NCBI GenBank assembly: GCA_964647275.1
Contig: CAZYFY010000005.1
Location: forward strand, 46,723 to 110,722
DNA from: an uncultured Brevundimonas sp.
Lineage (GTDB): Bacteria > Pseudomonadota > Alphaproteobacteria > Caulobacterales > Caulobacteraceae
DNA length: 64,000 nucleotides
Direction of reading: 5' to 3'
Shown here: positions 1-64,000 of the stretch, in pieces
Layout of the letters: each line of letters opens with the position of its first letter
How positions within the stretch are numbered: position 1 is the stretch's first letter
Program-made: the position numbers and the translations under genes
The notes under the pieces: model-generated
The model's database searches: none
Seen by the model: only the letters and a program-made list of their open reading frames with translations
Told to the model about the DNA's origin: nothing

Positions 1-738
1 CTGCGCGCCCAGGAGGCCGGCTTTGCCTCCTTCACACATGCCCTGCCCGCCGAAACCGACCAGGCCACCCTCGACGCCCTTGTCCAGAGCCTGAATGCCG
101 ACCCTGCGGTCCACGGCATTCTCGTTCAGTTGCCGCTTCCGGCGCATCTGGACACGATGGCTGTCCTGGCTGCCATCAATCCCGACAAGGACGTGGACGG
201 ATTCCACATCGTCAACGCCGGGCGTCTGGCCGTCGGCCTGCCAGGTCTGGTTCCCTGCACACCCTTGGGCTGCCTGATGCTGCTCAAGGCCGAACTCGGC
301 TCTCTTTCGGGTGCCGAAGCCGTGATTGTCGGGCGATCCAACATCGTCGGAAAGCCCATGGCACAGCTCCTTCTCGGCGCGGATTGTACCGTGACGGTCG
401 CGCACTCCCGGACCCGCGATCTTCCCGAGGTGTGTCGCCGGGCGGACATTCTGGTCGCTGCGGTCGGACGTCCAGAGATGATCCGCGGGGCCTGGATCCG
501 TCCGGGGGCGACTGTCATTGATGTCGGCATCAACCGGATTGCACATCCCGATCCGGCCCAGGCGGCAGAGGGCAAGACGCGCGTGGTCGGTGACGTCGCC
601 TTTGAAGAGGCGGTCCAGGTCGCAGGTGCCATTACGCCGGTGCCGGGCGGCGTCGGCCCCATGACCATCGCCTGCCTGCTGGCCAACACCTATACGGCGG
701 CCTGCCGTCAGTCCGGCCTTGAGCCCGAGGTCATCTGA
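1..738 (+). CDS. folD: Bifunctional methylenetetrahydrofolate dehydrogenase/cyclohydrolase FolD, 5'-partial (reading frame is open from base 1)
   Basis: Frame 1 is open from position 1. Translation contains [26 protein letters not shown] and [13 protein letters not shown], typical FolD motifs. Confidence 0.9.
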
Positions 739-1334
739 TGAGCCGCCGGTTCGCTGCCTGGGTGATTGCCGCGCTGGTCCTTTGTGCCGGACCCGCCACG
801 GCCACGCCGACGCATCCCCATGTGCTCGACAGCACCGGTACCCTGTTTGAAACGACGCGGGATCGACTGGAAGCTGAAAGCGCGGCCATTCAGGCACGTA
901 CCGGCGTCGAGGTCTTTGTCGTCCTTCAGAACAATCTGGCGGGAAAGACCGCCAGGGAAGCGGCCCAGAGCCTGCCTCTGTGGGACCCCTCGCGCGACCA
1001 GATCGTGCTGCTGCTGGCCATGACAGAGCGCCAGGTTCGAATCGAAACCAGCCCCGGGCTGGCGGCGGAATACCCCGACATCGTCTGGGCCACCCTGATC
1101 GAGACGGAAATGCTCCCGGATCTGCGGCGGGGGCGGAACGGCGCAGCCGTTCGATCGGGCATGGACGCCATATCCCAAACCGTGTCGCATGCGGCATCAA
1201 CGCGACCCTCTGTAGCCGTGCGTGGCGACCCACGCGCCTTGCGAGACATGGGCTTTCTGCTCATCGCCGGTCTTTTGGCGGTCTTCTCGTTCAGCGGTTC
1301 GCGCCATCTCAGGATCGCCAGGGGGCGCTGGTGA
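738..1334 (+). CDS. TPM (YgcG-like) domain protein with signal peptide and C-terminal TM helix
   Basis: N-terminal signal-like AAWVIAALVLCAGPATA. Core HVLDSTGTL...AAIQARTGVEVFVV...IVLLLAMTERQVRIETSPG resembles the TPM domain. ATG overlaps the folD stop (TGATG). Confidence 0.65.
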   Translation: MSRRFAAWVIAALVLCAGPATATPTHPHVLDSTGTLFETTRDRLEAESAAIQARTGVEVFVVLQNNLAGKTAREAAQSLPLWDPSRDQIVLLLAMTERQVRIETSPGLAAEYPDIVWATLIETEMLPDLRRGRNGAAVRSGMDAISQTVSHAASTRPSVAVRGDPRALRDMGFLLIAGLLAVFSFSGSRHLRIARGRW

Positions 1335-1888
1335 GCCAGAAACCAGCCCCATCGCCGGACTTCGCTATCCGTACGATTCAGGTCGCCAGCGCGCCGGATC
1401 GTCTGGACATCGCCCTGGGCGTCGCCGCCGCCGCGGCCCTGCTGGCGCCGACCATCTCGCTGTTTCTGGCCACCAGTCCGGCCTGGCTTCCGGGGCTCGG
1501 CTCGGTGTGGCGGGTTGCACATCTCAGCGGCGACACGGGCCTGGATAGCGGGCCCTTCATGGGCGCACTTGCGACCCAGGCAATCATCCTGATCGGCGTT
1601 ACGTTGCTCTGGCGTGCTGTGGCGACCTTCGGGCCACAGTCCGGCTGGTTCCTGCCCAGCCTGCGCGCTGAATGCCAGGCGCGGGAACTGATGGCCGGTG
1701 CCCCGCCTTGCGTGCTCCTCTATGTGGCTGATGCCCAGCGCAGCGTTCGGGTTCTGGCAACGCCCCAGGTCGCGGCCCAGCTTCCCGCCGGGGCGCTGGA
1801 GGCCGCACGTGACGCGCTTCGGTCGGGAATGCAGGCCGGTGATGCCGTATCGGCCTTCGCCTCAGCGCGCGTGGCGCTGAGGGGGTGA
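1331..1888 (+). CDS. Hypothetical membrane protein, possibly TPM-like C-terminal domain
   Basis: GTG at 1331 overlaps the upstream stop (GTGA). Hydrophobic segments are followed by VLLYVADAQRSVRVLATP...DALRSGMQAGD. Only the part of ORF 980..1888 downstream of the TPM gene is taken as real. Confidence 0.45.
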   Translation: MSQKPAPSPDFAIRTIQVASAPDRLDIALGVAAAAALLAPTISLFLATSPAWLPGLGSVWRVAHLSGDTGLDSGPFMGALATQAIILIGVTLLWRAVATFGPQSGWFLPSLRAECQARELMAGAPPCVLLYVADAQRSVRVLATPQVAAQLPAGALEAARDALRSGMQAGDAVSAFASARVALRG

Positions 1889-1951
1889 TCACGATGGCTT
1901 GCAGTCCTTGGCCTCGTTTTTGCCGTTACGACGGCTAGTCTCCAGCGACCC

Positions 1952-2695
1952 ATGCCCCGCTTACTCACCTACAATGTCCACCGGTGTGTTGGTGTTGATC
2001 GCCGGCTCGACGTCGCGCGGATTGCCGACGTCATTGCCGAGTTTGAGCCGGATATTGTCTGCCTGCAGGAGCTCGACGTCGGGCGGGCGCGTACCGGTCA
2101 TGTGGATCAGGCCCACGCCCTGGCCTCGCTGCTCGGCATGCGCTCGCATTTTCATCCGGCCTTTCAGGTCGAGGAAGAGCTCTACGGCGACGCCATTCTG
2201 ACGGCCCTGCCGGAACGCCGGATCAAGGCGGCCGCCCTTCCGACGATCACCGGTATTCCGGGTCTTGAGCCACGTGGGGCCATCTGGATTGAAGTCATGA
2301 TCGACGGCGCGCCGCTCCAGGTCATCAACACCCACCTCGGCCTCGTCCCGCGCGAGCAGCGCCGCCAGGCCCAGACCCTGGCCGGCCCGGACTGGCTAGG
2401 ACACCCCCAATGCCAGGGGGCCGCCGTGCTCGTCGGGGACCTGAACTGTACCTCCCTTTCGCGGCCCTACGGCATACTCGCCGCGCGGCTGGGTGACGCC
2501 CAGCGACGGGCGAACCTCCCGCGCACCATCAAGACCTTCCCATCTGCGCTGCCGACGCTCCGCATCGACCATTGTTTCGTCAGCGACGGCATCTCCGTTC
2601 GGTCGATACAGGCTCCCTTCCATCCCCTGGCCCGGATGGCGTCAGACCACCTTCCGCTTGTGGTGGATTTTGATCTGATTTCCGCACCAGGCTGA
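1952..2695 (+). CDS. Endonuclease/exonuclease/phosphatase (EEP) family protein
   Basis: LLTYNVHRCVG...PDIVCLQELD...VINTHLGL...VLVGDLN...SDHLPLVVDF, the EEP motif series. Confidence 0.8.
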   Translation: MPRLLTYNVHRCVGVDRRLDVARIADVIAEFEPDIVCLQELDVGRARTGHVDQAHALASLLGMRSHFHPAFQVEEELYGDAILTALPERRIKAAALPTITGIPGLEPRGAIWIEVMIDGAPLQVINTHLGLVPREQRRQAQTLAGPDWLGHPQCQGAAVLVGDLNCTSLSRPYGILAARLGDAQRRANLPRTIKTFPSALPTLRIDHCFVSDGISVRSIQAPFHPLARMASDHLPLVVDFDLISAPG

Positions 2696-2805
2696 CGTCT
2701 GGTGCCGGTGCGTCAAATCGCACATCGTTCTCCGGTCGAACAATGTTGCGTCAGGGTTCGGATGGGCTCATAAGCACCCAGGGCTCGGGCAACAGGGGGG
2801 CAAGA

Positions 2806-2982
2806 ATGCAGTCATTCATTGAGTTCCTCATTGGCCTGATGGCGATTCTGATCACCGCCATCCTTTCCCAATTGGGCATGGATCCTGAGCCCCGGCGCGA
2901 ATCCCCCCGGGAAATCCATCGAACGGCAGATTGCGGCGAACCTGCCGTCCTGGCGATTTCCACCGCGAATCAGGACTGCTGA
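2806..2982 (+). CDS. Small hypothetical membrane protein (58 aa)
   Basis: ATG at 2806 preceded by a G-rich SD-like run. One clear TM helix, FIEFLIGLMAILITAILSQLG. No recognisable family. Confidence 0.25.
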   Translation: MQSFIEFLIGLMAILITAILSQLGMDPEPRRESPREIHRTADCGEPAVLAISTANQDC

Positions 2983-3071
2983 CGCCAAGGCGGCTTTGAA
3001 CGCGCGCCCTGACCGGTTAATGGTTCCTTTCGGTGCCGCTAGATCCACCTGCACCGGACCAGGGGCCGAAA

Positions 3072-5441
3072 ATGAAGTCACGATCCAGATCGTCGAGCAA
3101 GACTGCGCAGCGCGAGCAGACCGCCGAGGTCGCTGTTGCCCAGTTGGTCGAGGAATCGGAGACCACCGCCCTCGTCGCTGAAGAGCCTACTGATGAGCCG
3201 GTTGCCGTGACCGAAGACGTGCCCACGGTGGCCGCGCCCAATCTTCCGAGCCCCGTGTCCGTGCGGAATCAGGATGCCCGGGCCGCCTATCCGCTTGCCA
3301 TTATCGCTGCCCTGCTCTGGATCGGTGGCGTGGCGTCCTATGCGGCCTACCAGGTCGGCGGAGGCCAGCTTCAACTGGACCCGGCCGCAGGCGCGCTTTT
3401 GACACTGGTGGCGCTGGCACCGGCCGGGTTGGTTCTCGTGGTCGCCTACCTCATGCGCCAGGCCGCCGCCCTGGCCGCCGAGGTGCGCCGCGCGCGCTCC
3501 ATGGCCGATCGGCTAGGCTTGCCGACCGGTGTGGCGGCACAAGAGTCTGACCAGGTCCTACTAGGCCTGAGCGCCGGTATCGACAGATCAACCCAGGCCG
3601 CCGAGACGGCCCGGACGGAACTGGCCGCGCTGCGTGCCGCCATGGAAGAAGAGACGCGCCGGCTCAACGAAGCCGCCGACCTGGCCCAGCGCACGGCGCG
3701 ACGTCTGGCCGAGCAGCTCTCGCGTGAGCGAGAGGGCATGACCGAGCTGGGCTCTCGCCTGGAAGCCCAGACCCAGGGCGTCATCGAGACGGTCGAACGT
3801 CAGGCCCAGATGGTGGCGGATGCTTCAGATCTCGCTCAGACCCAATTGCGCGAGGCAGAGGCCACCCTGGCCGCCCGCGCTGCTGACATGGCCAATGCTG
3901 CCGGCGGGGCCCAGGATGCAGCGCGCGCCGCAGCCGACGACCTGTCACGCCAGACCATGCGTCTTGAGACGGCAGGCTCCGGGGTCGCCGATCAGATTCG
4001 CTCGGTTGAGGAAGGCCTGTCCGAACAACGCGCCGCCCTCGTCCAGGCTGCATTTGGCCTTCGGCGCGACCAGGAGGACTTTGCCGCTCAGGTCGAGTCC
4101 CAACGCGCGCAGCTGACAGAAACCTTGAACAGCACCCGTGCCACAAGCTCGGAAATGAGCGATAATTCAATGCGTAGTGTTACGGCTCTTCAGGATTTGC
4201 TTGAAGCGGCGACAGATCAGGTCAAGGCGCTCGCCGACATGAGCCAGAACGAGGCCCGCGCCTTCGACGCACGCACCCGCGAAGCCCTCGACCGTTTCGA
4301 GGATCTGGCGGCCCAGGCCCGCGAGAACGCCATTCAGGAGAGCGAGCGCACCCTCTCCGATCTGCAGACGGCCCTTGAAGGCGCGCGCGCGTCGACCGAA
4401 ACGGCCGTGACGGATGCCCAGGGCCGGCTGGATAGCCTGGGCGAAATGGCCTTCGAAGTGGGCCGCGCTGCGGATCAAGCGGCCGACACACGTCTGGCCG
4501 CCGCGCGTCGCATGGTGGAAGAAACAGCCAACCTTGGCGAAGAAGCCGCCAAACGGATCACCGACCGGCTGGAAGAAAACCTGCTGGAAGTTCGCGCCGC
4601 CCTGGCCCACGTCGAAGATGCCATCCGTCAGATCGACGAACGGGCTGCCCGCCTGCCGTCTGAAACCAAGTCACGGGTCGATGAGGTGAAATCCGCCGTC
4701 GAGGCAAGCCTTGAGACCCTGACCGAAGCCTCGCGCCGCGCCGCCGCAGAAACCGAAGCCGCGGACGCCGCCTTCCATGAGCGCGTGAAGCGCAACTACG
4801 ACATGCTGTCCGAAGCCGTCCAGCTGATGGGTGTCGTCTCGGGCGATGGCCCGGCACCGGTCCGTCGCCCGGCTACGAGCCAGGCCTCCCTCGACGATGC
4901 CCCCCTTCGCGGGCCCCTGCGTCTGACGCCGACCTCGCGTGACGAAGAGGTCCGTAAAACCTTCGAGCCGGCCATCGAGACGCCGCAACCAGCCACGGAC
5001 CGGATGTCCTGGAAAGAGCTCCTGGCGGGCACCGATGCGACGGGCTTTGACGATGACGACACCGGCACCATTCAGCATCCATCGGCCGACATTCTTTATG
5101 CCGACCTGACCGGCGGCATTCGGGAAATGGGAATCGACCCGGCGGCTCTGCTTCCGCGCACCCGCGTTGAAGAGGCGGCAAAGGCTCGCGATGCCGGTGA
5201 CACGGCGCGTGCCCGCGACATCGTTCGCCGCGTGGCACCGGCGGCTGTCCGACGGATTTCCCGTCGCGTCATGACCGATCGCCAGATGCGTCAGGATGTC
5301 GACCAGTTCGTCAGCAGCTATGCCGCTATCCTGGCCGATGCCCGCAGTCGCCCGGACGGCCAGGGACCGGGTCAGCTTCTGGCAACCGATGCCGGGCGGA
5401 CGTTCCTGTTGCTCGATGCTGCGGTTGGGGACCTGTCCTAG
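3072..5441 (+). CDS. Large membrane-anchored coiled-coil protein (TipN-like architecture; identity unproven)
   Basis: ATG at 3072 with AGGGG SD. Acidic N-terminus, two hydrophobic helices (LAIIAALLWIGGVASYAAY, LLTLVALAPAGLVLVVAYL), then about 450 aa rich in A/E/R/L/Q with heptad-like character, then a distinct C-terminal region. Confidence 0.6.
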   Translation: MKSRSRSSSKTAQREQTAEVAVAQLVEESETTALVAEEPTDEPVAVTEDVPTVAAPNLPSPVSVRNQDARAAYPLAIIAALLWIGGVASYAAYQVGGGQLQLDPAAGALLTLVALAPAGLVLVVAYLMRQAAALAAEVRRARSMADRLGLPTGVAAQESDQVLLGLSAGIDRSTQAAETARTELAALRAAMEEETRRLNEAADLAQRTARRLAEQLSREREGMTELGSRLEAQTQGVIETVERQAQMVADASDLAQTQLREAEATLAARAADMANAAGGAQDAARAAADDLSRQTMRLETAGSGVADQIRSVEEGLSEQRAALVQAAFGLRRDQEDFAAQVESQRAQLTETLNSTRATSSEMSDNSMRSVTALQDLLEAATDQVKALADMSQNEARAFDARTREALDRFEDLAAQARENAIQESERTLSDLQTALEGARASTETAVTDAQGRLDSLGEMAFEVGRAADQAADTRLAAARRMVEETANLGEEAAKRITDRLEENLLEVRAALAHVEDAIRQIDERAARLPSETKSRVDEVKSAVEASLETLTEASRRAAAETEAADAAFHERVKRNYDMLSEAVQLMGVVSGDGPAPVRRPATSQASLDDAPLRGPLRLTPTSRDEEVRKTFEPAIETPQPATDRMSWKELLAGTDATGFDDDDTGTIQHPSADILYADLTGGIREMGIDPAALLPRTRVEEAAKARDAGDTARARDIVRRVAPAAVRRISRRVMTDRQMRQDVDQFVSSYAAILADARSRPDGQGPGQLLATDAGRTFLLLDAAVGDLS

Positions 5442-6595
5442 GACACCGCCAAGCGTCGGCGCGCTGTGATCACCATTCCCAGCCCAAGCGCCGCGAGCCC
5501 GCTCATCGCCAGATATCCACCCGGCCCGTACAGATCGTACAGCGGGCCCGAAACAACCGTTGCCAGCCCGATCAAGAGCCCGGCCGAAAGGCTGGAGTAG
5601 ATCATCTGGGCAGCGGTCGTCTTGTCGGTTGGCGCAAGCCGTTCGATCAGCTGCATGGCCGCCAGATAGACGGCTGCAAAACTCAGGGCATGCAAGGCCT
5701 GCAATGGCCAAAGCCACGCCAGCGGTGGCTCCATCGCCAGGGCCAGCCAACGAACGATAGCCGCCCCTCCCCCCAGGATCAGAATCGGGATCGGCCCGAT
5801 GCCGAGCCGACGCCGCCAGGGCTCCAACCCCCACATGAGGGCCACCTCGACCACGACGCTGAATCCCCACAGCAGGCCGACATCACGGGTCGATATCCCC
5901 TCTGCACGCCAGATAATGCTGGAAAACCCATAGTAGAACGCATGCGAGGCCTGGATCAGGCTGATGGCCACCACGACGGTCATGAAGCGGCGATCCGACA
6001 TCAGATGGCCAAGCCCGGCAAGGCGGGGGCCGGTATCTACCGTGTCGTTCTCCTGAACCGGCTCGGCGGGTGCCAGGAGCGCAGCGGCGGCCAACAGGAC
6101 GCTGGCCAGAACGACCCACAGGACGATCCGATCCACTTCGCCGGAACGCAACAGCGCACCCATCGCGACATTGGCCACAATGAAAGCCACCGACCCCACG
6201 CCCCTGGGGAGCGAAAAGACAAACCCCTCACGCCGGGCGAGCTTGAGTGTCAGCGCATCGCTGAGTGGGATCAGTGACGCCGCCGCCGTCGCTGCCACGA
6301 ACCACAGCACCAGCCACAGGGCGAAACCCTCGACCAGCGCGCACGCGCCATAGGCCAGCGCCGCGATCAGGGCGAGCCAACTGATGGCCGTCCGGCGAAG
6401 CTGGAAGCTGTCGGCCCAGACCGCCACCAACGGGCCGGTGAACGCCCGCGCCAGCATGGGAGCCGCCAGGATAACGGAAATCTCGGACCCACTCAGCCCC
6501 TGGCTTTCAAACCATAGTCCCGCATAGGGCAGGCTCACCCCCGTCGCGGCAAAGATCAGGGCATAGATCAGGGCGCTGGCGGTGCTGGATCGCAT
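5438..6595 (-). CDS. MFS transporter
   Basis: About 12 hydrophobic segments. N-terminus YALIFAATGVSLPYAGLWFESQGLSGSEISVILAA resembles HcaT/MFS_1-like transporters. Stop overlaps the convergent gene's stop in a CTAG. Confidence 0.7.
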   Translation of the reverse strand: MRSSTASALIYALIFAATGVSLPYAGLWFESQGLSGSEISVILAAPMLARAFTGPLVAVWADSFQLRRTAISWLALIAALAYGACALVEGFALWLVLWFVAATAAASLIPLSDALTLKLARREGFVFSLPRGVGSVAFIVANVAMGALLRSGEVDRIVLWVVLASVLLAAAALLAPAEPVQENDTVDTGPRLAGLGHLMSDRRFMTVVVAISLIQASHAFYYGFSSIIWRAEGISTRDVGLLWGFSVVVEVALMWGLEPWRRRLGIGPIPILILGGGAAIVRWLALAMEPPLAWLWPLQALHALSFAAVYLAAMQLIERLAPTDKTTAAQMIYSSLSAGLLIGLATVVSGPLYDLYGPGGYLAMSGLAALGLGMVITARRRLAVS

Positions 6596-6663
6596 GGCCC
6601 CGCCTTAGCACGACATGCCCGTGACGAAACGCCGAAGTCATTGGCGACATTTCCGATTTGAGG

Positions 6664-6681
6664 GTTGACGTGCGCGTCAAC
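6664..6681. promoter_or_regulatory. Operator-like perfect palindrome GTTGACG-TGCG-CGTCAAC between the divergent MFS and pip genes
   Basis: 7-bp arms read directly from the sequence. It also contains a TTGACG -35-like hexamer. Confidence 0.3.
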
Positions 6682-6700
6682 TCACGGTCCACACAGGGGT

Positions 6701-7672
6701 ATGCAAACTGATCCGTCGAGCCCGCGTCGGGGCCTCTATCCCGAAATCGATTCCTACGCCTCCGGCATGATGCCGACCGGCGGCGTCCATCAGATTTACT
6801 GGGAAGCCTCAGGCAATCCCCGCGGCAAGCCCATGCTGGTTCTCCATGGCGGACCGGGCGGCGCGACCAACCCGGGAATGCGGCGCTACTTCGACCCGTC
6901 GAAGTGGAACATCTTCATGTTTGACCAGCGTGGGTGCGGGCACTCCACGCCCAACGCCGTGCTCGACGACAACGACACCTGGAAGCTGATCGAGGATATC
7001 GAGCGGCTGCGCGAGCAGGCCGGCGTCGAGACGTGGACCGTCTTTGGCGGTTCGTGGGGCTCGACCCTGGCCCTGGCCTACGCCATCACGCACCCGCAAC
7101 GGGTCGAGGCCCTGATCCTTCGTGGCATCTTCCTGCTGACCCCCTCCGAGCTTCACTGGTTCTATCAGCACGGGGCGTCCGAGATTTACCCCGACGCCTG
7201 GGAACGGTTCGTGGCCCCCATTCCGCCGGCGGAACGCGGCGACCTCATGGGAGCCTATTACAAACGTCTGATGGGCGATGACGTCGAAGAGCGTCGTCGG
7301 TGCGCCGTCGCCTGGTCGAGCTGGGAAGGCGAAACCGTCAGCGCCCAGGGCCCGGATTCACGTCCCGACAAATTCGCCGACCCGGATTTCGCCGTCGCCT
7401 TTGCGCGCATCGAAAACTGGTACTTCACCAACAAGGGCTTCCTGGAAGATCCGAATTGGATTGTGAATTCCGTCGACCGAATCCGGAACATCCCGGCCTG
7501 GATCGTTCAGGGGCGGTTCGATGTCGTCACCCCCATGTCCGGCGCCTGGTCCCTGCATCGGGCCTGGCCGGAAGCCCGGTTCGAAGTCATCGGCGATGCC
7601 GGCCACGCGTCCACTGAGCCCGGCATCATTGATGGGCTCATTCGCGCCACGGATGCCGCCGCCAGGCTGTAG
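6701..7672 (+). CDS. pip: Prolyl aminopeptidase (proline iminopeptidase)
   Basis: LYPEIDSY...QIYWEASGNPRGKPMLVLHGGPGG, nucleophile elbow GGSWGSTL, C-terminal GHAS. Start moved to ATG 6701. Confidence 0.85.
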   Translation: MQTDPSSPRRGLYPEIDSYASGMMPTGGVHQIYWEASGNPRGKPMLVLHGGPGGATNPGMRRYFDPSKWNIFMFDQRGCGHSTPNAVLDDNDTWKLIEDIERLREQAGVETWTVFGGSWGSTLALAYAITHPQRVEALILRGIFLLTPSELHWFYQHGASEIYPDAWERFVAPIPPAERGDLMGAYYKRLMGDDVEERRRCAVAWSSWEGETVSAQGPDSRPDKFADPDFAVAFARIENWYFTNKGFLEDPNWIVNSVDRIRNIPAWIVQGRFDVVTPMSGAWSLHRAWPEARFEVIGDAGHASTEPGIIDGLIRATDAAARL

Positions 7673-7683
7673 ACGCCCCCGCC

Positions 7684-8223
7684 CTAGTCGGAGGTTTCCG
7701 GGCTCCTGTCGGCCTGGGTTTTTTCAACGCGTTCCTGAAGGGCAAAGCCAATGCGGCGCGGCGGCTCTTCCGGCTTCTGCTTGGGAACGGCGCTCAGCAA
7801 GACGTTGACCTGCGTATAGTGCTGAACCAACCGGATCGGGCGGCCAACACTGTTGACGCCCATGAACAGGATGAAGTCCGGCCCCCAAAAACCCAGATCG
7901 CGAATGGCGAAGGCCGCATCACCGGGACCGCTGGCCATCAAGGCTCCGATTTCGCTGTCTTCATCCAGCTGTTTCTCGAAGTCCTGAATCAGCCGCGATA
8001 GGCGAACAAAGGCCCACTCAGCCGGGTTCTCTCGCATCCGCAGACCCTCGGCCAGACCCGCTGCATCGTCATGCGTCGTCCAGGCGGTGATCGGCTGAGG
8101 GCAGTCCTCGGTACCTGGCGGGCACGGGGCTTCGGTCGTCGCCGCCGCCGCGGATGGCGCGTCGATCATGTCAGGCTGGGCACCGGCCAGAAGCGTGGTG
8201 GTGGGTTTCTGATGGTCCGTCAT
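7684..8223 (-). CDS. Conserved hypothetical protein, last gene of the mre/mrd operon
   Basis: 179-aa ORF starting 3 nt after the rodA stop on the same strand. No motif I can name. Confidence 0.5.
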   Translation of the reverse strand: MTDHQKPTTTLLAGAQPDMIDAPSAAAATTEAPCPPGTEDCPQPITAWTTHDDAAGLAEGLRMRENPAEWAFVRLSRLIQDFEKQLDEDSEIGALMASGPGDAAFAIRDLGFWGPDFILFMGVNSVGRPIRLVQHYTQVNVLLSAVPKQKPEEPPRRIGFALQERVEKTQADRSPETSD

Positions 8224-8226
8224 TCG

Positions 8227-9378
8227 TCAGATAACGCCTCGGCTCTTGGGCAGTTCAAGATAGCGGTGCACCCGCACGCTCTGGATCAGGCCAAAGCCGA
8301 TCATCACCGTCAGCATGACGGTTCCCCCATAGGAAAGCAGCGGCATGGGCACGCCGACCACGGGAGCCAGACCCATGACCATCGCCCCATTGATCAGCAC
8401 ATAGAGGGCAAAGGTCGCCGTCACCCCCGCGGCGGCGAGGCGCCCAAAGTGATTGTGGCTGAGGCTGGCGATCCTGAGCGAGATGGCGATGATGGCCCCA
8501 TAGATGGCCAGGATAAAAAACGCCCCCAGGAATCCGAACTCTTCGGCCAGGGTCGGAAAGATGAAGTCCGTGTGCTTTTCCGGCAGGAAGTTCAGCTGGC
8601 TCTGACTGCCCAGCCCATAGCCCTTACCCAGCAGCCCGCCCGACCCGATGGCGATCTTGGCCTGGGCGATGTGATAGCCCGCGCCCGATGGATCGGCCTC
8701 AGGGTTCAGCAGCACATCGACCCGCGCCCGCTGATAGTCGTGCAGGACGAAGAAATACATCATCGGTGCCACCACCAGGATGCCGGCAATGCCGGTCAGA
8801 ACGATGCGCCAGCTCAGGCCCGCCGCAAACATGATGGCAACGCCGGTAAAGAGGATCAGCAGGCTGGTCCCGAGGTCGGGCTGATGGGCCACAAGAACCA
8901 CAGGCACGGCAATCATCAGGGCTGGAATTATCAACTTCCAGTGCCACTTGGCCTCTTGTGCTGAGGCACCGTGGTACCATCGCGCCAGCGCCAGCACGAT
9001 GCCGAGCTTCATGATTTCCGAGGGTTGGAGACTGGTGAATCCAAGATCGAGCCAGCGCGTCGCCCCCATGCGGGTTTCCCCGAACAGTTCCACAGCAAGC
9101 AGCAACAACAGGCCCACGGCATAGAGGGGATAGGCCGCCGCATACCACCAACGGATATCGACCAGCGCCAGGCCGAGCATAACGACAAACACGGCACCGA
9201 ACCGGATCAGGTGGTTGCCGGCCCAGGGAGCCCAGCTCTCACCGGCCACCGAATAGAGCATCATCGCCCCGGCTCCGCCGATCAGAGCGATCAGCCCGGC
9301 CAGGCGCCAGTCAATCTGGCTCAATTTGACAGGAAGGCGGTCCCGTTCACCGGGACGGCTGATGGCGGAGGCGGTCAT
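8227..9378 (-). CDS. rodA: Rod shape-determining protein RodA (SEDS family peptidoglycan polymerase)
   Basis: FtsW/RodA/SpoVE-type polytopic protein (QPSEIMKL, PEKHTDFIF, LSYGGT). 4-nt overlap with upstream mrdA. Confidence 0.9.
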   Translation of the reverse strand: MTASAISRPGERDRLPVKLSQIDWRLAGLIALIGGAGAMMLYSVAGESWAPWAGNHLIRFGAVFVVMLGLALVDIRWWYAAAYPLYAVGLLLLLAVELFGETRMGATRWLDLGFTSLQPSEIMKLGIVLALARWYHGASAQEAKWHWKLIIPALMIAVPVVLVAHQPDLGTSLLILFTGVAIMFAAGLSWRIVLTGIAGILVVAPMMYFFVLHDYQRARVDVLLNPEADPSGAGYHIAQAKIAIGSGGLLGKGYGLGSQSQLNFLPEKHTDFIFPTLAEEFGFLGAFFILAIYGAIIAISLRIASLSHNHFGRLAAAGVTATFALYVLINGAMVMGLAPVVGVPMPLLSYGGTVMLTVMIGFGLIQSVRVHRYLELPKSRGVI

Positions 9379-11291
9379 GGGGCGACCTCGGGGGCAACAT
9401 CGGGTTCGGGAGCCGGGGGCGCGTTCACGCGGGCCAGCAGTTCCGGGTCCTTGAGAATGAGGGTTCGCATGATCTCACGAGCCTTGGGCGCAGCAATCGC
9501 GCCGCCCGACCGACCGCCATGCTGAACGATGACCGAAATCGCATAGCGAGGATCATCGATCGGCCCATAGGCGATAAACAGATTGTGGTCGCGATCGGCC
9601 CAGTTGCCACCGCGCCCGCGACTAGCGGTCGTATAGTTGCGGACCTGCGCGGTGCCGGTCTTGCCGGCCAGGCGCATGTTGCCCAGCCCGAGTTGGCTGT
9701 TACGGAAACCGGTGCCACCAGCATCCGTCACCATCTCCATGCCTTCTTGCAGAACGCGGACCTTGTCGAAATCGTAGCCCAGGGGCTCGAACGTGCCTTG
9801 CGCTCTTTCGGTTTCCCCAACCGACTTGACCAGCCGTGGCATGACCTTCTGACGGCCGTTTGCCAACCTCGACACATAGACAGCCAACTGCAGGGCATTC
9901 ACCTCGAGATAGCCCTGTCCAATGCCGTAGCTCGGAGATTCGCCGGCGAACCACCTCTGGTTCTCGCCTTGAAAATTCTCACGCTTCCAGGCGCGATCGG
10001 GGACCAGGCCTCTGCGCTGCCCCCCCAGGCCAATCTCAAAGATTTGGCCGAAGCCCATGTTGCGAGCCACCTCACCAATTGGATCCGGCCCCATCTCGAC
10101 CGCCAGGGTCATGAAATAGACGTTGCAGGAGTTCTTGATGGCGTTGCGCATGTCTTGCGGACCGTGCCGTCCGGTACAGGCAAAACGACGACCGAGGTAA
10201 TAGCCCCCGTTGCAGACGATGATGCGGTTCGGATCCCCTCCCCGCAGCATATTGGCCATGCCGACAACGGGCTTGAACGTCGACCCGGGCGCGTAGGTGC
10301 CTCCCACCGCCTTGTCCAGCAACGGGTTGCGCTCATAGTCCGCCCAGGCGCGATAAATCACGCTCGGCACGCCGGACACGAACAGATTGGGGTCGAACGA
10401 CGGGGCCGAGGCCATACACAGGATGTCTCCGGTGCGGCAATCCATGGCCACGACCGCGCCTGACTCCTCCTCAAAGACTTCCAGCGCCCGGTTCTGGGCA
10501 TCGGCATCCAGCGTCAGAACAACTTCGTCGCCCGGCGTGGCGGCACGCGAACCATCCGCATCTTCGCCCCGAACACGGCCCTCGGCATCAACCTCAACGC
10601 GCTGATAGCCCGGACGCCCACGCAGCTCCTTGTCCAGCGACCGCTCGACGCCCTGCCGTCCGATACGGAAGCCGGGATGATAGAAGATGGCGGGCGGTTC
10701 CTCGCCTTCCTCGCGCACGGCCTCAACGTCGCGGTCCGACACCTTGGCCACATAGCCGACCGTATGGGCGAAGCTGCCGCCGAATGGATAGAAGCGGACC
10801 TCGTCCATGGTCGCCAGAACCCCCGGCAACTCGTTCACGAACAGACTGACGCGCGCAAACTCTTCCCAGGTCAGGTCGGTCTTGACCGGAACCGGCACGA
10901 AGCGCGGCGCGGCATTGACCTCGCGAATGATACGGCGGCGGCGCTCGGCGGTATCCGGCAGTAGTCGGGCGATCAGATCCAGCGTTGCATCCAGATCCTG
11001 GGTCACATCGCGCACCACCGAGACGGAGAAGCTCGGCCGATTCCCCGCAATCATCACACCATTGCGGTCGGTGATCACGCCACGCGGCGCGACCTGAAGG
11101 CGGTCATTGAACCGGTTCGCCACGGCAGCAGACGCATACCGCCTCTGGTCGATGATCTGGAGGTGCGCCAGGCGCGCGCCCAGAACGCCCAGACCGGCCA
11201 AGGCCACCCCGCCAAGCAAAAAGGTACGCCGCAGGAACGAACCCTGGCGCTCATTCACCTCATTGAACTGAATCGGCGTGTGGTCGCTCAT
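9375..11291 (-). CDS. mrdA: Penicillin-binding protein 2 (elongasome transpeptidase)
   Basis: N-terminal TM, PBP dimerisation region, and transpeptidase motifs STFKP, SCN, KTGTA. Position between mreD and rodA. Confidence 0.9.
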   Translation of the reverse strand: MSDHTPIQFNEVNERQGSFLRRTFLLGGVALAGLGVLGARLAHLQIIDQRRYASAAVANRFNDRLQVAPRGVITDRNGVMIAGNRPSFSVSVVRDVTQDLDATLDLIARLLPDTAERRRRIIREVNAAPRFVPVPVKTDLTWEEFARVSLFVNELPGVLATMDEVRFYPFGGSFAHTVGYVAKVSDRDVEAVREEGEEPPAIFYHPGFRIGRQGVERSLDKELRGRPGYQRVEVDAEGRVRGEDADGSRAATPGDEVVLTLDADAQNRALEVFEEESGAVVAMDCRTGDILCMASAPSFDPNLFVSGVPSVIYRAWADYERNPLLDKAVGGTYAPGSTFKPVVGMANMLRGGDPNRIIVCNGGYYLGRRFACTGRHGPQDMRNAIKNSCNVYFMTLAVEMGPDPIGEVARNMGFGQIFEIGLGGQRRGLVPDRAWKRENFQGENQRWFAGESPSYGIGQGYLEVNALQLAVYVSRLANGRQKVMPRLVKSVGETERAQGTFEPLGYDFDKVRVLQEGMEMVTDAGGTGFRNSQLGLGNMRLAGKTGTAQVRNYTTASRGRGGNWADRDHNLFIAYGPIDDPRYAISVIVQHGGRSGGAIAAPKAREIMRTLILKDPELLARVNAPPAPEPDVAPEVAP

Positions 11292-11824
11292 CGGAACCTC
11301 AGGTCCCCGTCGTCGAACCGATCAACCAGCCAATTCGCGGCTGGAAAAACCAGAATGGTCGGCAAAAACTGGAAGAACAGGGCAATCAGGCTCGGCGGCT
11401 GATGCGCCGCCATCGTCGTCACCAGATAGACCACAAAGAAGGCCAGCGACGTCACCCCGGAATACCAGGCGAACAGGAGCCGCGTATCCTGTCCGGCAAT
11501 GAACGGGCGGGACACCAGCACGACCGAATAGGCCGTCAACAATCCCATCGGCCAGAGCCCGAGGCGATTGCCCCAGAACAGGTCGACGATCAGCCCGACA
11601 ATCAGCAGGGCCAGCGGGGCCAGGACAGATGGGCGGATCAATGGCCAGGCAAAGGCCAGGACCATCGGCATGACCGGTTCCGGCAGGGTCAGGCCGAACA
11701 CCTTGATGGGCGTGGCCAGGATCAGCGTCGCCGCAAGAACTGCCAGCGCCGGCAAGAGAATCCACTGTTGGGGGCCGACGACCTTGACCGCAGCGGCCCG
11801 GCGGGCGGGCGCAACCCGCCTCAT
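11288..11824 (-). CDS. mreD: Rod shape-determining protein MreD
   Basis: Small polytopic membrane protein between mreC and mrdA, with 4-nt overlaps on both sides. Confidence 0.8.
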   Translation of the reverse strand: MRRVAPARRAAAVKVVGPQQWILLPALAVLAATLILATPIKVFGLTLPEPVMPMVLAFAWPLIRPSVLAPLALLIVGLIVDLFWGNRLGLWPMGLLTAYSVVLVSRPFIAGQDTRLLFAWYSGVTSLAFFVVYLVTTMAAHQPPSLIALFFQFLPTILVFPAANWLVDRFDDGDLRFR

Positions 11825-12909
11825 TCGGTTACCCCGTCAGTTGCGGGCGGTTGGGCGGCCTGGGCGGCCGCCTGTGCTGCGGCTTGACGCGCGCGGGTAT
11901 CAGCCGCTTCACGCTCACGCGCCTGACGCTCGGCTTCGGCGCGGCGTTCAGCTTCGGCTCGCCGGCGCCCCTGAGCGTCGTCAATGCGGGCGACAACCTC
12001 CGGGCTGGGCGGCGGAGCCGTATCAAGTCCGGCGAGCGGAGGAGAATCGAGCGTCGAGCCGTCGGCCAACTGCGAGAAATTGTCGAACCGCATGACGCGC
12101 ACAAAGTCGATGGCACCTCGGTCAGAGAACAGCTTCACCCGCCACGAGCCGTCAATGCCCCGAGCGACCACGCCGATCGGCAGACCGCGCGGCAGCAGGC
12201 CACCGTCGCCCGACGATAGAATACGGTCGCCGACCTCGACGGAATCATTGCCCCGCACGAACTCCAGCCGAGGGTTCCCCGACCCATCGCCGCGCATAAT
12301 GGCCCGTGCATCCGTCCGGTCGACCAGAATTGGGATCTGGCTCGTGACATCGGTGACGAGCAGCACCCGGCTGACAGAGCCCGAGACGCCCGTAACGCGC
12401 CCAACCAGCCCATGTTCATTGATGACCGGATTGCCGACCTCGACCCCGCGATCACGTCCGACGTCAATCAAACGGGCGCGGCGGAACGGTCCCCTCGCCT
12501 CCGACACCGATCGGGCGCTGACCAGCGGCACGTCCGGTTCGACCCGAATGCCCAACAACGCCTCATACTGGCTGTTTAGGTTGCGCAGAGCGACGACGGC
12601 GTCACGCTCGGCTCGCAGGGTCGCAAGTTCTTCACGCAGCCGCCGGTTCTCGCTCACGGCAAAGAAATAGTCGTCGACGTAGTCCGATATCTGCCCGAGC
12701 CAACGGACCGGGGCGGCAAAGACCCCGCCGACCGGTGCCGCGCCGGCCTCAAAGCCGCTACGCACAGAGGCATGACCGGGTTCATCGGCTTCGCTGCGGT
12801 CGCTGAGCAGCAGGAAAATTGCCAGCGCAATGGCAATCACTAGCGCACCGCCTGCGGACCAGCCCAGCGGCACCCTCAAATTCTCGAACGGCGACTCACG
12901 CAGCGACAC
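11821..12909 (-). CDS. mreC: Rod shape-determining protein MreC (with low-complexity A/E/R/Q C-terminal tail)
   Basis: GTG start, N-terminal TM, coiled-coil (LREELATLRAERD), beta-barrel core (VINEHGLVGRVTGVS...). Follows mreB. Confidence 0.85.
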   Translation of the reverse strand: MSLRESPFENLRVPLGWSAGGALVIAIALAIFLLLSDRSEADEPGHASVRSGFEAGAAPVGGVFAAPVRWLGQISDYVDDYFFAVSENRRLREELATLRAERDAVVALRNLNSQYEALLGIRVEPDVPLVSARSVSEARGPFRRARLIDVGRDRGVEVGNPVINEHGLVGRVTGVSGSVSRVLLVTDVTSQIPILVDRTDARAIMRGDGSGNPRLEFVRGNDSVEVGDRILSSGDGGLLPRGLPIGVVARGIDGSWRVKLFSDRGAIDFVRVMRFDNFSQLADGSTLDSPPLAGLDTAPPPSPEVVARIDDAQGRRRAEAERRAEAERQAREREAADTRARQAAAQAAAQAAQPPATDGVTE

Positions 12910-12956
12910 CGGGCAGCTCCCAAACGGAGTGAAGAACCCCGCCTACCATGAGTCCC

Positions 12957-14108
<1,152 letters not shown>

Positions 14109-14187
14109 TTAGCGGACTAGGGGTCCGTTTGCCCGTATGATGAACGGATTACAAGCCCCTCTCGCAGAAGGATTTGGTGACGCAAGG

Positions 14188-14799
14188 TCACACCTTCGCG
14201 ATCCCCTCCTGATCGAACACGCGCTGGACCGCCGGACGGGCCTGAACCGCGTCGAGGTGGGCGTTCATTCGTGGGAATTCTGCCGGATCCAGAAGACCAC
14301 CCTGACGTGCCCAACGCTCAAATACCATCAGGTAAGGATCGGCCGTCGTATAGGCGTCGCCCATGGCCCACGGCCCGATCAGCAGATGGTCCTCAACCAG
14401 GCGCAGCTTGGCCAGGGTCACCTCACGCTGAGCCGCCTTTTCGGCCTCACCCAGCGGATAGAACAACAGCTTGCCGATGTTGGGATGAACGGACGAACCG
14501 AGGAACCCATTGAACGAGGTCAGCTGAGCGGACGCCCAGGCGTCGTCGGTCGGCGCCAGGCCCGCCTCGGGGTGGGTCGCAGCCAGATAGGCCAGAATGG
14601 CGACGTTCTCCGTCAAGGGACCGTGCTCCGTCAGAAGCACCGGGGTCGAGCCCTTTGGACTCATGGCCAGAAACTCAGGCCGCTTCTGCTCACCGGCCTT
14701 CAGATTGACCGCCTCCAGCTCATAGGGCGCGCCGATTTCCTCAAGGACGATGTGGCCGGCCAGCGAGCAGGCACCGGTCGAATAATACAGCTTGTTCAT
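14188..14799 (-). CDS. Glutathione S-transferase
   Basis: MNKLYYSTGACSLAGHIVLEEIGAPYELEAVNLKAGEQ... resembles beta-class GST. Start trimmed to the ATG at 14799. Confidence 0.8.
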   Translation of the reverse strand: MNKLYYSTGACSLAGHIVLEEIGAPYELEAVNLKAGEQKRPEFLAMSPKGSTPVLLTEHGPLTENVAILAYLAATHPEAGLAPTDDAWASAQLTSFNGFLGSSVHPNIGKLLFYPLGEAEKAAQREVTLAKLRLVEDHLLIGPWAMGDAYTTADPYLMVFERWARQGGLLDPAEFPRMNAHLDAVQARPAVQRVFDQEGIAKV

Positions 14800-14846
14800 G
14801 GGAGACTCCTGAATGTTCCTTCTAGGTAGGAGCCGCCGGCAAACGG

Positions 14847-15596
14847 TCAAGCTCCCACATCATCGATCTCAAGACCGGTTTCGACTTCGCGTCCGGCCCG
14901 GCGTCGACGGATCCACTCGCGTACCGCCAGCATCAGGACCAGCCACAGGGCCGCAGCCCCGGCCAGAAGCACCGAATGCCAGATGCCGTCGCCTTGGACC
15001 GCAGAGAAGACCGCGCCGCCGAAAAAGGCGACCAGCGCCGTCTTGGGCAGGACGCCGAGCGCGCACCCCGCCAGAAAGGCCCAGAAATTCGCCCGCGTCG
15101 CCCCGAACGCCATGTTGACCACGATGAACGGGGCCGACGGGACGTTGCGAATGACGAAGCTGGCGTAAAAGGCATTGCGTCCGACAAACCGCTTCAGGCG
15201 CTCGATTGTGCGGCTTCCCAGCCGATCCAGCAGGCGCGCCGTGGGGCCCCGCCCCAGCCAGTAGGTAACGCCGGCTGAAATCACCGTCGCGGCCCAGCTG
15301 TACCAGAACCCCAGCGAGGGCCCGAACGCGACAACACAGGCGGCAATCAGGATGAACTGGGGGGCCCCCAGAAACGCCGAAACGACAAACAGCAACACCG
15401 TCACCGCAAAGGCCCAGGGGCTGCCCGAATACCCCTGTAGCCAATGTTCCATCCGGGCCTCGGCTTCGACCCCCAGACTGGATTTGCCGACCAGGAACAT
15501 GATGACCACGACCGCCAGCAGCACCGCTGTCACCGCCGCTGTGCGCCAGCGGCGGGAGTCCATTTCGGTCAGGAAGGCGAGGATGCGCGAAAGCAT
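14847..15596 (-). CDS. TVP38/TMEM64 (DedA-related, VTT domain) membrane protein
   Basis: Polytopic membrane protein with FGPSLGFWYSWAATVISAGVTYWLGR and NVPSAPFIVVNMAFG, typical of the VTT domain. Confidence 0.65.
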   Translation of the reverse strand: MLSRILAFLTEMDSRRWRTAAVTAVLLAVVVIMFLVGKSSLGVEAEARMEHWLQGYSGSPWAFAVTVLLFVVSAFLGAPQFILIAACVVAFGPSLGFWYSWAATVISAGVTYWLGRGPTARLLDRLGSRTIERLKRFVGRNAFYASFVIRNVPSAPFIVVNMAFGATRANFWAFLAGCALGVLPKTALVAFFGGAVFSAVQGDGIWHSVLLAGAAALWLVLMLAVREWIRRRRAGREVETGLEIDDVGA

Positions 15597-15636
15597 GGTC
15601 AGGACTTAGCGCGGCGATGGGCGCGCGAGAAGACGC

Positions 15637-16698
15637 TCACTCTTCCTGTGGAACGGGTGGACTGACCGCCATGCTGGAAAGACGCCACGCTCCCGCGGTG
15701 TCCCGTGTCCAGGTCTGACGCATGGCGAATACTGATCCCTGCGACTCGATGGACCCCGAAACCCAAACCGAGCCGCCGGACCCCTCCAACGATTGGGCCC
15801 AAGCATCTCCATCGCCGAGTCTCTCGGCCATGTCATCCCGTGCCGCAGAGCCAGTTAGCCGCGCTTGCTGATCCCATTCCAAAACAAAATCGGGTGTCGT
15901 CAAGGTCGCCAAGGCACCAGCAGACTGCCTCACCGGACCATCCAGAAGGCTGGCAACCTCGGCAGCGGCGCTGCGGTTCCCCCCCAGACTAAGGCATCGG
16001 GCAAGTCTGGCTGACTCGTTGCGATAGTATTCTGGATCGAGGTGATTGCAGAACGCAAACCCGTTGACGGCAAGCTCTGAGAATCGAAACGCGGCCTCAA
16101 AGAGATCGTCAGACAGGCAGGCGCTGCGACGCAGCACCTGAATGCGATCGTCATCAAAAACTTCAATAACCGTGCTCCAGCCATGCACACAAATTGTGAT
16201 CTCCTCGACCCCGTTCGCATCGACCCTTGTTGGTAGATCGCCATGATCGAGCTCTGGATCAGCATCCCGCGCCAGTTCGATCAACTCTTCTGCCCGCTCG
16301 ACGGCCCAATAGGTTGCCGAGCGTTCAAGTGATCTGACAACAAAGGTGTCGGACTGCGCGCGCAGTCCTCGAACTCCAAAGACGGCTATCGGCCCTTCTC
16401 GCCGGTCTTCAGACTCGCGCCAGAGAACTGAGACCGCCGGCATTAGTCGCCCGTAGCCGTCGAGGGTGAATACGCGGACACCTCGTAGTCCTGACGCTTG
16501 GACATCGCCAGCAGGAGCCATCTCCAGCAGGGCAGATACCTCGCGCCAACGATCCAACTCGCAGGACACGTGGCCGGAGGCGTTCACGCGGTCGTCAGCA
16601 GGATATTCCGCCTGCGCAAAGGTTGGCGAGGCAATAGCCCAGATGATCCAGCCCATACTGGCGATCACGTTGAAGCGCGCCGCTCCAAGCAATTGCAT
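15637..16698 (-). CDS. Hypothetical secreted protein (lower-GC islet)
   Basis: Signal-like MQLLGAARFNVIASMGWIIWAIASPTFAQA. No recognisable domain. Composition is visibly more AT-rich than the flanks. Confidence 0.5.
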   Translation of the reverse strand: MQLLGAARFNVIASMGWIIWAIASPTFAQAEYPADDRVNASGHVSCELDRWREVSALLEMAPAGDVQASGLRGVRVFTLDGYGRLMPAVSVLWRESEDRREGPIAVFGVRGLRAQSDTFVVRSLERSATYWAVERAEELIELARDADPELDHGDLPTRVDANGVEEITICVHGWSTVIEVFDDDRIQVLRRSACLSDDLFEAAFRFSELAVNGFAFCNHLDPEYYRNESARLARCLSLGGNRSAAAEVASLLDGPVRQSAGALATLTTPDFVLEWDQQARLTGSAARDDMAERLGDGDAWAQSLEGSGGSVWVSGSIESQGSVFAMRQTWTRDTAGAWRLSSMAVSPPVPQEE

Positions 16699-16728
16699 CT
16701 TCCGTCCTCCGAGCCGCACCACCCTGGC

Positions 16729-17127
16729 CTACAACGCGCGGAAAGTCGCCCCGACCTCCATCTCGCCGCTGATGGCAACAGTGCAACTGCGTCCATCTTC
16801 AAGGGGTTGGCAGCCGACCCAGTCGACCGTCCAATCCCGCCCGAAGGTGCCCGCCTGCTGTGCGGTCAGAATGATCGGCGTATTGCGGCGGCCGCGTAGC
16901 CAGCATTGCCGATAGGGGCCGGGTGTCGTGTCAAAGCGCCGGTCGCCGCAATTCATGGCCGGGTCGGCGCTGACAACCAGATCGGAGGCAGAGTCTGTCC
17001 CAGCCAGATTCACCCTCAGCCGATAGTCAAAATAAGAGCCGACCACGATGACATCGGCCACGCGCGTCGGCGCAACCGGGTCCTCAATCTGGGCCATCAA
17101 GGCGGCCGAGAGGGCAAGAGCAAGCAT
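16729..17127 (-). CDS. Hypothetical small secreted protein (lower-GC islet)
   Basis: Short signal MLALALSAALMA and four Cys. Directly upstream of 15637..16698 on the same strand. Confidence 0.45.
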   Translation of the reverse strand: MLALALSAALMAQIEDPVAPTRVADVIVVGSYFDYRLRVNLAGTDSASDLVVSADPAMNCGDRRFDTTPGPYRQCWLRGRRNTPIILTAQQAGTFGRDWTVDWVGCQPLEDGRSCTVAISGEMEVGATFRAL

Positions 17128-17185
17128 TTGGATTCGTCCGACTGTTTGTACGGCTCACATTGCGCGTGCCAGCTGTGCCGCGTAA

Positions 17186-18433
<1,248 letters not shown>

Positions 18434-18439
18434 TCCCCA

Positions 18440-19459
18440 ATGATCTGGGCAGTTCTGGCCACCGTCCTCCTGACCGGCATCACCACCGTCATCCTGTCAA
18501 AGGTTGGGCCGGTCGATCACCCGCGTGATCGGGGCCTCAGCATCTGGTCAACGGCCACGGCGGGCGGGCTGGCGGTCATCGGGGCGGTGATGGCCGGCGT
18601 CATGTTGTATGTGGCCATCGACCTGCCACCGCCTGGGCCGGGTCTGACGGTATGGCTCCTGCTTGGGGCCTGCATTGTCGGGTTCCTCGGGGCGATTGAC
18701 GACGTCCTTGATGTACCGGCCCTGCCCAAGCTGATCGTTCAGATCGTCGTCGCCGTCGCCTTTTCCATTCTGGTCGCGCGCGTCGAGGTGTTGCCGCTCG
18801 CGCCTGGCCTCGAAGTCGATTTGGGCCCGATCCTGGGCGTTATCGGCACGGCGCTCTGGCTCGTGGTGGTGATGAACGCCTACAACTTCATGGATGGGTC
18901 AGACGGCCTGGCCGTCGGCGTTCAATCCATCGGTCTGTTTACGCTGGCGCTGGTCAATCCCGACCGGCCGATCCTGGCATTTGCCCTGCTGGCGGCCTCA
19001 ATCTCGAACCTGGCCTTCCTCCCTTACAATCATCCCGGCAAGCGCATTTTTCAGGGGGATTGCGGAGCCCTCTTCTCCAGCTTTCTGATTGCCGGGGCTT
19101 CAGTTCTTCTGGCCACTGGTCCAAATCCGCGCGCGACCATGTATCTCGGAGCCTTCGTCGCCGCCCCCCTGTTGGTCGATGTGCTTCTGACCTTGCTGCG
19201 CCGGGCGCTGGCCAGGCGCCCGCTGTTCAAGGCCCATACCGAGCACCTCTATCAACGCTGGCTGATTGCCAGTGATCGTCCTCCCGGTGCCCTCGCCTGG
19301 AGGGTCTGGGTGCTGACAGCGGCGTGCGCGGGCCTCGGCTATGCTGTGAACAGTCTCGCTGCGGACTGGAGCCTCGCAGCGCTGATCGGCTTGATCCTGC
19401 TTCTGAGCCTGGGCTGGTACCGCCTCGGGGCCAGGCTGGACAATCCTGACGTCAGGTAG
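18440..19459 (+). CDS. Glycosyltransferase family 4 (MraY/WecA-like polyprenyl-phosphate sugar-1-phosphate transferase)
   Basis: Polytopic protein with NAYNFMDGSDGLA and GDCGALF motifs. Confidence 0.8.
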   Translation: MIWAVLATVLLTGITTVILSKVGPVDHPRDRGLSIWSTATAGGLAVIGAVMAGVMLYVAIDLPPPGPGLTVWLLLGACIVGFLGAIDDVLDVPALPKLIVQIVVAVAFSILVARVEVLPLAPGLEVDLGPILGVIGTALWLVVVMNAYNFMDGSDGLAVGVQSIGLFTLALVNPDRPILAFALLAASISNLAFLPYNHPGKRIFQGDCGALFSSFLIAGASVLLATGPNPRATMYLGAFVAAPLLVDVLLTLLRRALARRPLFKAHTEHLYQRWLIASDRPPGALAWRVWVLTAACAGLGYAVNSLAADWSLAALIGLILLLSLGWYRLGARLDNPDVR

Positions 19460-20477
19460 ACCGGCTGACGGCGAAGTCCGCCAACTCCAGCAGAGCCGTC
19501 TTCCACGGGCCGTCTTCGAAACGGTCCAGTGCAGCCTTGGCCGTGTCGGCGTAGGCCCCCGCCAGGTCCAGGGTTGAACCCAGGGCCCCGGTCCCGATGA
19601 CCAGTTCCCTGGCACGCCGGAAATCATCGTCCGTCTGGTCGCGCTTGCCGACTGTGCGCGCCCAGAACGCCTCTTCGCGTCCGCGTGTCCGCTGGACCGC
19701 GAGCAAGAGCGGCAACGTCGCCTTGCCTTCCCGGAAATCGTCACCTGCGTCCTTGCCGAGGGCGTCGCTGGCACCGCCATAGTCGAGCGCATCGTCCGAA
19801 AGCTGGAACGCCAGGCCCAGGTTCTCTCCGTAAACCCGCATGGCCTCGACCTGCTCTGCGGTCCCGCCGGAGGCCAGCGCCCCGGATTCAGCGGCGGCCG
19901 AGAACAAGGCCGCCGTCTTGGCCGCGATGATCTGGATGTACACCTCTTGCGGCAGGTTGAGGTCATGCGCTCGCGTCAGCTGCAGGACCTCCCCTTCGGC
20001 AATCACCGCAGAGGCATTGGCGAGCAGTCTCAGGGCCGGCATTGATCCCGCATCGACCATCAGGTCGAAGGCCCGCGTGAACAGGAAGTCGCCGACCAGG
20101 ACGCTTTGGGCCGACCCCCAGATCAGATGCGCCGCAGCCTTGCCCCGGCGGGTCCTGGATCCATCGACGATGTCATCGTGCAGAAGCGTGGCCGTGTGAA
20201 TGAACTCGACAGCCGCTGCCAGCTTCTGGTGTGCGTCGCCGTCAGCCCCAACCAGCCGGGCCGCCGCCACGGCCACCAGCGGGCGCAACCGCTTGCCCCC
20301 GGCCGCGATCAGGTGCTCTGCCAGGGCTGGAATGACCTCGACGTCGCTCTGCATCCGCTCGCGAATTAGCCCATCGATGACCGCCATATCGGCCGCGCCC
20401 AATGCGACCAGCGCATCGACGCTCCCCGAGGCTCTTGCGGCGCGGGCCGTGACAGGGTCCAAACGTAAGCTCCACAT
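19452..20477 (-). CDS. ispB: Polyprenyl (octaprenyl) diphosphate synthase
   Basis: GGKRLRP, LHDDIVDGSRTRRG (DDxxD) and the second Asp-rich motif SDDALD. Start set at the ATG at 20477; the 589-aa track ORF is an artefactual N-terminal extension. Confidence 0.9.
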   Translation of the reverse strand: MWSLRLDPVTARAARASGSVDALVALGAADMAVIDGLIRERMQSDVEVIPALAEHLIAAGGKRLRPLVAVAAARLVGADGDAHQKLAAAVEFIHTATLLHDDIVDGSRTRRGKAAAHLIWGSAQSVLVGDFLFTRAFDLMVDAGSMPALRLLANASAVIAEGEVLQLTRAHDLNLPQEVYIQIIAAKTAALFSAAAESGALASGGTAEQVEAMRVYGENLGLAFQLSDDALDYGGASDALGKDAGDDFREGKATLPLLLAVQRTRGREEAFWARTVGKRDQTDDDFRRARELVIGTGALGSTLDLAGAYADTAKAALDRFEDGPWKTALLELADFAVSRST

Positions 20478-20531
20478 ATGCCGTTGATTGGAGTGAATCC
20501 CTTCCCGGCGCTTGCAGCAGGGTCTAGCCGA

Positions 20532-21275
20532 ATGGACCAAGAGGTTAAAGAGGATCGACTTCTGGATGGTCGCGTGCGTGTCCAACAGCCCACGCGCGGC
20601 TATCGCGCCGGCATGGACGCCGCCCTCCTTGCTGCGGCCTGCCCGGCCGGCCCGTCTGACCGCGTGATCGAGGCCGGCAGCGGGGTCGGCGCGGTGTTGC
20701 TCCAGGTCGCCGCCCGTCGCCCCGGTGCGTCCCTCGTCGGCATCGAACGCGCTGAGGCGGCGGTCGCTCTCGCCCGGACAAACATCCTGACAAACCAGAT
20801 GTCCAAACGAATCGAGGTTCGCCACGGCGATATCGCCAATGGGTTTCGCCCTCTTGATCTGCCGGTCTTTGACTGGGCGATCAGCAATCCGCCCTTCTTT
20901 GACGACGCGAATCGACTGCGGGGCCCCGCGCCCGAACGCCGGGGTGCCTGGATTGCGGATGACGGCCTGGCGGCATGGACGACCTTTCTCGGCAAGGCCG
21001 TACGGGAGAGCGGGACGATTGTGATGATCCATCGCGCCGACGCGCTTGCAGAGATCCTTGCCCAACTGGCTCCCAAGGCGGGCTCGTTCCAGATCCTGCC
21101 CGTCCACCCCTTCGCCGATCAACCTGCCAAGCGTGTGATCGTTCGGGCCACAAAGTCGGGAAAGGCCCCGCTCCAGGTCCTGCCCGGTCTGGTGTTGCAC
21201 GACCATTCTGGGGCCAAACACACGCCTCAGGCTGAAGCCCTCCTGCGAGGGCAGGCCGAGATCAGCTGGCGCTAG
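20532..21275 (+). CDS. N6-adenine-type SAM-dependent methyltransferase (tRNA1(Val) m6A37 methyltransferase-like)
   Basis: VIEAGSGVGAV (motif I) and ISNPPFF (NPPF catalytic motif). Divergent from ispB. Confidence 0.75.
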   Translation: MDQEVKEDRLLDGRVRVQQPTRGYRAGMDAALLAAACPAGPSDRVIEAGSGVGAVLLQVAARRPGASLVGIERAEAAVALARTNILTNQMSKRIEVRHGDIANGFRPLDLPVFDWAISNPPFFDDANRLRGPAPERRGAWIADDGLAAWTTFLGKAVRESGTIVMIHRADALAEILAQLAPKAGSFQILPVHPFADQPAKRVIVRATKSGKAPLQVLPGLVLHDHSGAKHTPQAEALLRGQAEISWR

Positions 21276-21293
21276 GCCGCCCGAAACAGGCCG

Positions 21294-22193
21294 CTATTTC
21301 GGCAGTTCATCCAGCTTGCCACGCAGCATCTGCAGGATGGCCGAGAAATCCCGCCCGCCGTAGCCGAGGCCATTGAACATCTGAAACAGGGCCTCAGTCT
21401 GGGCACCCAGTGGCGTCGATGCCCCCGACTTGGCCGCCGCATCCTGGGCCAGCTTGAGGTCTTTCAGCATCATGGCGGCTGCAAACCCGCCGTCATAGTT
21501 CCGGTTCGACGGCGCGGTCGGCACCGGACCGGGCCACGGATAGTAGGTCGTCACCGACCAGCTCTGGCCGGATGACTTGGCCATGATGTCGAACAGCCGG
21601 GCCGGATCAAGGTCCAGCTTCTCCGCCAGAGCGATGCCCTCGCACGTCGCCAGCATGGTGATGCCCAGGACCATGTTGTTGCAGATCTTGGCCGCCTGCC
21701 CCGCCCCGTGGTCACCGGCGCGGAACGTCGCGCGGCTCATCGGATCCAGCGCCGCCTCGATCCGTCCGAACTCAGCTTCACCACACCCGACCATGAAGGC
21801 CAGAGTTCCGGCATCTGCCGCCATCGTCCCGCCCGACACAGGCGCATCCGCGAAGACATAGCCTGCGTCCCCGGCCAGCCCCGCGACCTTGCGCGCCGTG
21901 TCGACGTCGATGGTCGAGCAGTCCAGGAGCAACGCCGTCGCCGGCGCCTTGCCGAACACCTCATCGGAATAGACCTTCAGCACATGCGGTCCGGCAGGCA
22001 GCATGGTGATGACCACATCGGCCCCCTCCACAGCCTCGGCCACCGAGCCAACGGGCGTACAGCCGTTTTCCCTGGCCCGCTCCAGCGCCGCCTGGCTCAG
22101 GTCAAAGGCGCGCACCTCGTGGCCGGCCTTGGCCTGATTGGCCGCCATGCCGCCGCCCATATTGCCCAGGCCGATGAAGGCGATCTTGCTCAT
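21294..22193 (-). CDS. mmsB: 3-hydroxyisobutyrate dehydrogenase
   Basis: MSKIAFIGLGNMGGGMAANQ (Rossmann), DAPVSGG, and the HIBADH signature region. Confidence 0.85.
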   Translation of the reverse strand: MSKIAFIGLGNMGGGMAANQAKAGHEVRAFDLSQAALERARENGCTPVGSVAEAVEGADVVITMLPAGPHVLKVYSDEVFGKAPATALLLDCSTIDVDTARKVAGLAGDAGYVFADAPVSGGTMAADAGTLAFMVGCGEAEFGRIEAALDPMSRATFRAGDHGAGQAAKICNNMVLGITMLATCEGIALAEKLDLDPARLFDIMAKSSGQSWSVTTYYPWPGPVPTAPSNRNYDGGFAAAMMLKDLKLAQDAAAKSGASTPLGAQTEALFQMFNGLGYGGRDFSAILQMLRGKLDELPK

Positions 22194-22304
22194 GTGTCAC
22201 TCCCGGATTCGATGGTGCGGGGAGTAGCACCCCCCCAACCGGTTCGTCACCCTTGAGCTCGCCGCGTCGGCCGAACCTGGTGGTGATCAGCCAAGCAGGT
22301 GCAA

Positions 22305-23804
22305 CTAGGCCGGACAGGCCGCGCCCGGCTTCTGGAAGATCAGGATGAACTGGCTGGTGTGACCCCGGATGGCCGGATCAAAGACATTGGCGGTCAATGG
22401 ATCGTCCGCATTTTCCAGCAGGTTGCTGGCCTGGATCAGATTGAAACCCGCCGCCTGAACCTCTGTGACGACCGCCGCCTCGTCAGCGCGATGCAGCGAA
22501 TGGGACAGCTCAAATCCGGTCCCGGCAGCGGCATGGTGGTCGACCACGAAATACCGGCCACAGGGCCGCAGGGCCCTGAAAATCTCGTCATTCACCGAGC
22601 CGGCCGTCGAGGCCGGGAATGGGGCCAGATGGAAGTCGTGATAGTTCTGGGCGGTGAAAACCAGGTCCAGCGCCCCTTCGGGCAGATCCAGCTCGGCAAA
22701 CCGGCTGATCTGGCCTGAGACGTTGTCATAGGCGGCATCGACGGCTTCAAGCTGAGCGCCGTACTCTGCATTGAAAGCCACGAACTCACCCGGCTGCCAG
22801 GCGTAGACATGTCCTGACGGCCCGACCAGATCAGCGAACAGTCGGGTGAAATAGCCGCCGCCGACGATCAGGTCCGCGACCTGATCGCCAGGCTGGACGG
22901 CGGCCAGTTCCAGCGTCTCTGCGGTGTGCCGGTCCACATCGCGGGCCCGGTCTTCTTCGGGGCGGCGCTCATCTGCGAGCGCATCGAGGATCGGAGCCTC
23001 CGGCTTTCTGAACAGATAGACGAACTGATCGGTTCGGCCCCGGATGCTGTCGTCAAAGACGCTGATGTCCAGGGGGTCGTCCCGGTTGGCCAGGACGCGG
23101 GTTTCCACCTCGAAGATGAAGCCGGCCTGCTCCACCTCGCGCCGCAGCGAAGCGCCTTCGATCCGATGCAGGGTCGCGACTTCGGAGTGTCCCGTCCCGG
23201 GCCGGCCCGAGTGATCCAGAACCACATAACGCCCACCCGGGCGCAGCGCGGCGAAGACCCGCCGGTTCATTTCGGCCACGTCGACATTGAACCGTTCAAT
23301 GTGGAAGTCGTGGTACTCCTGCCCCATGAAGACGACATCCAGGGGCGCGTCAAAGCTCATCTGGTCCAGCAAACCGATCACCGGCGTGACGTTGCCGTAC
23401 TCGGCCTGAAGGCCCTCGGCGAAAGCCTGCTCGCGCGACGCAGTCAGGGTTGGCACAAAGGCATAGACCTGCCCTCCCGGGCCGACGACCGGGGCAAACA
23501 GGCGAGTGAAATAGCCTTCTTCCGGGCGGATATCCGCGATCCGCTGCCCAGGCCCCAAACCGATGAAGGTCAGCATTTCGAACGGATGGCGCTGAGGGTC
23601 GCGCGCCACTTCAGCTTCGGGACGCCGCGGATCAGATATGGCCGCCTGATAGGTGCCCGCCAAGGACGACCCGTCACTGGCCATGGCGGCAATGGCCTGG
23701 GGTGCCGCCTCGGCTGCAACCTCGGCGCTCTGGTAGTCAGGCTGAGGAACCGCCGCTGCACAGCCGCAAAGCGACAGGGCCGTCACAAGAATCCAGCGTT
23801 TCAT
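22305..23804 (-). CDS. Lipoprotein made of two tandem class-I SAM-methyltransferase-like domains
   Basis: Lipobox LSLCGCAA. Two homologous halves, each with D(I/L)..(E/G)GYFTRLFA, YHDFH, LRP.GRY.V.DH...GTG and a C-terminal F..(F)(R/Q)KP. Confidence 0.7.
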   Translation of the reverse strand: MKRWILVTALSLCGCAAAVPQPDYQSAEVAAEAAPQAIAAMASDGSSLAGTYQAAISDPRRPEAEVARDPQRHPFEMLTFIGLGPGQRIADIRPEEGYFTRLFAPVVGPGGQVYAFVPTLTASREQAFAEGLQAEYGNVTPVIGLLDQMSFDAPLDVVFMGQEYHDFHIERFNVDVAEMNRRVFAALRPGGRYVVLDHSGRPGTGHSEVATLHRIEGASLRREVEQAGFIFEVETRVLANRDDPLDISVFDDSIRGRTDQFVYLFRKPEAPILDALADERRPEEDRARDVDRHTAETLELAAVQPGDQVADLIVGGGYFTRLFADLVGPSGHVYAWQPGEFVAFNAEYGAQLEAVDAAYDNVSGQISRFAELDLPEGALDLVFTAQNYHDFHLAPFPASTAGSVNDEIFRALRPCGRYFVVDHHAAAGTGFELSHSLHRADEAAVVTEVQAAGFNLIQASNLLENADDPLTANVFDPAIRGHTSQFILIFQKPGAACPA

Positions 23805-23885
23805 GTCTCATCCCCCGAGCGCGCAGGCACCTTGGCCCCTAACGCTGGCAGGATGCAATCGTTCCTGACCTCTGGCGGTACGGCG

Positions 23886-25358
23886 TCAGGCGTCGTGCGG
23901 GTCGTGATAGTCGTCTGGCGCGCGGCGGGTCACCTGCTTGACCTCTTCCTGCAGCCGGTGTGACAGCTTGCGCCGCTTCCACGGACGCCAGGCATTCGCC
24001 GGATCAGACGGATCGCCGATCTGATAGCGCGCCGTCAGCCGCCCCAACCACCCCGGCCTCTGGCTGCTGATGGGGGCCATGCGCCCTTTGGTGTTGAGCG
24101 CAGCGATGGCCCCTGCGACCGACCCGGCCGCCGCTTCGGCCTCGGCATATTTCTCGTCGGGAACGCCCAGGAAATGCGCCAGCAAATGGTGCCGAACTCC
24201 CCGGATGGCCGGGTCCGGCGCACCGCGCTCGATGGTCGCGTCGCACTCGGTGTCATAGCCGCAGGAGCGGTTGTTGAGATTGCTCGACCCAACGCGAAGC
24301 AAACGGTCGTCGATGACCGTCACCTTGGAATGGACGATGATGTTGTCGCCGCCCACAGTCTTCGGATGCCAGGCGGTCATGCGCCCATGAACATCAGCTT
24401 CCAGCAGCGTATGCAGAACCTCGGCGCGAGCCCCGTCCATGGTCGCATGGTCGAACCAGCTCGGGCTTTCACCGGTCGAAACCAGCACCACTTCCGGGCC
24501 TTCCGGCTCGCCCAGACGACGGGCGATCGCCGTGGCGATGACCGGTGAGGTGAAATACTGGTTCTCAAGGAAGATCAGATCCCTGGCCTGAGCGATCATG
24601 TCGAGGAACAGAGATTCGACATCCCGCGTCTTGACCGTATGGGACGCCCCGGACACCGTCAGGCTGATGCCCACGGTCGCGTCCGTCAGGGTCGGCTTGA
24701 TCGAGGCGGGCCAAGGATCGTAATCGACCTCGGCTGGCGTGACCGTCTCGTCGGTCACCCATTGCCAGTCATCCCGCACCAGTTGACCCAAGGCGTGCGC
24801 GGCCTCCCCGTCGACCATCATCACCACTTCGTGGCGGGGCTTGCGCGCCTCGCCGGACGGAAGAACCCGGTGGATGTCCAGGTCCAGATGCTGGCTGGTA
24901 TCCCAACGGTCCACCGATATGTCGCCGCCGGAAACAAAGGCCAGTCGATTGTCGATGACCAGAATTTTCTGGTGGTGGGCGGCCCCCAATGACAGCGGCT
25001 TGACCAGGCGCAGATCGACCGGATTGGAGTTGAACCAGCGAACAGCGCGTTGCGGGAACATCCCCTGCGAGGCCGCGATCGGCAGCGGTGAATTCCACAC
25101 CAGCAGCCGGATTTTCAAATCCGGTTTGGTTCGCGCCAGCCGCCGCATCTGATGGCCGACCTGGCCGGCGGCTCCGTGCGGCGGATTGATGGGGTCAAGC
25201 TGCGTGCGAGGATCGAACTGCCAGCCGATCAGCAGGACCGACTTCTCAGCCCTCTCAAGCACCTCCTCAACCACCGAGAAATAGGTGTCATTCTCGACCA
25301 GGATGGCGACCCGGTCGGCGTGGGCGATGTGCGAGCAGTTTCGACCGACTTCCAGCAT
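23886..25358 (-). CDS. Phospholipase D / cardiolipin-synthase-like protein with two HKD motifs
   Basis: HHQKILVIDNRLAFVSGGD and HSKVTVIDDRLLRVGSSNLNNRS. Confidence 0.85.
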   Translation of the reverse strand: MLEVGRNCSHIAHADRVAILVENDTYFSVVEEVLERAEKSVLLIGWQFDPRTQLDPINPPHGAAGQVGHQMRRLARTKPDLKIRLLVWNSPLPIAASQGMFPQRAVRWFNSNPVDLRLVKPLSLGAAHHQKILVIDNRLAFVSGGDISVDRWDTSQHLDLDIHRVLPSGEARKPRHEVVMMVDGEAAHALGQLVRDDWQWVTDETVTPAEVDYDPWPASIKPTLTDATVGISLTVSGASHTVKTRDVESLFLDMIAQARDLIFLENQYFTSPVIATAIARRLGEPEGPEVVLVSTGESPSWFDHATMDGARAEVLHTLLEADVHGRMTAWHPKTVGGDNIIVHSKVTVIDDRLLRVGSSNLNNRSCGYDTECDATIERGAPDPAIRGVRHHLLAHFLGVPDEKYAEAEAAAGSVAGAIAALNTKGRMAPISSQRPGWLGRLTARYQIGDPSDPANAWRPWKRRKLSHRLQEEVKQVTRRAPDDYHDPHDA

Positions 25359-25459
25359 TGTCCCTCGCGGCAGCCATCCGACCGATCTCGGTAGCGGCTT
25401 TCCCGATCAGTGCTTGGCCACGCACTCAAGGTCAATGTGCGCGCGTTGAAAAGGCGTGC

Positions 25460-26509
25460 CTAATCCAAGGGCGTCCACGCCTCGGCTGCTGGCAAGGGGG
25501 CGAAGAAGGCATCGAGCATGGCGTCGGTCACGCCCGCCAGCGTCTCTGGCTTCCAGTGCGGGGCGTTATCCTTGTCGACGATGACCGAACGCACGCCCTC
25601 CTGGAAATCATGGGTCTGCACGACGCGCCCACCCAGCGCATATTCCATGGCCATCACCTCTCCGAAGGTGGCCATCTTTGCGCCCGCTCGCATCTGGCGT
25701 AGCGACACCTTCAGCGACTGGGGAGACTTGGTTTTGAGCATTCCGAGCTGCTGATCGGCCCACTCTGCGCCTTCGGCCTCAAGGGCAGAGAAGATCGCCT
25801 CCACCGTATCGAGGGCGAAACAGCGATCCATCGTGTCCCGCTGTGGGGCCAGCGGTGCAGGACCGGGATCGCCCGCGAAGCGCGACACCACCTCAGCCGG
25901 GTGGCCGCCGCCTTCAATCAGCGCCAGCTTGAAAGCCTCGATCTGGTCTACTGGAATGAAGTGCGTTCCGACTTCCAGCGGCAGGCAATCCGCCGCTTTG
26001 ATCCGTGCACCGGTCAGGGCCAGCCAGATACCCGTCTCGCCCGGCATGCGCGGCAGGAACCAGCCGCCGCCGACATCGGGAAACAGGCCGATACCCGTCT
26101 CGGGCATGGCGTAGAGCGTCCGCTCCGTCACGATACGGAACGGGGCCGGGTCCGATATGCCGACGCCGCCGCCCATGACGATCCCATCCATCACCGCCAC
26201 GATAGGCTTGGGATAGCGGACCATCAGATCGTTCAGCCGGTATTCGACCAGAAAAAAGGCCTTGGCCTCAACCGCATCGCCCGCCCCGCTCTCGGCGATC
26301 ATGCGAATGTCACCGCCGGCGCAAAAGCCGCGCTCGCCAGCATGGTCGATCAATATTGAACGAACCTGGTTGTCGTCACGCCAGGCCAGCAGGGCCTCGG
26401 TCATGATCTCGCACATACCCCGGTTCAGGGCATTCAGGGCACGCGGCCGATTCAGGGTCAGGCGACCCACTCCGTTTTGGACTGAGACTAGGACTTCGGC
26501 TTCACTCAT
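25460..26509 (-). CDS. Enoyl-CoA hydratase/isomerase family, 3-hydroxyisobutyryl-CoA hydrolase-like
   Basis: MSEAEVLVSVQNGVGRLTLNRPRALNAL...FCAGGDIR. Start trimmed to the ATG at 26509. Confidence 0.85.
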   Translation of the reverse strand: MSEAEVLVSVQNGVGRLTLNRPRALNALNRGMCEIMTEALLAWRDDNQVRSILIDHAGERGFCAGGDIRMIAESGAGDAVEAKAFFLVEYRLNDLMVRYPKPIVAVMDGIVMGGGVGISDPAPFRIVTERTLYAMPETGIGLFPDVGGGWFLPRMPGETGIWLALTGARIKAADCLPLEVGTHFIPVDQIEAFKLALIEGGGHPAEVVSRFAGDPGPAPLAPQRDTMDRCFALDTVEAIFSALEAEGAEWADQQLGMLKTKSPQSLKVSLRQMRAGAKMATFGEVMAMEYALGGRVVQTHDFQEGVRSVIVDKDNAPHWKPETLAGVTDAMLDAFFAPLPAAEAWTPLD

Positions 26510-26611
26510 GGGCGCGGCTCTAGGGCGATGCGGCTCTATCGTCCAGTGCGTTCGAACCAGGCCTATTCCACATTCAGATCGATTGTTCTGTTCAATACAA
26601 AAATATCCGTC

Positions 26612-26634
26612 ATGGCCGGGCGTGTCCCGGCCAT
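26612..26634. repeat. Perfect 9-bp-stem palindrome ATGGCCGGG-CGTGT-CCCGGCCAT
   Basis: Read directly from the sequence. Intercistronic in the valine-catabolism operon. Confidence 0.7.
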
Positions 26635-26710
26635 CCATCACCACCATCATCCGTCAGCCGACGGCGACTGTTTCCACATCAAAACCACTGGATACTCAAA
26701 GAGGTGATGG

Positions 26711-26733
26711 ATTCCCGGCACAAGGCCGGGAAT
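26711..26733. repeat. Perfect 9-bp-stem palindrome ATTCCCGGC-ACAAG-GCCGGGAAT, followed by a T-run on the + strand
   Basis: Read directly from the sequence. The (T/C)CCCGG...CCGGGA core is shared with the hairpins at 52574-52728. Confidence 0.7.
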
Positions 26734-26758
26734 GACGATTTTTGAATGTCGATTGAAC

Positions 26759-27190
26759 CTAGCGAAATCGCTCAACACCCACCCAGCCCTCTGCCTCAAG
26801 CTCCGGTCTGAGTGTTCCTACCACTAGGCCGATCCAACCCGACCTCGCATCGCCAAAAGCACTAGCGAGCCTTTCGCTGTGCTCTAAGGCCTGCCACAGG
26901 ACCAAGTCCCCCGCCCGCAGCCGAGGCCCGACTGGTCCCACCGTTTCACTTAGAGTGGTAAAGCCGTCATTATCACCGGCTACCCTTAACTGGACGATCT
27001 GGTTGCCGTCGATTTCCTGGCGAAGATTCTCAGTATCCGTACCCAACACTACCGCCGGCAATGCCACGCCGGGTCTTAACTTGCAGACCATAAACGCTGA
27101 CGAGTAGTCCACGGCAGCGTGTGCATCCTTGAAGATTAGTGGATACGGAATCCCAAATGGTGATTTCTTAGGTTTGCCCCATCCGAACAT
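26759..27190 (-). CDS. Hypothetical protein (143 aa), lower-GC insert in the valine-catabolism operon
   Basis: Intact ORF 17 nt downstream of the acyl-CoA dehydrogenase stop. No signal peptide and no recognisable motif. Confidence 0.45.
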   Translation of the reverse strand: MFGWGKPKKSPFGIPYPLIFKDAHAAVDYSSAFMVCKLRPGVALPAVVLGTDTENLRQEIDGNQIVQLRVAGDNDGFTTLSETVGPVGPRLRAGDLVLWQALEHSERLASAFGDARSGWIGLVVGTLRPELEAEGWVGVERFR

Positions 27191-27207
27191 AGCGTCTCCC
27201 TCGATTA

Positions 27208-28347
27208 TTACTGCCGTCCCAGCTCTCGGGCCGTAATCATGCGCATGATCTCATTGGTGCCTTCCAGAATGCGGTGCACCCTCAGATCGCGCACGATCCG
27301 CTCCAGTGGATAGTCCTTCAGGTACCCGTAGCCGCCATGCAGTTGCAGCGCATCATCGGCGATCTGGTGGCAGGCGTCGGTCGTCAGCCGCTTGGCCATG
27401 GCGCACCATTTGGTCTTCTCGGGATGCGCAGTGTCGATCGCCCAGGCTCCACGCAGCACCATCAGACGCGCCGCCTCCAGCTGGGTCGCCATGTCCGCAA
27501 TCTTGAACTGGGTGTTTTGGAAGTCGCCGATGGCTTTTCCGAATTGCTTGCGCGTCTTGACGTAGTCCTGGGCCGTCTCCAGTGCCAACCGCGCGCCGCC
27601 GAGGCTGCAGGCCGCGATGTTCAGCCGCCCGCCATCGAGGCCGGCCATCGCATAGCGAAAGCCCTCTCCCTCGCCACCGACCCGGTTCGCCACCGGCACC
27701 CGGCAATCATCGAAACTGACCACGGCGGTCGGCTGGCTGGACCAGCCCATCTTCTTCTCATTGGCCCCGAAGCTCAGGCCCGGCGTTCCCTTTTCGACGA
27801 CCAGACACGAGATGCCTTTTGGCCCATCCTCGCCCGTACGAACCATCACGACATAGACGTCTGACACGCCTGCGCCTGAGATGAAGGCTTTCGAGCCGTT
27901 CAGCACATAGTGGTCACCATCACGAACAGCCGAGGTCCGCAGGGCCGCCGCGTCCGACCCCGATCCCGGTTCGGTCAGACAATAGCTGGCGATCTTCTCC
28001 ATCGTCACAAGCGACGGCACCAGACGTGCACGCAGCTCATCAGACCCGAAGCTGTCGATCATCCAGGTCGCCATGTTGTGAATCGAAATGAACGCTGCCG
28101 TCGACACGTCGCCCCGGCTCAGTTCCTCGAAGATCAGCGCCGCCTCGACCCGCCCCAGGGCCATGCCGCCGTGCTCTTCGCCGGTATAGATGCCGCAAAA
28201 GCCCATCTCGGCAGCCATGCGCATGACATCGACCGGAAAGTGCTTCGTCTCGTCCCACTCGGCGGAATGCGGTGACAGTTCGGCTTCAGCAAACTGGCGT
28301 GCAGCATCCTGGATGGCGCGTTGGTCGTCGGTCAGGGCGAAATCCAT
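27208..28347 (-). CDS. Acyl-CoA dehydrogenase (isobutyryl-CoA dehydrogenase-like)
   Basis: MDFALTDDQRAIQDAARQFA..., CLTEPGSGSDAA, and C-terminal QLHGGYGY...EGTNEI. Start trimmed to the ATG at 28347. Confidence 0.9.
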   Translation of the reverse strand: MDFALTDDQRAIQDAARQFAEAELSPHSAEWDETKHFPVDVMRMAAEMGFCGIYTGEEHGGMALGRVEAALIFEELSRGDVSTAAFISIHNMATWMIDSFGSDELRARLVPSLVTMEKIASYCLTEPGSGSDAAALRTSAVRDGDHYVLNGSKAFISGAGVSDVYVVMVRTGEDGPKGISCLVVEKGTPGLSFGANEKKMGWSSQPTAVVSFDDCRVPVANRVGGEGEGFRYAMAGLDGGRLNIAACSLGGARLALETAQDYVKTRKQFGKAIGDFQNTQFKIADMATQLEAARLMVLRGAWAIDTAHPEKTKWCAMAKRLTTDACHQIADDALQLHGGYGYLKDYPLERIVRDLRVHRILEGTNEIMRMITARELGRQ

Positions 28348-28444
28348 AGGTCCTCGTTTCCCTTGCGGGTAGTTTGCCTGGGCGGCGCTTTCGGCTAAGC
28401 CCGCGCCATTCAGGCCTTGACCGGCCGGTTGCGGAGTCGCCTTG

Positions 28445-28936
28445 ATGTCGGACATGGGTTCTAGTGGAGCGACCGCTCGCACGCAAAGCGATGATCGCGC
28501 CCTGGCCTTCGTGGTCTATGCCATGCACTTCCTGTCGCCATTCGTGTTCGGCCTGACGGCCCTGATCGGCGTGGCCATCGCCTATGTCCGCAAGCCGGAG
28601 GCAGAGCCGCTGCTGTGCTCGCACTATCGCTTCCAGATTCGGGTTTTCTGGGTGGGGTTCGCCCTGTCGGTCATTGCCGCCTTCGCGGTCATGATTGGTC
28701 TGGGATTGATGTTCTGGGAGCTCGGCAACGCCTTCCTGTCCAACATGCCGGCAGACGCTGTGGACGCGGTGTCGCGTGACCTGGACGTCAATCTGCCGGT
28801 GGCCGCATTTGTCTCGCTGATCGTGGCGGCCTGTGCCTGGGTGGCCACCGCCTTCTGGATGATCATTGCCTCGGTCGCAGGTGCCCTGCGGCTTTCAGCC
28901 GGCCGCCCGATTGGTCGCAGCGGAGGACCGGCATGA
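28445..28936 (+). CDS. Small integral membrane protein
   Basis: Four hydrophobic helices. Stop overlaps the hemB start (ATGA). Confidence 0.5.
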   Translation: MSDMGSSGATARTQSDDRALAFVVYAMHFLSPFVFGLTALIGVAIAYVRKPEAEPLLCSHYRFQIRVFWVGFALSVIAAFAVMIGLGLMFWELGNAFLSNMPADAVDAVSRDLDVNLPVAAFVSLIVAACAWVATAFWMIIASVAGALRLSAGRPIGRSGGPA

Positions 28937-29931
28937 CCGTAGCGCCTGCTCCCTTTCCCCTGGCTCGGCCCCGGCGTCTGCGCGCCAGTCCATGGATTCG
29001 GCGGCTGGTAGCGGAAACGCGGGTGATGCCGGCAGATCTGGTCTGGCCGTTGATCATCCATGATGGAGACGACGCTCGGGTGCCGGTGCCGTCCATGCCG
29101 GGCGTTGATCGCCTCTCCCCCGCCGAAGCCGTCAAGGCGGCCCGTGAGGCGCTTGAGCTGGGAATCCCCGCCGTCGCCCTGTTTCCGAACATCAGCGCGA
29201 CGGCAAAGGACGCCATCGGCTCCGGTGCCACAGACCCGGACGGCCTGGTCCCCGAGACGGTCCGCGCCATCAAGAACGCAGTCCCCGAGATCGGCGTGAT
29301 GACGGATGTGGCCCTCGATTGCTACACCGATCACGGCCATGACGGCGTGCTGGAAGACGGTCGTATCCTCAATGACGCCAGCCTCGAGCGCCTGGCCGAA
29401 CAGGCCTTCATCCACGCCCATGCCGGTGCCGATATCGTCGCCCCGTCCGACATGATGGATGGTCGCGTCCAGGCCATCCGCGAGGCGCTGGAGGCCAATG
29501 GCTTCTCCGACACCCTGATCCTCAGCTACGCGGCCAAATACGCCTCGGCCTTCTACGGCCCCTATCGCGATGCCGTCGGCAGCGCCAAGGCCCTGACCGG
29601 CGACAAGAAGACCTATCAGATGGACCCCGCCAACACCGATGAGGCAATCAAGGAGGTTGCCCTGGATCTGGCCGAAGGGGCCGACATGGTCATGGTCAAG
29701 CCAGGGATGCTTTATCTCGATATTATTCAGCGGGTTGCCGAGACTTTCAAAGTTCCGACCTTTGCCTATCAGGTGTCCGGCGAATACGCGATGATGCGCG
29801 CCGCCATCGCGAACGGCTGGCTGGAAGAAGACCGCGCCATTCTCGAAAGCCTGATGGCCTTCAAGCGCGCCGGATGCAGCGGCGTCCTGACCTATTTCGC
29901 CCCGCAGGCAGCCCGACTATTGAACACCTGA
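28933..29931 (+). CDS. hemB: Porphobilinogen synthase (delta-aminolevulinate dehydratase)
   Basis: RPRRLR, VAPSDMMDGRV, MVKPG (Schiff-base lysine), YQVSGEYAM. Confidence 0.95.
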   Translation: MTVAPAPFPLARPRRLRASPWIRRLVAETRVMPADLVWPLIIHDGDDARVPVPSMPGVDRLSPAEAVKAAREALELGIPAVALFPNISATAKDAIGSGATDPDGLVPETVRAIKNAVPEIGVMTDVALDCYTDHGHDGVLEDGRILNDASLERLAEQAFIHAHAGADIVAPSDMMDGRVQAIREALEANGFSDTLILSYAAKYASAFYGPYRDAVGSAKALTGDKKTYQMDPANTDEAIKEVALDLAEGADMVMVKPGMLYLDIIQRVAETFKVPTFAYQVSGEYAMMRAAIANGWLEEDRAILESLMAFKRAGCSGVLTYFAPQAARLLNT

Positions 29932-29955
29932 CGTCGCCCACGAAAGGGACCCACC

Positions 29956-30456
29956 ATGTCAAACGCCGACGACAATCCCTGCGATACTGACGGCGTTGCG
30001 CACGCCTTTGACCTGGTCCTCGAGCGTACCATCGACGCGACACCCGATGTCGTCTTTCGCGCCTATACGGACCCCGCCCTGCTCAGTCAGTGGTTCGCCC
30101 CGCACCCCTGGCGCATCACCGATGCGATCATCGAGCCGCGCCCGGGTGGCCGCATGAGCTTCGTCATGCACGGCCCCAACGGCGAGCGTTTCCCCAACAC
30201 AGGCGTCTACCTCGACGTCGTCCCCGATCGCCGTCTGGTCAGCACGGACGCCTTTACGCCCGACTGGAAGCCCGCCGGCCAGCCGTTCATGGTCGCCCAT
30301 GTCGAATTGGAGCCGACCGACGAGGGCAAGACGCGTCTGCGCGCCATCGCCCGCCACTGGAACCGTGAAACGATGGAACAACACCTCGCCATGGGTTTCC
30401 ATGAAGGTTGGGGCCAGGTCGCCGACCAACTCAATGTGCTTGTGAAAACTCTCTAG
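29956..30456 (+). CDS. SRPBCC (AHSA1/START-like) domain protein
   Basis: RTIDATPDVVFRAYTDPALLSQWF...GWGQVADQL pattern. Confidence 0.7.
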   Translation: MSNADDNPCDTDGVAHAFDLVLERTIDATPDVVFRAYTDPALLSQWFAPHPWRITDAIIEPRPGGRMSFVMHGPNGERFPNTGVYLDVVPDRRLVSTDAFTPDWKPAGQPFMVAHVELEPTDEGKTRLRAIARHWNRETMEQHLAMGFHEGWGQVADQLNVLVKTL

Positions 30457-30481
30457 CCATCCGTGGCCCCAGGAGCCTGCC

Positions 30482-30910
30482 ATGAAGATTATTCCCAGCC
30501 TCAGCTTCAACGGCCAATGCCGCGAGGCCTTTGAGTTCTACGCCCGTATTCTCGGCGGCGAGATCATCTCGGCCTTTCCGTATGGCGAGGGTCCGCCGGA
30601 CATGCCGGTCGGGCCCCAGTACAAGGACTGGTTGATGCACGCCTGGCTCCAGATCGGCGACCAGGCGATCATGGGGGCGGACATGGACAAGGACTGGGCT
30701 CCCAACATCGACAAGCCCAAGAACGGTTTCGACGTCGCGGTTCACACCGACGATGTCGATCAGGCCCGCGCGTGGTTTGAGGGCCTTTCCGAAGGCGGTC
30801 GGGTCATCATGCCCTTCCAGGCGACGTTCTGGTCACCCGGCTACGGCTCCTTCACCGACAAGTTCGGCATCCCCTGGATGGTGAATACCAACGGCCAACC
30901 GCCGGCCTGA
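30482..30910 (+). CDS. VOC/glyoxalase family protein (PhnB-like)
   Basis: MKIIPSLSFNGQCREAFEFYARILGG...HAWLQIGDQAIMGAD...DKFGIPWMVN. Confidence 0.75.
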   Translation: MKIIPSLSFNGQCREAFEFYARILGGEIISAFPYGEGPPDMPVGPQYKDWLMHAWLQIGDQAIMGADMDKDWAPNIDKPKNGFDVAVHTDDVDQARAWFEGLSEGGRVIMPFQATFWSPGYGSFTDKFGIPWMVNTNGQPPA

Positions 30911-31005
30911 TGGCCCAACACCCCCATTCACAGGCGGCATCCTGCGGTTGATTGACAGGAATTGAACTCCGTTCGACAAGCTGGGAATTCACCTGGGAGG
31001 GGAAT

Positions 31006-31758
31006 ATGGGCTGGTTGTTCGGCACTCGTCGCAAGCGCGAACGCGCGACCTATTCACAGCTGGTTTCTGAGCCTGCACCTGCGGCCAGGCCTTCAGCGAC
31101 CGTGCGATCGCAACCGACCCCGCGCCAGGCGCTGGATGCCCTGCGAGCAGGCAATGACGCCTTCCTGCGCGGCGAGAACAATCTGGGGCACGTCAAGGCG
31201 GACGACCTGGATGAACTCCAGGGCGGTCAGTACCCAATTGCCACCATTGTCGGCTGTGCCGACAGCCGCACGCCACCGACGATCCTGTTCAACCAGGGCT
31301 TCGGTCGCCTGTTCAGCATTCGCGTGGCCGGCAACACCGTTGATCGTCGCGGACTGGCCTCAATCGTCTATGCCGTAAAGCACCTCCATTGCCCATTGGT
31401 GGTGGTCATGGGCCACACCGGATGCGGTGCGGTCGCGGCAGCGGAAGCGATTGTCGACGGTCGCGCTGAGATGGACCCGTCGCTCGAAGCCATGATCGAG
31501 CCGATCATTCCGGCGGTCCTGGCGGCGCGGCGTTCGCGCCCGGCAAATCCGGCTGAAGCCGCCGTTGAAGAGAATGCGCGCATCGTCGCCGCCAAGCTGG
31601 CGACAGCCGACACCGCTCTGGCTGAGGCGTTGGCCGCCGGCACCTTGATGATCGTCGGGGCCGTCAAGGACATGAGCTCGGGCCGGGTCCGTTTCCTTGA
31701 GATCATCGGCAGCGGTAGTCCGACGCCGGCCAATCAGCGGACCGCCGTCCCCGCCTGA
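31006..31758 (+). CDS. Beta-class carbonic anhydrase
   Basis: LRAGNDAFL, zinc ligand motifs CADSR and HTGCGAV. Start set to the ATG at 31006. Confidence 0.85.
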   Translation: MGWLFGTRRKRERATYSQLVSEPAPAARPSATVRSQPTPRQALDALRAGNDAFLRGENNLGHVKADDLDELQGGQYPIATIVGCADSRTPPTILFNQGFGRLFSIRVAGNTVDRRGLASIVYAVKHLHCPLVVVMGHTGCGAVAAAEAIVDGRAEMDPSLEAMIEPIIPAVLAARRSRPANPAEAAVEENARIVAAKLATADTALAEALAAGTLMIVGAVKDMSSGRVRFLEIIGSGSPTPANQRTAVPA

Positions 31759-32825
31759 GGCTCGGATCGTTCGAGCAGCGCCACCAGTTCGTCACGCCAG
31801 AACCGGGCCCAGGTGTGCGTCCCGTGCCCGCGTGTCTCCGGGCTGGCCGGGATCAGGACATAGCGGCCTTGCGCAATGCGCGGCGCATACTGCTCGGCCA
31901 GTCCCAGTTCCGGCGGATTGATGAAGTCGTCGGCGGAATTGATCCAGGTCACCGGCACCGTGATCGCCTCCAGACCCGCCGAAGGATCATAGTCGCGCGA
32001 CGCATTGACCTGATACCAGAGGTCGTTGGCATCCAGTCCCGCAATGCGCTGAGGCAACTGCTCGGCCAGCCAGCTGTCCGTCGTGTCCCGGTCAGGCAGG
32101 TCGGCCTGCATGGCCATGGGGGCCGCCCCAACCAGCATCAGCAAGTCCGCCGCCGTTCTCAGCCCCTCAACCGGCTGGCGCTCATAGTCTCCGTTCATCC
32201 AGGCCGGATCTGACCGGATCGCGTCCATCAGCATGGCGCGCCACAAGCGGTTCCGGCCCGCAATCTCGGTCGGCTGACAAGCCAGGGGCATCAAGGCCTG
32301 GACGAAATCGGGGTGGCGTTCTCCCCAGACGAAGGCATGCATACACCCCATCGACGTGCCCATGAGGAGACGAAGGCGATCAACCCCGAGGCCCTCGACC
32401 AGCAGACGCCGCTGGGCCTCGACCATGTCGTCATAGGTGTACTCGGGAAACCGGGCGCGCAGGCCATCCGAGGGTTTCGACGAGCCGCCGTGGCCGATGT
32501 TGTCGGGCAGGATGATGTAGTAGCGGCGGATATCGAGCGGCTGGCCCGGACCGAACAATTCGTCAGAAAACTGAGGCCGCAGGAACTGGGCACCGGTGCC
32601 ACCGGTGCCGTGCAGAACCATCACCGCATTGGTCACGCGCCCCTGGGCGTCGCGTTGGGGCTGACCCAGGGTCCGGTAATGGAGCCGAAGCTCCGGCAGC
32701 GCCTGGCCGTCCTCGAAGCGGAAATCGGCGATGACATGATCGCCTTCCGTAACGGTCCAGGGTTGGCCCATGGCGGGGCCGGCCACCAGGAAGGCCATCG
32801 TCAATCCGACCAGCCACCGCATCAT
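31734..32825 (-). CDS. Secreted alpha/beta-fold hydrolase
   Basis: Signal peptide. VMVLHGTGGTG, nucleophile elbow GTSMGC, and homoserine-acetyltransferase-like fold features. Confidence 0.7.
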   Translation of the reverse strand: MMRWLVGLTMAFLVAGPAMGQPWTVTEGDHVIADFRFEDGQALPELRLHYRTLGQPQRDAQGRVTNAVMVLHGTGGTGAQFLRPQFSDELFGPGQPLDIRRYYIILPDNIGHGGSSKPSDGLRARFPEYTYDDMVEAQRRLLVEGLGVDRLRLLMGTSMGCMHAFVWGERHPDFVQALMPLACQPTEIAGRNRLWRAMLMDAIRSDPAWMNGDYERQPVEGLRTAADLLMLVGAAPMAMQADLPDRDTTDSWLAEQLPQRIAGLDANDLWYQVNASRDYDPSAGLEAITVPVTWINSADDFINPPELGLAEQYAPRIAQGRYVLIPASPETRGHGTHTWARFWRDELVALLERSEPQAGTAVR

Positions 32826-32851
32826 CGCCGCTCTCCTGTTTCGGCTGCAGC

Positions 32852-34081
32852 CTATTGCTGGAGCCCCGTCGGGAAGGTCTGGCCCGTCGCCTCGGCCATG
32901 GCCTGCTGGACGATGAGAAAGACCGTATCCCGCTGATGATAGTTGTTGGTCAGAACAACCACCGTGACATCTTCATCGGGCAAATAGCTGATCAGATTGC
33001 GGAAACCTGCCCAGCTACCCGTGTGATAAATCTGCGGCGCGTGGAACGCAGGAACGGCCCCCGATCCCAGATCACTGGTGAACAGGCCAAAGCCCCACCC
33101 GCGCGGACGCGCGCCTTCGGGGAGCCCCTGATCGGCGGGCGCATGATCGGCAATCATCTGCGCATAGCCCTCCGGCGACAGGACGTGGCCACCGTGCAGG
33201 GCGCGCTGCCAGGTCAGCATATCGTCCAGGGTCGAATAGAGAGCCCCCGCCCCGGCGATGATCGACACATTGGCCACCGGTCCGGGGACCTGGCCGGCCC
33301 CGCCCGAGTTGTGCCCGCGCACGATCCCATGCCCGCCGGCATCAACATCTGACCCGGTGTCGGCCATCCCCAAAGGCGTGAAGAAGGTTGTCTGCAGATA
33401 GTCTTCGTAGGTCAGGCCCGAGGCTCGTTCCACAATCTCCGCCAGCAGATTGTAGCCGGCATTGTTATAGTCGGCGCGCGTGCCCGGCTCGAACCGCGGC
33501 CGGAATTGTTCGGTGTCACGCGTCAGCTCTGCCAGGGTCGCCGGCGTCACCCGACGTTCGCCCCATCCAGGCCGCCCCATCAAATCCGGCAAGCCGGAGG
33601 TGTGGCTCAGCAAATGGGTCAGGCGAAGGCTTGCCCACCCGTCAGGACAGGGAGAAATCCAGCGACAGACCGGATCGTCGATCGACAACCGCCCCTCATC
33701 CTGCAATCGCAGAATGGCCGCTGCCGTGAACTGCTTGCTGACGGAGGCCAGACGGAACCGGGCATCGGGGTCGAGCCGCTGGCCTGTCTCCACATCCGCC
33801 ACACCATAGGCCTGGCGCAATAACAGGTGATCGCCCTGCGCGACCAGAACCGCCCCGTTGAACTGACCCTGGGCGGCCAGGGCCTCCAATCGCGCCCGCA
33901 ACTGCGGCAGGCTGTTGGCCTGAACAATAGGGGCGGGTTCCGGTGCAATGATCGGGGCCGGTTCCGCCACGGCGACGGCTGACGGCTGCGCCAGTGTCGG
34001 CGCGCATCCAACGGCCGCCAGACTGGTCAGCGCCCCGACGCCCAGACCCGCGACGACACCGGCGATACTGGTGCGGCTCAT
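32852..34081 (-). CDS. Serine hydrolase, beta-lactamase/class-C-like family
   Basis: SxxK motif ASVSKQFTAAAIL plus YNNAGY (YxN). ATG at 34081 overlaps the upstream stop. Confidence 0.8.
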   Translation of the reverse strand: MSRTSIAGVVAGLGVGALTSLAAVGCAPTLAQPSAVAVAEPAPIIAPEPAPIVQANSLPQLRARLEALAAQGQFNGAVLVAQGDHLLLRQAYGVADVETGQRLDPDARFRLASVSKQFTAAAILRLQDEGRLSIDDPVCRWISPCPDGWASLRLTHLLSHTSGLPDLMGRPGWGERRVTPATLAELTRDTEQFRPRFEPGTRADYNNAGYNLLAEIVERASGLTYEDYLQTTFFTPLGMADTGSDVDAGGHGIVRGHNSGGAGQVPGPVANVSIIAGAGALYSTLDDMLTWQRALHGGHVLSPEGYAQMIADHAPADQGLPEGARPRGWGFGLFTSDLGSGAVPAFHAPQIYHTGSWAGFRNLISYLPDEDVTVVVLTNNYHQRDTVFLIVQQAMAEATGQTFPTGLQQ

Positions 34082-34944
34082 CGACCCGACCGATCCTGCA
34101 GGCGCGCCGCCAGGCTGGAGGTGTCCCAACGCGCCCCGCCCATGGCCTGAACCTCGGAATAGAACTGATCGACCAGGGCCGTCAGGGCGAGGTGACTGTG
34201 ATTGGCGCGGGCCTCATCCAGAACCAGGCCCAGGTCCTTTCGCATCCAGTCCACGGCAAAACCGAAATCGAACGCTCCACGCGCCATGCTCGCCCAGCGA
34301 TTGTCCATCTGCCAGGACTGCGCCGCCCCCTTCGAGATCGCCTCATAGACGGCATCGGTATTCAGCCCGGCCTGTTGGGCAAAATGGACCGCCTCGGCCA
34401 GGCCCTGAACGACCCCGGCGATACAGATCTGATTGACCATCTTGGTCAGCTGCCCGGACCCGACCGGGCCCATGTGCTGGATGGCCTTGGAATAGGCTTC
34501 CAGAGCCGGCCGAGCCCGATCCAGAGCGGCGGCATCTCCCCCTGCCATGACACTGAGCTGGCCATTTTCGGCACCGGCCTGTCCGCCTGAAACCGGCGCA
34601 TCGACAAACGCACAGCCGCGCGCTTCGGCCCATTCGCCCATGTCACGGGCCAACCGAGCCGAGGTTGTGGTGTGATCGACAAAAACGCAGCCGGTCGGCA
34701 CCGTCTCAAGGGCGGCGTGCACGACCTGGCGGACATCCTCATCATTGCCGACGCACAGGATGAAGAGCTCTGCCCCCTCACCCGCCATTTGCGGCGTTTC
34801 GGCCACCGTCCCGCCGGTCGCCTCGGCCCAGGCCACAGCCTTGGCCAGCGTCCGATTGTACCCGACAACCTGATGACCGGCCTGGATCAGATGCCGGGCC
34901 ATCGGGCCGCCCATCACCCCCAAACCGGCGAACGCGATCCTCAT
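34078..34944 (-). CDS. NAD(P)-dependent oxidoreductase, HIBADH family
   Basis: MRIAFAGLGVMGGPMARHL, DAPVSGG. Paralogous to mmsB. Confidence 0.8.
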   Translation of the reverse strand: MRIAFAGLGVMGGPMARHLIQAGHQVVGYNRTLAKAVAWAEATGGTVAETPQMAGEGAELFILCVGNDEDVRQVVHAALETVPTGCVFVDHTTTSARLARDMGEWAEARGCAFVDAPVSGGQAGAENGQLSVMAGGDAAALDRARPALEAYSKAIQHMGPVGSGQLTKMVNQICIAGVVQGLAEAVHFAQQAGLNTDAVYEAISKGAAQSWQMDNRWASMARGAFDFGFAVDWMRKDLGLVLDEARANHSHLALTALVDQFYSEVQAMGGARWDTSSLAARLQDRSGR

Positions 34945-35417
34945 CGTTCACCCCGCGAGATCGGCCCGTAGCTGCCTCTAAAAAAGGCCAATCCCGTTCC
35001 GTCACGCGCCTCGAATCGCTCAACGCCCCCAAAAATCAGCAGATGATCGCCCGCATCCTCGCGACGACAGACGTGGCATTCGAATCGAGAAATCCAGCCG
35101 TCAATGAGCGGCACGCCGCCGATCCCCGGCTCGAATTCATCCGGCTCGAGGATCGGGTTGCCGAAGGCGAAACGCTGACACAGCTCGGCCCCGTCCGAAT
35201 TCAGGACATGAACAGCGAAATGGTCCGCCTGCGAAAAGGTCGGCCAGCGGTCGGATTTCTTGCCCAGACTCCACAGAACCGTGGGCGGCTCCAGAGACAC
35301 CGATGTGAAGGAGTTCACCGTGATCCCCATGGCCCCACGCGCACCCATGGCGGTGACCACACACACACCGGTCGCGAAGCCTCCGAGCGCATGACGCAGC
35401 GGGCGAGTATCGGTCAT
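34941..35417 (-). CDS. Flavin reductase family protein
   Basis: LGGFATGVCVVTA...NSFTSVSLEPP...LW pattern. Start set to the ATG at 35417. Confidence 0.75.
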   Translation of the reverse strand: MTDTRPLRHALGGFATGVCVVTAMGARGAMGITVNSFTSVSLEPPTVLWSLGKKSDRWPTFSQADHFAVHVLNSDGAELCQRFAFGNPILEPDEFEPGIGGVPLIDGWISRFECHVCRREDAGDHLLIFGGVERFEARDGTGLAFFRGSYGPISRGER

Positions 35418-35538
35418 CGGCGGGTTCTTGCTATCCACGCCTCTCGACCTAGAGCGCGTCGCTCCCCTTAGCAACTGCAACGGCCTCTTAACCTTGAGCC
35501 GCCATCAAGAGACAGAGAACTGCTGAGGCACAGCCACC

Positions 35539-36435
35539 ATGTCGATGAGCGAACGGCCCATCCTCATCAAGAAGATCAAAAAAGGCGGCGACCACGGCCA
35601 CCACGGCGGCGCGTGGAAGGTCGCCTATGCCGACTTCGTCACCGCGATGATGGCCTTCTTCCTGCTCATGTGGCTGATTAACACGACCGACCCGGAGCAA
35701 AAACGCGGCATCGCCGAATATTTCGCACCCGCCAGCGTGGCCCCGACCACGTCTGGCTCAGGCGGCATTCTCGGAGGCACATCGCTGGGCGAAGACGGGG
35801 TCAAGAGCGACGGCTCCAGCGCCGTGGTCAATCAGCTCTCTCCCGAAGCCGCCCAACAGGCCGAACAGCAGGAAGGCCGCAGCTCTGACCTGTCGGCCGC
35901 CAGCGAGGACGAACTGCGTGAAGAGATCGCCCGGCGTGAGGCCGCCGATTTCGCATCGGCCGCAGCCTCGCTTCGCCAGGCCATGCAGGACATGCCTGAA
36001 CTGGCAGAACTGTCGCGACATCTGATTATCGACCAGACCCCTGAGGGACTGCGCATCCAACTTGTCGACCAGGAAGGCCGGTCGATGTTCGAGCAGAATT
36101 CGGCACGGCCGAACGAGCGCGCCCGGATCCTGTTGCGCGCCGTCAGCCGGGTCATCAACCAGCTCCCCAACCGCATCACGATTTCCGGGCACACCTCGGC
36201 AACCGGGACGCGCGCCTCCCAGCCCGGCGACTGGGCGCTGTCGTCTGGCCGGGCCGATGCCTCGCGCCAGATTCTCGAAGCCGCCGGCGTTGATGCCGAC
36301 CGCATCTACCAGGTGTCGGGCAAGGCGGGGTCCGATCCGCTCTATCCAGATGATCCGACGCTGGCCGGCAATCGCCGCATTGCGATCGTGCTGTTGCGCG
36401 AGGCCCCTGTCCTTCCGGCCGATACCAGCCTCTGA
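35539..36435 (+). CDS. motB: Flagellar motor stator protein MotB (OmpA-like C-terminus)
   Basis: GGAWKVAYADFVTAMMAFFLLMWL (plug/TM with the conserved Asp) and C-terminal NRRIAIVLL. No adjacent motA. Confidence 0.85.
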   Translation: MSMSERPILIKKIKKGGDHGHHGGAWKVAYADFVTAMMAFFLLMWLINTTDPEQKRGIAEYFAPASVAPTTSGSGGILGGTSLGEDGVKSDGSSAVVNQLSPEAAQQAEQQEGRSSDLSAASEDELREEIARREAADFASAAASLRQAMQDMPELAELSRHLIIDQTPEGLRIQLVDQEGRSMFEQNSARPNERARILLRAVSRVINQLPNRITISGHTSATGTRASQPGDWALSSGRADASRQILEAAGVDADRIYQVSGKAGSDPLYPDDPTLAGNRRIAIVLLREAPVLPADTSL

Positions 36436-36459
36436 TCGAGGGTTGCGTCCCGCCGGGAT

Positions 36460-37245
36460 TTGCCTTCAACATCGTCGTCAACGGGGAGCCTGCGACACGA
36501 TTTGACCCAGTATGTACCGACCCGACAGCTTCGGTTCTTTCTGACGGGCCCTTCGCCCTGCCCCTATCTGCCCGGGCGCGAGGAACGGAAGGTTTTCACC
36601 CACCTGCCCATGTCGGACGGCGCAGCGGTCAATGATTCCCTCACCCAGGTCGGCTTTCGGCGCAGTCAGAACATCGCCTATCGACCGGCCTGCGAGGCTT
36701 GCAGCGCCTGTGTCTCTGTGCGGATCCCCGCTGCGGCCTTCGAGCCCGGACGTGGCCACCGGCGTATCCTCAGACGGAATTCGGATCTGGTTCGGACCCT
36801 GGTCGAGCCCGAAGCCACCCCCGAACAATACAACCTGCTCCAACGGTATCTGAACGCCCGTCACCCCGGCGGCGGCATGACCGACATGGGCTGGCTCGAC
36901 TTCGTGGCGATGATCGAGGACACCGCCGTTCGGACCCATCTGATCGAATATCGGCTGCCGGATGGACGCATCGTGGCCGCGGCCCTGACGGACCTGCTCT
37001 CGGATGGGCTGTCCCTGGTCTACAGCTTCTTTGACCCCGAGGAGTCGCGGCGCAGCCTGGGCCAGTATGTCGTGCTGGACCACATCCGACAGGCCACTGC
37101 CGTCGGGCTGGATCATGTCTACCTTGGCTACTGGATCGAGGGCTCAGCCAAGATGAGCTACAAGGCCGACTTCCGCCCGCTCCAGACGCTCGAAGGCGAC
37201 AACTGGGTGGCCAAGACGGCTATCAGTCCGACCGAGCTTCCCTGA
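36460..37245 (+). CDS. bpt: Arginyl/leucyl-tRNA-protein transferase Bpt
   Basis: FFLTGPSPCPYLPGREERKVFTHL, FRRSQNIAYRPAC..C..C, GYWIEGSAKMSYK. An alternative TTG start lies at 36502. Confidence 0.85.
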   Translation: MPSTSSSTGSLRHDLTQYVPTRQLRFFLTGPSPCPYLPGREERKVFTHLPMSDGAAVNDSLTQVGFRRSQNIAYRPACEACSACVSVRIPAAAFEPGRGHRRILRRNSDLVRTLVEPEATPEQYNLLQRYLNARHPGGGMTDMGWLDFVAMIEDTAVRTHLIEYRLPDGRIVAAALTDLLSDGLSLVYSFFDPEESRRSLGQYVVLDHIRQATAVGLDHVYLGYWIEGSAKMSYKADFRPLQTLEGDNWVAKTAISPTELP

Positions 37246-39493
37246 CCATGGCCCCGAAAAGATTGACGTAATCGTCCGTCCAGGCGGGCGTGTTCGTCGG
37301 CACATTCAACTGCCAGCGCGGATCGACCGCAAACGGGGCCAGGCCCTCGGCTGTGGGGGACAGGACGACCGCCTCCGTCGAGGCCTCACTCATCTGGGGC
37401 GCGTCCGGGTTCTCTCCGTAGAGCTTGTGCAGATACGGAACGCCAATCTCCTGAGCCGCCGCCAGGGTCGGAGTCGTGATCTCCAGATTCCGGTTCGACA
37501 GGTGAAGCACCAACAGGCCATCCGGCTTCAGCAGGCGCAGATATTCCCGGATCGCCTCCACCGTCAGCATGTGGGTCGGCACAGCGTCTGACGAGAAGGC
37601 GTCAACCAACAGCAGGTCATAGGTTCCAGCCGGCTCGTTGCGGAGCGTCAGACGGGCATCTCCGATAACCGTGCGAACCGGCCCGTCGGCGCATTCCGAG
37701 ATGTAGCTAAACCGGGCTGGATCACGCGCCCAACGGTCAACCATCGGGTCGATCTCAAAGAAGCTGAGCTGATCGCCGGCGCGCTTGTAGGCTGCCATGG
37801 ATCCGGCTCCCTGGCCGACGACACCGATCACGGCATGGTCTGTCCGGTTCTGGGTGACGATGACCGACTCCCCGATCGGGGTGGTGGGCGCGTAGTAGAG
37901 CGACGGGCGGCAACGCCACTCCGCGCCCTGGATCTGGGCCCCATGCAGGGTCGTTCCATGCATCAGGATGCGGACATCGCCGACCTCACGGAAATCGACA
38001 TCGGCCCGGCGAAGCACGCCGAAGAAGCTGCGGTCGCTCTCGGTCCAGTCGTAACGAACCGCGACCTGGGACGCCGAGAGCGAGATCAGGCACAGGGCGA
38101 CGAAAAACAGCCGAGCCCGCTGGCGAACCATGAAGGCACAGATCGCCGCTGCTCCCAGCGGAAGCAGCACCACCATGCGCGCCGTTTCCCAGTCCAGTCC
38201 CATCTGATGAGGACGCCCATCAACGCTGAGCCACCAGAAAAGGATCGGAGGGATGAGGCAGAGAACCGCAATCGCCGCCGCCCAGGTCCACTCGTCACGC
38301 GACAGCCGCGTCCGCGTCCAGGGCCGAGCCAGGGCCGCCAGACACAGGGCCAGGGGGTATTCCACCACCGTATTGAAGATGACCGGCGCGATCATCGCAT
38401 TGAAGGCACCGCCCAGAACGCCGCCAACGGCCAGCCAGAGGAAGAACTCGGTCAGACGATCCGGCGGGGGCCGCAGCGACGCCAGCCGCTGGTGACACAT
38501 CAGGGCCGTGAAGAAGAAGGTCGTCAGATGCAGGGTCAGCAGGACGAACCAATTGCCGTTGGTCATCTGCATCAGAGCGGCACAGACCGCCGCTGCCGCG
38601 GCCTGTACGATCAGGGTCGTGGTCAGCGAAATGGCGGGACGGCGCGAAAAGGCGATCACGAACGTCAGAAGATAGAGCGCCAGCGGGATCACCCACAGGA
38701 ACGGGGCCGATGCCACATCCACTGACAGGTGGGTCGTGACGCCCAGCATCAGGCTGGTCGGCAAGGCCGCCATGCCGATCCAGGTCAGTCGCCGAGCCCA
38801 TGAAATCGGGGCCGACGACTCCAGCGCCGGCGCGTCCAGCACGCCCTTGTCGCCGCGCCAGACAACCGCTCCCAGGCCCAGGATCACAAGGATGAACAGC
38901 CCGTAGCCGATCGACCAGCCGAGGGTCTGCTGACTCAATCCGGCCAGCGGCTCCACCAGGGCCGGATAGGCGATCAGGGCCACGAAGCTGCCGATATTGG
39001 AGGCCGCGTACAGAACGTAGGGATTTTCCCCCTCCGCCGTGCCCCGGCGCACGCGCGCGAACCACGCCTGCAACAACGGCGCGGTCGCTGACAGCACGGC
39101 AAACGGCGCGCCGACCGACAGGGCCAGACTGCCCAGCAACCAGGGGATCGGGTGGCGCGTATCCGGCACGCCGACCATGTCGCTGACGCCGAGCGGCCAG
39201 AAGCTGATCAAGGCCAGAACCAGCAGGGCCAGGTGAATTGCCACCTGCCATTTCAGCGGCCCGACGCGCTGCAACAGGTGGGCATAGGCATATCCGACCA
39301 GAAGGGCGGTCTGGAAGAACACCATCGAGGTGTTCCAGACCGAGGGCGATCCCCCCAGCAACGGCAGCAACAGCCGCCCCATCAGGGGTTGGACCGAGAA
39401 CACCAGAACCGCCGAGGTGAAGATGGCCAGGGCGAACAGCAGGGCTGTCGGAGACGATCTTTGCCCTTGCGGTACAGCCGTTGCGTCAGTCAT
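37223..39493 (-). CDS. Fused polytopic membrane domain / spermidine-synthase-like aminopropyltransferase
   Basis: More than 10 TM helices, then IGVVGQGAGS...LLLVDAFSSD (spermidine synthase fold). Start set to the ATG at 39493 to avoid overlap with cinA; the track start is 39568. Confidence 0.75.
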   Translation of the reverse strand: MTDATAVPQGQRSSPTALLFALAIFTSAVLVFSVQPLMGRLLLPLLGGSPSVWNTSMVFFQTALLVGYAYAHLLQRVGPLKWQVAIHLALLVLALISFWPLGVSDMVGVPDTRHPIPWLLGSLALSVGAPFAVLSATAPLLQAWFARVRRGTAEGENPYVLYAASNIGSFVALIAYPALVEPLAGLSQQTLGWSIGYGLFILVILGLGAVVWRGDKGVLDAPALESSAPISWARRLTWIGMAALPTSLMLGVTTHLSVDVASAPFLWVIPLALYLLTFVIAFSRRPAISLTTTLIVQAAAAAVCAALMQMTNGNWFVLLTLHLTTFFFTALMCHQRLASLRPPPDRLTEFFLWLAVGGVLGGAFNAMIAPVIFNTVVEYPLALCLAALARPWTRTRLSRDEWTWAAAIAVLCLIPPILFWWLSVDGRPHQMGLDWETARMVVLLPLGAAAICAFMVRQRARLFFVALCLISLSASQVAVRYDWTESDRSFFGVLRRADVDFREVGDVRILMHGTTLHGAQIQGAEWRCRPSLYYAPTTPIGESVIVTQNRTDHAVIGVVGQGAGSMAAYKRAGDQLSFFEIDPMVDRWARDPARFSYISECADGPVRTVIGDARLTLRNEPAGTYDLLLVDAFSSDAVPTHMLTVEAIREYLRLLKPDGLLVLHLSNRNLEITTPTLAAAQEIGVPYLHKLYGENPDAPQMSEASTEAVVLSPTAEGLAPFAVDPRWQLNVPTNTPAWTDDYVNLFGAMVREARSD

Positions 39494-39566
39494 TTGATCT
39501 CGCTCTGATCCCGTGCCCGGTGCGCTGTCGCTGAACGACTCACGCCTGCATCCATTTGAGGCTGAC

Positions 39567-40067
39567 ATGTTTCCAAATGATATCGAAGACGCCGCGCGGC
39601 GGATTATTCAGACGGCGTCGGCCCGGCAATTGTGGATCACGACCGCCGAAAGCTGCACCGGCGGACTGGTCGGAGCCGCGCTGACGGCTATTGCGGGGTC
39701 TTCGGCCGTCTACGACCGTGGCTTCATTACCTATTCCAACGCCGCCAAGACGGACTTGCTTGACGTCCCTGCCGATCTGATTGCGAACCACGGGGCTGTT
39801 TCAGAGGCGGTGGCCCGCGCCATGGCGCAGGGAGCCCTGCACGCCGCCGGGGCACAGCTCGCCGTTGCCGTTACCGGGATCGCGGGTCCCGGCGGCGGGT
39901 CGGACGACAAGCCTGTCGGCCTGGTCCATTTCGGGCTGGCAACGGCCGGTGGCGATGTCGTCCATCGCCAGGCTCAGTTCGGCAATCTTGGCCGCCAGGC
40001 CGTGCGGATGAGCGCCCTGAAAATGGCGCTGAACCTGATCGAACAGGGCCTCGATCAGCCTGGCTGA
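39567..40067 (+). CDS. CinA-family nicotinamide-nucleotide amidohydrolase (PncC domain)
   Basis: TAESCTGGLVGAALT...GFITYSN.AK...GAVS...A..MA...TGIAGPGGG. Confidence 0.85.
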   Translation: MFPNDIEDAARRIIQTASARQLWITTAESCTGGLVGAALTAIAGSSAVYDRGFITYSNAAKTDLLDVPADLIANHGAVSEAVARAMAQGALHAAGAQLAVAVTGIAGPGGGSDDKPVGLVHFGLATAGGDVVHRQAQFGNLGRQAVRMSALKMALNLIEQGLDQPG

Positions 40068-40239
40068 ACTCTCCAGCCGACGAGATGGACTGCCGCCCCC
40101 CGGACACCGCACCTCCCAATTGGCCTGTCGCCGGAACAACCGACCATAGCGCGCGTTGATGTTCCGAACACGCCAGTATCTGGAATTGCGCCGTGTGACG
40201 TGAGACGATGCACTCGCAGGACGAATGGGGGGATCAGCC

Positions 40240-42741
40240 ATGGCTGAACGGGATTTCGTGGCCGCGACAAAGCGACTGTTTTCCAAGATTGGCGACGGGC
40301 TGGCAGCGGAAGGCAGAGCCCTTCGCGAGACGCGAACCACCAACATCTGGCTGAAGATCTTCGGCGGACTGCTCGTCCTGATTGGGCTGCCGCTCCTGAT
40401 CGGGGGCGTCTATCTGATGAGCCTCGGCGGGTCCTGGTATTATGTATTCGCTGGTTTCGGCCTGTGCTTGTCAGGGGTCTACCTCTTCCGCGGCCTGATG
40501 ACCGGGGTGTGGATCTACCTGGTGGTCCTCCTTGTGACCCTGCTGTGGGCTTTTGCCGAGGTGGGTCTGGCATTCTGGGCCCTGGTGCCTCGTCTGGTCG
40601 CGCCCCTTTTCCTGGGCGGAGTGGCCCTGCTCCTGGTGCCGCTGATTCAGCCGTCCGCCCGCCGCCCCGGCAAGACCCTTCCGTTCACAATGGCCGGAGC
40701 CGCCCTGCTGGCGGGCTTTGTCGCCTACATGGCCATGATGTTCAGCCCGCACGGCGTCGTCAGCAACCCCGTCCAGATCGCGGCCGGTCAGACCAGCCCG
40801 ACAACGGTCGCGGCCGGTAATGACTGGTATTCCTATGGTCGAACCGGCGAAGGCACCCGCTACGCGCCCTTCGATCAGATCAATCGCGACAATGTCGCCA
40901 ACCTTGAAGTCGCCTGGACAGCGCGAACCGGCTTCATCGCCGACCAGTCACAGCACCTGCAGGATCAGAACACCCCCCTGTATGTCGACGGCACCCTTTA
41001 TCAGTGTGCCTCAGGCAGCCAGGTTACGGCACTGGATGGAACGACCGGCCAGATCCGTTGGCAGTTTGACCCCGAGGCGACCCAGAACTCCCCCTACTGG
41101 AAGCGTTGCCGGACGCTAGGATATTACGATCCGGGTCCACAGGATGCCTGTGGCCCGCGCGTTGTTCTGACGACAGTGGACAGCCGCCTGATTTCGCTAC
41201 GGGCATCGGACGGTCGCGTCTGTGAGAGCTTCGGCACGAACGGCACGGTGAACCTCAGCGTCGGTATGGATCAGTGGGTTCCGGGTGATCCGCTCAACAG
41301 GAACCAGACCATCGCTCCGTTGCCCGGATATGTGGTGCAGACGACCGGGCCGTTCGTGGCCGGGAACCGTATCGTCCTCGGCGGCTGGGTGGCCGACAAC
41401 GTCAGCCTGGGCGAGCCGTCCGGCGTCGTGCGTGCCTTCGATGCCCTGACCGGGCAGCAGGTCTGGGCCTGGGACCTGGGCAACCCGGCGATCACCAACC
41501 TTCCGCCCGAAGGTCAGAGCTATACGCAAGGCACGCCCAACGTCTGGTCGGCCATGGCCTTCGATCTTGACCTGAACATGATCTACCTGCCGCTCGGCAA
41601 CGCCACGCCGGACTATTACGGCGGGATGCGACGCGACTTCGACGATGAATACAATTCTTCGATCGTGGCTCTGAACCTGGATACAGGCCGCGAGGTCTGG
41701 CACTTCAATACCGTGCACCACGACATCTGGGACTACGATGTGCCGTCTCAGCCTGCGCTGGCAGAGGTCCCGGACGGAGCCGGTGGCACAATTCCGGCGG
41801 TGATCCAAACCACCAAGCGCGGACAGATCTTCGTGCTGGATCGCCGGACCGGTGAGCCGGTCCGTACCGTTGTCGAGCGACCGGTCCCCGCCGGCGACGG
41901 CACGGCGAGCGGTGAATACTATTCACCGACACAGCCCTATTCGACGGGCATGGCCGCGATCAGCGCCGACCCGCTCAGCGAAACCCAGATGTGGGGGGCT
42001 ACACCGCTGGACCAGATGCTGTGCCGTATCCTGTTCCGCCAGCATCTCTACACCGGCGACTTCACCCCCCAGTCAGTACGGGGCTCAATCATCTATCCCG
42101 GCAATAATGGCGGCGGAAACTGGGGCAGCGCCTCTGTGGACCAGGGACGCAATATCGTCGTCACGGCCGATATGCGAATGCCGGTCATTTCTCGGCTGAT
42201 ACCGCGTGACCAGTTCCGTCGCGAGAATCCTGGTTTCGCCGGCGATCCCCACGGCGAACTGTCGCCACAGTTCGGCCTGCCGTTTGCAAACTCGGTGGTC
42301 AACTTCATGTCACCGATCGGCATTCCCTGCCTGGAGCCGCCCTGGGGCAGCGTCACGGCTGTCGACCTGAACAGCGGTCAGATGGTGTGGCAGCAACCCG
42401 CCGGGACGTCGCTGGACGTAACCTTCCCGGGCCTCGGCCTGCAGTCTCCGATCGCCTTCTATGTCGGCATGCCGGCTCTGGGCGGGCCGATCACCACCGG
42501 TGGCGGGGTCACCTTCCACGGCGGCACCCAGGACTACTTCCTGCGCGCCTACGATACTGAAACCGGAAGGCTGTTGTGGCGGGGACGTCTGCCTTCGGGT
42601 GCCCAGTCGACACCGATGACCTACATCGGCCCGGACGGCCGGCAGTACATCGTCATCACCGCGGGCGGTGCCCGCTACAACCCGAACGACTGGGGTGACT
42701 ACATCGTCGCCTTTGCCCTGCCGCGGCAGAACGAGGGATAG
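40240..42741 (+). CDS. Membrane-bound PQQ-dependent dehydrogenase (glucose/quinate/shikimate family)
   Basis: Five N-terminal TM helices followed by a PQQ beta-propeller (repeated W-containing blades, DIWDYD, GGGNWG). Confidence 0.85.
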   Translation: MAERDFVAATKRLFSKIGDGLAAEGRALRETRTTNIWLKIFGGLLVLIGLPLLIGGVYLMSLGGSWYYVFAGFGLCLSGVYLFRGLMTGVWIYLVVLLVTLLWAFAEVGLAFWALVPRLVAPLFLGGVALLLVPLIQPSARRPGKTLPFTMAGAALLAGFVAYMAMMFSPHGVVSNPVQIAAGQTSPTTVAAGNDWYSYGRTGEGTRYAPFDQINRDNVANLEVAWTARTGFIADQSQHLQDQNTPLYVDGTLYQCASGSQVTALDGTTGQIRWQFDPEATQNSPYWKRCRTLGYYDPGPQDACGPRVVLTTVDSRLISLRASDGRVCESFGTNGTVNLSVGMDQWVPGDPLNRNQTIAPLPGYVVQTTGPFVAGNRIVLGGWVADNVSLGEPSGVVRAFDALTGQQVWAWDLGNPAITNLPPEGQSYTQGTPNVWSAMAFDLDLNMIYLPLGNATPDYYGGMRRDFDDEYNSSIVALNLDTGREVWHFNTVHHDIWDYDVPSQPALAEVPDGAGGTIPAVIQTTKRGQIFVLDRRTGEPVRTVVERPVPAGDGTASGEYYSPTQPYSTGMAAISADPLSETQMWGATPLDQMLCRILFRQHLYTGDFTPQSVRGSIIYPGNNGGGNWGSASVDQGRNIVVTADMRMPVISRLIPRDQFRRENPGFAGDPHGELSPQFGLPFANSVVNFMSPIGIPCLEPPWGSVTAVDLNSGQMVWQQPAGTSLDVTFPGLGLQSPIAFYVGMPALGGPITTGGGVTFHGGTQDYFLRAYDTETGRLLWRGRLPSGAQSTPMTYIGPDGRQYIVITAGGARYNPNDWGDYIVAFALPRQNEG

Positions 42742-42752
42742 GACCGGGCCCT

Positions 42753-42794
42753 GTGCCGCTCAGCCTGGCGACAGGCCATACAGCTGAGCGGCAC
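42753..42794. terminator. Candidate bidirectional terminator hairpin between convergent PQQ dehydrogenase and ratA-like gene
   Basis: GTGCCGCTCAGC (42753-42764) pairs with GCTGAGCGGCAC (42783-42794): 12-bp perfect stem, 18-nt loop. No clear U-tract, and it overlaps the ratA-like 3' codons. Confidence 0.35.
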
Positions 42795-43218
42795 GCTGTT
42801 CGAAACAGCCGATCAGCCGGTTCGCGGCGCGATCAAAATTCGCCTGCAGAACCTTGTCGAGGATCTTCGACCGGAACTCGAAATCGATGAAGAACTCGAC
42901 CCGCGTTCCCGCGTCATCGGGAACGAAAGACCATTCGTTTCTGAGATGCCTGAACGGCCCTCGGATCAGCCTGACCTCTATCAGCCGCCGATTGCTGTCC
43001 CGCTTCACCGAGGTCGCAAACCGCTCCTTGATCATGGCGAATCCGACCTGGGCCTCCGCGTCCAGCTCGGTCACGCCCGGTGCCGTCTCGCGCTCGTTCC
43101 ACACCCGGATCGACGAGATCCACGGCACGAACTCGGGATAGGCGCGTACACCCCCGACGAGAGCAAACAGCTCGTCAGGGCGATAGGGCAAAATGCGGGT
43201 GACGCGGTGGACAGCCAA
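42760..43218 (-). CDS. SRPBCC RatA/COQ10-like protein (annotated in databases as type II toxin RatA family)
   Basis: TTG start. RILPYRPDELFALVGGVRAYPEFVPW...FEFRS. Classic position next to lipA. Confidence 0.75.
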   Translation of the reverse strand: MAVHRVTRILPYRPDELFALVGGVRAYPEFVPWISSIRVWNERETAPGVTELDAEAQVGFAMIKERFATSVKRDSNRRLIEVRLIRGPFRHLRNEWSFVPDDAGTRVEFFIDFEFRSKILDKVLQANFDRAANRLIGCFEQRAAQLYGLSPG

Positions 43219-43229
43219 GAGAAGGTTCC

Positions 43230-43314
43230 AGGGACTAGGTTTTAGGGGTTAGGGAAACTGTTGTGGCGGTTGGCGGTGAGTTCCCTAGAACCTAGTCCCT
43301 AGAACCTAGTCCCT
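43230..43314. repeat. CTAG-rich inverted/tandem repeat (AGGGACTAGGTTyTAGGG motif: one forward, two reverse copies)
   Basis: Forward copy 43230-43248. Reverse copies CCCTAGAACCTAGTCCCT at 43283-43300 and 43297-43314, forming a 14-bp tandem unit. Confidence 0.8.
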
Positions 43315-44254
43315 CCCTGGCCGCCTTGAGCCGCGCAAAATCATCGCCCGCGTGGTGCGACGACCGCGTCAGCGGACTGGCCGACACCATCAGAAAGCCC
43401 TTGGCGCGCGCGATGGCCTCATAGGCCTTGAACTCGTCCGGCTCGACGAAGCGATCCACCGGCGCGTGCTTGCGGGTCGGGGCCAGATACTGGCCGATGG
43501 TGATGAAATCGACATTGGCCGCACGCATGTCGTCCATGACCTGCATCACCTCTTCCTTCGTCTCGCCCAGACCGACCATCAGGCCGGACTTGGTGAACTG
43601 GTTCGGATCGCGCTCCTTGACCATCTGCAACAGACGCAAGGAATGGAAGTAGCGCGCGCCGGGCCGGATCTTCAGATACAGCCGCGGCACCGTCTCCAGA
43701 TTGTGATTGAAGACGTCAGGCTTGGCATCGATCATCACCTCAGCCGCCCCATCCTTCCTCAGGAAATCGGGCGTCAGGATTTCGATGGTCGTATTCGGTG
43801 CCTGCAGGCGGATCTGGCGCACCACCTCGGCGAAATGCGCGGCCCCGCCGTCGGCAACATCATCCCGGTCGACGCTGGTGATGACGACGTGCTTCAGATC
43901 CATCTGCTGCACGGCCAGGCCGACCTTGCCCGGCTCTTCCGGGTCCAGCGGTTGCGGCAGGCCGGTCTTGACGTTGCAGAAGGCGCAGGCCCGCGTGCAG
44001 GTGTCGCCCATGATCATCAGGGTCGCGTGCTTCTGGCTCCAGCACTCCCCGATGTTCGGACACGCCGCCTCTTCACAAACGGTGTGCAGGCCCTTTTCTT
44101 TCACAATGGCGCGCGTGGCGTTGTACTGACCCGAACCGGGGGCCTTGACCCGCAGCCAGTCGGGCTTGCGCAGGACCGGCGCTTCGGGCCGGTTCTGTTT
44201 TTCCGGGTGGCGCAGCGGCTGGCGCGGCGACAGATTGTCGATCAGGGTGACCAT
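43292..44254 (-). CDS. lipA: Lipoyl synthase
   Basis: [12 protein letters not shown] and radical-SAM CTRACAFC clusters. The last eight codons (REGLGSRD) are encoded by the CTAG-rich repeat. Confidence 0.95.
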
Positions 44255-44315
44255 CGGGCGCTATGTCGTCTTTCGCGCGCTGGAAGGCAAGGCGTGACAT
44301 CTCAGGAACCAGCCC

Positions 44316-45155
44316 ATGATCGATCCGATGATTTCGACCGACGAACTGTCCCGACGCCTGGGCGAGCCGGACCTGAGGATCGTCGACGCGACCTGGAACC
44401 TCGACGGCTCCGATGCCCTTGCCCCGTTCGAGGCGGCGCACATTCCCGGTGCCGTGTTCTTCGACATTGATGCCGTGTCCGATCCCGACACCGACCTGCC
44501 CCATATGTTACCGACACCTGACGCCTTCGCCCAGGTCGTGTCCCGGCTTGGCATTGGCAGTCATAGCGAGGTCGTCGTCTATGACCAGATCGGCATCCGT
44601 TCGGCACCGCGCCTGTGGTGGACCTTTCGCACCTTCGGCCATGATCGCGTCCGGGTTCTCGATGGGGGTTTGCCGGCCTGGCTGGCCGCAGATCGCCCGG
44701 TTGAAGCCGGTCCCGCCGCGCCCGCACCGCCGGCGGATTTCAGGGCGACCTACCGCCCGGCCCTGGTTCGCGCCGTCGACCAGATCCTTCCTGAGCTCAA
44801 GGCGGGACGGCAGCTGCTCGATGCCCGGCCCGCCGCCCGTTTTCGAGGCGAGGCCCCTGAGCCCCGCCCCGGTCTGCGTGGTGGCCGCATTCCGGGGTCG
44901 CGCAATATCCCCTTTCTCAACGTCCTGACCCCGGAAGGCTTGCTGCGCCCGACAGAAGATCTGCGCGACCTGTTCGAGGCTGCGGGCATCGACCCAATGG
45001 GCGACCTCACCACGACCTGCGGCTCCGGCATGACCGCCGCCATCCTCGCCCTGGCCGCCGCACGTGCGGGAAACTGGAACGTGGCGGTCTATGACGGGTC
45101 ATGGGCGGAATGGGGTGCCAACGCCTCGCTCCCGCTCGCAACAGGGCCAGCCTGA
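44316..45155 (+). CDS. sseA: 3-mercaptopyruvate sulfurtransferase (tandem rhodanese)
   Basis: Two rhodanese domains with active-site loop CGSGMTAA. Confidence 0.85.
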   Translation: MIDPMISTDELSRRLGEPDLRIVDATWNLDGSDALAPFEAAHIPGAVFFDIDAVSDPDTDLPHMLPTPDAFAQVVSRLGIGSHSEVVVYDQIGIRSAPRLWWTFRTFGHDRVRVLDGGLPAWLAADRPVEAGPAAPAPPADFRATYRPALVRAVDQILPELKAGRQLLDARPAARFRGEAPEPRPGLRGGRIPGSRNIPFLNVLTPEGLLRPTEDLRDLFEAAGIDPMGDLTTTCGSGMTAAILALAAARAGNWNVAVYDGSWAEWGANASLPLATGPA

Positions 45156-45169
45156 CCGGTAAGGTGCGC

Positions 45170-45451
45170 TTCCACTGTCTACCAATCCTCGTCCACTTTG
45201 AGCGTGTAATCTCGCCCTTCTGATACCCGGTCGGCGCGATCAGACCCGCCCTTCATGCCCGCCCATGTCCGCCGGGTTAGGATATCTGACAGTCCCGGCT
45301 GATGTCTTGCCTAGGGCCTGCGGTCTTTGACATTCCGACCTCTCGCGGTCCGCACGCCAGCGGCTCGCAAAATATCCGCTGACCTGGCCTGAATGCCCGT
45401 ATCCCAGGACGTGGACGCTGCGGTTTTTGGTCCACTGTGGAAACTCACTCC
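45170..45451. repeat. Dispersed ~281-bp element, copy A
   Basis: Colinear with 57384..57664 with almost no indels. Conserved blocks TTCCACyGTCTACCAATCCTCGTmCACTTT, GTGTAATCTCGCCC, TTAGGAT, GGTCTTTG and GTCCACyGTGGAAACT. Confidence 0.75.
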
Positions 45452-45460
45452 AACCGGGGC

Positions 45461-45934
45461 CTAGGTGCCGCCCCAGCCCAGCCGGTCCAGGGCCCCTTGC
45501 AGGATGAACGCCGCCGCATTCCGGTCCACCACCTCGGACCGGCGTTTGCGAGACAGATCCAGGTCTTCGACCAGAAACCGCTCGACCGCCGCCGTCGACA
45601 GACGCTCGTCCTGAAAGGTCACCAGCACAGGCCGGATCCGCTCCAGATTGCGTGCAAAGGCTCGGCACGATTGGGCGCGTGGCCCTTCGGTGCCGTCCAT
45701 GTTGAGCGGCAGCCCGATCACCAGCCCGGTCGCTCCCCGCTGATCCATCAGCTTGAACAGCCGGTTGGCATCATCGGTGAACTTGGTCTTGCGGATCACC
45801 TCGAGCGGACTGGCGATCATCCGCGTCGCATCCGAAGCAGCGACACCGATGGTCTTTTCGCCGAGGTCCAGCCCGAACCACGGCGTTCCCGCCGCGGTTT
45901 GCTCGTTCAGGGTCTCAAGGGTCAAAACGGCCAC
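45461..45934 (-). CDS. ruvX: Holliday junction resolvase-like RuvX/YqgF
   Basis: GLDLGEKTIGVA...GLVIGLPLNMDG...DERLST. Confidence 0.9.
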   Translation of the reverse strand: MAVLTLETLNEQTAAGTPWFGLDLGEKTIGVAASDATRMIASPLEVIRKTKFTDDANRLFKLMDQRGATGLVIGLPLNMDGTEGPRAQSCRAFARNLERIRPVLVTFQDERLSTAAVERFLVEDLDLSRKRRSEVVDRNAAAFILQGALDRLGWGGT

Positions 45935-46004
45935 GGCTCGCCCTAGGGCTAGCGTTCAGCCTTGTCAAAGCGCATGGTGAAGCTGTGAAGGATCGGAGCC
46001 CGCC

Positions 46005-46535
46005 ATGAAGCCAGTTCTGTTCGCAACTGCCCTGCTTCTGCTTGCCGGATGCGACGTTGGCGCTGCTCAACGCAGTCGGTCGGTTCAGGCGGCTGACCAG
46101 CAGGCCTCAAACGTCGAGCGCACACCGGTCCTGACCGCTGCCGGAGACGCGGCATCGATTGAGCCGGACAGCGATTCCTACCTCCAGTGGTCCGCTTCGG
46201 TCGTCCGCGTCGATTACCTCGAAAATCAGGGGCTTCAGCCGACCGTCAAACTGTTCGGGACGGCGGGCGGCGACCCGGCCATGAACGGCCTCTACACCCA
46301 TCTGGCGGTCTTCGCCGGGGTGGCAGACGGGTGGCGCGTTTTCCGCATCGGGGACTTCCTTGGATACCGGGTTCTGGCCGACGCCCCCGGTCGCGTGGAT
46401 CTCGAAGTCCAGGAGAGCATCCTCAATCCCGCCAATGACGAGATCACCAGCCGCACGCGCCGCCTGATCGTCACCTGGACGCCTGCCGGCCCGGATGGGG
46501 CCCCGGACGCCATTTCGGTCACGCCGGCACGTTGA
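46005..46535 (+). CDS. Hypothetical lipoprotein
   Basis: Lipobox LLLAGCDV. No other motif recognised. Confidence 0.5.
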   Translation: MKPVLFATALLLLAGCDVGAAQRSRSVQAADQQASNVERTPVLTAAGDAASIEPDSDSYLQWSASVVRVDYLENQGLQPTVKLFGTAGGDPAMNGLYTHLAVFAGVADGWRVFRIGDFLGYRVLADAPGRVDLEVQESILNPANDEITSRTRRLIVTWTPAGPDGAPDAISVTPAR

Positions 46536-46602
46536 GCGCCTTGTGATTCCATCACAGCGCCGCTAATCCCGCCGCTTCACCTTTTCGACGCTGGAGGGCC
46601 GC

Positions 46603-46890
46603 ATGGCCATCGACGCTGCGACGGTGCGCAAGGTCGCGCATCTCGCCCGGATCAAGACCCCCGAGGATCGCCTGGAGCCCCTGGCCCAGGAACTGTCGGG
46701 CATCCTGAAATGGATCGAACAACTCGACGAGGTCGACATCCAGGGCGTTGAGCCGATGACCTCCAACGTCTCCCAGCCGCTGCGCCTGCGTGACGACGTG
46801 GTCACCGACGGCGACAAGGTCGCGGCCGTCCTGTCCAATGCCCCAAAGTCCGCCGACGGCTTCTTCGTTGTGCCCAAGGTCGTCGAGTAA
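46603..46890 (+). CDS. gatC: Asp/Glu-tRNA amidotransferase subunit C
   Basis: [10 protein letters not shown]...[14 protein letters not shown]. 95 aa, directly upstream of gatA. Confidence 0.9.
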
Positions 46891-46894
46891 ACCC

Positions 46895-48373
46895 ATGACC
46901 GACCTGACGAAACTGACGCTCAAGGCTGCGCTCGACGGCCTCAAGGCTCGCGACTTCTCCTCCGAAGAAATCACCCGTGCCTTCATCGCCAACATTGACG
47001 CGGCCAACCCGAAACTGAACGCCTATGTCGTTCAGACGTCCGACAAGGCACTGGACATGGCCCGCGCCTCTGACGCCCGCCTGGCCAAGGGTGAAGGGGG
47101 CGCACTCGAAGGCGCGCCGCTGGGCATCAAGGATCTGTTCTGCACTGACGGCGTCCAGACCACGGCCGGGTCGAACATGCTGCGCGGCTTCGTTCCGCCC
47201 TATGAATCCACTGTGACGGCCAACCTCTGGGCTGACGGTGCCGTCATGCTCGGCAAGCTGAACATGGACGAGTTCGCCATGGGCTCGTCCAATGAGACGT
47301 CAGCCTTCGGCCCCGTCACCAATCCCTGGAAGTCCAAGTCTTCCAACGCCGACCTCACTCCGGGGGGCAGCTCGGGTGGCTCGGCATCGGCGGTTGCGGG
47401 CGACCTGTGCCTGGCCGCTACGGCGTCCGACACCGGCGGCTCCATCCGTCAGCCCGCCGCCTTCACCGGCACCGTTGGCATCAAGCCCACCTATGGCCGC
47501 GCCAGCCGCTTTGGCATGGTCGCCTTCGCCTCGTCGCTCGATCAGGCCGGGCCGATCACCAAGACCGTCGAGGACGCCGCCATCCTGCTGCGCTCCATGT
47601 GCTCGTTCGATCCGAAGGATTCGACCAGCCTGGACATCGAGACGCCCGACTGGACCCAATCGCTGGGCAAGGGCGTCAAGGGTCTGCGCATCGGCGTGCC
47701 CAAGGAATATGTCGTCGACGGCATGCCCGCCGAGATCCAGGCCCTCTGGGACCAGGGAGTCGCCTGGCTGAAAGCCGCCGGGGCCGAGATCGTCGAGATC
47801 AGCCTGCCGCACACCAAATACGCGCTGCCGACCTACTACATCGTCGCGCCGGCTGAGGCCTCGTCGAACCTCGCCCGTTATGACGGGATGCGCTACGGCC
47901 ACCGCGCCACCGAATTCACCAGCCTGAACGACCTCTATGAGGAAAGCCGGGCCGAGGGCTTCGGCAAGGAGGTTCAGCGCCGCCTGACCATCGGGGCCTA
48001 CGTCCTTTCTGCCGGCTTCTACGACGCCTATTACGTCAAGGCGCTCAAGGTTCGCCGCCGTATCGCCCAGGACTTCGACAACGTCTGGAACAAGGTGGAC
48101 GCCATCCTCACCCCGTCGACCCCTTCCGCCGCCTTCGCGCTCGGTGACAAGCAGATCGACCCGGTGACGATGTATTTGAATGACGTTTTCACGGTGACAG
48201 CAAACCTCGCCGGCCTTCCCGGTATCTCGGTCCCCTCCGGCCTCGACAGCGGCGGCCTGCCCCTCGGCCTGCAAGTCATCGGCAAGGCGCTGGACGAAGC
48301 CACAGTCTTCCAGGTGGCCGATGCCCTCGAACAGGCAGCGGGCTTCACCGCTCGCCCCGACAAATGGTGGTAG
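46895..48373 (+). CDS. gatA: Asp/Glu-tRNA amidotransferase subunit A
   Basis: Amidase signature [12 protein letters not shown]...[10 protein letters not shown]. Start set to the ATG at 46895; the track ORF extension overlaps gatC. Confidence 0.95.
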
Positions 48374-48375
48374 CC

Positions 48376-48873
48376 ATGCGCGCCCTCACCCTCCTCGCCC
48401 TTCCTCTCCTCCTCGCCGCCTGTCAGGGCGAGAGCCGCACGACGGCCTCCCGCGAAACCATGGTCGATGGACAGACCGTGGCGGAGGTTCAGGTCACCGA
48501 TCCCTGGTGTCGACCGACCCCGAACGGCATGACCATGACGGCCTGCTACGTCACCCTGACCTCCTCGACCGGTGACCGGCTGACGTCGATCATTTCGCCG
48601 CGCGCGGCTCAGTCGATGGCCCATGCCGTCTCCACCGAAGGCGGCGTCATGTCGATGTCCGAGATGGCCGACGGCCTCGCCCTGCCCGCCGGTCAGACCG
48701 TTTCGCTGGCCCCGGGTGGCGACCACATCATGCTGACGGGTGTGACGGTGCCGCTGGCCGAAGGCGATCTGGTGCCCCTGGCCCTGACGTTTGAATCCGG
48801 CGCGCAGATCGCCCTGGAAGCGCCTGTCCTCGCCTCTGCGCCCGGCGATGAATCGACCCACACAGGACACTAA
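48376..48873 (+). CDS. Periplasmic copper chaperone PCu(A)C (DUF461)
   Basis: Lipoprotein-like signal LLLAACQG. AYVTL-type beta-sandwich with Met/His-rich SMAHAVSTEGGVMSMSEM and GGDHIML. Confidence 0.7.
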   Translation: MRALTLLALPLLLAACQGESRTTASRETMVDGQTVAEVQVTDPWCRPTPNGMTMTACYVTLTSSTGDRLTSIISPRAAQSMAHAVSTEGGVMSMSEMADGLALPAGQTVSLAPGGDHIMLTGVTVPLAEGDLVPLALTFESGAQIALEAPVLASAPGDESTHTGH

Positions 48874-48937
48874 GGCACGGATTTTGTATCGGTAAATTTT
48901 CCGCTTGACGCAGCGCAGCATAATCCGCCACCGTTAG

Positions 48938-49063
48938 CTCACTCATCAAGACCGGCTGAGGGATAGGCCCTTTGAAGCCGGGGCAACCTTCCAGAACTTC
49001 CCAGTTCTGGAGATGGTGCCAACTCCTGCGGCGGCTGTTTCAGTCGGCGAGAGATGAGTGAAG
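48938..49063 (+). promoter_or_regulatory. SAM-I (S-box) riboswitch aptamer, leader of the metX operon
   Basis: CTCACTCATCAAGA-CCGGCTGAGGGATAGGCCCTTTGAAGCCGGGGCAACC-[CCAGAACT..AGTTCTGG]-ATGGTGCCAACTCC...GAGAGATGAGTGA matches S-box conserved blocks. P1 is 48939-48947 pairing with 49054-49062. Hairpins follow before the GTG at 49145. Confidence 0.85.
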
Positions 49064-49144
49064 GGACAGCGCGTCAAGCGCGCTGAACGCTTCACGGGTC
49101 TTCTCATCCGCTCGGGTCTTCGATGAGCGGAGATCGAGCGGCCC

Positions 49145-50152
49145 GTGACCAACCCGATTACCCCCTGCACGCCAAAGAGCCGCGACATTACCGTTGCGGT
49201 TCCCGATGGCTTCACGCTCGCCTCGGGCCAGCCGTTCGCCGGCGAGGTCCGCGCCCGCCTCGTCGGCCCTGAACACGGCCCGCTGGTGGTCGTGGGCGGC
49301 GGCATCTCGGCGGGCCATGCAGCAGCCGACACGGCGGAGACTCCCGGCTGGTGGGGCTGGGCCATCGGTGACGGTGCCCCCATCGATACCAGCCGCGTCC
49401 GCCTCCTCGCGCTGGACTGGGCTCCCGAGACGACACGCGACGAGATCGTCACCATCACCACCGCCGATCAGGCCCGCCTGCTCGTCCTCGTCCTCGATCG
49501 CCTGAACGAGCCGAGCATCGACGCCTACATCGGGGCCTCCTACGGCGGCTGCGTCGGTCTGGCCTTCGCGGAAGCCTATCCCGAGCGCATCGAGCGCCTG
49601 ATCGTCATTTCCGCAGGCCATCGCGCCCATCCCGCCGCCACGGCCTGGCGCGGCGTCCAGCGCCGTCTTCTGGCCCTCGGTCTGGACGTCGGTCGCGAGG
49701 CCGACGCCGTCGCCCTGGCCCGCCAACTGGCCATGACGACCTATCGTTCGGGCGAAGAGTTCGATGCCCGTTTCGGCGACGGTCCCTCGCCCGCCGAGGC
49801 CGGCAGCCCCTATGGCGTCTGCGACTATCTGATCGCGCGCGGTGACGCCTATCGCGACCACACCACGGCCCGCCGGTGGATCAGTCTTTCGGACTCGCTG
49901 GATCGCCATCGGGTGAATGCAGAGCGCATCCAGGCCCGGCTCACCCTCGTTGGCTTCACCTCCGACCAGCTCGTGCCACTCGCCGACATCCGCGAGCTCG
50001 CGGGACGCGTGCCCAACCTCGACCGGCTGATCGAGGCCCCGTCGCTCTATGGCCATGACGCCTTCCTGACCGAGCGAGCCGTCGTCTCCGACATCCTCCG
50101 CTCCGCCCTCAGCTCCCTCCCCGCCCCCTGTTCGCAAGAGATCGCCGCATGA
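49145..50152 (+). CDS. metX: Homoserine O-acyltransferase, MetX family
   Basis: Alpha/beta hydrolase with GASYGG nucleophile elbow. GTG start. First gene after the SAM riboswitch. Confidence 0.75.
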   Translation: MTNPITPCTPKSRDITVAVPDGFTLASGQPFAGEVRARLVGPEHGPLVVVGGGISAGHAAADTAETPGWWGWAIGDGAPIDTSRVRLLALDWAPETTRDEIVTITTADQARLLVLVLDRLNEPSIDAYIGASYGGCVGLAFAEAYPERIERLIVISAGHRAHPAATAWRGVQRRLLALGLDVGREADAVALARQLAMTTYRSGEEFDARFGDGPSPAEAGSPYGVCDYLIARGDAYRDHTTARRWISLSDSLDRHRVNAERIQARLTLVGFTSDQLVPLADIRELAGRVPNLDRLIEAPSLYGHDAFLTERAVVSDILRSALSSLPAPCSQEIAA

Positions 50153-51327
50153 CCCGCAACAGCATCAATTCCTCCACCCAGGTCTGTCGCTCCGGCGTCA
50201 ACATCGACCCGACCCACGGCGCGGTGATTCCGCCGCTCTATCTGTCTTCGAACTTCAGCTTCGACGGCCTCGAAGGGAAGCGGAAGTACGACTATACCCG
50301 CTCCGGCAACCCAACCCGTGATCTCCTGGCCGACGCTCTCGCCGAGCTGGAAGGCGGCTGCGGCGCGGTCGTCACCTCCACCGGCATGGCCGCGGTCGAT
50401 CTGGCCCTGTCGGTGCTCGAGCCCGGCGATCTGCTGGTCGCCCCGCATGACTGCTACGGCGGCACCCATCGCCTGCTCACCGCCCGCGCCCGTCGCGGAC
50501 ATTTCTCGGTCACCTTTGTGGATCAGGGCGATGATGCCGCCGTCGAAGCCGCGCTCAAGCTTAAGCCGCGCCTTCTGCTGATCGAGACGCCGTCCAATCC
50601 GCTGCTGCGCGTCGTCGATGTGGCCGCCCTGTGTCGCCGCGCCCAGGCTGTGGGCGCGCTGGTGGCGGTGGACAACACCTTCCTGTCGCCGGCGCTCCAG
50701 ACCCCCATCGCCCTGGGCGCGGACATCGTCATCCATTCGACGACCAAGTACATCAACGGCCATTCGGATGTGGTCGGCGGAGCCGTGGTGGCGGCCGACC
50801 CGAAGGTGCTGGAACAACTGGCCTGGTGGGCCAACTGTCTGGGAACGACGGGTTCGCCGTTCGATTCCTGGCTGACCCTGCGCGGCGTCCGCACCCTGTT
50901 CGCCCGCATCGAGCGCCAGCAGGCAACCGCCGGCAAGATCGCTGAATGGCTGGAGGCCCATCCCCAGGTCGCCCGCGTCAACTATCCCGGCCTGAAATCC
51001 CACCCCAATCACGACCTCGCGGCCCGTCAACAGAAAGGCTTCGGTGCCATGCTTTCGGTCGAGCTGCATGGCGGCATCGATGCGGTGCGCGTCTTCGCCG
51101 AGAGCCTGGACATCTTCACGCTCGCGGAGTCCCTCGGCGGCGTCGAAAGTCTGATCGCCCATCCCGCCCTGATGACCCATGCCGCCATGGACCCCGACGC
51201 CCGCCGTGCCGCCGGTATCGGCGACGGTCTGGTCCGTCTGTCCATCGGGCTGGAACACGAAGACGACCTGCTCGCTGACCTCTCTCAGGCCCTCGCGGCC
51301 GTTCCCGCCAACGCCAAAGCTGCCTGA
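50149..51327 (+). CDS. Cys/Met-metabolism PLP enzyme (cystathionine gamma-synthase / O-acylhomoserine sulfhydrylase family)
   Basis: YTRSGNPT, DNTFLSP, HSTTKYINGHSD (PLP lysine). 4-nt overlap with metX. Confidence 0.85.
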   Translation: MTRNSINSSTQVCRSGVNIDPTHGAVIPPLYLSSNFSFDGLEGKRKYDYTRSGNPTRDLLADALAELEGGCGAVVTSTGMAAVDLALSVLEPGDLLVAPHDCYGGTHRLLTARARRGHFSVTFVDQGDDAAVEAALKLKPRLLLIETPSNPLLRVVDVAALCRRAQAVGALVAVDNTFLSPALQTPIALGADIVIHSTTKYINGHSDVVGGAVVAADPKVLEQLAWWANCLGTTGSPFDSWLTLRGVRTLFARIERQQATAGKIAEWLEAHPQVARVNYPGLKSHPNHDLAARQQKGFGAMLSVELHGGIDAVRVFAESLDIFTLAESLGGVESLIAHPALMTHAAMDPDARRAAGIGDGLVRLSIGLEHEDDLLADLSQALAAVPANAKAA

Positions 51328-51335
51328 GGCCCGCC

Positions 51336-52547
51336 ATGACCGCACAGTTCGCTCTGAATCCCCTCGCCGGTCGTCGGACGCCTGCTTCCGATCCCGTCGC
51401 CCTGATCCATGTGGCCCTCAACGACGAGCGCAGCATTCGCAACGCCGCCAGCGATCTCTATCGCCAGGCCAGACAAGGTCGCCGGGCCGTCGCCGTCGTT
51501 TCCGGGCACGTCGAAGCCCTGGCCAGTCAGTGCGACCTGATCGGTCTGGGGGCCGTGACGGCCGCTCCCCACGCCCCGGCCCTCGTCCATGAGCCGGTTG
51601 TCCTGGTCCAGGGCACGGGATCGGTCCGCACGCCGGAGGTCGCCCCCCCCCGTCGCCTGCGCATTGCGATCGCCGGATGCGGTGTCGTCGGTGGCGGCCT
51701 CTATTTCCGGCTGGTTGACGACCCTCGCTTTGACGTCGTCGGCGTTCTTGTCCGCACCGCCAACCGCCTTCGGTCGCCTCAGCCTGACCCCGCCCGGGTC
51801 TTCACCCAGGCGAGCGACCTGCTCGCCGCCGGGCCCGACATTGTCATCGATTGCCTGTCGGAGGCCAAGGCCGGCCTCGATCTCACCCGTGGGGCCCTCG
51901 AACGCGGGATTTCCGTCATCAGCGCCAACAAGCAGGCCATCGGGGATCACATCGAAGCCCTCACCGCCCTGGCTACGGCCCGCAACACAGCCTTTGCCTG
52001 CTCAGCTGCCGTCGGCGGGGGGGCCCCGGTCATAGAAACCCTCCTGCGAGCGAAGGCCCATGGTCCGGTGGCGCGCATCGAGGGCGTGCTCAACGGCACG
52101 GTCAACTTCCTGCTCAACCAGCTCTGTCAGGGCTGTGCCTTTGGGGAAGCCCTGGCGGATGCCCGCTTGCGCGGCTTTGCCGAGGAGGATCCCTCGTCTG
52201 ATCTCGAGGGCCATGATGCCGCTGCCAAGATCACGATTCTGTCCAGCCTGGCGTGGGGCAGCGCCCCGCCCATCCTGGCCACCGAAACCCTGAGCGCCCG
52301 GACCCAGCTCCCGCCAGGACCGGTTCGTCAGATCGCCCGCGCGGACGCCGGCACTGCCACCATCAGCCTTGAATCCGTGACAGACGACACCTTGTTCGCC
52401 GACCTCCCGGACGAGTGGAATGCGTTGCGTGTCATCTGTGAGGACGGCACCGTCTTCACCTGTAGCGGGCGCGGTGCCGGTCGCTGGCCAACCGCAGAAA
52501 GCGTCTGGGCCGATTTGCTCGATCTGCTGGATCAGCGCGCGGGCTAG
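51336..52547 (+). CDS. hom: Homoserine dehydrogenase, atypical (about 100-aa N-terminal extension, no C-terminal ACT domain)
   Basis: IAIAGCGVVGGG (NAD site), ANKQAI, GVLNGTVNFLL, DPSSDLEGHDAAAKI. The protein ends shortly after the catalytic domain. Confidence 0.8.
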   Translation: MTAQFALNPLAGRRTPASDPVALIHVALNDERSIRNAASDLYRQARQGRRAVAVVSGHVEALASQCDLIGLGAVTAAPHAPALVHEPVVLVQGTGSVRTPEVAPPRRLRIAIAGCGVVGGGLYFRLVDDPRFDVVGVLVRTANRLRSPQPDPARVFTQASDLLAAGPDIVIDCLSEAKAGLDLTRGALERGISVISANKQAIGDHIEALTALATARNTAFACSAAVGGGAPVIETLLRAKAHGPVARIEGVLNGTVNFLLNQLCQGCAFGEALADARLRGFAEEDPSSDLEGHDAAAKITILSSLAWGSAPPILATETLSARTQLPPGPVRQIARADAGTATISLESVTDDTLFADLPDEWNALRVICEDGTVFTCSGRGAGRWPTAESVWADLLDLLDQRAG

Positions 52548-52573
52548 GCTCGAGGGCCTGTCCTTCTGTCTTT

Positions 52574-52728
52574 TTGTCATCCCGGCCAAGCCGCCTCGCG
52601 GCGCAGAGCCGGGACAACGGTCCAGCTCGCTGCGCCCTTTGGGCGTGAATAGCGGTGCCGGACGCTGACCATCCCGACAGTCGAACCCTTGTCCCGGATA
52701 AGCACTTCGCGCTTTCCGGGATGACAAG
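52574..52728. repeat. REPIN-like doublet of GTCATCCCGG...CCGGGACAA hairpins in inverted orientation
   Basis: H1 at 52574-52617 is TTGTCATCCCGGC..GCCGGGACAA. H2 at 52688-52728 is CTTGTCCCGGA..TCCGGGATGACAAG, the reverse-orientation version. Confidence 0.65.
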
Positions 52729-52824
52729 AATTCAGCCCGAATGATCGAAGGGGCCTGACCGTCAGGTCTCGACAATGGCCTCGCTTGGGCGAAGATGGCC
52801 TCCTCCACACAGGAGGAAATCGTC

Positions 52825-53208
52825 ATGCGCCTCGCCCTCGCCGCCGCCCTGACCCTGTTCGCCACCCCCGCCCTCGTGCAGGCGCAGACCCGCTTCAATC
52901 TCGACTGCCGCGAGTTCGAGGATCGCGACACACTTGGAACCCATATCGACCATCAGTTCTCGGTCGATCTCGACGCCATGAGCGTGTGCCGGCGCGGCAA
53001 TCCGCGTTGCGCCGAGGTCGTGCGGCAGGGCCGCTTCCTTGAGTTCAGCTACCGCTTTCAGGACGGCGACCATGCGATGGAGGTTTTCCGTCTCTATGAT
53101 CCCGAGACCGGCTGGCTGACCCAGATCATGCGCCGCGTCGGTGAGCCGGGCCGTTCCTACGGCGACGCCGTGTGCGAAGTTCGCCCCTTCACGGCCGTCA
53201 CGGACTGA
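52825..53208 (+). CDS. Hypothetical secreted protein
   Basis: Strong AGGAGG SD 8 nt upstream of the ATG at 52825. Signal MRLALAAALTLFATPALVQA. Confidence 0.55.
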   Translation: MRLALAAALTLFATPALVQAQTRFNLDCREFEDRDTLGTHIDHQFSVDLDAMSVCRRGNPRCAEVVRQGRFLEFSYRFQDGDHAMEVFRLYDPETGWLTQIMRRVGEPGRSYGDAVCEVRPFTAVTD

Positions 53209-53265
53209 CATCGGCGCGCGAACCGGCTATAGGCGCGCCTCCTTATCCAATCCCGCTAGAGCGCC

Positions 53266-54363
53266 ATGGCCCTGAAAGTCGCGATCGTCGGCCTGCCGAA
53301 TGTCGGCAAGTCCACCCTGTTCAACGCCCTCACCAAGACGGCGGCGGCCCAGGCCGCCAACTATCCGTTCTGCACCATCGAGCCGAACACCGGCGACGTC
53401 GCCGTGCCCGAGCCGCGCCTGGACGTGCTCGCCAAGATCGCCGGCTCGAAAGAGATCATCCCCTCGCGCATCACCTTCGTCGATGTCGCCGGTCTGGTGC
53501 GCGGTGCCTCCAAGGGCGAGGGCCTGGGCAATCAGTTCCTGGCCAATATCCGTGACTGTGACGCCATCGCCTTCGTCGCTCGCTGCTTCGTCGATGACGA
53601 CATCACCCACGTCGAGGACCGCATCGATCCGATCGGCGATCTGGAGATCATCGAGACCGAGCTGATGCTGGCCGACCTCGAAAGCCTCGAACGCCGCGTC
53701 GTCCAGACCGAGAAACGCGCCAAGGGCGGCGACAAGGAATCGCAAGGCCAGCTCAAGCTGATGAACCTCGCGCTGGACCAACTGCGCGAGGGCAAGCCGG
53801 CCCGCCTGGCCGAGATCTCAAAGGAAGACCGCAAGGGCTGGGACATGCTCCAGCTCCTGACCGCCCTGCCCGCCCTCTATGTCGCCAACGTCGATGAGGC
53901 TTCCGCCGCCGGCGGCAATGACCTGTCGGCCAAGGTCGCCGAACGCGCCCGCGCCGACAATGCCGAGACCGTCATCATCTCCGCCCAGATCGAGTCCGAG
54001 ATCGCCACGCTCGACGACGCCGAACAGGCCGAGTTCCTCGAAACCCTCGACCTGACCGAGCCGGGCCTGAACCGCCTGATCCGTTCGGCCTATGACCTCT
54101 TGGGCCTGCAGACCTATTTCACCGTCGGCCCGAAAGAGGCCCGCGCCTGGACCATCCACATCGGCGACACCGCCCCCCAGGCCGCAGGCGTCATCCACAC
54201 CGACTTCGAAAAAGGCTTCATCCGCGCCGAAACCGTCGCCTACGACGACTTCGTCGCCCTGGGCGGTGAATCCAAAGCCCGCGAGGCTGGCAAACTCCGC
54301 GCCGAAGGCAAGAGCTACGTCGTCAAGGACGGCGACGTGATGCACTTCCTGTTTAATAACTGA
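53266..54363 (+). CDS. ychF: Ribosome-binding ATPase YchF
   Basis: GLPNVGKSTLFNAL, DVAGLV.GASKGEGLGNQFL, and the C-terminal TGS-like domain. Confidence 0.95.
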   Translation: MALKVAIVGLPNVGKSTLFNALTKTAAAQAANYPFCTIEPNTGDVAVPEPRLDVLAKIAGSKEIIPSRITFVDVAGLVRGASKGEGLGNQFLANIRDCDAIAFVARCFVDDDITHVEDRIDPIGDLEIIETELMLADLESLERRVVQTEKRAKGGDKESQGQLKLMNLALDQLREGKPARLAEISKEDRKGWDMLQLLTALPALYVANVDEASAAGGNDLSAKVAERARADNAETVIISAQIESEIATLDDAEQAEFLETLDLTEPGLNRLIRSAYDLLGLQTYFTVGPKEARAWTIHIGDTAPQAAGVIHTDFEKGFIRAETVAYDDFVALGGESKAREAGKLRAEGKSYVVKDGDVMHFLFNN

Positions 54364-55085
54364 CGCCCCGGGACACGAACGCTTTTCACCGAAAAGCGTA
54401 CGTGTCCCGATCCAGTGCGCCCCAACGACGTGCGCGGCCGCCCCCTCGCCGGCTCCGTCAATCGCCGCCCAAACCTCGCCTCCAACGCCTTGACCCAGTC
54501 CCCTGCCCCCAGGGGCCGCCCGGTCGTGGCAGCACGCTGCAGCTTGCGCTGTGCGTCCGCCGAGACGTCACACGCAAACAGCTGATCCAACTCCGGCCCG
54601 AACCGCTCGACCACCGGCTCCGGCGTCAACAACGGATCGGCCTGCCCGCTCAGATGCGCCTTCACGCTCGACCACGGCCAGTCGACCGCCGTCTGCGTCA
54701 AACCGGCGCGCACTGAGTTCAGGCCGACATAGCGAACACAGGCCCGCAGATAGTCCTCATCCATCGGAAATGAGGCGAACCGCCCCTGCCACAGATACCC
54801 GCGCCACCTCTCGCGACAGTTGATATGGCGCGTGTAGCGCAGATGCGTCGTCCCCACTGCCTTCGCCAGCCCCTCGGTCGTCTTCGGCGTGGCGATCAGA
54901 TGCACATGGTTCGGCATCAGACAGTAGGCCCAGACCTCGACCCCGGCCTCAGCAAGTGCCTCCGCCGCGATCTGCAGATAGGTCAGATAATCGGCGTCAC
55001 GAAAGAACGTCTGCTGACGCCGATTGCCCCGCTGGGTGACATGATGCGGGCATCCCGGAACAACAACGCGCGCCATACGCGGCAT
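54315..55085 (-). CDS. REP-associated tyrosine transposase (RAYT; IS200/Y1 HUH family)
   Basis: HUH motif LMPNHVHLI and catalytic-Tyr region RYVGLNSVRAGL. Flanked by REP palindromes. The ORF tail reads through REP1 and overlaps the ychF 3' end by 49 nt. Confidence 0.85.
   Translation of the reverse strand: MPRMARVVVPGCPHHVTQRGNRRQQTFFRDADYLTYLQIAAEALAEAGVEVWAYCLMPNHVHLIATPKTTEGLAKAVGTTHLRYTRHINCRERWRGYLWQGRFASFPMDEDYLRACVRYVGLNSVRAGLTQTAVDWPWSSVKAHLSGQADPLLTPEPVVERFGPELDQLFACDVSADAQRKLQRAATTGRPLGAGDWVKALEARFGRRLTEPARGRPRTSLGRTGSGHVRFSVKSVRVPGRQLLNRKCITSPSLTT
54370..54408. repeat. REP palindrome 1 (GGGACACGAACGCTTTTC-ACC-GAAAAGCGTACGTGTCCC)
   Basis: 18-nt arms with one mismatch, 6 nt after the ychF stop and inside the 3' end of the RAYT ORF. 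Confidence 0.85.
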
Positions 55086-55150
55086 GACCAGACCTCCGTT
55101 CGCCCACCCTTGTTCACTCTTCGTTCCCAGATTTCAAGCGCCGCTGCACC

Positions 55151-55193
55151 GGGACATGCTCGCATTTCGCCCGCAAAATAGCATGCGTGTCCC
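55151..55193. repeat. REP palindrome 2 (GGGACATGCTCGCATTTC...GCATGCGTGTCCC)
   Basis: Imperfect palindrome 65 nt upstream of the RAYT start. Same GGGACA..GC..GC.TTTC family as REP1 and REP3. Confidence 0.8.
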
Positions 55194-56962
55194 GCGACCA
55201 GGAGGTACGCTGGCGGTTAAAGAGTGTGTGTCCCTGTTTCCTCGGCACCCTGCGCGGCGCAGCGGGCAGCGCCCTCACCCAGGGCGTGGCCGTCGCCACC
55301 GGTCTGCAGGATCAGTTCAACTGGGCCGACGTCGCCGTCCAGGCCCTCGGCGGTGGCGTCGGAGCCAGGGTCCAGGCCTGGCCCGGCGCGGACCGGTTCG
55401 GGGTCGTCTCCGGGATAGCCGGTGGCTTCGCCGGCGCCGGTGCCCGCTCCCTCGTCGAAGGCACGAGCTTCGGCGACAACCTGATGAGCGCCCTGCCGGG
55501 GATCATCGGCAATACGATTGGGAATGCCGTGGCGAGCGGGATCACGGCCAGAGGGGCGGCGAGACCGGGGCAGGGTTTGACCAAGGCCATGCGGTCCACA
55601 CCCGGCTACGCCACCGACGATGTGCTCAACTTCGACCTGCTGCACGCCAGGATGGGGGATGGGCTTTGGTTGGCCTCCGATCCGGGCGGCGGCTACCTGA
55701 CATTGGGAGCCGAAGGGGTCGCCTTCCAGGCCGAACTTGAAGCCATGCGTGGCGAAGGGGCTCGTAACATTGACCGTCGGATGCAGATTAACGGCCAGAC
55801 TGTTCGCGCCTCTGGGGTCAGCTTGCCCCAGTATCTTGGACAACGTGCCGACGGGCTGCACTACTATTCGGTGATGCCGGTCCATTCTCAGGTGCACGTT
55901 GATGGAGTGCTGCGCGCGACGGAGCTGACCTCGCGACCGGCGATTTTCACCAGCGCCGAACGACGCGCCTTTGAGGTTGAATTCTACCTCGACGGAGAAG
56001 GTACCGATCAGGCCGTCTACTGGGCCGTGCGGGATAGGCACAATAGCGACATCGCCAGTCAAGCGATCCGGGCCGAGACGGGGGTCTATAACCTGACCGG
56101 CGTAGACATGACCCTGACGATTTCGGATCCCTATTACGGCCTTTGGGGTGACGAAGGGTTTGCCTTCCGCACGGGCCTGGAAAACCACGTGCTGGGTAAT
56201 CTCATGGCGGGTCAGGCCATTGTGGCCGATCCGGTCGGGGCGGTGAAGGCGGTCGGCACACAGGTGCTCTATACCATTGATCCCGGCAACTGGGGCGAGA
56301 TCGTTCAGAACTCGTGGGATGGCGTAGTCGGCTACGTCGGCGGGCTAAGGCTGGCCGCTGAACACGGACGCCTCTCAGAAGCCCTGGCGGAAGACGCAGG
56401 CGGCGGTTCGCTGGCGGCGCTAGGCACGGTGGTTGCACCATTTTCTAGTTCCACCAGGCGAGCCGTTATCGACACCATAGATCTCGATCCAGCGGACGTG
56501 GCGTCGCATATCAACCGGATCAGAGATGGTGGTGGTCATGCATTCCAGCGGCACGGCGCTCATATTGACGACCCGGCAGTCTTGCGAAGAGCGATTACAG
56601 GTGAAGCTCCCGACGGTACCTTTAGTAGGGTAAGTGGAGTCGTCCACCGCGAATCGTCCACGATTTTCGACAGCGACGACCTGATGGTCAGGGCCGATCT
56701 GCTTTTGCGGCGTGATCGCCTGGGGCCGGAGGTAGCTCGGTTATCTCGAAACGGCCCGATTGCCGACGGCCACCGCCTATCGATTGAAGATGTCGATGCG
56801 GGCCGGATAGTTGGCCATGGCTTCAGACCCGCCGGACGATCTCTAGATGTTTACGGACCACCGGCTCCCATACTGCCAACCGCGATCACGGGGAGGTTCA
56901 TCTTTGACGCATCTTCAGGCCAGTGGTTAACTCACACCCTTTTCCCAACGGTTCCAAAATGA
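55187..56962 (+). CDS. Polymorphic-toxin remnant: 5'-truncated, Gly-zipper-like region, unknown middle domain, intact C-terminal toxin-like module (possibly RNase-type)
   Basis: The ORF opens at a GTG inside REP2, so the first ~20 aa are repeat-encoded and there is no secretion domain. Gly-rich GIAGGFAGAGA / GIIGNTIGNAVASG segments. C-terminal GGGHAFQRHGAHIDDPAVLRRA ... GRFIFDASSGQWLTHTLFP. Followed by an ATGA-coupled small gene. Confidence 0.6.
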   Translation: MSRDQEVRWRLKSVCPCFLGTLRGAAGSALTQGVAVATGLQDQFNWADVAVQALGGGVGARVQAWPGADRFGVVSGIAGGFAGAGARSLVEGTSFGDNLMSALPGIIGNTIGNAVASGITARGAARPGQGLTKAMRSTPGYATDDVLNFDLLHARMGDGLWLASDPGGGYLTLGAEGVAFQAELEAMRGEGARNIDRRMQINGQTVRASGVSLPQYLGQRADGLHYYSVMPVHSQVHVDGVLRATELTSRPAIFTSAERRAFEVEFYLDGEGTDQAVYWAVRDRHNSDIASQAIRAETGVYNLTGVDMTLTISDPYYGLWGDEGFAFRTGLENHVLGNLMAGQAIVADPVGAVKAVGTQVLYTIDPGNWGEIVQNSWDGVVGYVGGLRLAAEHGRLSEALAEDAGGGSLAALGTVVAPFSSSTRRAVIDTIDLDPADVASHINRIRDGGGHAFQRHGAHIDDPAVLRRAITGEAPDGTFSRVSGVVHRESSTIFDSDDLMVRADLLLRRDRLGPEVARLSRNGPIADGHRLSIEDVDAGRIVGHGFRPAGRSLDVYGPPAPILPTAITGRFIFDASSGQWLTHTLFPTVPK

Positions 56963-57261
56963 CAGCTACGCTAAACGAGGGTGAGCGCGCCGCGCTTGAT
57001 GTCGTTCTCATGCAGATAGATCCACGGTTTGAAGATAATCAAGAGGCTGCGTACCAAATAGCCTTCAATATTCTTTCTCTTCGTCCCGACATAAGATCTT
57101 GCTATAGATCAGCAATCAGAAAGACAATGTCCGATTTGAATTTCGATTTTAGCGATATTATCGAGAAGTATGAGCTAAATTACGGATCTGAGCACGAGAC
57201 GGCTCGCGAAACCGTACTCCGAATGCTGGTAGAGCCGTTCGAGAAGGTAGGCCTGTTATGA
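56959..57261 (+). CDS. Putative cognate immunity protein (100 aa, acidic, helical)
   Basis: ATG overlaps the toxin TGA (ATGA). About 46% G+C by hand count in a GC-rich genome. No family recognised. Alternative GTG start at 56923. Confidence 0.55.
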   Translation: MTATLNEGERAALDVVLMQIDPRFEDNQEAAYQIAFNILSLRPDIRSCYRSAIRKTMSDLNFDFSDIIEKYELNYGSEHETARETVLRMLVEPFEKVGLL

Positions 57262-57383
57262 CGCAATTGCCTGATTGGGACGCCCGTCCCCTGCACCCTT
57301 CGAAAACCCTCTCCTCGCCCTCACCGCCGCCAATATCGGCGATGCAAGCCGGTCAGGTCCGACCCTGGATGCGCCCACATCCA

Positions 57384-57664
57384 TTCCACCGTCTACCAAT
57401 CCTCGTACACTTTCGGGGTGTAATCTCGCCCGTCTCGATACGGGTTTGCGGCCTCGGGCCTGATCCTTATCCCCGTGGCCTTTCGGTCGATTAGGATGGA
57501 CAACAGGTCGGGCTGAGCCTTCGGCCGCCCTTATGGTCTTTGGCATCGTCGTTGTTTGCAGGCCGCGCCTCTAGCGGTTCGCCATGGCCCCGTTGTCGCG
57601 GTCCTATCCCCATATCCGCATCCGTAGACCTCGGACTTTTCCGTCCACCGTGGAAACTGACACC
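57384..57664. repeat. Dispersed ~281-bp element, copy B
   Basis: See copy A. Lies between the immunity-like gene and the YD/LysM fragment. Confidence 0.75.
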
Positions 57665-58099
57665 TTCGCCCGACCGAGACCCGGCACTATTACGACGTCA
57701 ATGGCCGTCTGACCTTTGCCGACATTCACGATGGGCGTCATCGCACGGTCAGCTTCGTGACCGATGGGGCCGGTCAGGTGCTGAGCCGCCAGGAGTTCTC
57801 CAGCGCGACGACCAATCCTAAATCCGTGGCCTATTATTTTGATGGGCTGAAGGTGGCGGATATCACCAATGATGGGGCCCAGATCACCGACTATGCGTCG
57901 GTGGTGGGGCGTCGGGTGCGCACGGGTCCGGGGACGGGGACCGGTCCGTTCCAGGGGGGCGGCTGGGGCGCGATCCAGGAGGCGGACTTCTCCCAGGCCT
58001 ATGATCCGATCCATCCCAATGCCCTGCCCGCCACGGCCCGCTCGGTGGTGGTTCAGGGCGGCGACACGCTGTCGTCGGTGGCGCGGGCCTTTGCAATGC
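57661..58099 (+). pseudogene. Fragment of a YD-repeat/LysM-type polymorphic toxin gene
   Basis: Frame opens at 57661: RHYYDVNGRLTF (YD repeat), YYFDGLKVADITNDG, ADFSQAYDPI, VVVQGGDTLSSVARAF (start of a LysM motif) cut by REP3. No start or N-terminus. Runs in frame into the radical-SAM gene. Confidence 0.55.
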
Positions 58100-58138
58100 G
58101 GGACACGCACGCATTTCGGGGAAAAGCGAGCATGTCCC
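58100..58138. repeat. REP palindrome 3, inverted relative to REP2
   Basis: GGGACACGCACGCATTTC-GGG-GAAAAGCGAGCATGTCCC. Its reverse complement begins GGGACATGCTCGC, identical to the first 13 nt of REP2. Confidence 0.8.
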
Positions 58139-58188
58139 GGGGGCCGTTTTGTTCTTGCTTTGTTCGCTCCGCCTACTATCTTTCCCCG

Positions 58189-59268
58189 ATGCCCACCAAG
58201 AGCGAGAACAAGGGACGCGGCGCGCGGTCGAATGCGACCAGCCGCTATATCGCCGACAAGCGCGAGGCCTTCGATGACGGCTGGGATGAGGCCGAGGATG
58301 CGCCCCCTCGCCTCGATACCGTCCTCATGCCCGAGCGGACGCGCAAGATCATCTCGACGAACGATAGCCCGGACATCGGCTTTGACCGCTCGATCAATCC
58401 CTACAAGGGCTGCGAGCACGGTTGCATCTATTGCTACGCCCGGCCCAACCATGCGTACCTGGGCCTCTCTCCCGGTCAGGATTTCGAGACGAAGATCTTC
58501 TTCAAGCCCGATGGCGCCCGTCTGCTTGAGGCCGAACTGTCCCGCCCGAAATACCGGCCCAAGCTGATCCACATCGGCGGCGACACCGACCCCTATCAGC
58601 CCGCCGAGCGCAAGCTGGAGATCACCCGCCAGATTCTTGAGGTCATGGACCGGTTCAACCACCCGGTCTCGATCATCACCAAGTCGAACCTGATCACCCG
58701 CGACATCGACGTGCTGGCCCGCCTGGCCGAGCGCAATCTGGCCGCCGCCTGCATCTCGATCACCACACTGGACCGCAGCCTCGCCCGCGACATGGAGCCG
58801 CGCGCCGCCACGCCGATGCGCCGCCTCGACGCCATCCGCCGTCTGTCCGACGCCGGGGTGCCGGTCATGGTCGGCTTTGCCCCCGTCATCCCCGGCCTGA
58901 ACGACCACGAGATGGAGGCGGTGCTCGAGGCCGCCGCCGAAGCCGGTGCCGATCGGGCCATGTTCGTCACTCTCAGGCTGCCTCTCGAGATCAAGGCCCT
59001 GTTCCGGGAATGGCTGGACGACGCGCGGCCCGATCGCGCCAAGCGCGTCATCTCCCTGATCCGTCAGGCGCGCGGCGGTCGTGACTATGATCCCGAATGG
59101 GGTTCGCGCATGAGGGGGACCGGACCCCTCGCCGATCTCCTGTCCCAGCGGCTCGCCAAGGCCTGCGCCCGCCTGAAGCTGAATGTCTCACGCCGCCAGC
59201 TCGACACCACCGCCTTCAAGGTTCCGCCGCGCCCCGGCGACCAGCTCGGCCTGTTCGACGCTGCCTGA
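58189..59268 (+). CDS. Radical SAM protein (PA0069/SplB-like family)
   Basis: CEHGCIYCY (CxxxCxxC). Starts MPTKSENKGRGARSN..., typical of this family. The track ORF from 57757 is a chimera with the toxin fragment. Confidence 0.8.
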   Translation: MPTKSENKGRGARSNATSRYIADKREAFDDGWDEAEDAPPRLDTVLMPERTRKIISTNDSPDIGFDRSINPYKGCEHGCIYCYARPNHAYLGLSPGQDFETKIFFKPDGARLLEAELSRPKYRPKLIHIGGDTDPYQPAERKLEITRQILEVMDRFNHPVSIITKSNLITRDIDVLARLAERNLAAACISITTLDRSLARDMEPRAATPMRRLDAIRRLSDAGVPVMVGFAPVIPGLNDHEMEAVLEAAAEAGADRAMFVTLRLPLEIKALFREWLDDARPDRAKRVISLIRQARGGRDYDPEWGSRMRGTGPLADLLSQRLAKACARLKLNVSRRQLDTTAFKVPPRPGDQLGLFDAA

Positions 59269-59271
59269 AGA

Positions 59272-60414
59272 TCAGGCCGCGTTCGCAGCTCCAACCAGAA
59301 TGTCCTCGGCGGGGCCATAGTCCAGCTTGTCCAGCAGGTAGGCCGTGTCTTCGCGCCCGGCGTGCGGGCGCTGCGTCAGGAAGCGTTCCAGCATGCGTTG
59401 CTGGAAATGATCCCGATCAAGATCGGCATCCTCGGTGACCATGTCTCGCCAGGTATCCACCCCGGCGCGGAAGGCCGGGAACAGGCGCGGCGGCAGGCCG
59501 GCGCGATCATAGATGGCCTTGAGGCCCAGCGGGCCGGCATCGTGAATCATCAACCAGGCACGGGAATGGGCCACACCCGACAGCTCCGAGATGCCGTATT
59601 CAAACAGCGGCATGACCCCCCGCGCCAGCGCCCTCAGCAGAAGCGAGGCCGTCAGCACCTTGCGCGCATTCAGCTGGGCCACGAAATCGGCCAGATCCTG
59701 GGTGGCCGACGCCTGATCGATCAGATCGACGGTGGCCCGCTCGCGGGCGCCTGTGGCCAGACGAATGGCGGTGTCTGCCGACAGGGCATGACGCGAAACC
59801 AGATGCTCACGAACCGCCTCCGAGGCCAGATTGATCAAACGCTCAGTGACCGCGACCGGCAGGACCTTGCGATAGGCCAGCGCCGTCACAACGTCTCCTT
59901 GCGGAAAACGATCAATCGAAGTCGACATGGCGCGCTCGGACAGGTCGGCATTGTCATTGGCCGCCAGCGTTCGCACCGCGTCCTCAACGCCTTCGATCGC
60001 AATGATCTCTCCCAGATCGCGCGACACGAAGGGGCGACCGGCCACAGCCGTCTGACGGGTCACGTCCCCGACTCGCAGCACCTCGATCAAATCCTCGTCC
60101 GTGAACGCCGGCGAGAAGCCGATAATCGGCAGGGCAATGGTGTCCACATCCCGCGCCAGCTTCTGAGCCACATCGCGCGGCAACAGGTCGGACGATTTCA
60201 GGGTCACCGCCAGGGCCCGACGCACAAGTTCGGCTGCATCGGCCGCCAGCACCCGCATGATCTTCTGGGCCGCTTCGCGCTCGATCGGATCCAGCTCGTT
60301 GCGGTCCATGGCCCGGCAGAGCTTGTGGGCCGCGGCCGCGCGCTCCTCATCATCCTCCGCCTTGACCAGTCGGCGGACGTCGGCATCGGTGAGGCGGGCA
60401 CGCGGCGATATCAT
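59272..60414 (-). CDS. DUF2336-like helical-repeat protein
   Basis: Repeated all-helical units (AHKLCRAM, AELVRRALAVTLKSSDLLPRDVAQKLARD...), recalled as DUF2336-type. Confidence 0.55.
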   Translation of the reverse strand: MISPRARLTDADVRRLVKAEDDEERAAAAHKLCRAMDRNELDPIEREAAQKIMRVLAADAAELVRRALAVTLKSSDLLPRDVAQKLARDVDTIALPIIGFSPAFTDEDLIEVLRVGDVTRQTAVAGRPFVSRDLGEIIAIEGVEDAVRTLAANDNADLSERAMSTSIDRFPQGDVVTALAYRKVLPVAVTERLINLASEAVREHLVSRHALSADTAIRLATGARERATVDLIDQASATQDLADFVAQLNARKVLTASLLLRALARGVMPLFEYGISELSGVAHSRAWLMIHDAGPLGLKAIYDRAGLPPRLFPAFRAGVDTWRDMVTEDADLDRDHFQQRMLERFLTQRPHAGREDTAYLLDKLDYGPAEDILVGAANAA

Positions 60415-60530
60415 GGGACGAATCCAGCTTGAACGCCCCCATCATCGACCCATCAACCCTAACGATTCTTTACCCTTTTGGGGGGCGCACGAGTAACGTG
60501 ACAGCAACGGCTTGTGCGCATGATCCCGCC

Positions 60531-62342
60531 ATGGCCGACACGCGTGCAAATTCCAGGATTGTGGTCCCCGAACGCAGCTCTCCCGATTGGGACCGTGCTG
60601 TCGGGCTGATGGGGCTCGAGGCACAGGTGCAGTTGCTGCCCTACGCCTTCGGCTTCTTTGGCATTTGCCTTCCCGTCGTGCTGATCGTCGCGAGCCATGC
60701 AACGAACGCAGCGTGGTTTGCGTCTTCACTGGCCATGTACGCCTTCAACTGGGCGGCCTTCTATGCGGTGCTGCGGTGGCGCAAAGCCAACCCGCCGACG
60801 CTGGAAAACAGCCGCCTTCATACCGGCGTTCACGTCGCCGCCGGTCTGTTGTGGGCGATAGCGTTGCTCCAGACCTCTCTCTTCGCCCAGGCCGCCGGAC
60901 CGGTCGCCGAAACGCTCCTGGTGCTGTGCGCCGGTGGTGCGGTTGGCGTGATCTTCTTTTCAGCCCCAAGCCTGCCGAGTCTCTTGATCGTCGGACCCGC
61001 CGTTGGCGTTGGCCCCATCCTCGCGCTCAAGGCCCATCCGATGACCGCCACGACCGGCATTTTCGTGTTGTGCGCCCTGGCTCTGGCCATGGCCCTGGCC
61101 CTGATCCTCAACGCTCACCTCCGCAGCCACTTTGCCCTGGCCATCGAGCGCGAAGGCCTCCTGATTGAGCGCGAGGGGGCACTGGAGACGACGCGTCGAC
61201 TGGCCAAATCCAAATCAGACATCCTGGCCACCCTGTCGCATGAGATCCGCAATGGCCTGGCCGGCATTGCCCATGTACTGGCGGCGGCCATGGGCGGCAG
61301 CCCCCGAAACCAGCCCTCGCGCGATCAACTTCAGGCCGCCCTGTCGGCCGCCCGCGACCTGGTTGAAGTCCTGGACGCGACGCTTGACTCGGAAGTGGCG
61401 GAATCCGGTCGCCTCACCGTTCAGAAGGCCCCCGTCGATGCAACGTCCATGGCCAGGGACATCGCCCTGCTCCACCGTGGATCGGCCAACTCCAAGGGAA
61501 TCGAGCTGGCCATCGAGATTGATCCGGCCCTGGCGGGCCTGTCTGGCGCTCCGGTGGGCGATACGGTTCGGGTTCGGCAGGTTCTCAGCAATCTGGTCGG
61601 CAATGCCGTCAAATATACTCAGCGCGGTCGGATCGAAATTCGAGTCTTCCGGCCTGACGACCATCATCTTCGCGTGGAGGTCGCCGACACCGGCCCCGGA
61701 CTGTCGCCCGACGAACTGACCCTCGCCTTCCAGCCTTTCGAACGCGTCGAACGGACGGGCGGCGGCGTGGCCGGAGCCGGTATTGGCCTGACCCTGTCGC
61801 GGCGCCTCGCCGAATTGATGGACGGCAGGCTCGGGGCGGAAAGCACCCCAGGCCTGGGCAGTCGCTTCTGGCTTGACCTCCTCTGGGATGCAACGGCGAC
61901 CCTTCCGGCAGAGCAACGTGAGACTGTTTCGCCAGCTCCCACCTCACTCCGCATCCTCGTGGCCGAGGATGACCCCCTGAATGCCGCCATGCTGCGCACC
62001 ATGCTGGAGCAGATGGGGCACAAGGTTCTGGCGGTTACCGATGGCCGCCGTGGACTTGATCTCCTGCGGATGGGACAGCTCGACCTGATCATGGCCGATG
62101 GACGCATGCCCGGCATGGACGGGCCCGACATGATCCGCACCCTGCGCGCCCAACCCGGCACACAGGCCAGCCTGCCGGTCATTGCCGTGACGGGGGGCGA
62201 TGCCGAAGAGGTTCAGGCCATGCTGGATGCCGGTGCCGATGTCGCCCTGCGCAAACCCATCACCGTGAGCGCCCTCGCCAGGGCCCTCGCCGACGCCGGC
62301 CAGGCGCGATCTTCGCGAAATCCACGGCGGGATGTCGCCTGA
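60531..62342 (+). CDS. Hybrid sensor histidine kinase / response regulator with polytopic membrane sensor
   Basis: About 6 TM helices, H-box LATLSHEIRNGL, N/G boxes (NLVGNAVKYT, DTGPGL, GAGIGL), and a C-terminal REC (ILVAEDD...DLIMADGRMPGMDG). Alternative TTG start at 60429. Confidence 0.85.
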   Translation: MADTRANSRIVVPERSSPDWDRAVGLMGLEAQVQLLPYAFGFFGICLPVVLIVASHATNAAWFASSLAMYAFNWAAFYAVLRWRKANPPTLENSRLHTGVHVAAGLLWAIALLQTSLFAQAAGPVAETLLVLCAGGAVGVIFFSAPSLPSLLIVGPAVGVGPILALKAHPMTATTGIFVLCALALAMALALILNAHLRSHFALAIEREGLLIEREGALETTRRLAKSKSDILATLSHEIRNGLAGIAHVLAAAMGGSPRNQPSRDQLQAALSAARDLVEVLDATLDSEVAESGRLTVQKAPVDATSMARDIALLHRGSANSKGIELAIEIDPALAGLSGAPVGDTVRVRQVLSNLVGNAVKYTQRGRIEIRVFRPDDHHLRVEVADTGPGLSPDELTLAFQPFERVERTGGGVAGAGIGLTLSRRLAELMDGRLGAESTPGLGSRFWLDLLWDATATLPAEQRETVSPAPTSLRILVAEDDPLNAAMLRTMLEQMGHKVLAVTDGRRGLDLLRMGQLDLIMADGRMPGMDGPDMIRTLRAQPGTQASLPVIAVTGGDAEEVQAMLDAGADVALRKPITVSALARALADAGQARSSRNPRRDVA

Positions 62343-62369
62343 CCTGCCCGGACCGCCTAAATAGGGGCC

Positions 62370-63152
62370 ATGCCCACAGTTCGTCTTGATGATCGCGCCC
62401 TCATGTCCGTGCAGGGGTCAGACGCGCGGTCCTTTCTGCAAGGACTGCTGACGCAGGACGTCGATAGCCTGGAGGCGGGCGAACTCCGCTACGGAGCCCT
62501 TCTCGGCCCGCAAGGACGTCTGCTGGCTGATCTCTTTCTTCTTGGCGAGCCAGAAGGCGTTCTTTTGGATTGCCAAGCGGAACAGCGCGACGCTCTGCTG
62601 CAACGATTGAGCCTGTATCGCCTCCGCGCGGATGTCCGCCTTGCCGCCGATGACCGCTCTGTCTGCGCCGCCTGGGGCACTGACATGCCCGACTGGCCTG
62701 CCGATCCCCGCCTGCCGAATCTGGGGCGACGATCCTATGGGGCGGTCGTCCCGAGCCAGGCGGCAGATGATTGGCGCAAGCGACAACTGGAACACGGCGT
62801 GCCGTCTTCCGAGGATTTCCGTCTCGACGTCGACTATCCCATCGAGTGCAACCTGGATCTCCTGAACGGGATCGCCTTCCACAAGGGCTGTTTCGTCGGC
62901 CAGGAGGTGACGTCGCGCATGAAGCGGCGTGGCAAGGTCAAGTCGCGGCTTCTTCCCGTCTCATTTGATGGGGCCGCCCCGTCCTTCGGCCAGGAGGTCC
63001 TGCGCGGTGACCTGCGTTGCGGCGAAATTCGAGGCACCTGTGAAGGGTGGGCCATGGCTCTGCTGCGTTTTGACCGTCTCGACGGCCCGCTCACCGTCGA
63101 GGGGCAACCCGTGCAGGTTCATATCCCGGACTGGCTAGACCTGGCTGGCTAG
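62370..63152 (+). CDS. ygfZ: YgfZ/CAF17 folate-binding Fe-S cluster repair protein
   Basis: GSDARSFLQGLLTQD and the signature KGCFVGQE. Confidence 0.85.
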   Translation: MPTVRLDDRALMSVQGSDARSFLQGLLTQDVDSLEAGELRYGALLGPQGRLLADLFLLGEPEGVLLDCQAEQRDALLQRLSLYRLRADVRLAADDRSVCAAWGTDMPDWPADPRLPNLGRRSYGAVVPSQAADDWRKRQLEHGVPSSEDFRLDVDYPIECNLDLLNGIAFHKGCFVGQEVTSRMKRRGKVKSRLLPVSFDGAAPSFGQEVLRGDLRCGEIRGTCEGWAMALLRFDRLDGPLTVEGQPVQVHIPDWLDLAG

Positions 63153-63932
63153 GTGATGCAGGGCGATGGCCGCTGCCGTCCCCACGTTCAGCGAATCGAA
63201 TCCAGATGTCATCGGAATCGAAAGGCGGCGACTCTTGGCCAGTATCGATGGCGACAAGCCCGGTCCTTCGGCACCGACGATGATGGCGATCGGCCCCTCC
63301 GCTCGCGCCCGCGACAAAGCCTCCTCGCCAGAAGGCGTCAGGGACCACGGCGCATAGCCATGCCGCGACAGCAGCTCGACCAAGTCTTGCCCCTGCCCCA
63401 ACCGGACCCAGGGCGTGATCAAGCTCGCCCCGACCGACACACGGATCGCCTTGCGATAGAGCGGATCACACGCGGTCGAATCCAGCACGACGGCCCGGGC
63501 TCCGAATCCGGCGGCGGCCCTGAACAGGCCTCCCATGTTGTCGTGATTGCCCACCCCGACGACGACCAGAATACGGTCCGTCGAGCCGGGATTCGCCAAC
63601 ACCTCATCCACGGTCGCCGGCGCGCCGATTCGGCCAATACCGAGGATGCCCCGGTGAATCGGAAATCCGACCACCGAATCCATCACCGCCGGACTTGCGA
63701 CGTAGACCGGCACCGGGGTTGTCTCGAATAGGTCCGCCAGCGCCGCCACACGGTTTTCGGCAATCAACACCGACTCGGCTTCGTACCGGCTACCGGCCTC
63801 CAACAGGTGGCGCAGCACCACCTCCCCCTCGGCCACGAAGCGGCCCTGCCGCCCCACCAGATCGCGTTCCCGCACAAGGGTGTAGGCCTCAATGCGGGCG
63901 TCTTGCGGGTCATTGACGGCAATCAGGGGCAT
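63135..63932 (-). CDS. TrmH/SpoU-family RNA 2'-O-methyltransferase
   Basis: C-terminal SPOUT motifs GNHDNMGGLFR, IIVGAEGPGLS, SLNVGTAAAIALH. Confidence 0.85.
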   Translation of the reverse strand: MPLIAVNDPQDARIEAYTLVRERDLVGRQGRFVAEGEVVLRHLLEAGSRYEAESVLIAENRVAALADLFETTPVPVYVASPAVMDSVVGFPIHRGILGIGRIGAPATVDEVLANPGSTDRILVVVGVGNHDNMGGLFRAAAGFGARAVVLDSTACDPLYRKAIRVSVGASLITPWVRLGQGQDLVELLSRHGYAPWSLTPSGEEALSRARAEGPIAIIVGAEGPGLSPSILAKSRRLSIPMTSGFDSLNVGTAAAIALHHLASQV

Positions 63933-64000
63933 TAATCACGCCTTAACCAAATCAGTGAGATTTGGGTAACGTCTTCTTCTCTCTTGGAGACACCCCATCA

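Follow-up and report, generated by a model that had tools for sequence, protein, structure and literature searches.

The 591-aa ORF at 55187-56962 and the 100-aa gene that overlaps its stop codon very probably constitute an orphan toxin/immunity cassette of an alphaproteobacterial Rhs-type polymorphic-toxin family. The cassette would consist of ~100 conserved pre-toxin residues, a unique stretch of ~310 aa, and a 158-aa ribonuclease domain predicted to have the RNase A fold, with the immunity gene immediately downstream. Positions below are those of the window, the whole 64-kb stretch of DNA that was analyzed.

55187-56962, plus strand: toxin ORF, 591 aa, GTG start
55187-55249, plus strand: non-native leader of the ORF, aa 1-21 (codons 1-3 from a REP, codons 4-21 unique junction sequence)
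55250-55555, plus strand: Gly-rich pre-toxin region, aa 22-123, a conserved homology stub
55556-56485, plus strand: variable middle region, aa 124-433, a singleton of ~310 aa
56486-56959, plus strand: predicted RNase A-like toxin domain, aa 434-591 (158 aa), from an AF2 model, Foldseek and a family alignment
56552-56554 (His456), 56588-56590 (Arg468), 56936-56938 (Thr584) and 56942-56944 (Phe586), plus strand: putative active-site residues, from motif alignment
56959-57261, plus strand: immunity gene, 100 aa, its ATG overlapping the toxin TGA as ATGA

Both ORFs and their ATGA overlap are as described in the first-pass annotation, with exact coordinates. An alternative in-frame GTG at 56923 would extend the immunity ORF to 112 aa. 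The translated toxin ORF contains the motifs ALGGGVGA, GIAGGFAGAGA, GIIGNTIGNAVASG and GGGHAFQRHGAHIDDPAVLRRA, and ends in the tail GRFIFDASSGQWLTHTLFP. The small gene had been described as low in G+C and its product as acidic, and both properties were confirmed. Its G+C content is 45.9%, compared to 62.9% for the toxin ORF and 64.5% for the window, and a 300-nt profile drops to 0.44 at 56900-57199. The product has a pI of 4.6, with 18 acidic (D+E) and 11 basic (K+R) residues. GC3 falls along the module, from 0.87 in aa 22-123, which resembles host genes, to ~0.70 in aa 124-433, 0.55 in aa 431-591 and 0.49 (0.485) in the 100-aa gene. We take the low G+C in the toxin and immunity parts of the module as a likely sign of horizontal acquisition.

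The toxin ORF has no native N-terminus, as had been proposed. Homology to the toxin family begins at residue 22 (LRGAAGSALTQG), and no similarity to the family was found in the leader, aa 1-21. Upstream of the equivalent of residue 22, the relatives have a LysM domain and a hydrophobic segment, together with RHS repeats that run to thousands of residues. The GTG start codon does lie inside a REP (REP2, in its 3' arm), but the further claim that ~20 residues are repeat-encoded applies to codons 1-3 only: repeat sequence is confined to 55146-55195, and codons 4-21 occupy 55196-55249. The pre-toxin region (aa 22-123) runs from the second 'GSAxTQGxGVATGLQxxF' repeat to 'FGDNLMxALPxIIGNTIGN', is 45-72% identical to 10 homologs in an alignment, and is common to full-length genes and other orphans. 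Only residues ~20-135 are shared by the 10 homologs; beyond this point their C-termini are WHH/colicin-DNase, ParB-like, lipase-like or unclassified. A common region followed by unrelated, interchangeable C-terminal toxin domains is the arrangement expected of a polymorphic toxin, as the first-pass annotation had suggested.

We identified 300 relatives in a scan of genome contigs, in Sphingomonadales, Caulobacterales and allies. Their full-length architecture is DUF6531, RHS repeats, LysM, a hydrophobic (likely TM) segment, a Gly-zipper and a variable C-terminus, which typically comprises 260-520 aa beyond the zipper. The main genes encode 3,300 to >3,970 aa and are followed by orphan cassettes, up to six per locus. 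For example, in Brevundimonas intermedia a 3917-aa RHS and LysM protein is followed by a 241-aa ORF and then an 870-aa orphan with a Tox-REase-7 C-terminus. RHS_repeat matched one full-length relative (L001) with an E of 1e-132, and five full-length N-termini that we examined have DUF6531 and RHS repeats; DUF6531 was the only such domain at these N-termini, with no PAAR, VgrG or other recognized trafficking domain. The 5' ends of orphans fall at many different points, including exactly that of the 591-aa ORF (relatives P0005 and P0010). The locus points to a large, poorly characterized family in Sphingomonadales and Caulobacterales, made up of giant RHS-LysM proteins and rich in orphan arrays.

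The 591-aa ORF has no secretion or trafficking domain detectable by Pfam or NCBIfam and no RHS repeats detectable by Pfam. Since RHS repeats are present in the full-length relatives and absent from the ORF, it derives from an Rhs-type family and is not itself an Rhs protein. Because it lacks an N-terminal trafficking domain and its first 21 residues are REP and junction sequence, we classify it as an orphan cassette rather than a complete toxin. This agrees with the earlier view of an orphan without a delivery domain, and identifies the missing part as DUF6531, RHS repeats, LysM and the hydrophobic (likely TM) segment. No full-length family member is present within the 64-kb window. The scaffold is Rhs-type and not CdiA. 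A relationship to CdiA through DUF637 was considered and rejected: the Pfam score was 15.7 bits (cut-off 26.6), and hhalign of an alignment of the Gly-zipper region against a genuine DUF637 segment gave a probability of 0.6%. Other marks of CdiA and two-partner secretion were also absent from the ORF, with no VENN in the translation and no Fil_haemagg repeat.

Rhs/YD-repeat polymorphic toxins with orphan rhs-CT/rhsI cassettes were placed in a general framework by Zhang et al. 2012 (PMC3482391). The family found here resembles those systems in that its main gene has RHS repeats and a variable C-terminus and is followed by an immunity gene, and also in its arrays of 5'-truncated orphans that keep a conserved stub and in its low-GC toxin/immunity modules. 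It differs in that LysM, a hydrophobic segment and two Gly-rich TQG repeats separate the RHS core from the C-terminus, and in that the 591-aa ORF itself is without an RHS repeat. We regard the locus as a known kind in a little-studied alphaproteobacterial version, and it does not overturn current understanding.

The first-pass annotation had guessed that the C-terminal part of the ORF is RNase A-like, and structure prediction supports the guess. An AF2 model of aa 434-591, made with a 39-sequence alignment, had a pLDDT of 94.9 and a pTM of 0.87. In a Foldseek search of the PDB, the only matches with E <0.01 were chains B and D of 5E3E (5E3E_B: E 3.9e-4, prob 1.00, rmsd 2.7 Å, TM 0.82 when normalized to the target). 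The TM normalized to the query was 0.61, and the domain has ~40 extra residues. Judged from this model, aa 434-591 is an RNase A-type fold. At the sequence level, the ORF did not reach the gathering score of PF18431 (RNAse_A_bac), with no Pfam match; only 2 of the 39 family members matched that model, below threshold (best E 0.026); and PDB sequence searches with the ORF and with the domain profile gave no meaningful match and did not recover 5E3E. The link to RNase A is therefore drawn from the predicted structure and from short motifs, and the domain is at best a distant subfamily of the RNAse_A_bac toxins.

An exhaustive HMMER search of 1.84 billion proteins recovered the toxin domain in 55 cluster representatives (best E 2.6e-17), always at the extreme C-terminus, and the carriers include RHS and LysM proteins, Fil_haemagg/DUF637 (CdiA-like) proteins and PT-HINT proteins. 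The domain in the window keeps 25 of the 30 highly conserved columns, including every invariant one.

The 5E3E structure is of the CdiA-CT/CdiI pair of Yersinia kristensenii ATCC 33638 (Batot et al. 2017, PMC5435912), and we placed the putative active-site residues by aligning the domain to peptide sequences that we derived from the primers used for mutagenesis in that paper. The peptides of the Y. kristensenii toxin, LIDRH175VGKTEAELLNR186VSTGN and IIT276GY278P (PMC5435912), correspond to QRH456GAHIDDPAVLRR468AITG and THT584LF586P in the 591-aa ORF, such that the RH..T(D/E)..L..R..TG and T-x-(Y/F)-P motifs align with His175, Arg186, Thr276 and Tyr278. Across the 39 family members, the His, Arg and Thr equivalents show little or no variation. 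The window domain has Phe at the position of Tyr278, a residue that is often Phe in homologs (PMC5435912). The two toxins share the predicted fold, the extreme C-terminal location on a polymorphic toxin and the adjacent small immunity gene. They differ in sequence (identity only 17-18%) and in the carrier, which is Rhs-type here, and the window immunity protein has no detectable relationship to CdiI-Ykris. The nuclease Ribocin (RbcN) of Pseudomonas aeruginosa also has the CdiA-CT-Ykris/RNase A fold, with essential residues H60, T159 and Y161; it cleaves eukaryotic ribosomes and is not described as a polymorphic toxin with an immunity gene (PMC13189344). Going by that description, its likeness to the window toxin would lie in the fold and in the His...Thr-x-Tyr set.

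The RNase A fold was long considered to be restricted to vertebrates. The domain in the window would add a confidently modeled, sequence-divergent branch to the few bacterial proteins predicted or known to have it, and this branch is paired with a conserved family of immunity proteins for which there is no Pfam or NCBIfam model.

That the toxin gene is coupled to an immunity gene, as had been proposed, is supported by comparison to other loci. We located related loci by scanning metagenomes with a 7-sequence alignment of the toxin domain. In all 12 with readable sequence downstream, a homologous gene of 90-100 aa lies no more than a few bases from the stop codon of the toxin gene, so that a small downstream immunity gene co-varies with the toxin domain, as in polymorphic toxins generally. 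The partner family has the signature ..YxYIDHVLANYF..SExEAI..L..SPE..YSW..E(E/D)EAxxYA..LW. Against an HMM profile of the 12 partners, the 100-aa protein scored 18.1 bits, compared to 9.9 bits for the best of 2000 shuffles (p < 1/2000), and was colinear over 67 residues. With hhalign the probability was only 59% (E 9e-5, colinear over 57 columns), and the invariant Ser-Trp pair of the family is Asp-Phe in the window protein. The protein had been thought to match nothing; by these comparisons it appears instead to belong to the partner family, as a divergent member at the margin of detection. A match seen by eye to the partner at one related locus (L031) was not supported by BLASTP against that single member. 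In a k-mer protein search the immunity protein matched only itself, and it has no match in Pfam, including CdiI_2 (PF18593). Its one further match was a 1.3-kb Logan contig 100% identical to the window, whereas an exact-sequence look-up of the 591-aa protein gave no match. One of the 12 partners, not the window's own protein, matched CdiI_2 below threshold (E 0.029). A PDB sequence search with the immunity profile gave nothing meaningful and no match to the CdiI of 5E3E.

The middle region (aa 124-433) was reported to match nothing, and this was largely the case in two protein searches. A k-mer search with aa 135-591 matched only the query itself, and in the exhaustive HMMER search a few matches reached back to aa ~338 and one 78-aa unit was matched, which is present in three copies in one relative (P0060). 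A single-sequence AlphaFold model of aa 135-591 was unusable (pLDDT 32). The middle region possibly serves for entry/translocation, or as a linker, within a C-terminal region made of two parts.

In a full-length protein, the C-terminus would be delivered into neighboring bacteria, where it would degrade RNA without a metal cofactor, and the producer would be shielded by binding of the small acidic protein over the active site. With the whole delivery scaffold absent, the toxin at this locus would not be exported. The cassette might nevertheless persist for either of two reasons: the immunity gene could protect against kin that deploy this toxin, or the GC-homogenized stub could let the cassette recombine into a full-length gene at another genomic site.

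The cassette is located among several repeats and mobile elements. A second cassette fragment, the REP3 hairpin and a MITE-like insert had not been recognized in the first-pass annotation.

54315-55085, minus strand: gene for a RAYT (REP-associated tyrosine transposase), Pfam Y1_Tnp with E 1e-12 and 48.6 bits (cut-off 23)
54370-54409, no strand: REP1 hairpin (GGGACACGAACGCTTTTC...GAAAAGCGTACGTGTCCC), directly after the ychF stop codon, aligning with REP2 and REP3 over ~44 nt
55151-55193, no strand: REP2 hairpin (repeat unit 55146-55195), its 3' arm containing the toxin GTG (55187)
57384-57680, no strand: MITE-like element of ~300 nt whose terminal inverted repeats are ~14 nt, inserted downstream of the immunity gene and before the second cassette fragment
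57676-58095, plus strand: 5' fragment of a second cassette, from a YD-like region to the first ~11 LysM residues (..VVQGGDTLSSVARAF)
58100-58138, no strand: REP3 hairpin, aligning best to REP2 when inverted and marking the 3' truncation of the second cassette

The RAYT gene is flanked by REP1 and REP2 and forms the context of the 5' boundary of the cassette. Its product also matched NCBIfam REP_Tyr_transpos (E 5.6e-19, 68.5 bits, under the cut-off of 80). As in REP/RAYT systems, a Y1 transposase gene lies between two ~45-nt palindromic REPs, a likeness that concerns the neighborhood and not the toxin. A search with the REP pattern gave two matches, compared to none in 100 shuffles. REP3 is 2.9 kb away from REP2. 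A second copy of the MITE-like element is present at 45170-45460, and no Rfam family matched in the locus, the MITE-like element included.

The whole locus is probably a decaying array, and decay could have gone further. It is possible, though we consider it doubtful, that the pair is a dead pseudogene remnant, that is, unexpressed debris of a destroyed rhs-type locus with no present function, in which the frames are open only because truncation was recent. Degradation of the locus is plain: the second cassette is cut after 11 LysM residues, a MITE-like element and three REPs have been inserted, and the toxin ORF borrows its start codon from a REP and begins with 21 non-native residues. We found no sigma-70-like promoter across 54300-58300 and no clear Shine-Dalgarno sequence ahead of the toxin or immunity start, and the 591-aa protein and its partner are singletons among 5.8 billion clusters. 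However, the 591 and 100 codons are open with no frameshift, all of the invariant and 25 of the 30 highly conserved toxin-domain positions are kept, and the ATGA overlap that couples the two genes is unbroken. The family also has many short orphans with this 5' boundary, seemingly as a normal state.

The ATGA overlap, which implies translational coupling, the apparently intact catalytic domain (as modeled) and the surrounding mobile elements (RAYT, REPs and the MITE-like element) would also suit an intracellular addiction module resembling a toxin-antitoxin system, in which the coupled immunity protein checks a truncated cytoplasmic toxin and so stabilizes a genomic island. We consider this improbable: the promoter search gave no sign of expression, the order of toxin then immunity gene and the Rhs, CdiA and PT-HINT carriers are those of exported polymorphic toxins, and there is no hint that the immunity protein is labile. 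It is highly improbable that the ORF is no orphan and instead encodes a complete small effector, exported independently through membrane insertion of the hydrophobic Gly-zipper segment or by loading onto another secretion system, since the several relatives of 460-640 aa that begin at about the same point (P0005, P0010) follow giant main genes, in the manner of orphans, Pfam and NCBIfam detect no secretion domain and none is apparent on reading the N-terminal 21 residues, and those residues are junction sequence beginning in a REP.

If the pair is an orphan cassette, as we favor, the annotation of the 591-aa "hypothetical protein" would become that of an orphan RNase toxin cassette, and that of the 100-aa gene its probable immunity gene. 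A more specific proposal is tentative, and taken as a whole rather unlikely. The toxin domain and its 90-100-aa partner would be a distinct RNase A-like toxin/immunity subfamily, the ~310-aa region would be a new cell-entry module, and, more speculatively, the RAYT and the inverted REP2/REP3 pair that brackets the 2.9-kb cassette segment would have cut or moved toxin cassettes, by which cassettes would be shuffled in a way that is new. The subfamily has the signature GHAxxRHGG...TGxAPDG...GRGY...WxTxTIYP; it has no Pfam model, and a limited literature search found no description of it.

A role for REPs and RAYT in truncating the cassettes is suggested by their positions. We considered an inversion between REP2 and REP3 that would have joined the two cassette fragments. 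In neither orientation would the fragment, which ends in LysM, run directly into the ORF, which starts in the second TQG repeat: ~190 residues between the two are missing, namely the remainder of LysM, the hydrophobic segment after it and the first TQG repeat. We therefore rejected the inversion, and two independently truncated cassettes in an array fit better. The second fragment (57676-58095) is 41% identical (E 1e-27) to aa 36-168 of the 870-aa orphan of B. intermedia and 32% identical (E 7e-18) to another relative (P0003). It is cut by REP3 and fused in frame to a radical SAM ORF; extending the radical SAM gene upstream to a 503-aa product would be an artefact.

The toxin open reading frame (ORF) lacks a native N-terminus, as the first-pass annotation had proposed: homology to other proteins begins at residue ~20, and relatives carry a LysM domain and a hydrophobic segment upstream. 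All peptide motifs quoted in that annotation were found in the translation. The features of the locus are listed below.

Features of the toxin locus and related repeats
45170-45460: second copy of the MITE-like element, ~70% identical to the copy at 57384-57680
54315-55085 (-): REP-associated tyrosine transposase (RAYT); Pfam Y1_Tnp, E 1e-12; NCBIfam REP_Tyr_transpos, 68.5 bits, below the cut-off of 80
54370-54409: REP1, ~45-nt palindromic hairpin flanking the RAYT
55151-55193: REP2, ~45-nt palindromic hairpin flanking the RAYT
55187..56962 (+): toxin ORF, GTG start, 591 aa
56959-57261 (+): immunity gene, 100 aa; its ATG overlaps the toxin TGA as ATGA
57384-57680: MITE-like element, ~300 nt, ~14-nt terminal inverted repeats, 3' of the immunity gene
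57676-58095 (+): cassette 2 fragment; 41% identity, E 1e-27, to residues 36-168 of a Brevundimonas intermedia orphan
58100-58138: REP3, third copy, 2.9 kb away; aligns best to REP2 inverted

The GTG start does lie within the 3' arm of REP2, but the first ~20 residues are not repeat-encoded as had been thought. Because the REP unit ends at 55195, the repeat contributes codons 1-3 only, and codons 4-21 come from unique junction sequence.

We searched 5.8 billion protein clusters for relatives of the toxin ORF and recovered ten, aligned to residues ~20-135 only (45-72% identity over the aligned stretch). Beyond these residues they differ completely from the toxin ORF, and their C-termini include WHH/colicin-DNase, ParB-like and lipase-3-like domains. 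A common segment followed by unrelated toxin C-termini bears out the proposed polymorphic-toxin module. Upstream, the relatives contain the LysM domain, the hydrophobic segment and a first copy of the repeat GSAxTQGxGVATGLQxKF. Scanning one genome per species for the conserved Gly-zipper region (the stub, 55250-55555 in the toxin ORF) gave 300 relatives, spread over Sphingomonadales, Caulobacterales, Hyphomonadaceae and allied groups. The top match (53% identity) was in B. intermedia, where the region is part of a 3917-aa protein containing RHS repeats (E 1e-132) and, at residues 3093-3139, LysM. Downstream of its gene come, in this order, a 241-aa ORF and an 870-aa orphan cassette that combines LysM with a Tox-REase-7 C-terminus. 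Across 78 loci, main genes encode 3300 to >3970 aa, one main gene is followed by ≤6 orphans, and typically 260-520 aa of variable sequence follow the Gly-zipper (468 aa in the toxin ORF). Orphan 5' ends are scattered, some coinciding exactly with the start of homology in the toxin ORF (P0005, P0010, L078 and L010).

Full-length homologues, recommended earlier as a route to the missing N-terminal part, supplied DUF6531, RHS repeats, LysM and the hydrophobic segment. DUF6531 and RHS repeats were at the N-terminus of 5/5 5'-complete main genes examined, and full-length members (L026, 1592-2191; other 5'-complete main genes, L033 and L051) have a Gly-rich N-terminus (MVAVFTGAERGLERGSGTILGN...) ahead of DUF6531. 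No secretion signal, PAAR/VgrG or other recognised secretion domain was found in the five 5'-complete N-termini. A CdiA-type assignment by way of DUF637 was rejected: the Pfam match was weak (15.7 bits; cut-off 26.6), and comparing profiles with a genuine DUF637 segment lent it no support (probability 0.6%). On domain content, we therefore class the scaffold family as Rhs-type, not CdiA-type. At loci L005, L016, L022, L046, L048, L058 and L067, the contig ends no more than a few hundred bases from the stub match, and this multi-copy stub seems to be a point where draft assemblies break.

Searching 1.84 billion representatives exhaustively by HMMER with the C-terminal region of the toxin ORF, we matched 56 proteins of 124 to 5341 aa, the toxin ORF itself among them. 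P0060 matches only a short middle-region unit; the others all match the last ~150 residues, and in every one of them the matching segment lies at the very C-terminus of the protein. Carriers include RHS+LysM (P0022), Fil_haemagg/DUF637 CdiA-like (P0027, P0034, P0044) and PT-HINT (P0031) proteins, as would be expected for the C-terminal domain of a polymorphic toxin. The alignment of the family gives the consensus GHAxxRHGGxVTDxQLxxRAxTGxAPDGS...SSTAFxSDxLL..AD..R...GRGY.R.G..GP...WxTxTIYP. The window's copy of the domain is 28-39% identical to other members of the alignment and retains 25/30 columns that are ≥85% conserved in the other 38, all invariant ones included. No Pfam model scored above threshold against the toxin domain, and PF18431 (RNAse_A_bac) was touched by 2/39 family members (E ~0.03).

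An AlphaFold2 model of the domain from the 39-sequence alignment (pLDDT 94.9, pTM 0.87) had a sole significant Foldseek target in the PDB, chains B and D of 5E3E, the Yersinia kristensenii CdiA-CT (E 3.9e-4, probability 1.00, TM 0.82 normalised to target, rmsd 2.7 Å); the runner-up had E 0.056 and TM 0.12. The Y. kristensenii toxin has an RNase A fold and metal-independent RNase activity that requires His175, Arg186, Thr276 and Tyr278, the last often Phe in homologues, and its CdiI covers the active site on binding (Batot et al., PMC5435912). Peptides deduced from the mutagenesis primers in that paper (LIDRH175VGKTEAELLNR186VSTGN and IIT276GY278P) align with RHGGxVTDxQLxxRAxTG and TxTIYP of the family consensus. 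Their equivalents in the toxin ORF are QRH456GAHIDDPAVLRR468AITG and THT584LF586P, with Phe586 in place of Tyr278. Because these peptides line up with both the family and the toxin ORF, and the predicted fold matches 5E3E, the RNase A-like identity first suggested is borne out. We regard the fold as established at the level of the predicted model, and the active-site equivalents at that of motif alignment.

The immunity gene is as it had been described, ATGA-coupled and encoding an acidic product (pI 4.6), with a computed G+C of 45.9% (GC3 0.485; ~46% by the earlier hand count) against 64.5% for the window. Loci with the same toxin domain were gathered from the genome scan (one, L031), an exact-protein look-up (five) and a metagenome scan (seven). 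Downstream sequence was long enough at 12 loci, and at 12/12 the toxin stop is followed within a few bases by the start of a 90-100-aa gene, a conserved partnership of small gene and toxin domain. The partner genes clearly belong to a single family (pairwise E-values as low as 1e-24).

The immunity protein was thought to match nothing. It is indeed a singleton in the k-mer search, with no relatives, and BLASTP against a single partner-family member gave no match; but against the partner-family HMM it scored 18.1 bits over 67 residues that align colinearly without gaps, the top score among 2000 composition-matched shuffles being 9.9 bits. Using hhalign, the match to the family had E 9e-5 and probability 59%. 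The family's invariant Ser-Trp pair is Asp-Phe in the window's protein. From these profile matches, it is probably a divergent partner-family member, in keeping with the 28-39% identity of its toxin domain. The partner family had no match in Pfam or among PDB sequences; one member matched CdiI_2 below threshold (E 0.029).

L031, a Terricaulis sp. MAG (JASGJR010000001.1, 1000-16000), has six family cassettes within a single 17-kb stretch. Among them is an orphan of 702 aa that carries the RNase A-like domain and has the partner gene; it is preceded by a pair of small paralogous ORFs (118 and 141 aa) and a third small ORF (122 aa), which look like spare immunity genes.

Residues 135-591 of the toxin ORF had no homologues in the k-mer protein search. 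The middle region, also said to match nothing, is otherwise a singleton, but aa 241-318 (55907-56140) resembles (E 2e-5, library search) a ~78-aa unit present in three copies in P0060, which has 1013 aa and contains PKD domains. This segment may be a small beta-domain.

Third-position G+C falls along the cassette.

GC3 by region
Conserved stub (aa 21-135): 0.87
Middle region (aa 136-430): 0.70
RNase domain (aa 431-591): 0.55
Immunity gene: 0.49
Flanking housekeeping genes (ychF, radical SAM): 0.86-0.87

On our reading of this composition, the stub would have been homogenised with resident genes and joined to a foreign toxin/immunity module.

The RAYT ORF passes through REP1, overlapping the ychF stop codon. 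The ~300-nt repeat has terminal inverted repeats TTCCACyGTCTACC ... GGTCCACyGTGGAA and matched no Rfam family; it looks like a MITE. Cassette 2 corresponds to the region of the B. intermedia orphan leading into LysM. Its frame ends 11 residues into LysM, at REP3, and continues in frame into a PA0069-family radical SAM gene. The radical SAM ORF (57757-59268, +, 503 aa) has a profile match from residue 152 only, so its true start is near 58210 and the 503-aa gene call would be an artefact. No further family members were found within the 64-kb window. From cassette 1 (stub, C-terminal region and immunity gene), the MITE-like insert and the truncated 5' end of cassette 2, with REPs at both outer edges, we therefore conclude that the locus is a decayed array. 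A single REP2/REP3 inversion joining both fragments was ruled out, because ~190 residues between them are missing.

We take the architecture, the conserved partner gene and the truncations as established. A full-length carrier would deliver the RNase C-terminal region into neighbouring cells, where it would cleave RNA without metal, and the acidic partner protein would block its active site. The cassette locus has no delivery scaffold, its toxin start codon is borrowed, and no promoter-like site was found there (54300-58300); for these reasons the toxin is most likely not deployed at this locus. The cassette may either provide kin protection through the immunity gene, serve as recombination stock, or be heading for loss.

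Orphan cassettes of Rhs-type polymorphic toxins are textbook systems, and a specialist would find the locus tidy, not surprising. Modestly new are the divergent bacterial RNase A-like toxin subfamily outside Pfam's reach, its conserved immunity family without a Pfam model, the singleton ~310-aa pre-toxin region and the giant RHS-LysM family of Alphaproteobacteria.

Elsewhere in the window, a SAM riboswitch lies at 48940-49060 (+; Rfam RF00162, 88.9 bits, full-length match). A low-GC hairpin at 43223-43247 / 43283-43307 (AGGTTCCAGGGACTAGGTTTTAGGG), with 25-nt arms that are 92% complementary and 35 nt apart, is unusual against the 65% G+C background.

Follow-up and report, generated by a model that had tools for sequence, protein, structure and literature searches.

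A decayed orphan toxin-immunity array beside a low-copy RAYT/REP unit in an uncultured Brevundimonas sp.

Background

REP/RAYT systems and REPINs (Bertels & Rainey 2011, PMC3116915; Bertels et al. 2017, PMC5581495) are characterized by a single-copy Y1 HUH transposase gene flanked by palindromic REPs, and this feature is shared by the locus described here. The conserved strand asymmetry of the REPs is also shared, and inverted doublets separated by short spacers occur in related genomes (Caulobacter). In classical Group 2 and 3 systems REPs number in the tens to hundreds, and low REP counts have been reported for some RAYT groups (PMC5581495). In comparison with the classical systems, this genome has only 4 REPs, and the spacer in the “doublet” formed by two of them (REP2 and REP3) is 2.9 kb.

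Likewise, IS200/IS605-family transposons and their non-autonomous derivatives share with this locus the Y1_Tnp fold and the use of hairpins, in place of inverted terminal repeats, as end markers. However, transposition evidence, a second copy and a target signature are all lacking here, and the hairpins of the segment between REP2 and REP3 are inverted, while the RAYT gene's own flanks are direct.

Orphan toxin-immunity modules, as described in the Rhs/CDI literature, are located downstream of Rhs/CdiA-type polymorphic toxin genes. The segment shares with them a conserved pretoxin, a variable C-terminal toxin and a small, coupled, low-GC putative immunity gene, as well as further 5'-truncated modules with a fixed homology start, as in the comparison loci L132 and L130. 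In contrast to these arrays, the head position is occupied here by the RAYT unit and there is no main gene in the genome. Moreover, classical Rhs proteins have a PxxxxDPxGL core, whereas the family at this locus consists of giant proteins (3000–4800 aa) with RHS, LysM and glycine-rich repeats.

Organization of the locus

All positions refer to the window, i.e. the whole stretch of DNA that was analysed (64,000 nt, from a 2.66-Mb assembly). The locus is composed of the following features.

53266..54363 (+): ychF, a housekeeping GTPase gene (Pfam YchF-GTPase_C and MMR_HSR1); left neighbour
54315..55085 (-): RAYT (REP-associated tyrosine transposase) gene; homology about 54437–55085
54369..54409 (+): REP1 palindrome, 6 nt past the ychF stop; downstream flank of the RAYT gene
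55150..55236 (+): REP2 unit, 65 nt upstream of the RAYT start; hairpin 55150–55194, conserved tail CGACCAGGAG 55195–55204, half-site GTGTGTGTCCCTG 55224–55236
55238..56962 (+): headless toxin module with DUF637-like glycine-rich pretoxin (about 55238–55600), variable middle and C-terminal toxin domain (about 56480–56959)
56959..57261 (+): immunity-like gene, 100 aa, assigned by position only
57385..57655 (+): dispersed repeat, 272 bp, MITE-like, unrelated to the REPs
57661..58098 (+): 5' stub of the next orphan module, with YD repeats and the first 14–16 LysM residues; homology about 57679–58092
58099..58139 (-): REP3, a solo REP, opposite in orientation to REP1 and REP2; the radical SAM start follows 49 nt downstream
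58189..59268 (+): PA0069-family radical SAM gene (NCBIfam NF033668, E=2e-152); right neighbour

Several open reading frames (ORFs) run through the REPs. The RAYT ORF reads on past its homology, via REP1, into ychF antisense, and the nominal start of the 591-aa toxin ORF is a GTG at 55187, within REP2. The 503-aa ORF at 57757–59268 reads in frame from the stub across REP3 into the radical SAM gene, and its residues 152–500 account for the NF033668 match. Read-through of REPs makes both ORFs (591 and 503 aa) artefacts, which annotators should note.

REP palindromes and the RAYT unit

The 13-mer GGGACATGCTCGC is found at 55151–55163 (+) and 58126–58138 (-), with no further exact copy in the 2.66-Mb assembly. 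In the initial annotation, REP2 and REP3 were described as an inverted pair with these arms pointing outward, and this description is confirmed, with both copies sitting in palindromes of one family. Compared with reverse-complemented REP3, REP2 matches at 25 of 26 arm positions and the difference is confined to the loops; the two are each other's closest relatives. The arms are asymmetric, the left GGGACATG pairing with the right CGTGTCCC via a T.G wobble, and the asymmetry is common to the Caulobacter copies of the family. Because of this conserved asymmetry, REP1 and REP2 can be oriented as (+) and REP3 as (-). In single-stranded DNA folding, REP1 reaches -21.5 kcal/mol (z -7.6) and the oriented strand of REP3 -16.6 kcal/mol (z -4.0; other strand -14.9). 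A fourth copy, with the loop that REP1's loop resembles most, is located at C45:2893–2931, which brings the family to four copies in the genome, three of them at the ychF/radical-SAM locus. A search of 54000–58600 against Rfam returned only a chance-level match, on REP1 (E=0.66).

The RAYT protein matches Pfam Y1_Tnp (PF01797; E=1e-12, 48.6 bits vs the cut-off of 23) and its translation shows the HUH-type motif NHVHLI. Against NCBIfam REP_Tyr_transpos (NF047646) it scores 68.5 bits, under the 80-bit cut-off, and by sequence it can be classified as a divergent member of the family. The gene is single-copy in the genome and directly flanked by REPs, with REP2 upstream and REP1 about 20 nt beyond the homology end, and this flanking repeat is not abundant genome-wide. 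The same layout is found in the Caulobacter MAG L110, in which the RAYT (72% identical) lies between two direct REPs (86 nt upstream and 6 nt downstream) that read like REP2 and REP1 on the RAYT coding strand. The tail of REP2, CGACCAGGAG-N19-GTGTGTGTCCCTG (55195–55236), recurs after the L110 REP at 828–867. The REP2 hairpin recognized initially is therefore only part of a unit that extends through the conserved tail to 55236, and REP2, which had been regarded as a boundary of the segment, is together with REP1 the immediate flank of the RAYT gene. In summary, REP1, RAYT and REP2 make up a canonical unit, and REP3 is a solo copy.

Close homologs of this RAYT (58–71% identity) were detected in 2 of 120 genomes of the genus, and the nearest relatives of both the REPs and the RAYT come from Caulobacter. 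RAYT is patchy across the genus and lies at different loci in three species, and therefore it was probably acquired horizontally and not inherited vertically. The homolog in genome G115 is located within a low-GC integrase island, beside a candidate tRNA-like sequence. The locus thus provides an example of a RAYT of seemingly horizontal origin, accompanied by four REPs only.

Truncated toxin sequence between the REPs

The toxin ORF obtained 889 HMMER matches. Residues 19–130 match a region 400–500 aa before the C-terminus of 3000–4800-aa RHS+LysM proteins (positions ~3740–4130 in the 4281- and 4512-aa proteins), and residues 433–588 match the extreme C-termini of P0014, P0050, P0097 and P0134, with 26 invariant columns. 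In full-length relatives the order is RHS repeats, LysM, ~130–180 aa, glycine-rich repeats, variable region and toxin. From these alignments the module is an orphan module, with a conserved pretoxin, the N-terminal bulk lost and a variable C-terminal domain that is shared with other polymorphic toxins. The stub is matched by P0006, P0007, P0008 and P0015 in tblastn, and it starts at the same residue (TRHYYD) as the orphan modules in L132 and L130. No main toxin gene is left in the genome.

At the left edge, full-length toxin homology begins at ~55238, directly behind the REP2 tail, where FLGTLRGAAGSALTQG matches FVQGAVRGALGSALTQG of P0007. At the right edge, it stops at ~58092, 14–16 residues into the LysM domain. 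The earlier observation that toxin-derived sequence is cut at both junctions holds, since the homology runs between these two positions with REP edges adjoining. Around each REP, toxin-derived DNA is confined to one side and the opposite side is native flank, at most 6 nt from the homology end. A circular permutation, in which the stub end would be contiguous with the start of the toxin module, was ruled out, as the two are ~195 residues apart in P0007.

The segment is a toxin-gene relic, the worn tail of an orphan array, and it appears fairly probable that it was trimmed at the REP junctions. The 2.9-kb segment is what erosion has left of the orphan array of a giant RHS/YD-LysM polymorphic (interbacterial) toxin, and its surviving pieces are the headless toxin module, the coupled putative immunity gene, the 272-bp repeat and the first ~140 codons of the next module. 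The toxin module has lost all sequence upstream of the second glycine-rich pretoxin repeat and kept its C-terminal toxin. The truncations may have resulted from illegitimate events linked to REP/RAYT, either REP-REP recombination or REP single-strand cleavage joined to a distant pseudo-site, by which the head (a main gene of ~11 kb) and the remainder of the last module would have been removed and one REP left at each scar. That REP/RAYT activity caused the truncations was one of two options raised in the initial annotation, and it fits all observations, but the prior state is absent from the genomes compared; REP-linked trimming is a deletion step that we infer at a locus with no recoverable ancestral state. 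The outward orientation of the REP2 and REP3 arms is not predicted by a pure scar model.

Array tails of the same layout also occur without REPs in a metagenome contig. L132 contains a main gene (>3281 aa) and three orphans, each of which begins at the YD residue of the stub, and in L130 a glycine-rich-start orphan is followed by an immunity gene, a YD stub and then directly by flagellar genes. Glycine-rich-start orphan ORFs without REPs also exist elsewhere, in P0040 and P0055, so the left truncation could predate the REP. A parallel case in this genome is a second headless array, an Rhs array on contigs C45 and C59 that is headed by the fourth REP and inserted in the recG-sdhE spacer (106–150 bp, empty in 12 of 13 relatives); no second REP was found at its far end.

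These REP-free truncated stubs and orphans would suit a later arrival of the REPs at the borders of an array already truncated, a coincidence without causal meaning, and dead toxin DNA does tolerate insertions, the 272-bp repeat having landed in both toxin arrays (window 57385–57655 and C59:1411–1680). However, a REP inserted at random within a relic would be expected to have relic sequence on either side, whereas toxin DNA borders each REP on one side only, and all four REPs of the 2.66-Mb genome sit at two toxin loci. We regard such a late landing as decidedly unlikely.

C-terminal toxin domain and immunity gene

GC3 of the toxin ORF declines from 0.87 to 0.55 along its length. The glycine-rich region (0.87) and the stub (0.78) are host-like, while the C-terminal toxin region (0.55) and the immunity gene (0.49) are of foreign composition compared with the flanking genes (0.86–0.87).

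The C-terminal domain carries the motif GHAxxRHG, which resembles the RNase A-like bacterial toxin CdiA-CT from Yersinia kristensenii (PDB 5E3E). At the N-terminus of this toxin domain family, the fuller motif GHAlxRHGGsvTdxqLlxRaxTG can be aligned with GHLIDRHVGKTEAELLNRVSTG (chain 5E3E_B), but the match is limited to E=0.078 over ~50 residues and the domain has no match in Pfam. A word-indexed search with the C-terminal region gave no relatives usable for alignment, and the single-sequence AlphaFold2 model is unusable (pLDDT 31). The domain is predicted to be, probably, an RNase A-like nuclease, an assignment that serves as a lead and not as family membership. The C-terminal family with the GHAxxRHG motif is newly defined here and is possibly RNase A-like.

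The ATG of the 100-aa gene overlaps the toxin stop (ATGA). Its GC content is 0.46, vs 0.65 for the genome, and it matches no Pfam family. Judged by its position, it is a putative cognate immunity gene, and its predicted product may protect against neighbours bearing the same toxin.

Neighbouring genes and searches for related loci

The ychF gene is 82–89% identical to that of genus relatives, in which the genes downstream differ, and the radical SAM gene likewise has different neighbours in relatives. The blocks that flank ychF in the four nearest relatives are found here on contigs C13 and C9/C17, and the conserved downstream neighbour of the radical SAM gene is on C3 here. At the C9 breakpoint neither a REP nor a toxin remnant was found. 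Comparison of 19 radical SAM loci and 15 ychF loci of the genus revealed no neighbours in common with this genome. Because the neighbours of both genes differ throughout the genus, no empty site can be derived; the interval had been proposed for such a comparison, and in relatives the two genes are never adjacent and are flanked differently on both sides.

A search for the same REP-bounded segment elsewhere had also been proposed, and no second copy was detected in the genome, the 120 genus genomes, species representatives, JGI metagenomes or plasmids, the plasmid matches being limited to the ychF end. Relatives of the toxin ORF with flanks were absent from genome and metagenome contigs, and the exact-protein look-up was empty. 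For the YD/LysM toxin, 1 weak match was obtained in the 120 genus genomes.

The scarcity of both toxin and RAYT in the genus could also be explained if the whole block from REP1 to REP3, i.e. RAYT plus a relic truncated beforehand, arrived as one foreign piece with REP1 and REP3 as its ends. REP1(+) and REP3(-) are 86% complementary over a 44-nt inverted repeat that includes a common CCCC flank, and lie close to the ychF stop and the radical SAM start, respectively, and the Caulobacter affinity of REPs and RAYT as well as the G115 homolog in its integrase island point in the same direction. However, a simple insertion between ychF and the radical SAM gene is excluded, as the two were not neighbours ancestrally; GC3 is host-like in both the glycine-rich region and the stub, and no such block was detected in any other genome searched. 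Arrival in one piece is therefore an unlikely origin.

REP2 and REP3 as a possible mobile pair

The second option of the initial annotation was that an oversized REPIN, or a REP-bounded unit, formed by REP2 and REP3 had mobilised or captured a toxin-immunity cassette via RAYT. The two REPs are inverted as in a REPIN, their arms are nearly identical, and in Caulobacter inverted doublets the arms point outward in all 5 of the 5 scored, the same orientation as in REP2/REP3. The second headless array, headed by a REP, is moreover a clean insertion into a conserved spacer.

On the other hand, the REP2-REP3 spacer is 2904 nt vs 19–41 nt in doublets of the same family, far from the short spacer that permits one long hairpin, and in place of a population of copies the pair and its segment are unique in all collections searched. 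The content consists of gene fragments and an unrelated 272-bp repeat rather than an intact cassette, REP2 belongs to the RAYT's own flank as in L110, and the C45/C59 array has one REP only. REPs and toxin arrays of these families also occur independently elsewhere: 15 REP-bearing Caulobacteraceae loci have no toxin homologs, and an ordinary gene (250 aa) lies between inverted REPs in L110. Carriage by an oversized REPIN is thus very unlikely and the least probable origin of the segment.

An IS200/IS605 element with cargo is not matched either, the oriented strands of REP2 and REP3 being opposite and neither a second copy nor an empty site being available. Opposite-strand REPs would not suit single-strand excision in the IS200/IS605 mechanism.

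In a broader sense, REP/RAYT elements of this Caulobacteraceae family might be linked mechanistically to toxin-immunity arrays, with REP cleavage and distant joining either severing the large toxin gene or bringing headless cassettes to new intergenic positions. Such a link would account for the location of all four REPs at two headless arrays, one of them cleanly inserted in the recG-sdhE spacer. The association between REPs and headless arrays comes from two loci, and we consider such a link very unlikely. If it were real, REP/RAYT elements would for the first time be seen to shape or move protein-coding DNA, which would bear on the open question of RAYT function. As found, the locus combines two familiar elements, an orphan toxin-immunity array in decay and, next to it, a RAYT/REP unit of low copy number.

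The 272-bp repeat

The 272-bp repeat belongs to no Rfam family. Two copies of it, ~90% identical, are located on contig C2, and diverged or partial copies are distributed over C8, C59, C29, C31, C39, C1, C3 and C4, with another at ~45170 of the window.

REP palindromes and the RAYT gene

The assembly containing the window comprises 71 contigs (2.66 Mb, GC 65%). The exact 13-mer GGGACATGCTCGC occurs at two sites in the entire assembly, window 55151-55163 on the plus strand and 58126-58138 on the minus strand, and both are palindrome arms, one in REP2 and the other in REP3. The genome holds four REPs and a single RAYT gene:

54315-55085, minus strand: RAYT ORF, a Y1 HUH transposase (Pfam Y1_Tnp, E=1e-12)
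54369-54409, plus strand: REP1, a REP family member
55150-55194, plus strand: REP2, palindrome with a GGGACATGCTCGC arm
58099-58139, minus strand: REP3, palindrome with a GGGACATGCTCGC arm
Contig C45, 2893-2931, minus strand: fourth REP, a REP family member

A pattern scan of another 120 genus genomes did not find the REP family, and a scan of species-representative genomes placed it in Caulobacter and Caulobacteraceae MAGs. REP1 (-21.5 kcal/mol, z -7.6) and REP3 (-16.6 kcal/mol, z -4.0) fold far better than shuffled controls. In every copy the GGGACATG arm pairs with CGTGTCCC via a T.G wobble, an asymmetry common to all retrieved Caulobacter copies, and the strands were set by it. As REP2 lies on the plus strand and REP3 on the minus strand, the two are truly inverted, with their GGGACATG arms pointing outward; each is the nearest relative of the other, sharing 25 of 26 arm positions. 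The inverted pair with like outer arms, as described in the initial annotation, is real and precise, being borne out by both the 13-mer positions and the arm asymmetry.

The RAYT scores 68.5 bits against NCBIfam REP_Tyr_transpos, under the 80-bit cut-off. At L110, a Caulobacter MAG locus, a RAYT with 72% identity to it is flanked by two direct-orientation REPs, one lying 86 nt upstream and the other 6 nt downstream, which on the RAYT coding strand have the same reading direction as REP2 and REP1. Because the L110 RAYT is flanked likewise, REP1-RAYT-REP2 is a standard unit, and REP2 is the flank of the RAYT and does not stand free. The REP2 unit outreaches its hairpin by a tail, CGACCAGGAG-N19-GTGTGTGTCCCTG (55195-55236), and a tail of this type, CGACCAGGAG-N20-GTACGTGTCCCTG, follows an L110 REP.

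Of 120 genus genomes only 2 carry a close RAYT homolog (58-71% identity), each at another locus, so the gene was likely acquired horizontally. One homolog adjoins lipB, and the other lies in a low-GC integrase island adjoining a tRNA-like sequence (recognised by eye). In another species of the genus (L072, from G049 contig C64; 9120-9975), a RAYT with 71% identity to that of the window has another REP at its flank, GGAAAGTAGGGACACGCACCACTTTCC, with a GTAG tag; only the GGGACACGCAC core is common to this REP and the window REPs, and it may be the part recognised by the RAYT. The window RAYT ORF lacks the stop expected from its homologs: over 54315-54436 it continues through REP1 and 49 nt antisense to the ychF 3' end, so that it reaches 256 aa, compared with about 207 aa for the homolog from Caulobacter.

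Composition of the toxin segment

The identity of the parts between REP2 and REP3 is well established:

56480-56959: toxin C-terminal domain, which defines a family
56959-57261: immunity-like gene, so called from its position, overlapping the toxin stop codon (ATGA)
57385-57655: 272-bp dispersed repeat, inside the toxin segment
57661-58098: YD-to-LysM stub, aligning to the YD-LysM part of giant proteins

Searched exhaustively with HMMER, the toxin ORF (591 aa) gave 889 matches. Its residues 19-130 form a conserved pretoxin region, glycine-rich and DUF637-like, which in proteins of 3000-4800 aa lies 400-500 residues ahead of the C-terminus; these giant proteins contain numerous RHS repeats, and a single LysM domain precedes their pretoxin region by about 130-180 residues. 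Residues 433-588 correspond to the very C-terminal ends of other proteins of this kind (P0014, P0050, P0097 and P0134), with 26 invariant columns. From this architecture, the ancestral order is RHS/YD, LysM, hydrophobic stretch, glycine-rich repeats 1 and 2, variable region and toxin, in which the hydrophobic (membrane-like) stretch is a prediction judged by eye from the P0007 and P0015 sequences. GC3 of the immunity-like gene is 0.49, compared with 0.86-0.87 in ychF and the radical SAM gene.

Toxin homology begins at about 55238, in glycine-rich repeat 2 and immediately after the REP2 tail, and stub homology stops 14-16 residues into LysM, about 6 nt short of REP3; the toxin sequence is cut at both REP junctions, as first noticed. 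In the ancestral gene the stub end is some 195 residues away from the point where the toxin module starts, so a circular permutation of the segment was rejected.

Just inside REP3, the LysM coding sequence GGCGGCGACACGCTG (GGDTL; 58068-58085) is similar to the REP arm GGGACACGC, a likeness that may have provided microhomology at the junction and may equally be chance. Reading in frame from the toxin stub through REP3 into the radical SAM gene of the PA0069 family (rSAM) yields a 503-aa ORF (57757-59268), which is a hazard for automatic annotation; the genuine rSAM start is probably the ATG at 58189.

Toxin arrays and REPs at other loci

Two metagenomic loci carry comparable tails. In L132 (JGI 3300034175) a main RHS gene of >3281 aa with its immunity gene is accompanied by three orphan modules, every one of which begins at the same YD-region residue as the window stub (TRHYYD). 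L130 (JGI 3300034781) holds an orphan with a glycine-rich start (P0040), then an immunity gene and then a YD stub with flagellar genes directly behind it, and thus has the same A-immunity-B layout as the window. Several database ORFs also start at nearly the same glycine-rich point as the window toxin homology. The layout seen in the window is the normal tail of RHS/YD-LysM toxin arrays.

The GGGACA...TGTCCC hairpin, the single pattern tested, is absent from L130 and L132, while no toxin homolog was found at 15 Caulobacteraceae loci carrying REPs, and an ordinary 250-aa gene is bracketed by an inverted REP pair at L110. Therefore, the two components occur independently, and at family level this is an outcome that the initial annotation itself had named as refuting its proposal. 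We regard it as unlikely that the entire REP1-to-REP3 block was a single foreign arrival.

No second copy of window 55100-58200 exists in the genome, where the other matches are only REPs and the 272-bp repeat, and no relatives of the toxin ORF with flanking DNA were found in species-representative genomes, JGI metagenomes or plasmids; the REP-bounded segment was likewise not found elsewhere in any of these. The YD/LysM family has one weak match among 120 genus genomes. The inverted pair had suggested, as a novel interpretation, REPIN-like mobilisation or capture of a toxin-immunity cassette. However, the segment is single-copy, its 2.9-kb spacer compares with 19-41 nt in real doublets of the family, and REP2 belongs to the RAYT, which leaves this cargo option unsupported and very improbable.

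History of the locus

A comparison of empty and occupied ychF/rSAM sites had been proposed, but the genus genomes compared offer no empty site, as the two genes are never neighbours there. In the four nearest relatives (L050-L053), ychF sits between blocks found here on contigs C13 and C9/C17, and the partner conserved downstream of rSAM lies here on C3. The locus is therefore a lineage-specific rearrangement point. In the same relatives, the homolog of the gene at 48487-48828 is immediately upstream of ychF (window 48487-54363 compared), and here the riboswitch-metX-hom operon (48938-52547) and a 137-aa ORF separate them, which makes a second lineage-specific change at ychF.

We consider it fairly probable that the segment is a decayed orphan array, trimmed at both ends by illegitimate events linked to REP/RAYT; REP2 is in this reading the RAYT's own flank, and the deletion step in this trimming is what we infer. 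Unrelated REP landings, made later at the borders of this array, seem quite unlikely to us. The locus is a fresh instance of already known kinds.

A second headless array

One further array is found in the same genome:

C45, 2-2931, and C59, 3-1680: headless Rhs orphan array, with the fourth REP at its head

Besides a lipoprotein-like gene and a stub, it contains two orphans with immunity genes. It is a classical Rhs orphan array (PxxxxDPxGL core plus HELAH-type C-terminal domain) that continues from C45 onto C59, where it ends in the stub cut by a further copy of the 272-bp repeat. The genes recG and sdhE-mfd lie next to each other in divergent orientation in 12 of 13 relatives, separated by an empty spacer of 106-150 bp; here the array occupies that spacer, its sdhE end bearing the REP and its recG end the 272-bp repeat. 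There is no second REP at this array. An Rhs main gene was nowhere seen intact in the genome, and the C13 locus appears fragmentary too.

All the REPs of the genome (4 of 4) are at these two toxin arrays, each of which has lost its main gene; in both, a REP takes the head position and is oriented alike with respect to the array. The link between REPs and headless arrays at two loci is suggestive, not conclusive, a curious extra which merits inexpensive follow-up. It could come from REP-linked deletion of large toxin genes, from REPs and arrays arriving together, or from insertion tolerance of dead toxin DNA, which the 272-bp repeat shows too.

The 272-bp repeat and the toxin domain

About 10 full or partial copies of the repeat exist in the genome, two of them in toxin arrays. 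Besides the copy in the segment, they include:

Window, about 45170-45451: repeat copy
C2, 82672-82942 and 101527-101798: repeat copies
C59, 1411-1680: repeat copy that cuts the Rhs stub and abuts recG
C8, 92287-92475: repeat copy

The ends are conserved (left TCCACCGTCTACC..., right ...CGTCCACCGTGGA), and no Rfam family was found for the repeat.

No Pfam model matched the toxin C-terminal family, whose invariant residues include G-H-A-x-x-R-H-G, R-A-x-T-G and W-x-T-x-T-x-x-P. A profile of 8 members had a sole, weak match (E=0.078), the CdiA-CT of Yersinia kristensenii (PDB 5E3E), which is an RNase A-like toxin. The motif GHAlxRHGGsvTdxqLlxRaxTG aligned to GHLIDRHVGKTEAELLNRVSTG of 5E3E, a convincing correspondence; an RNase function of the domain may be taken as a lead.
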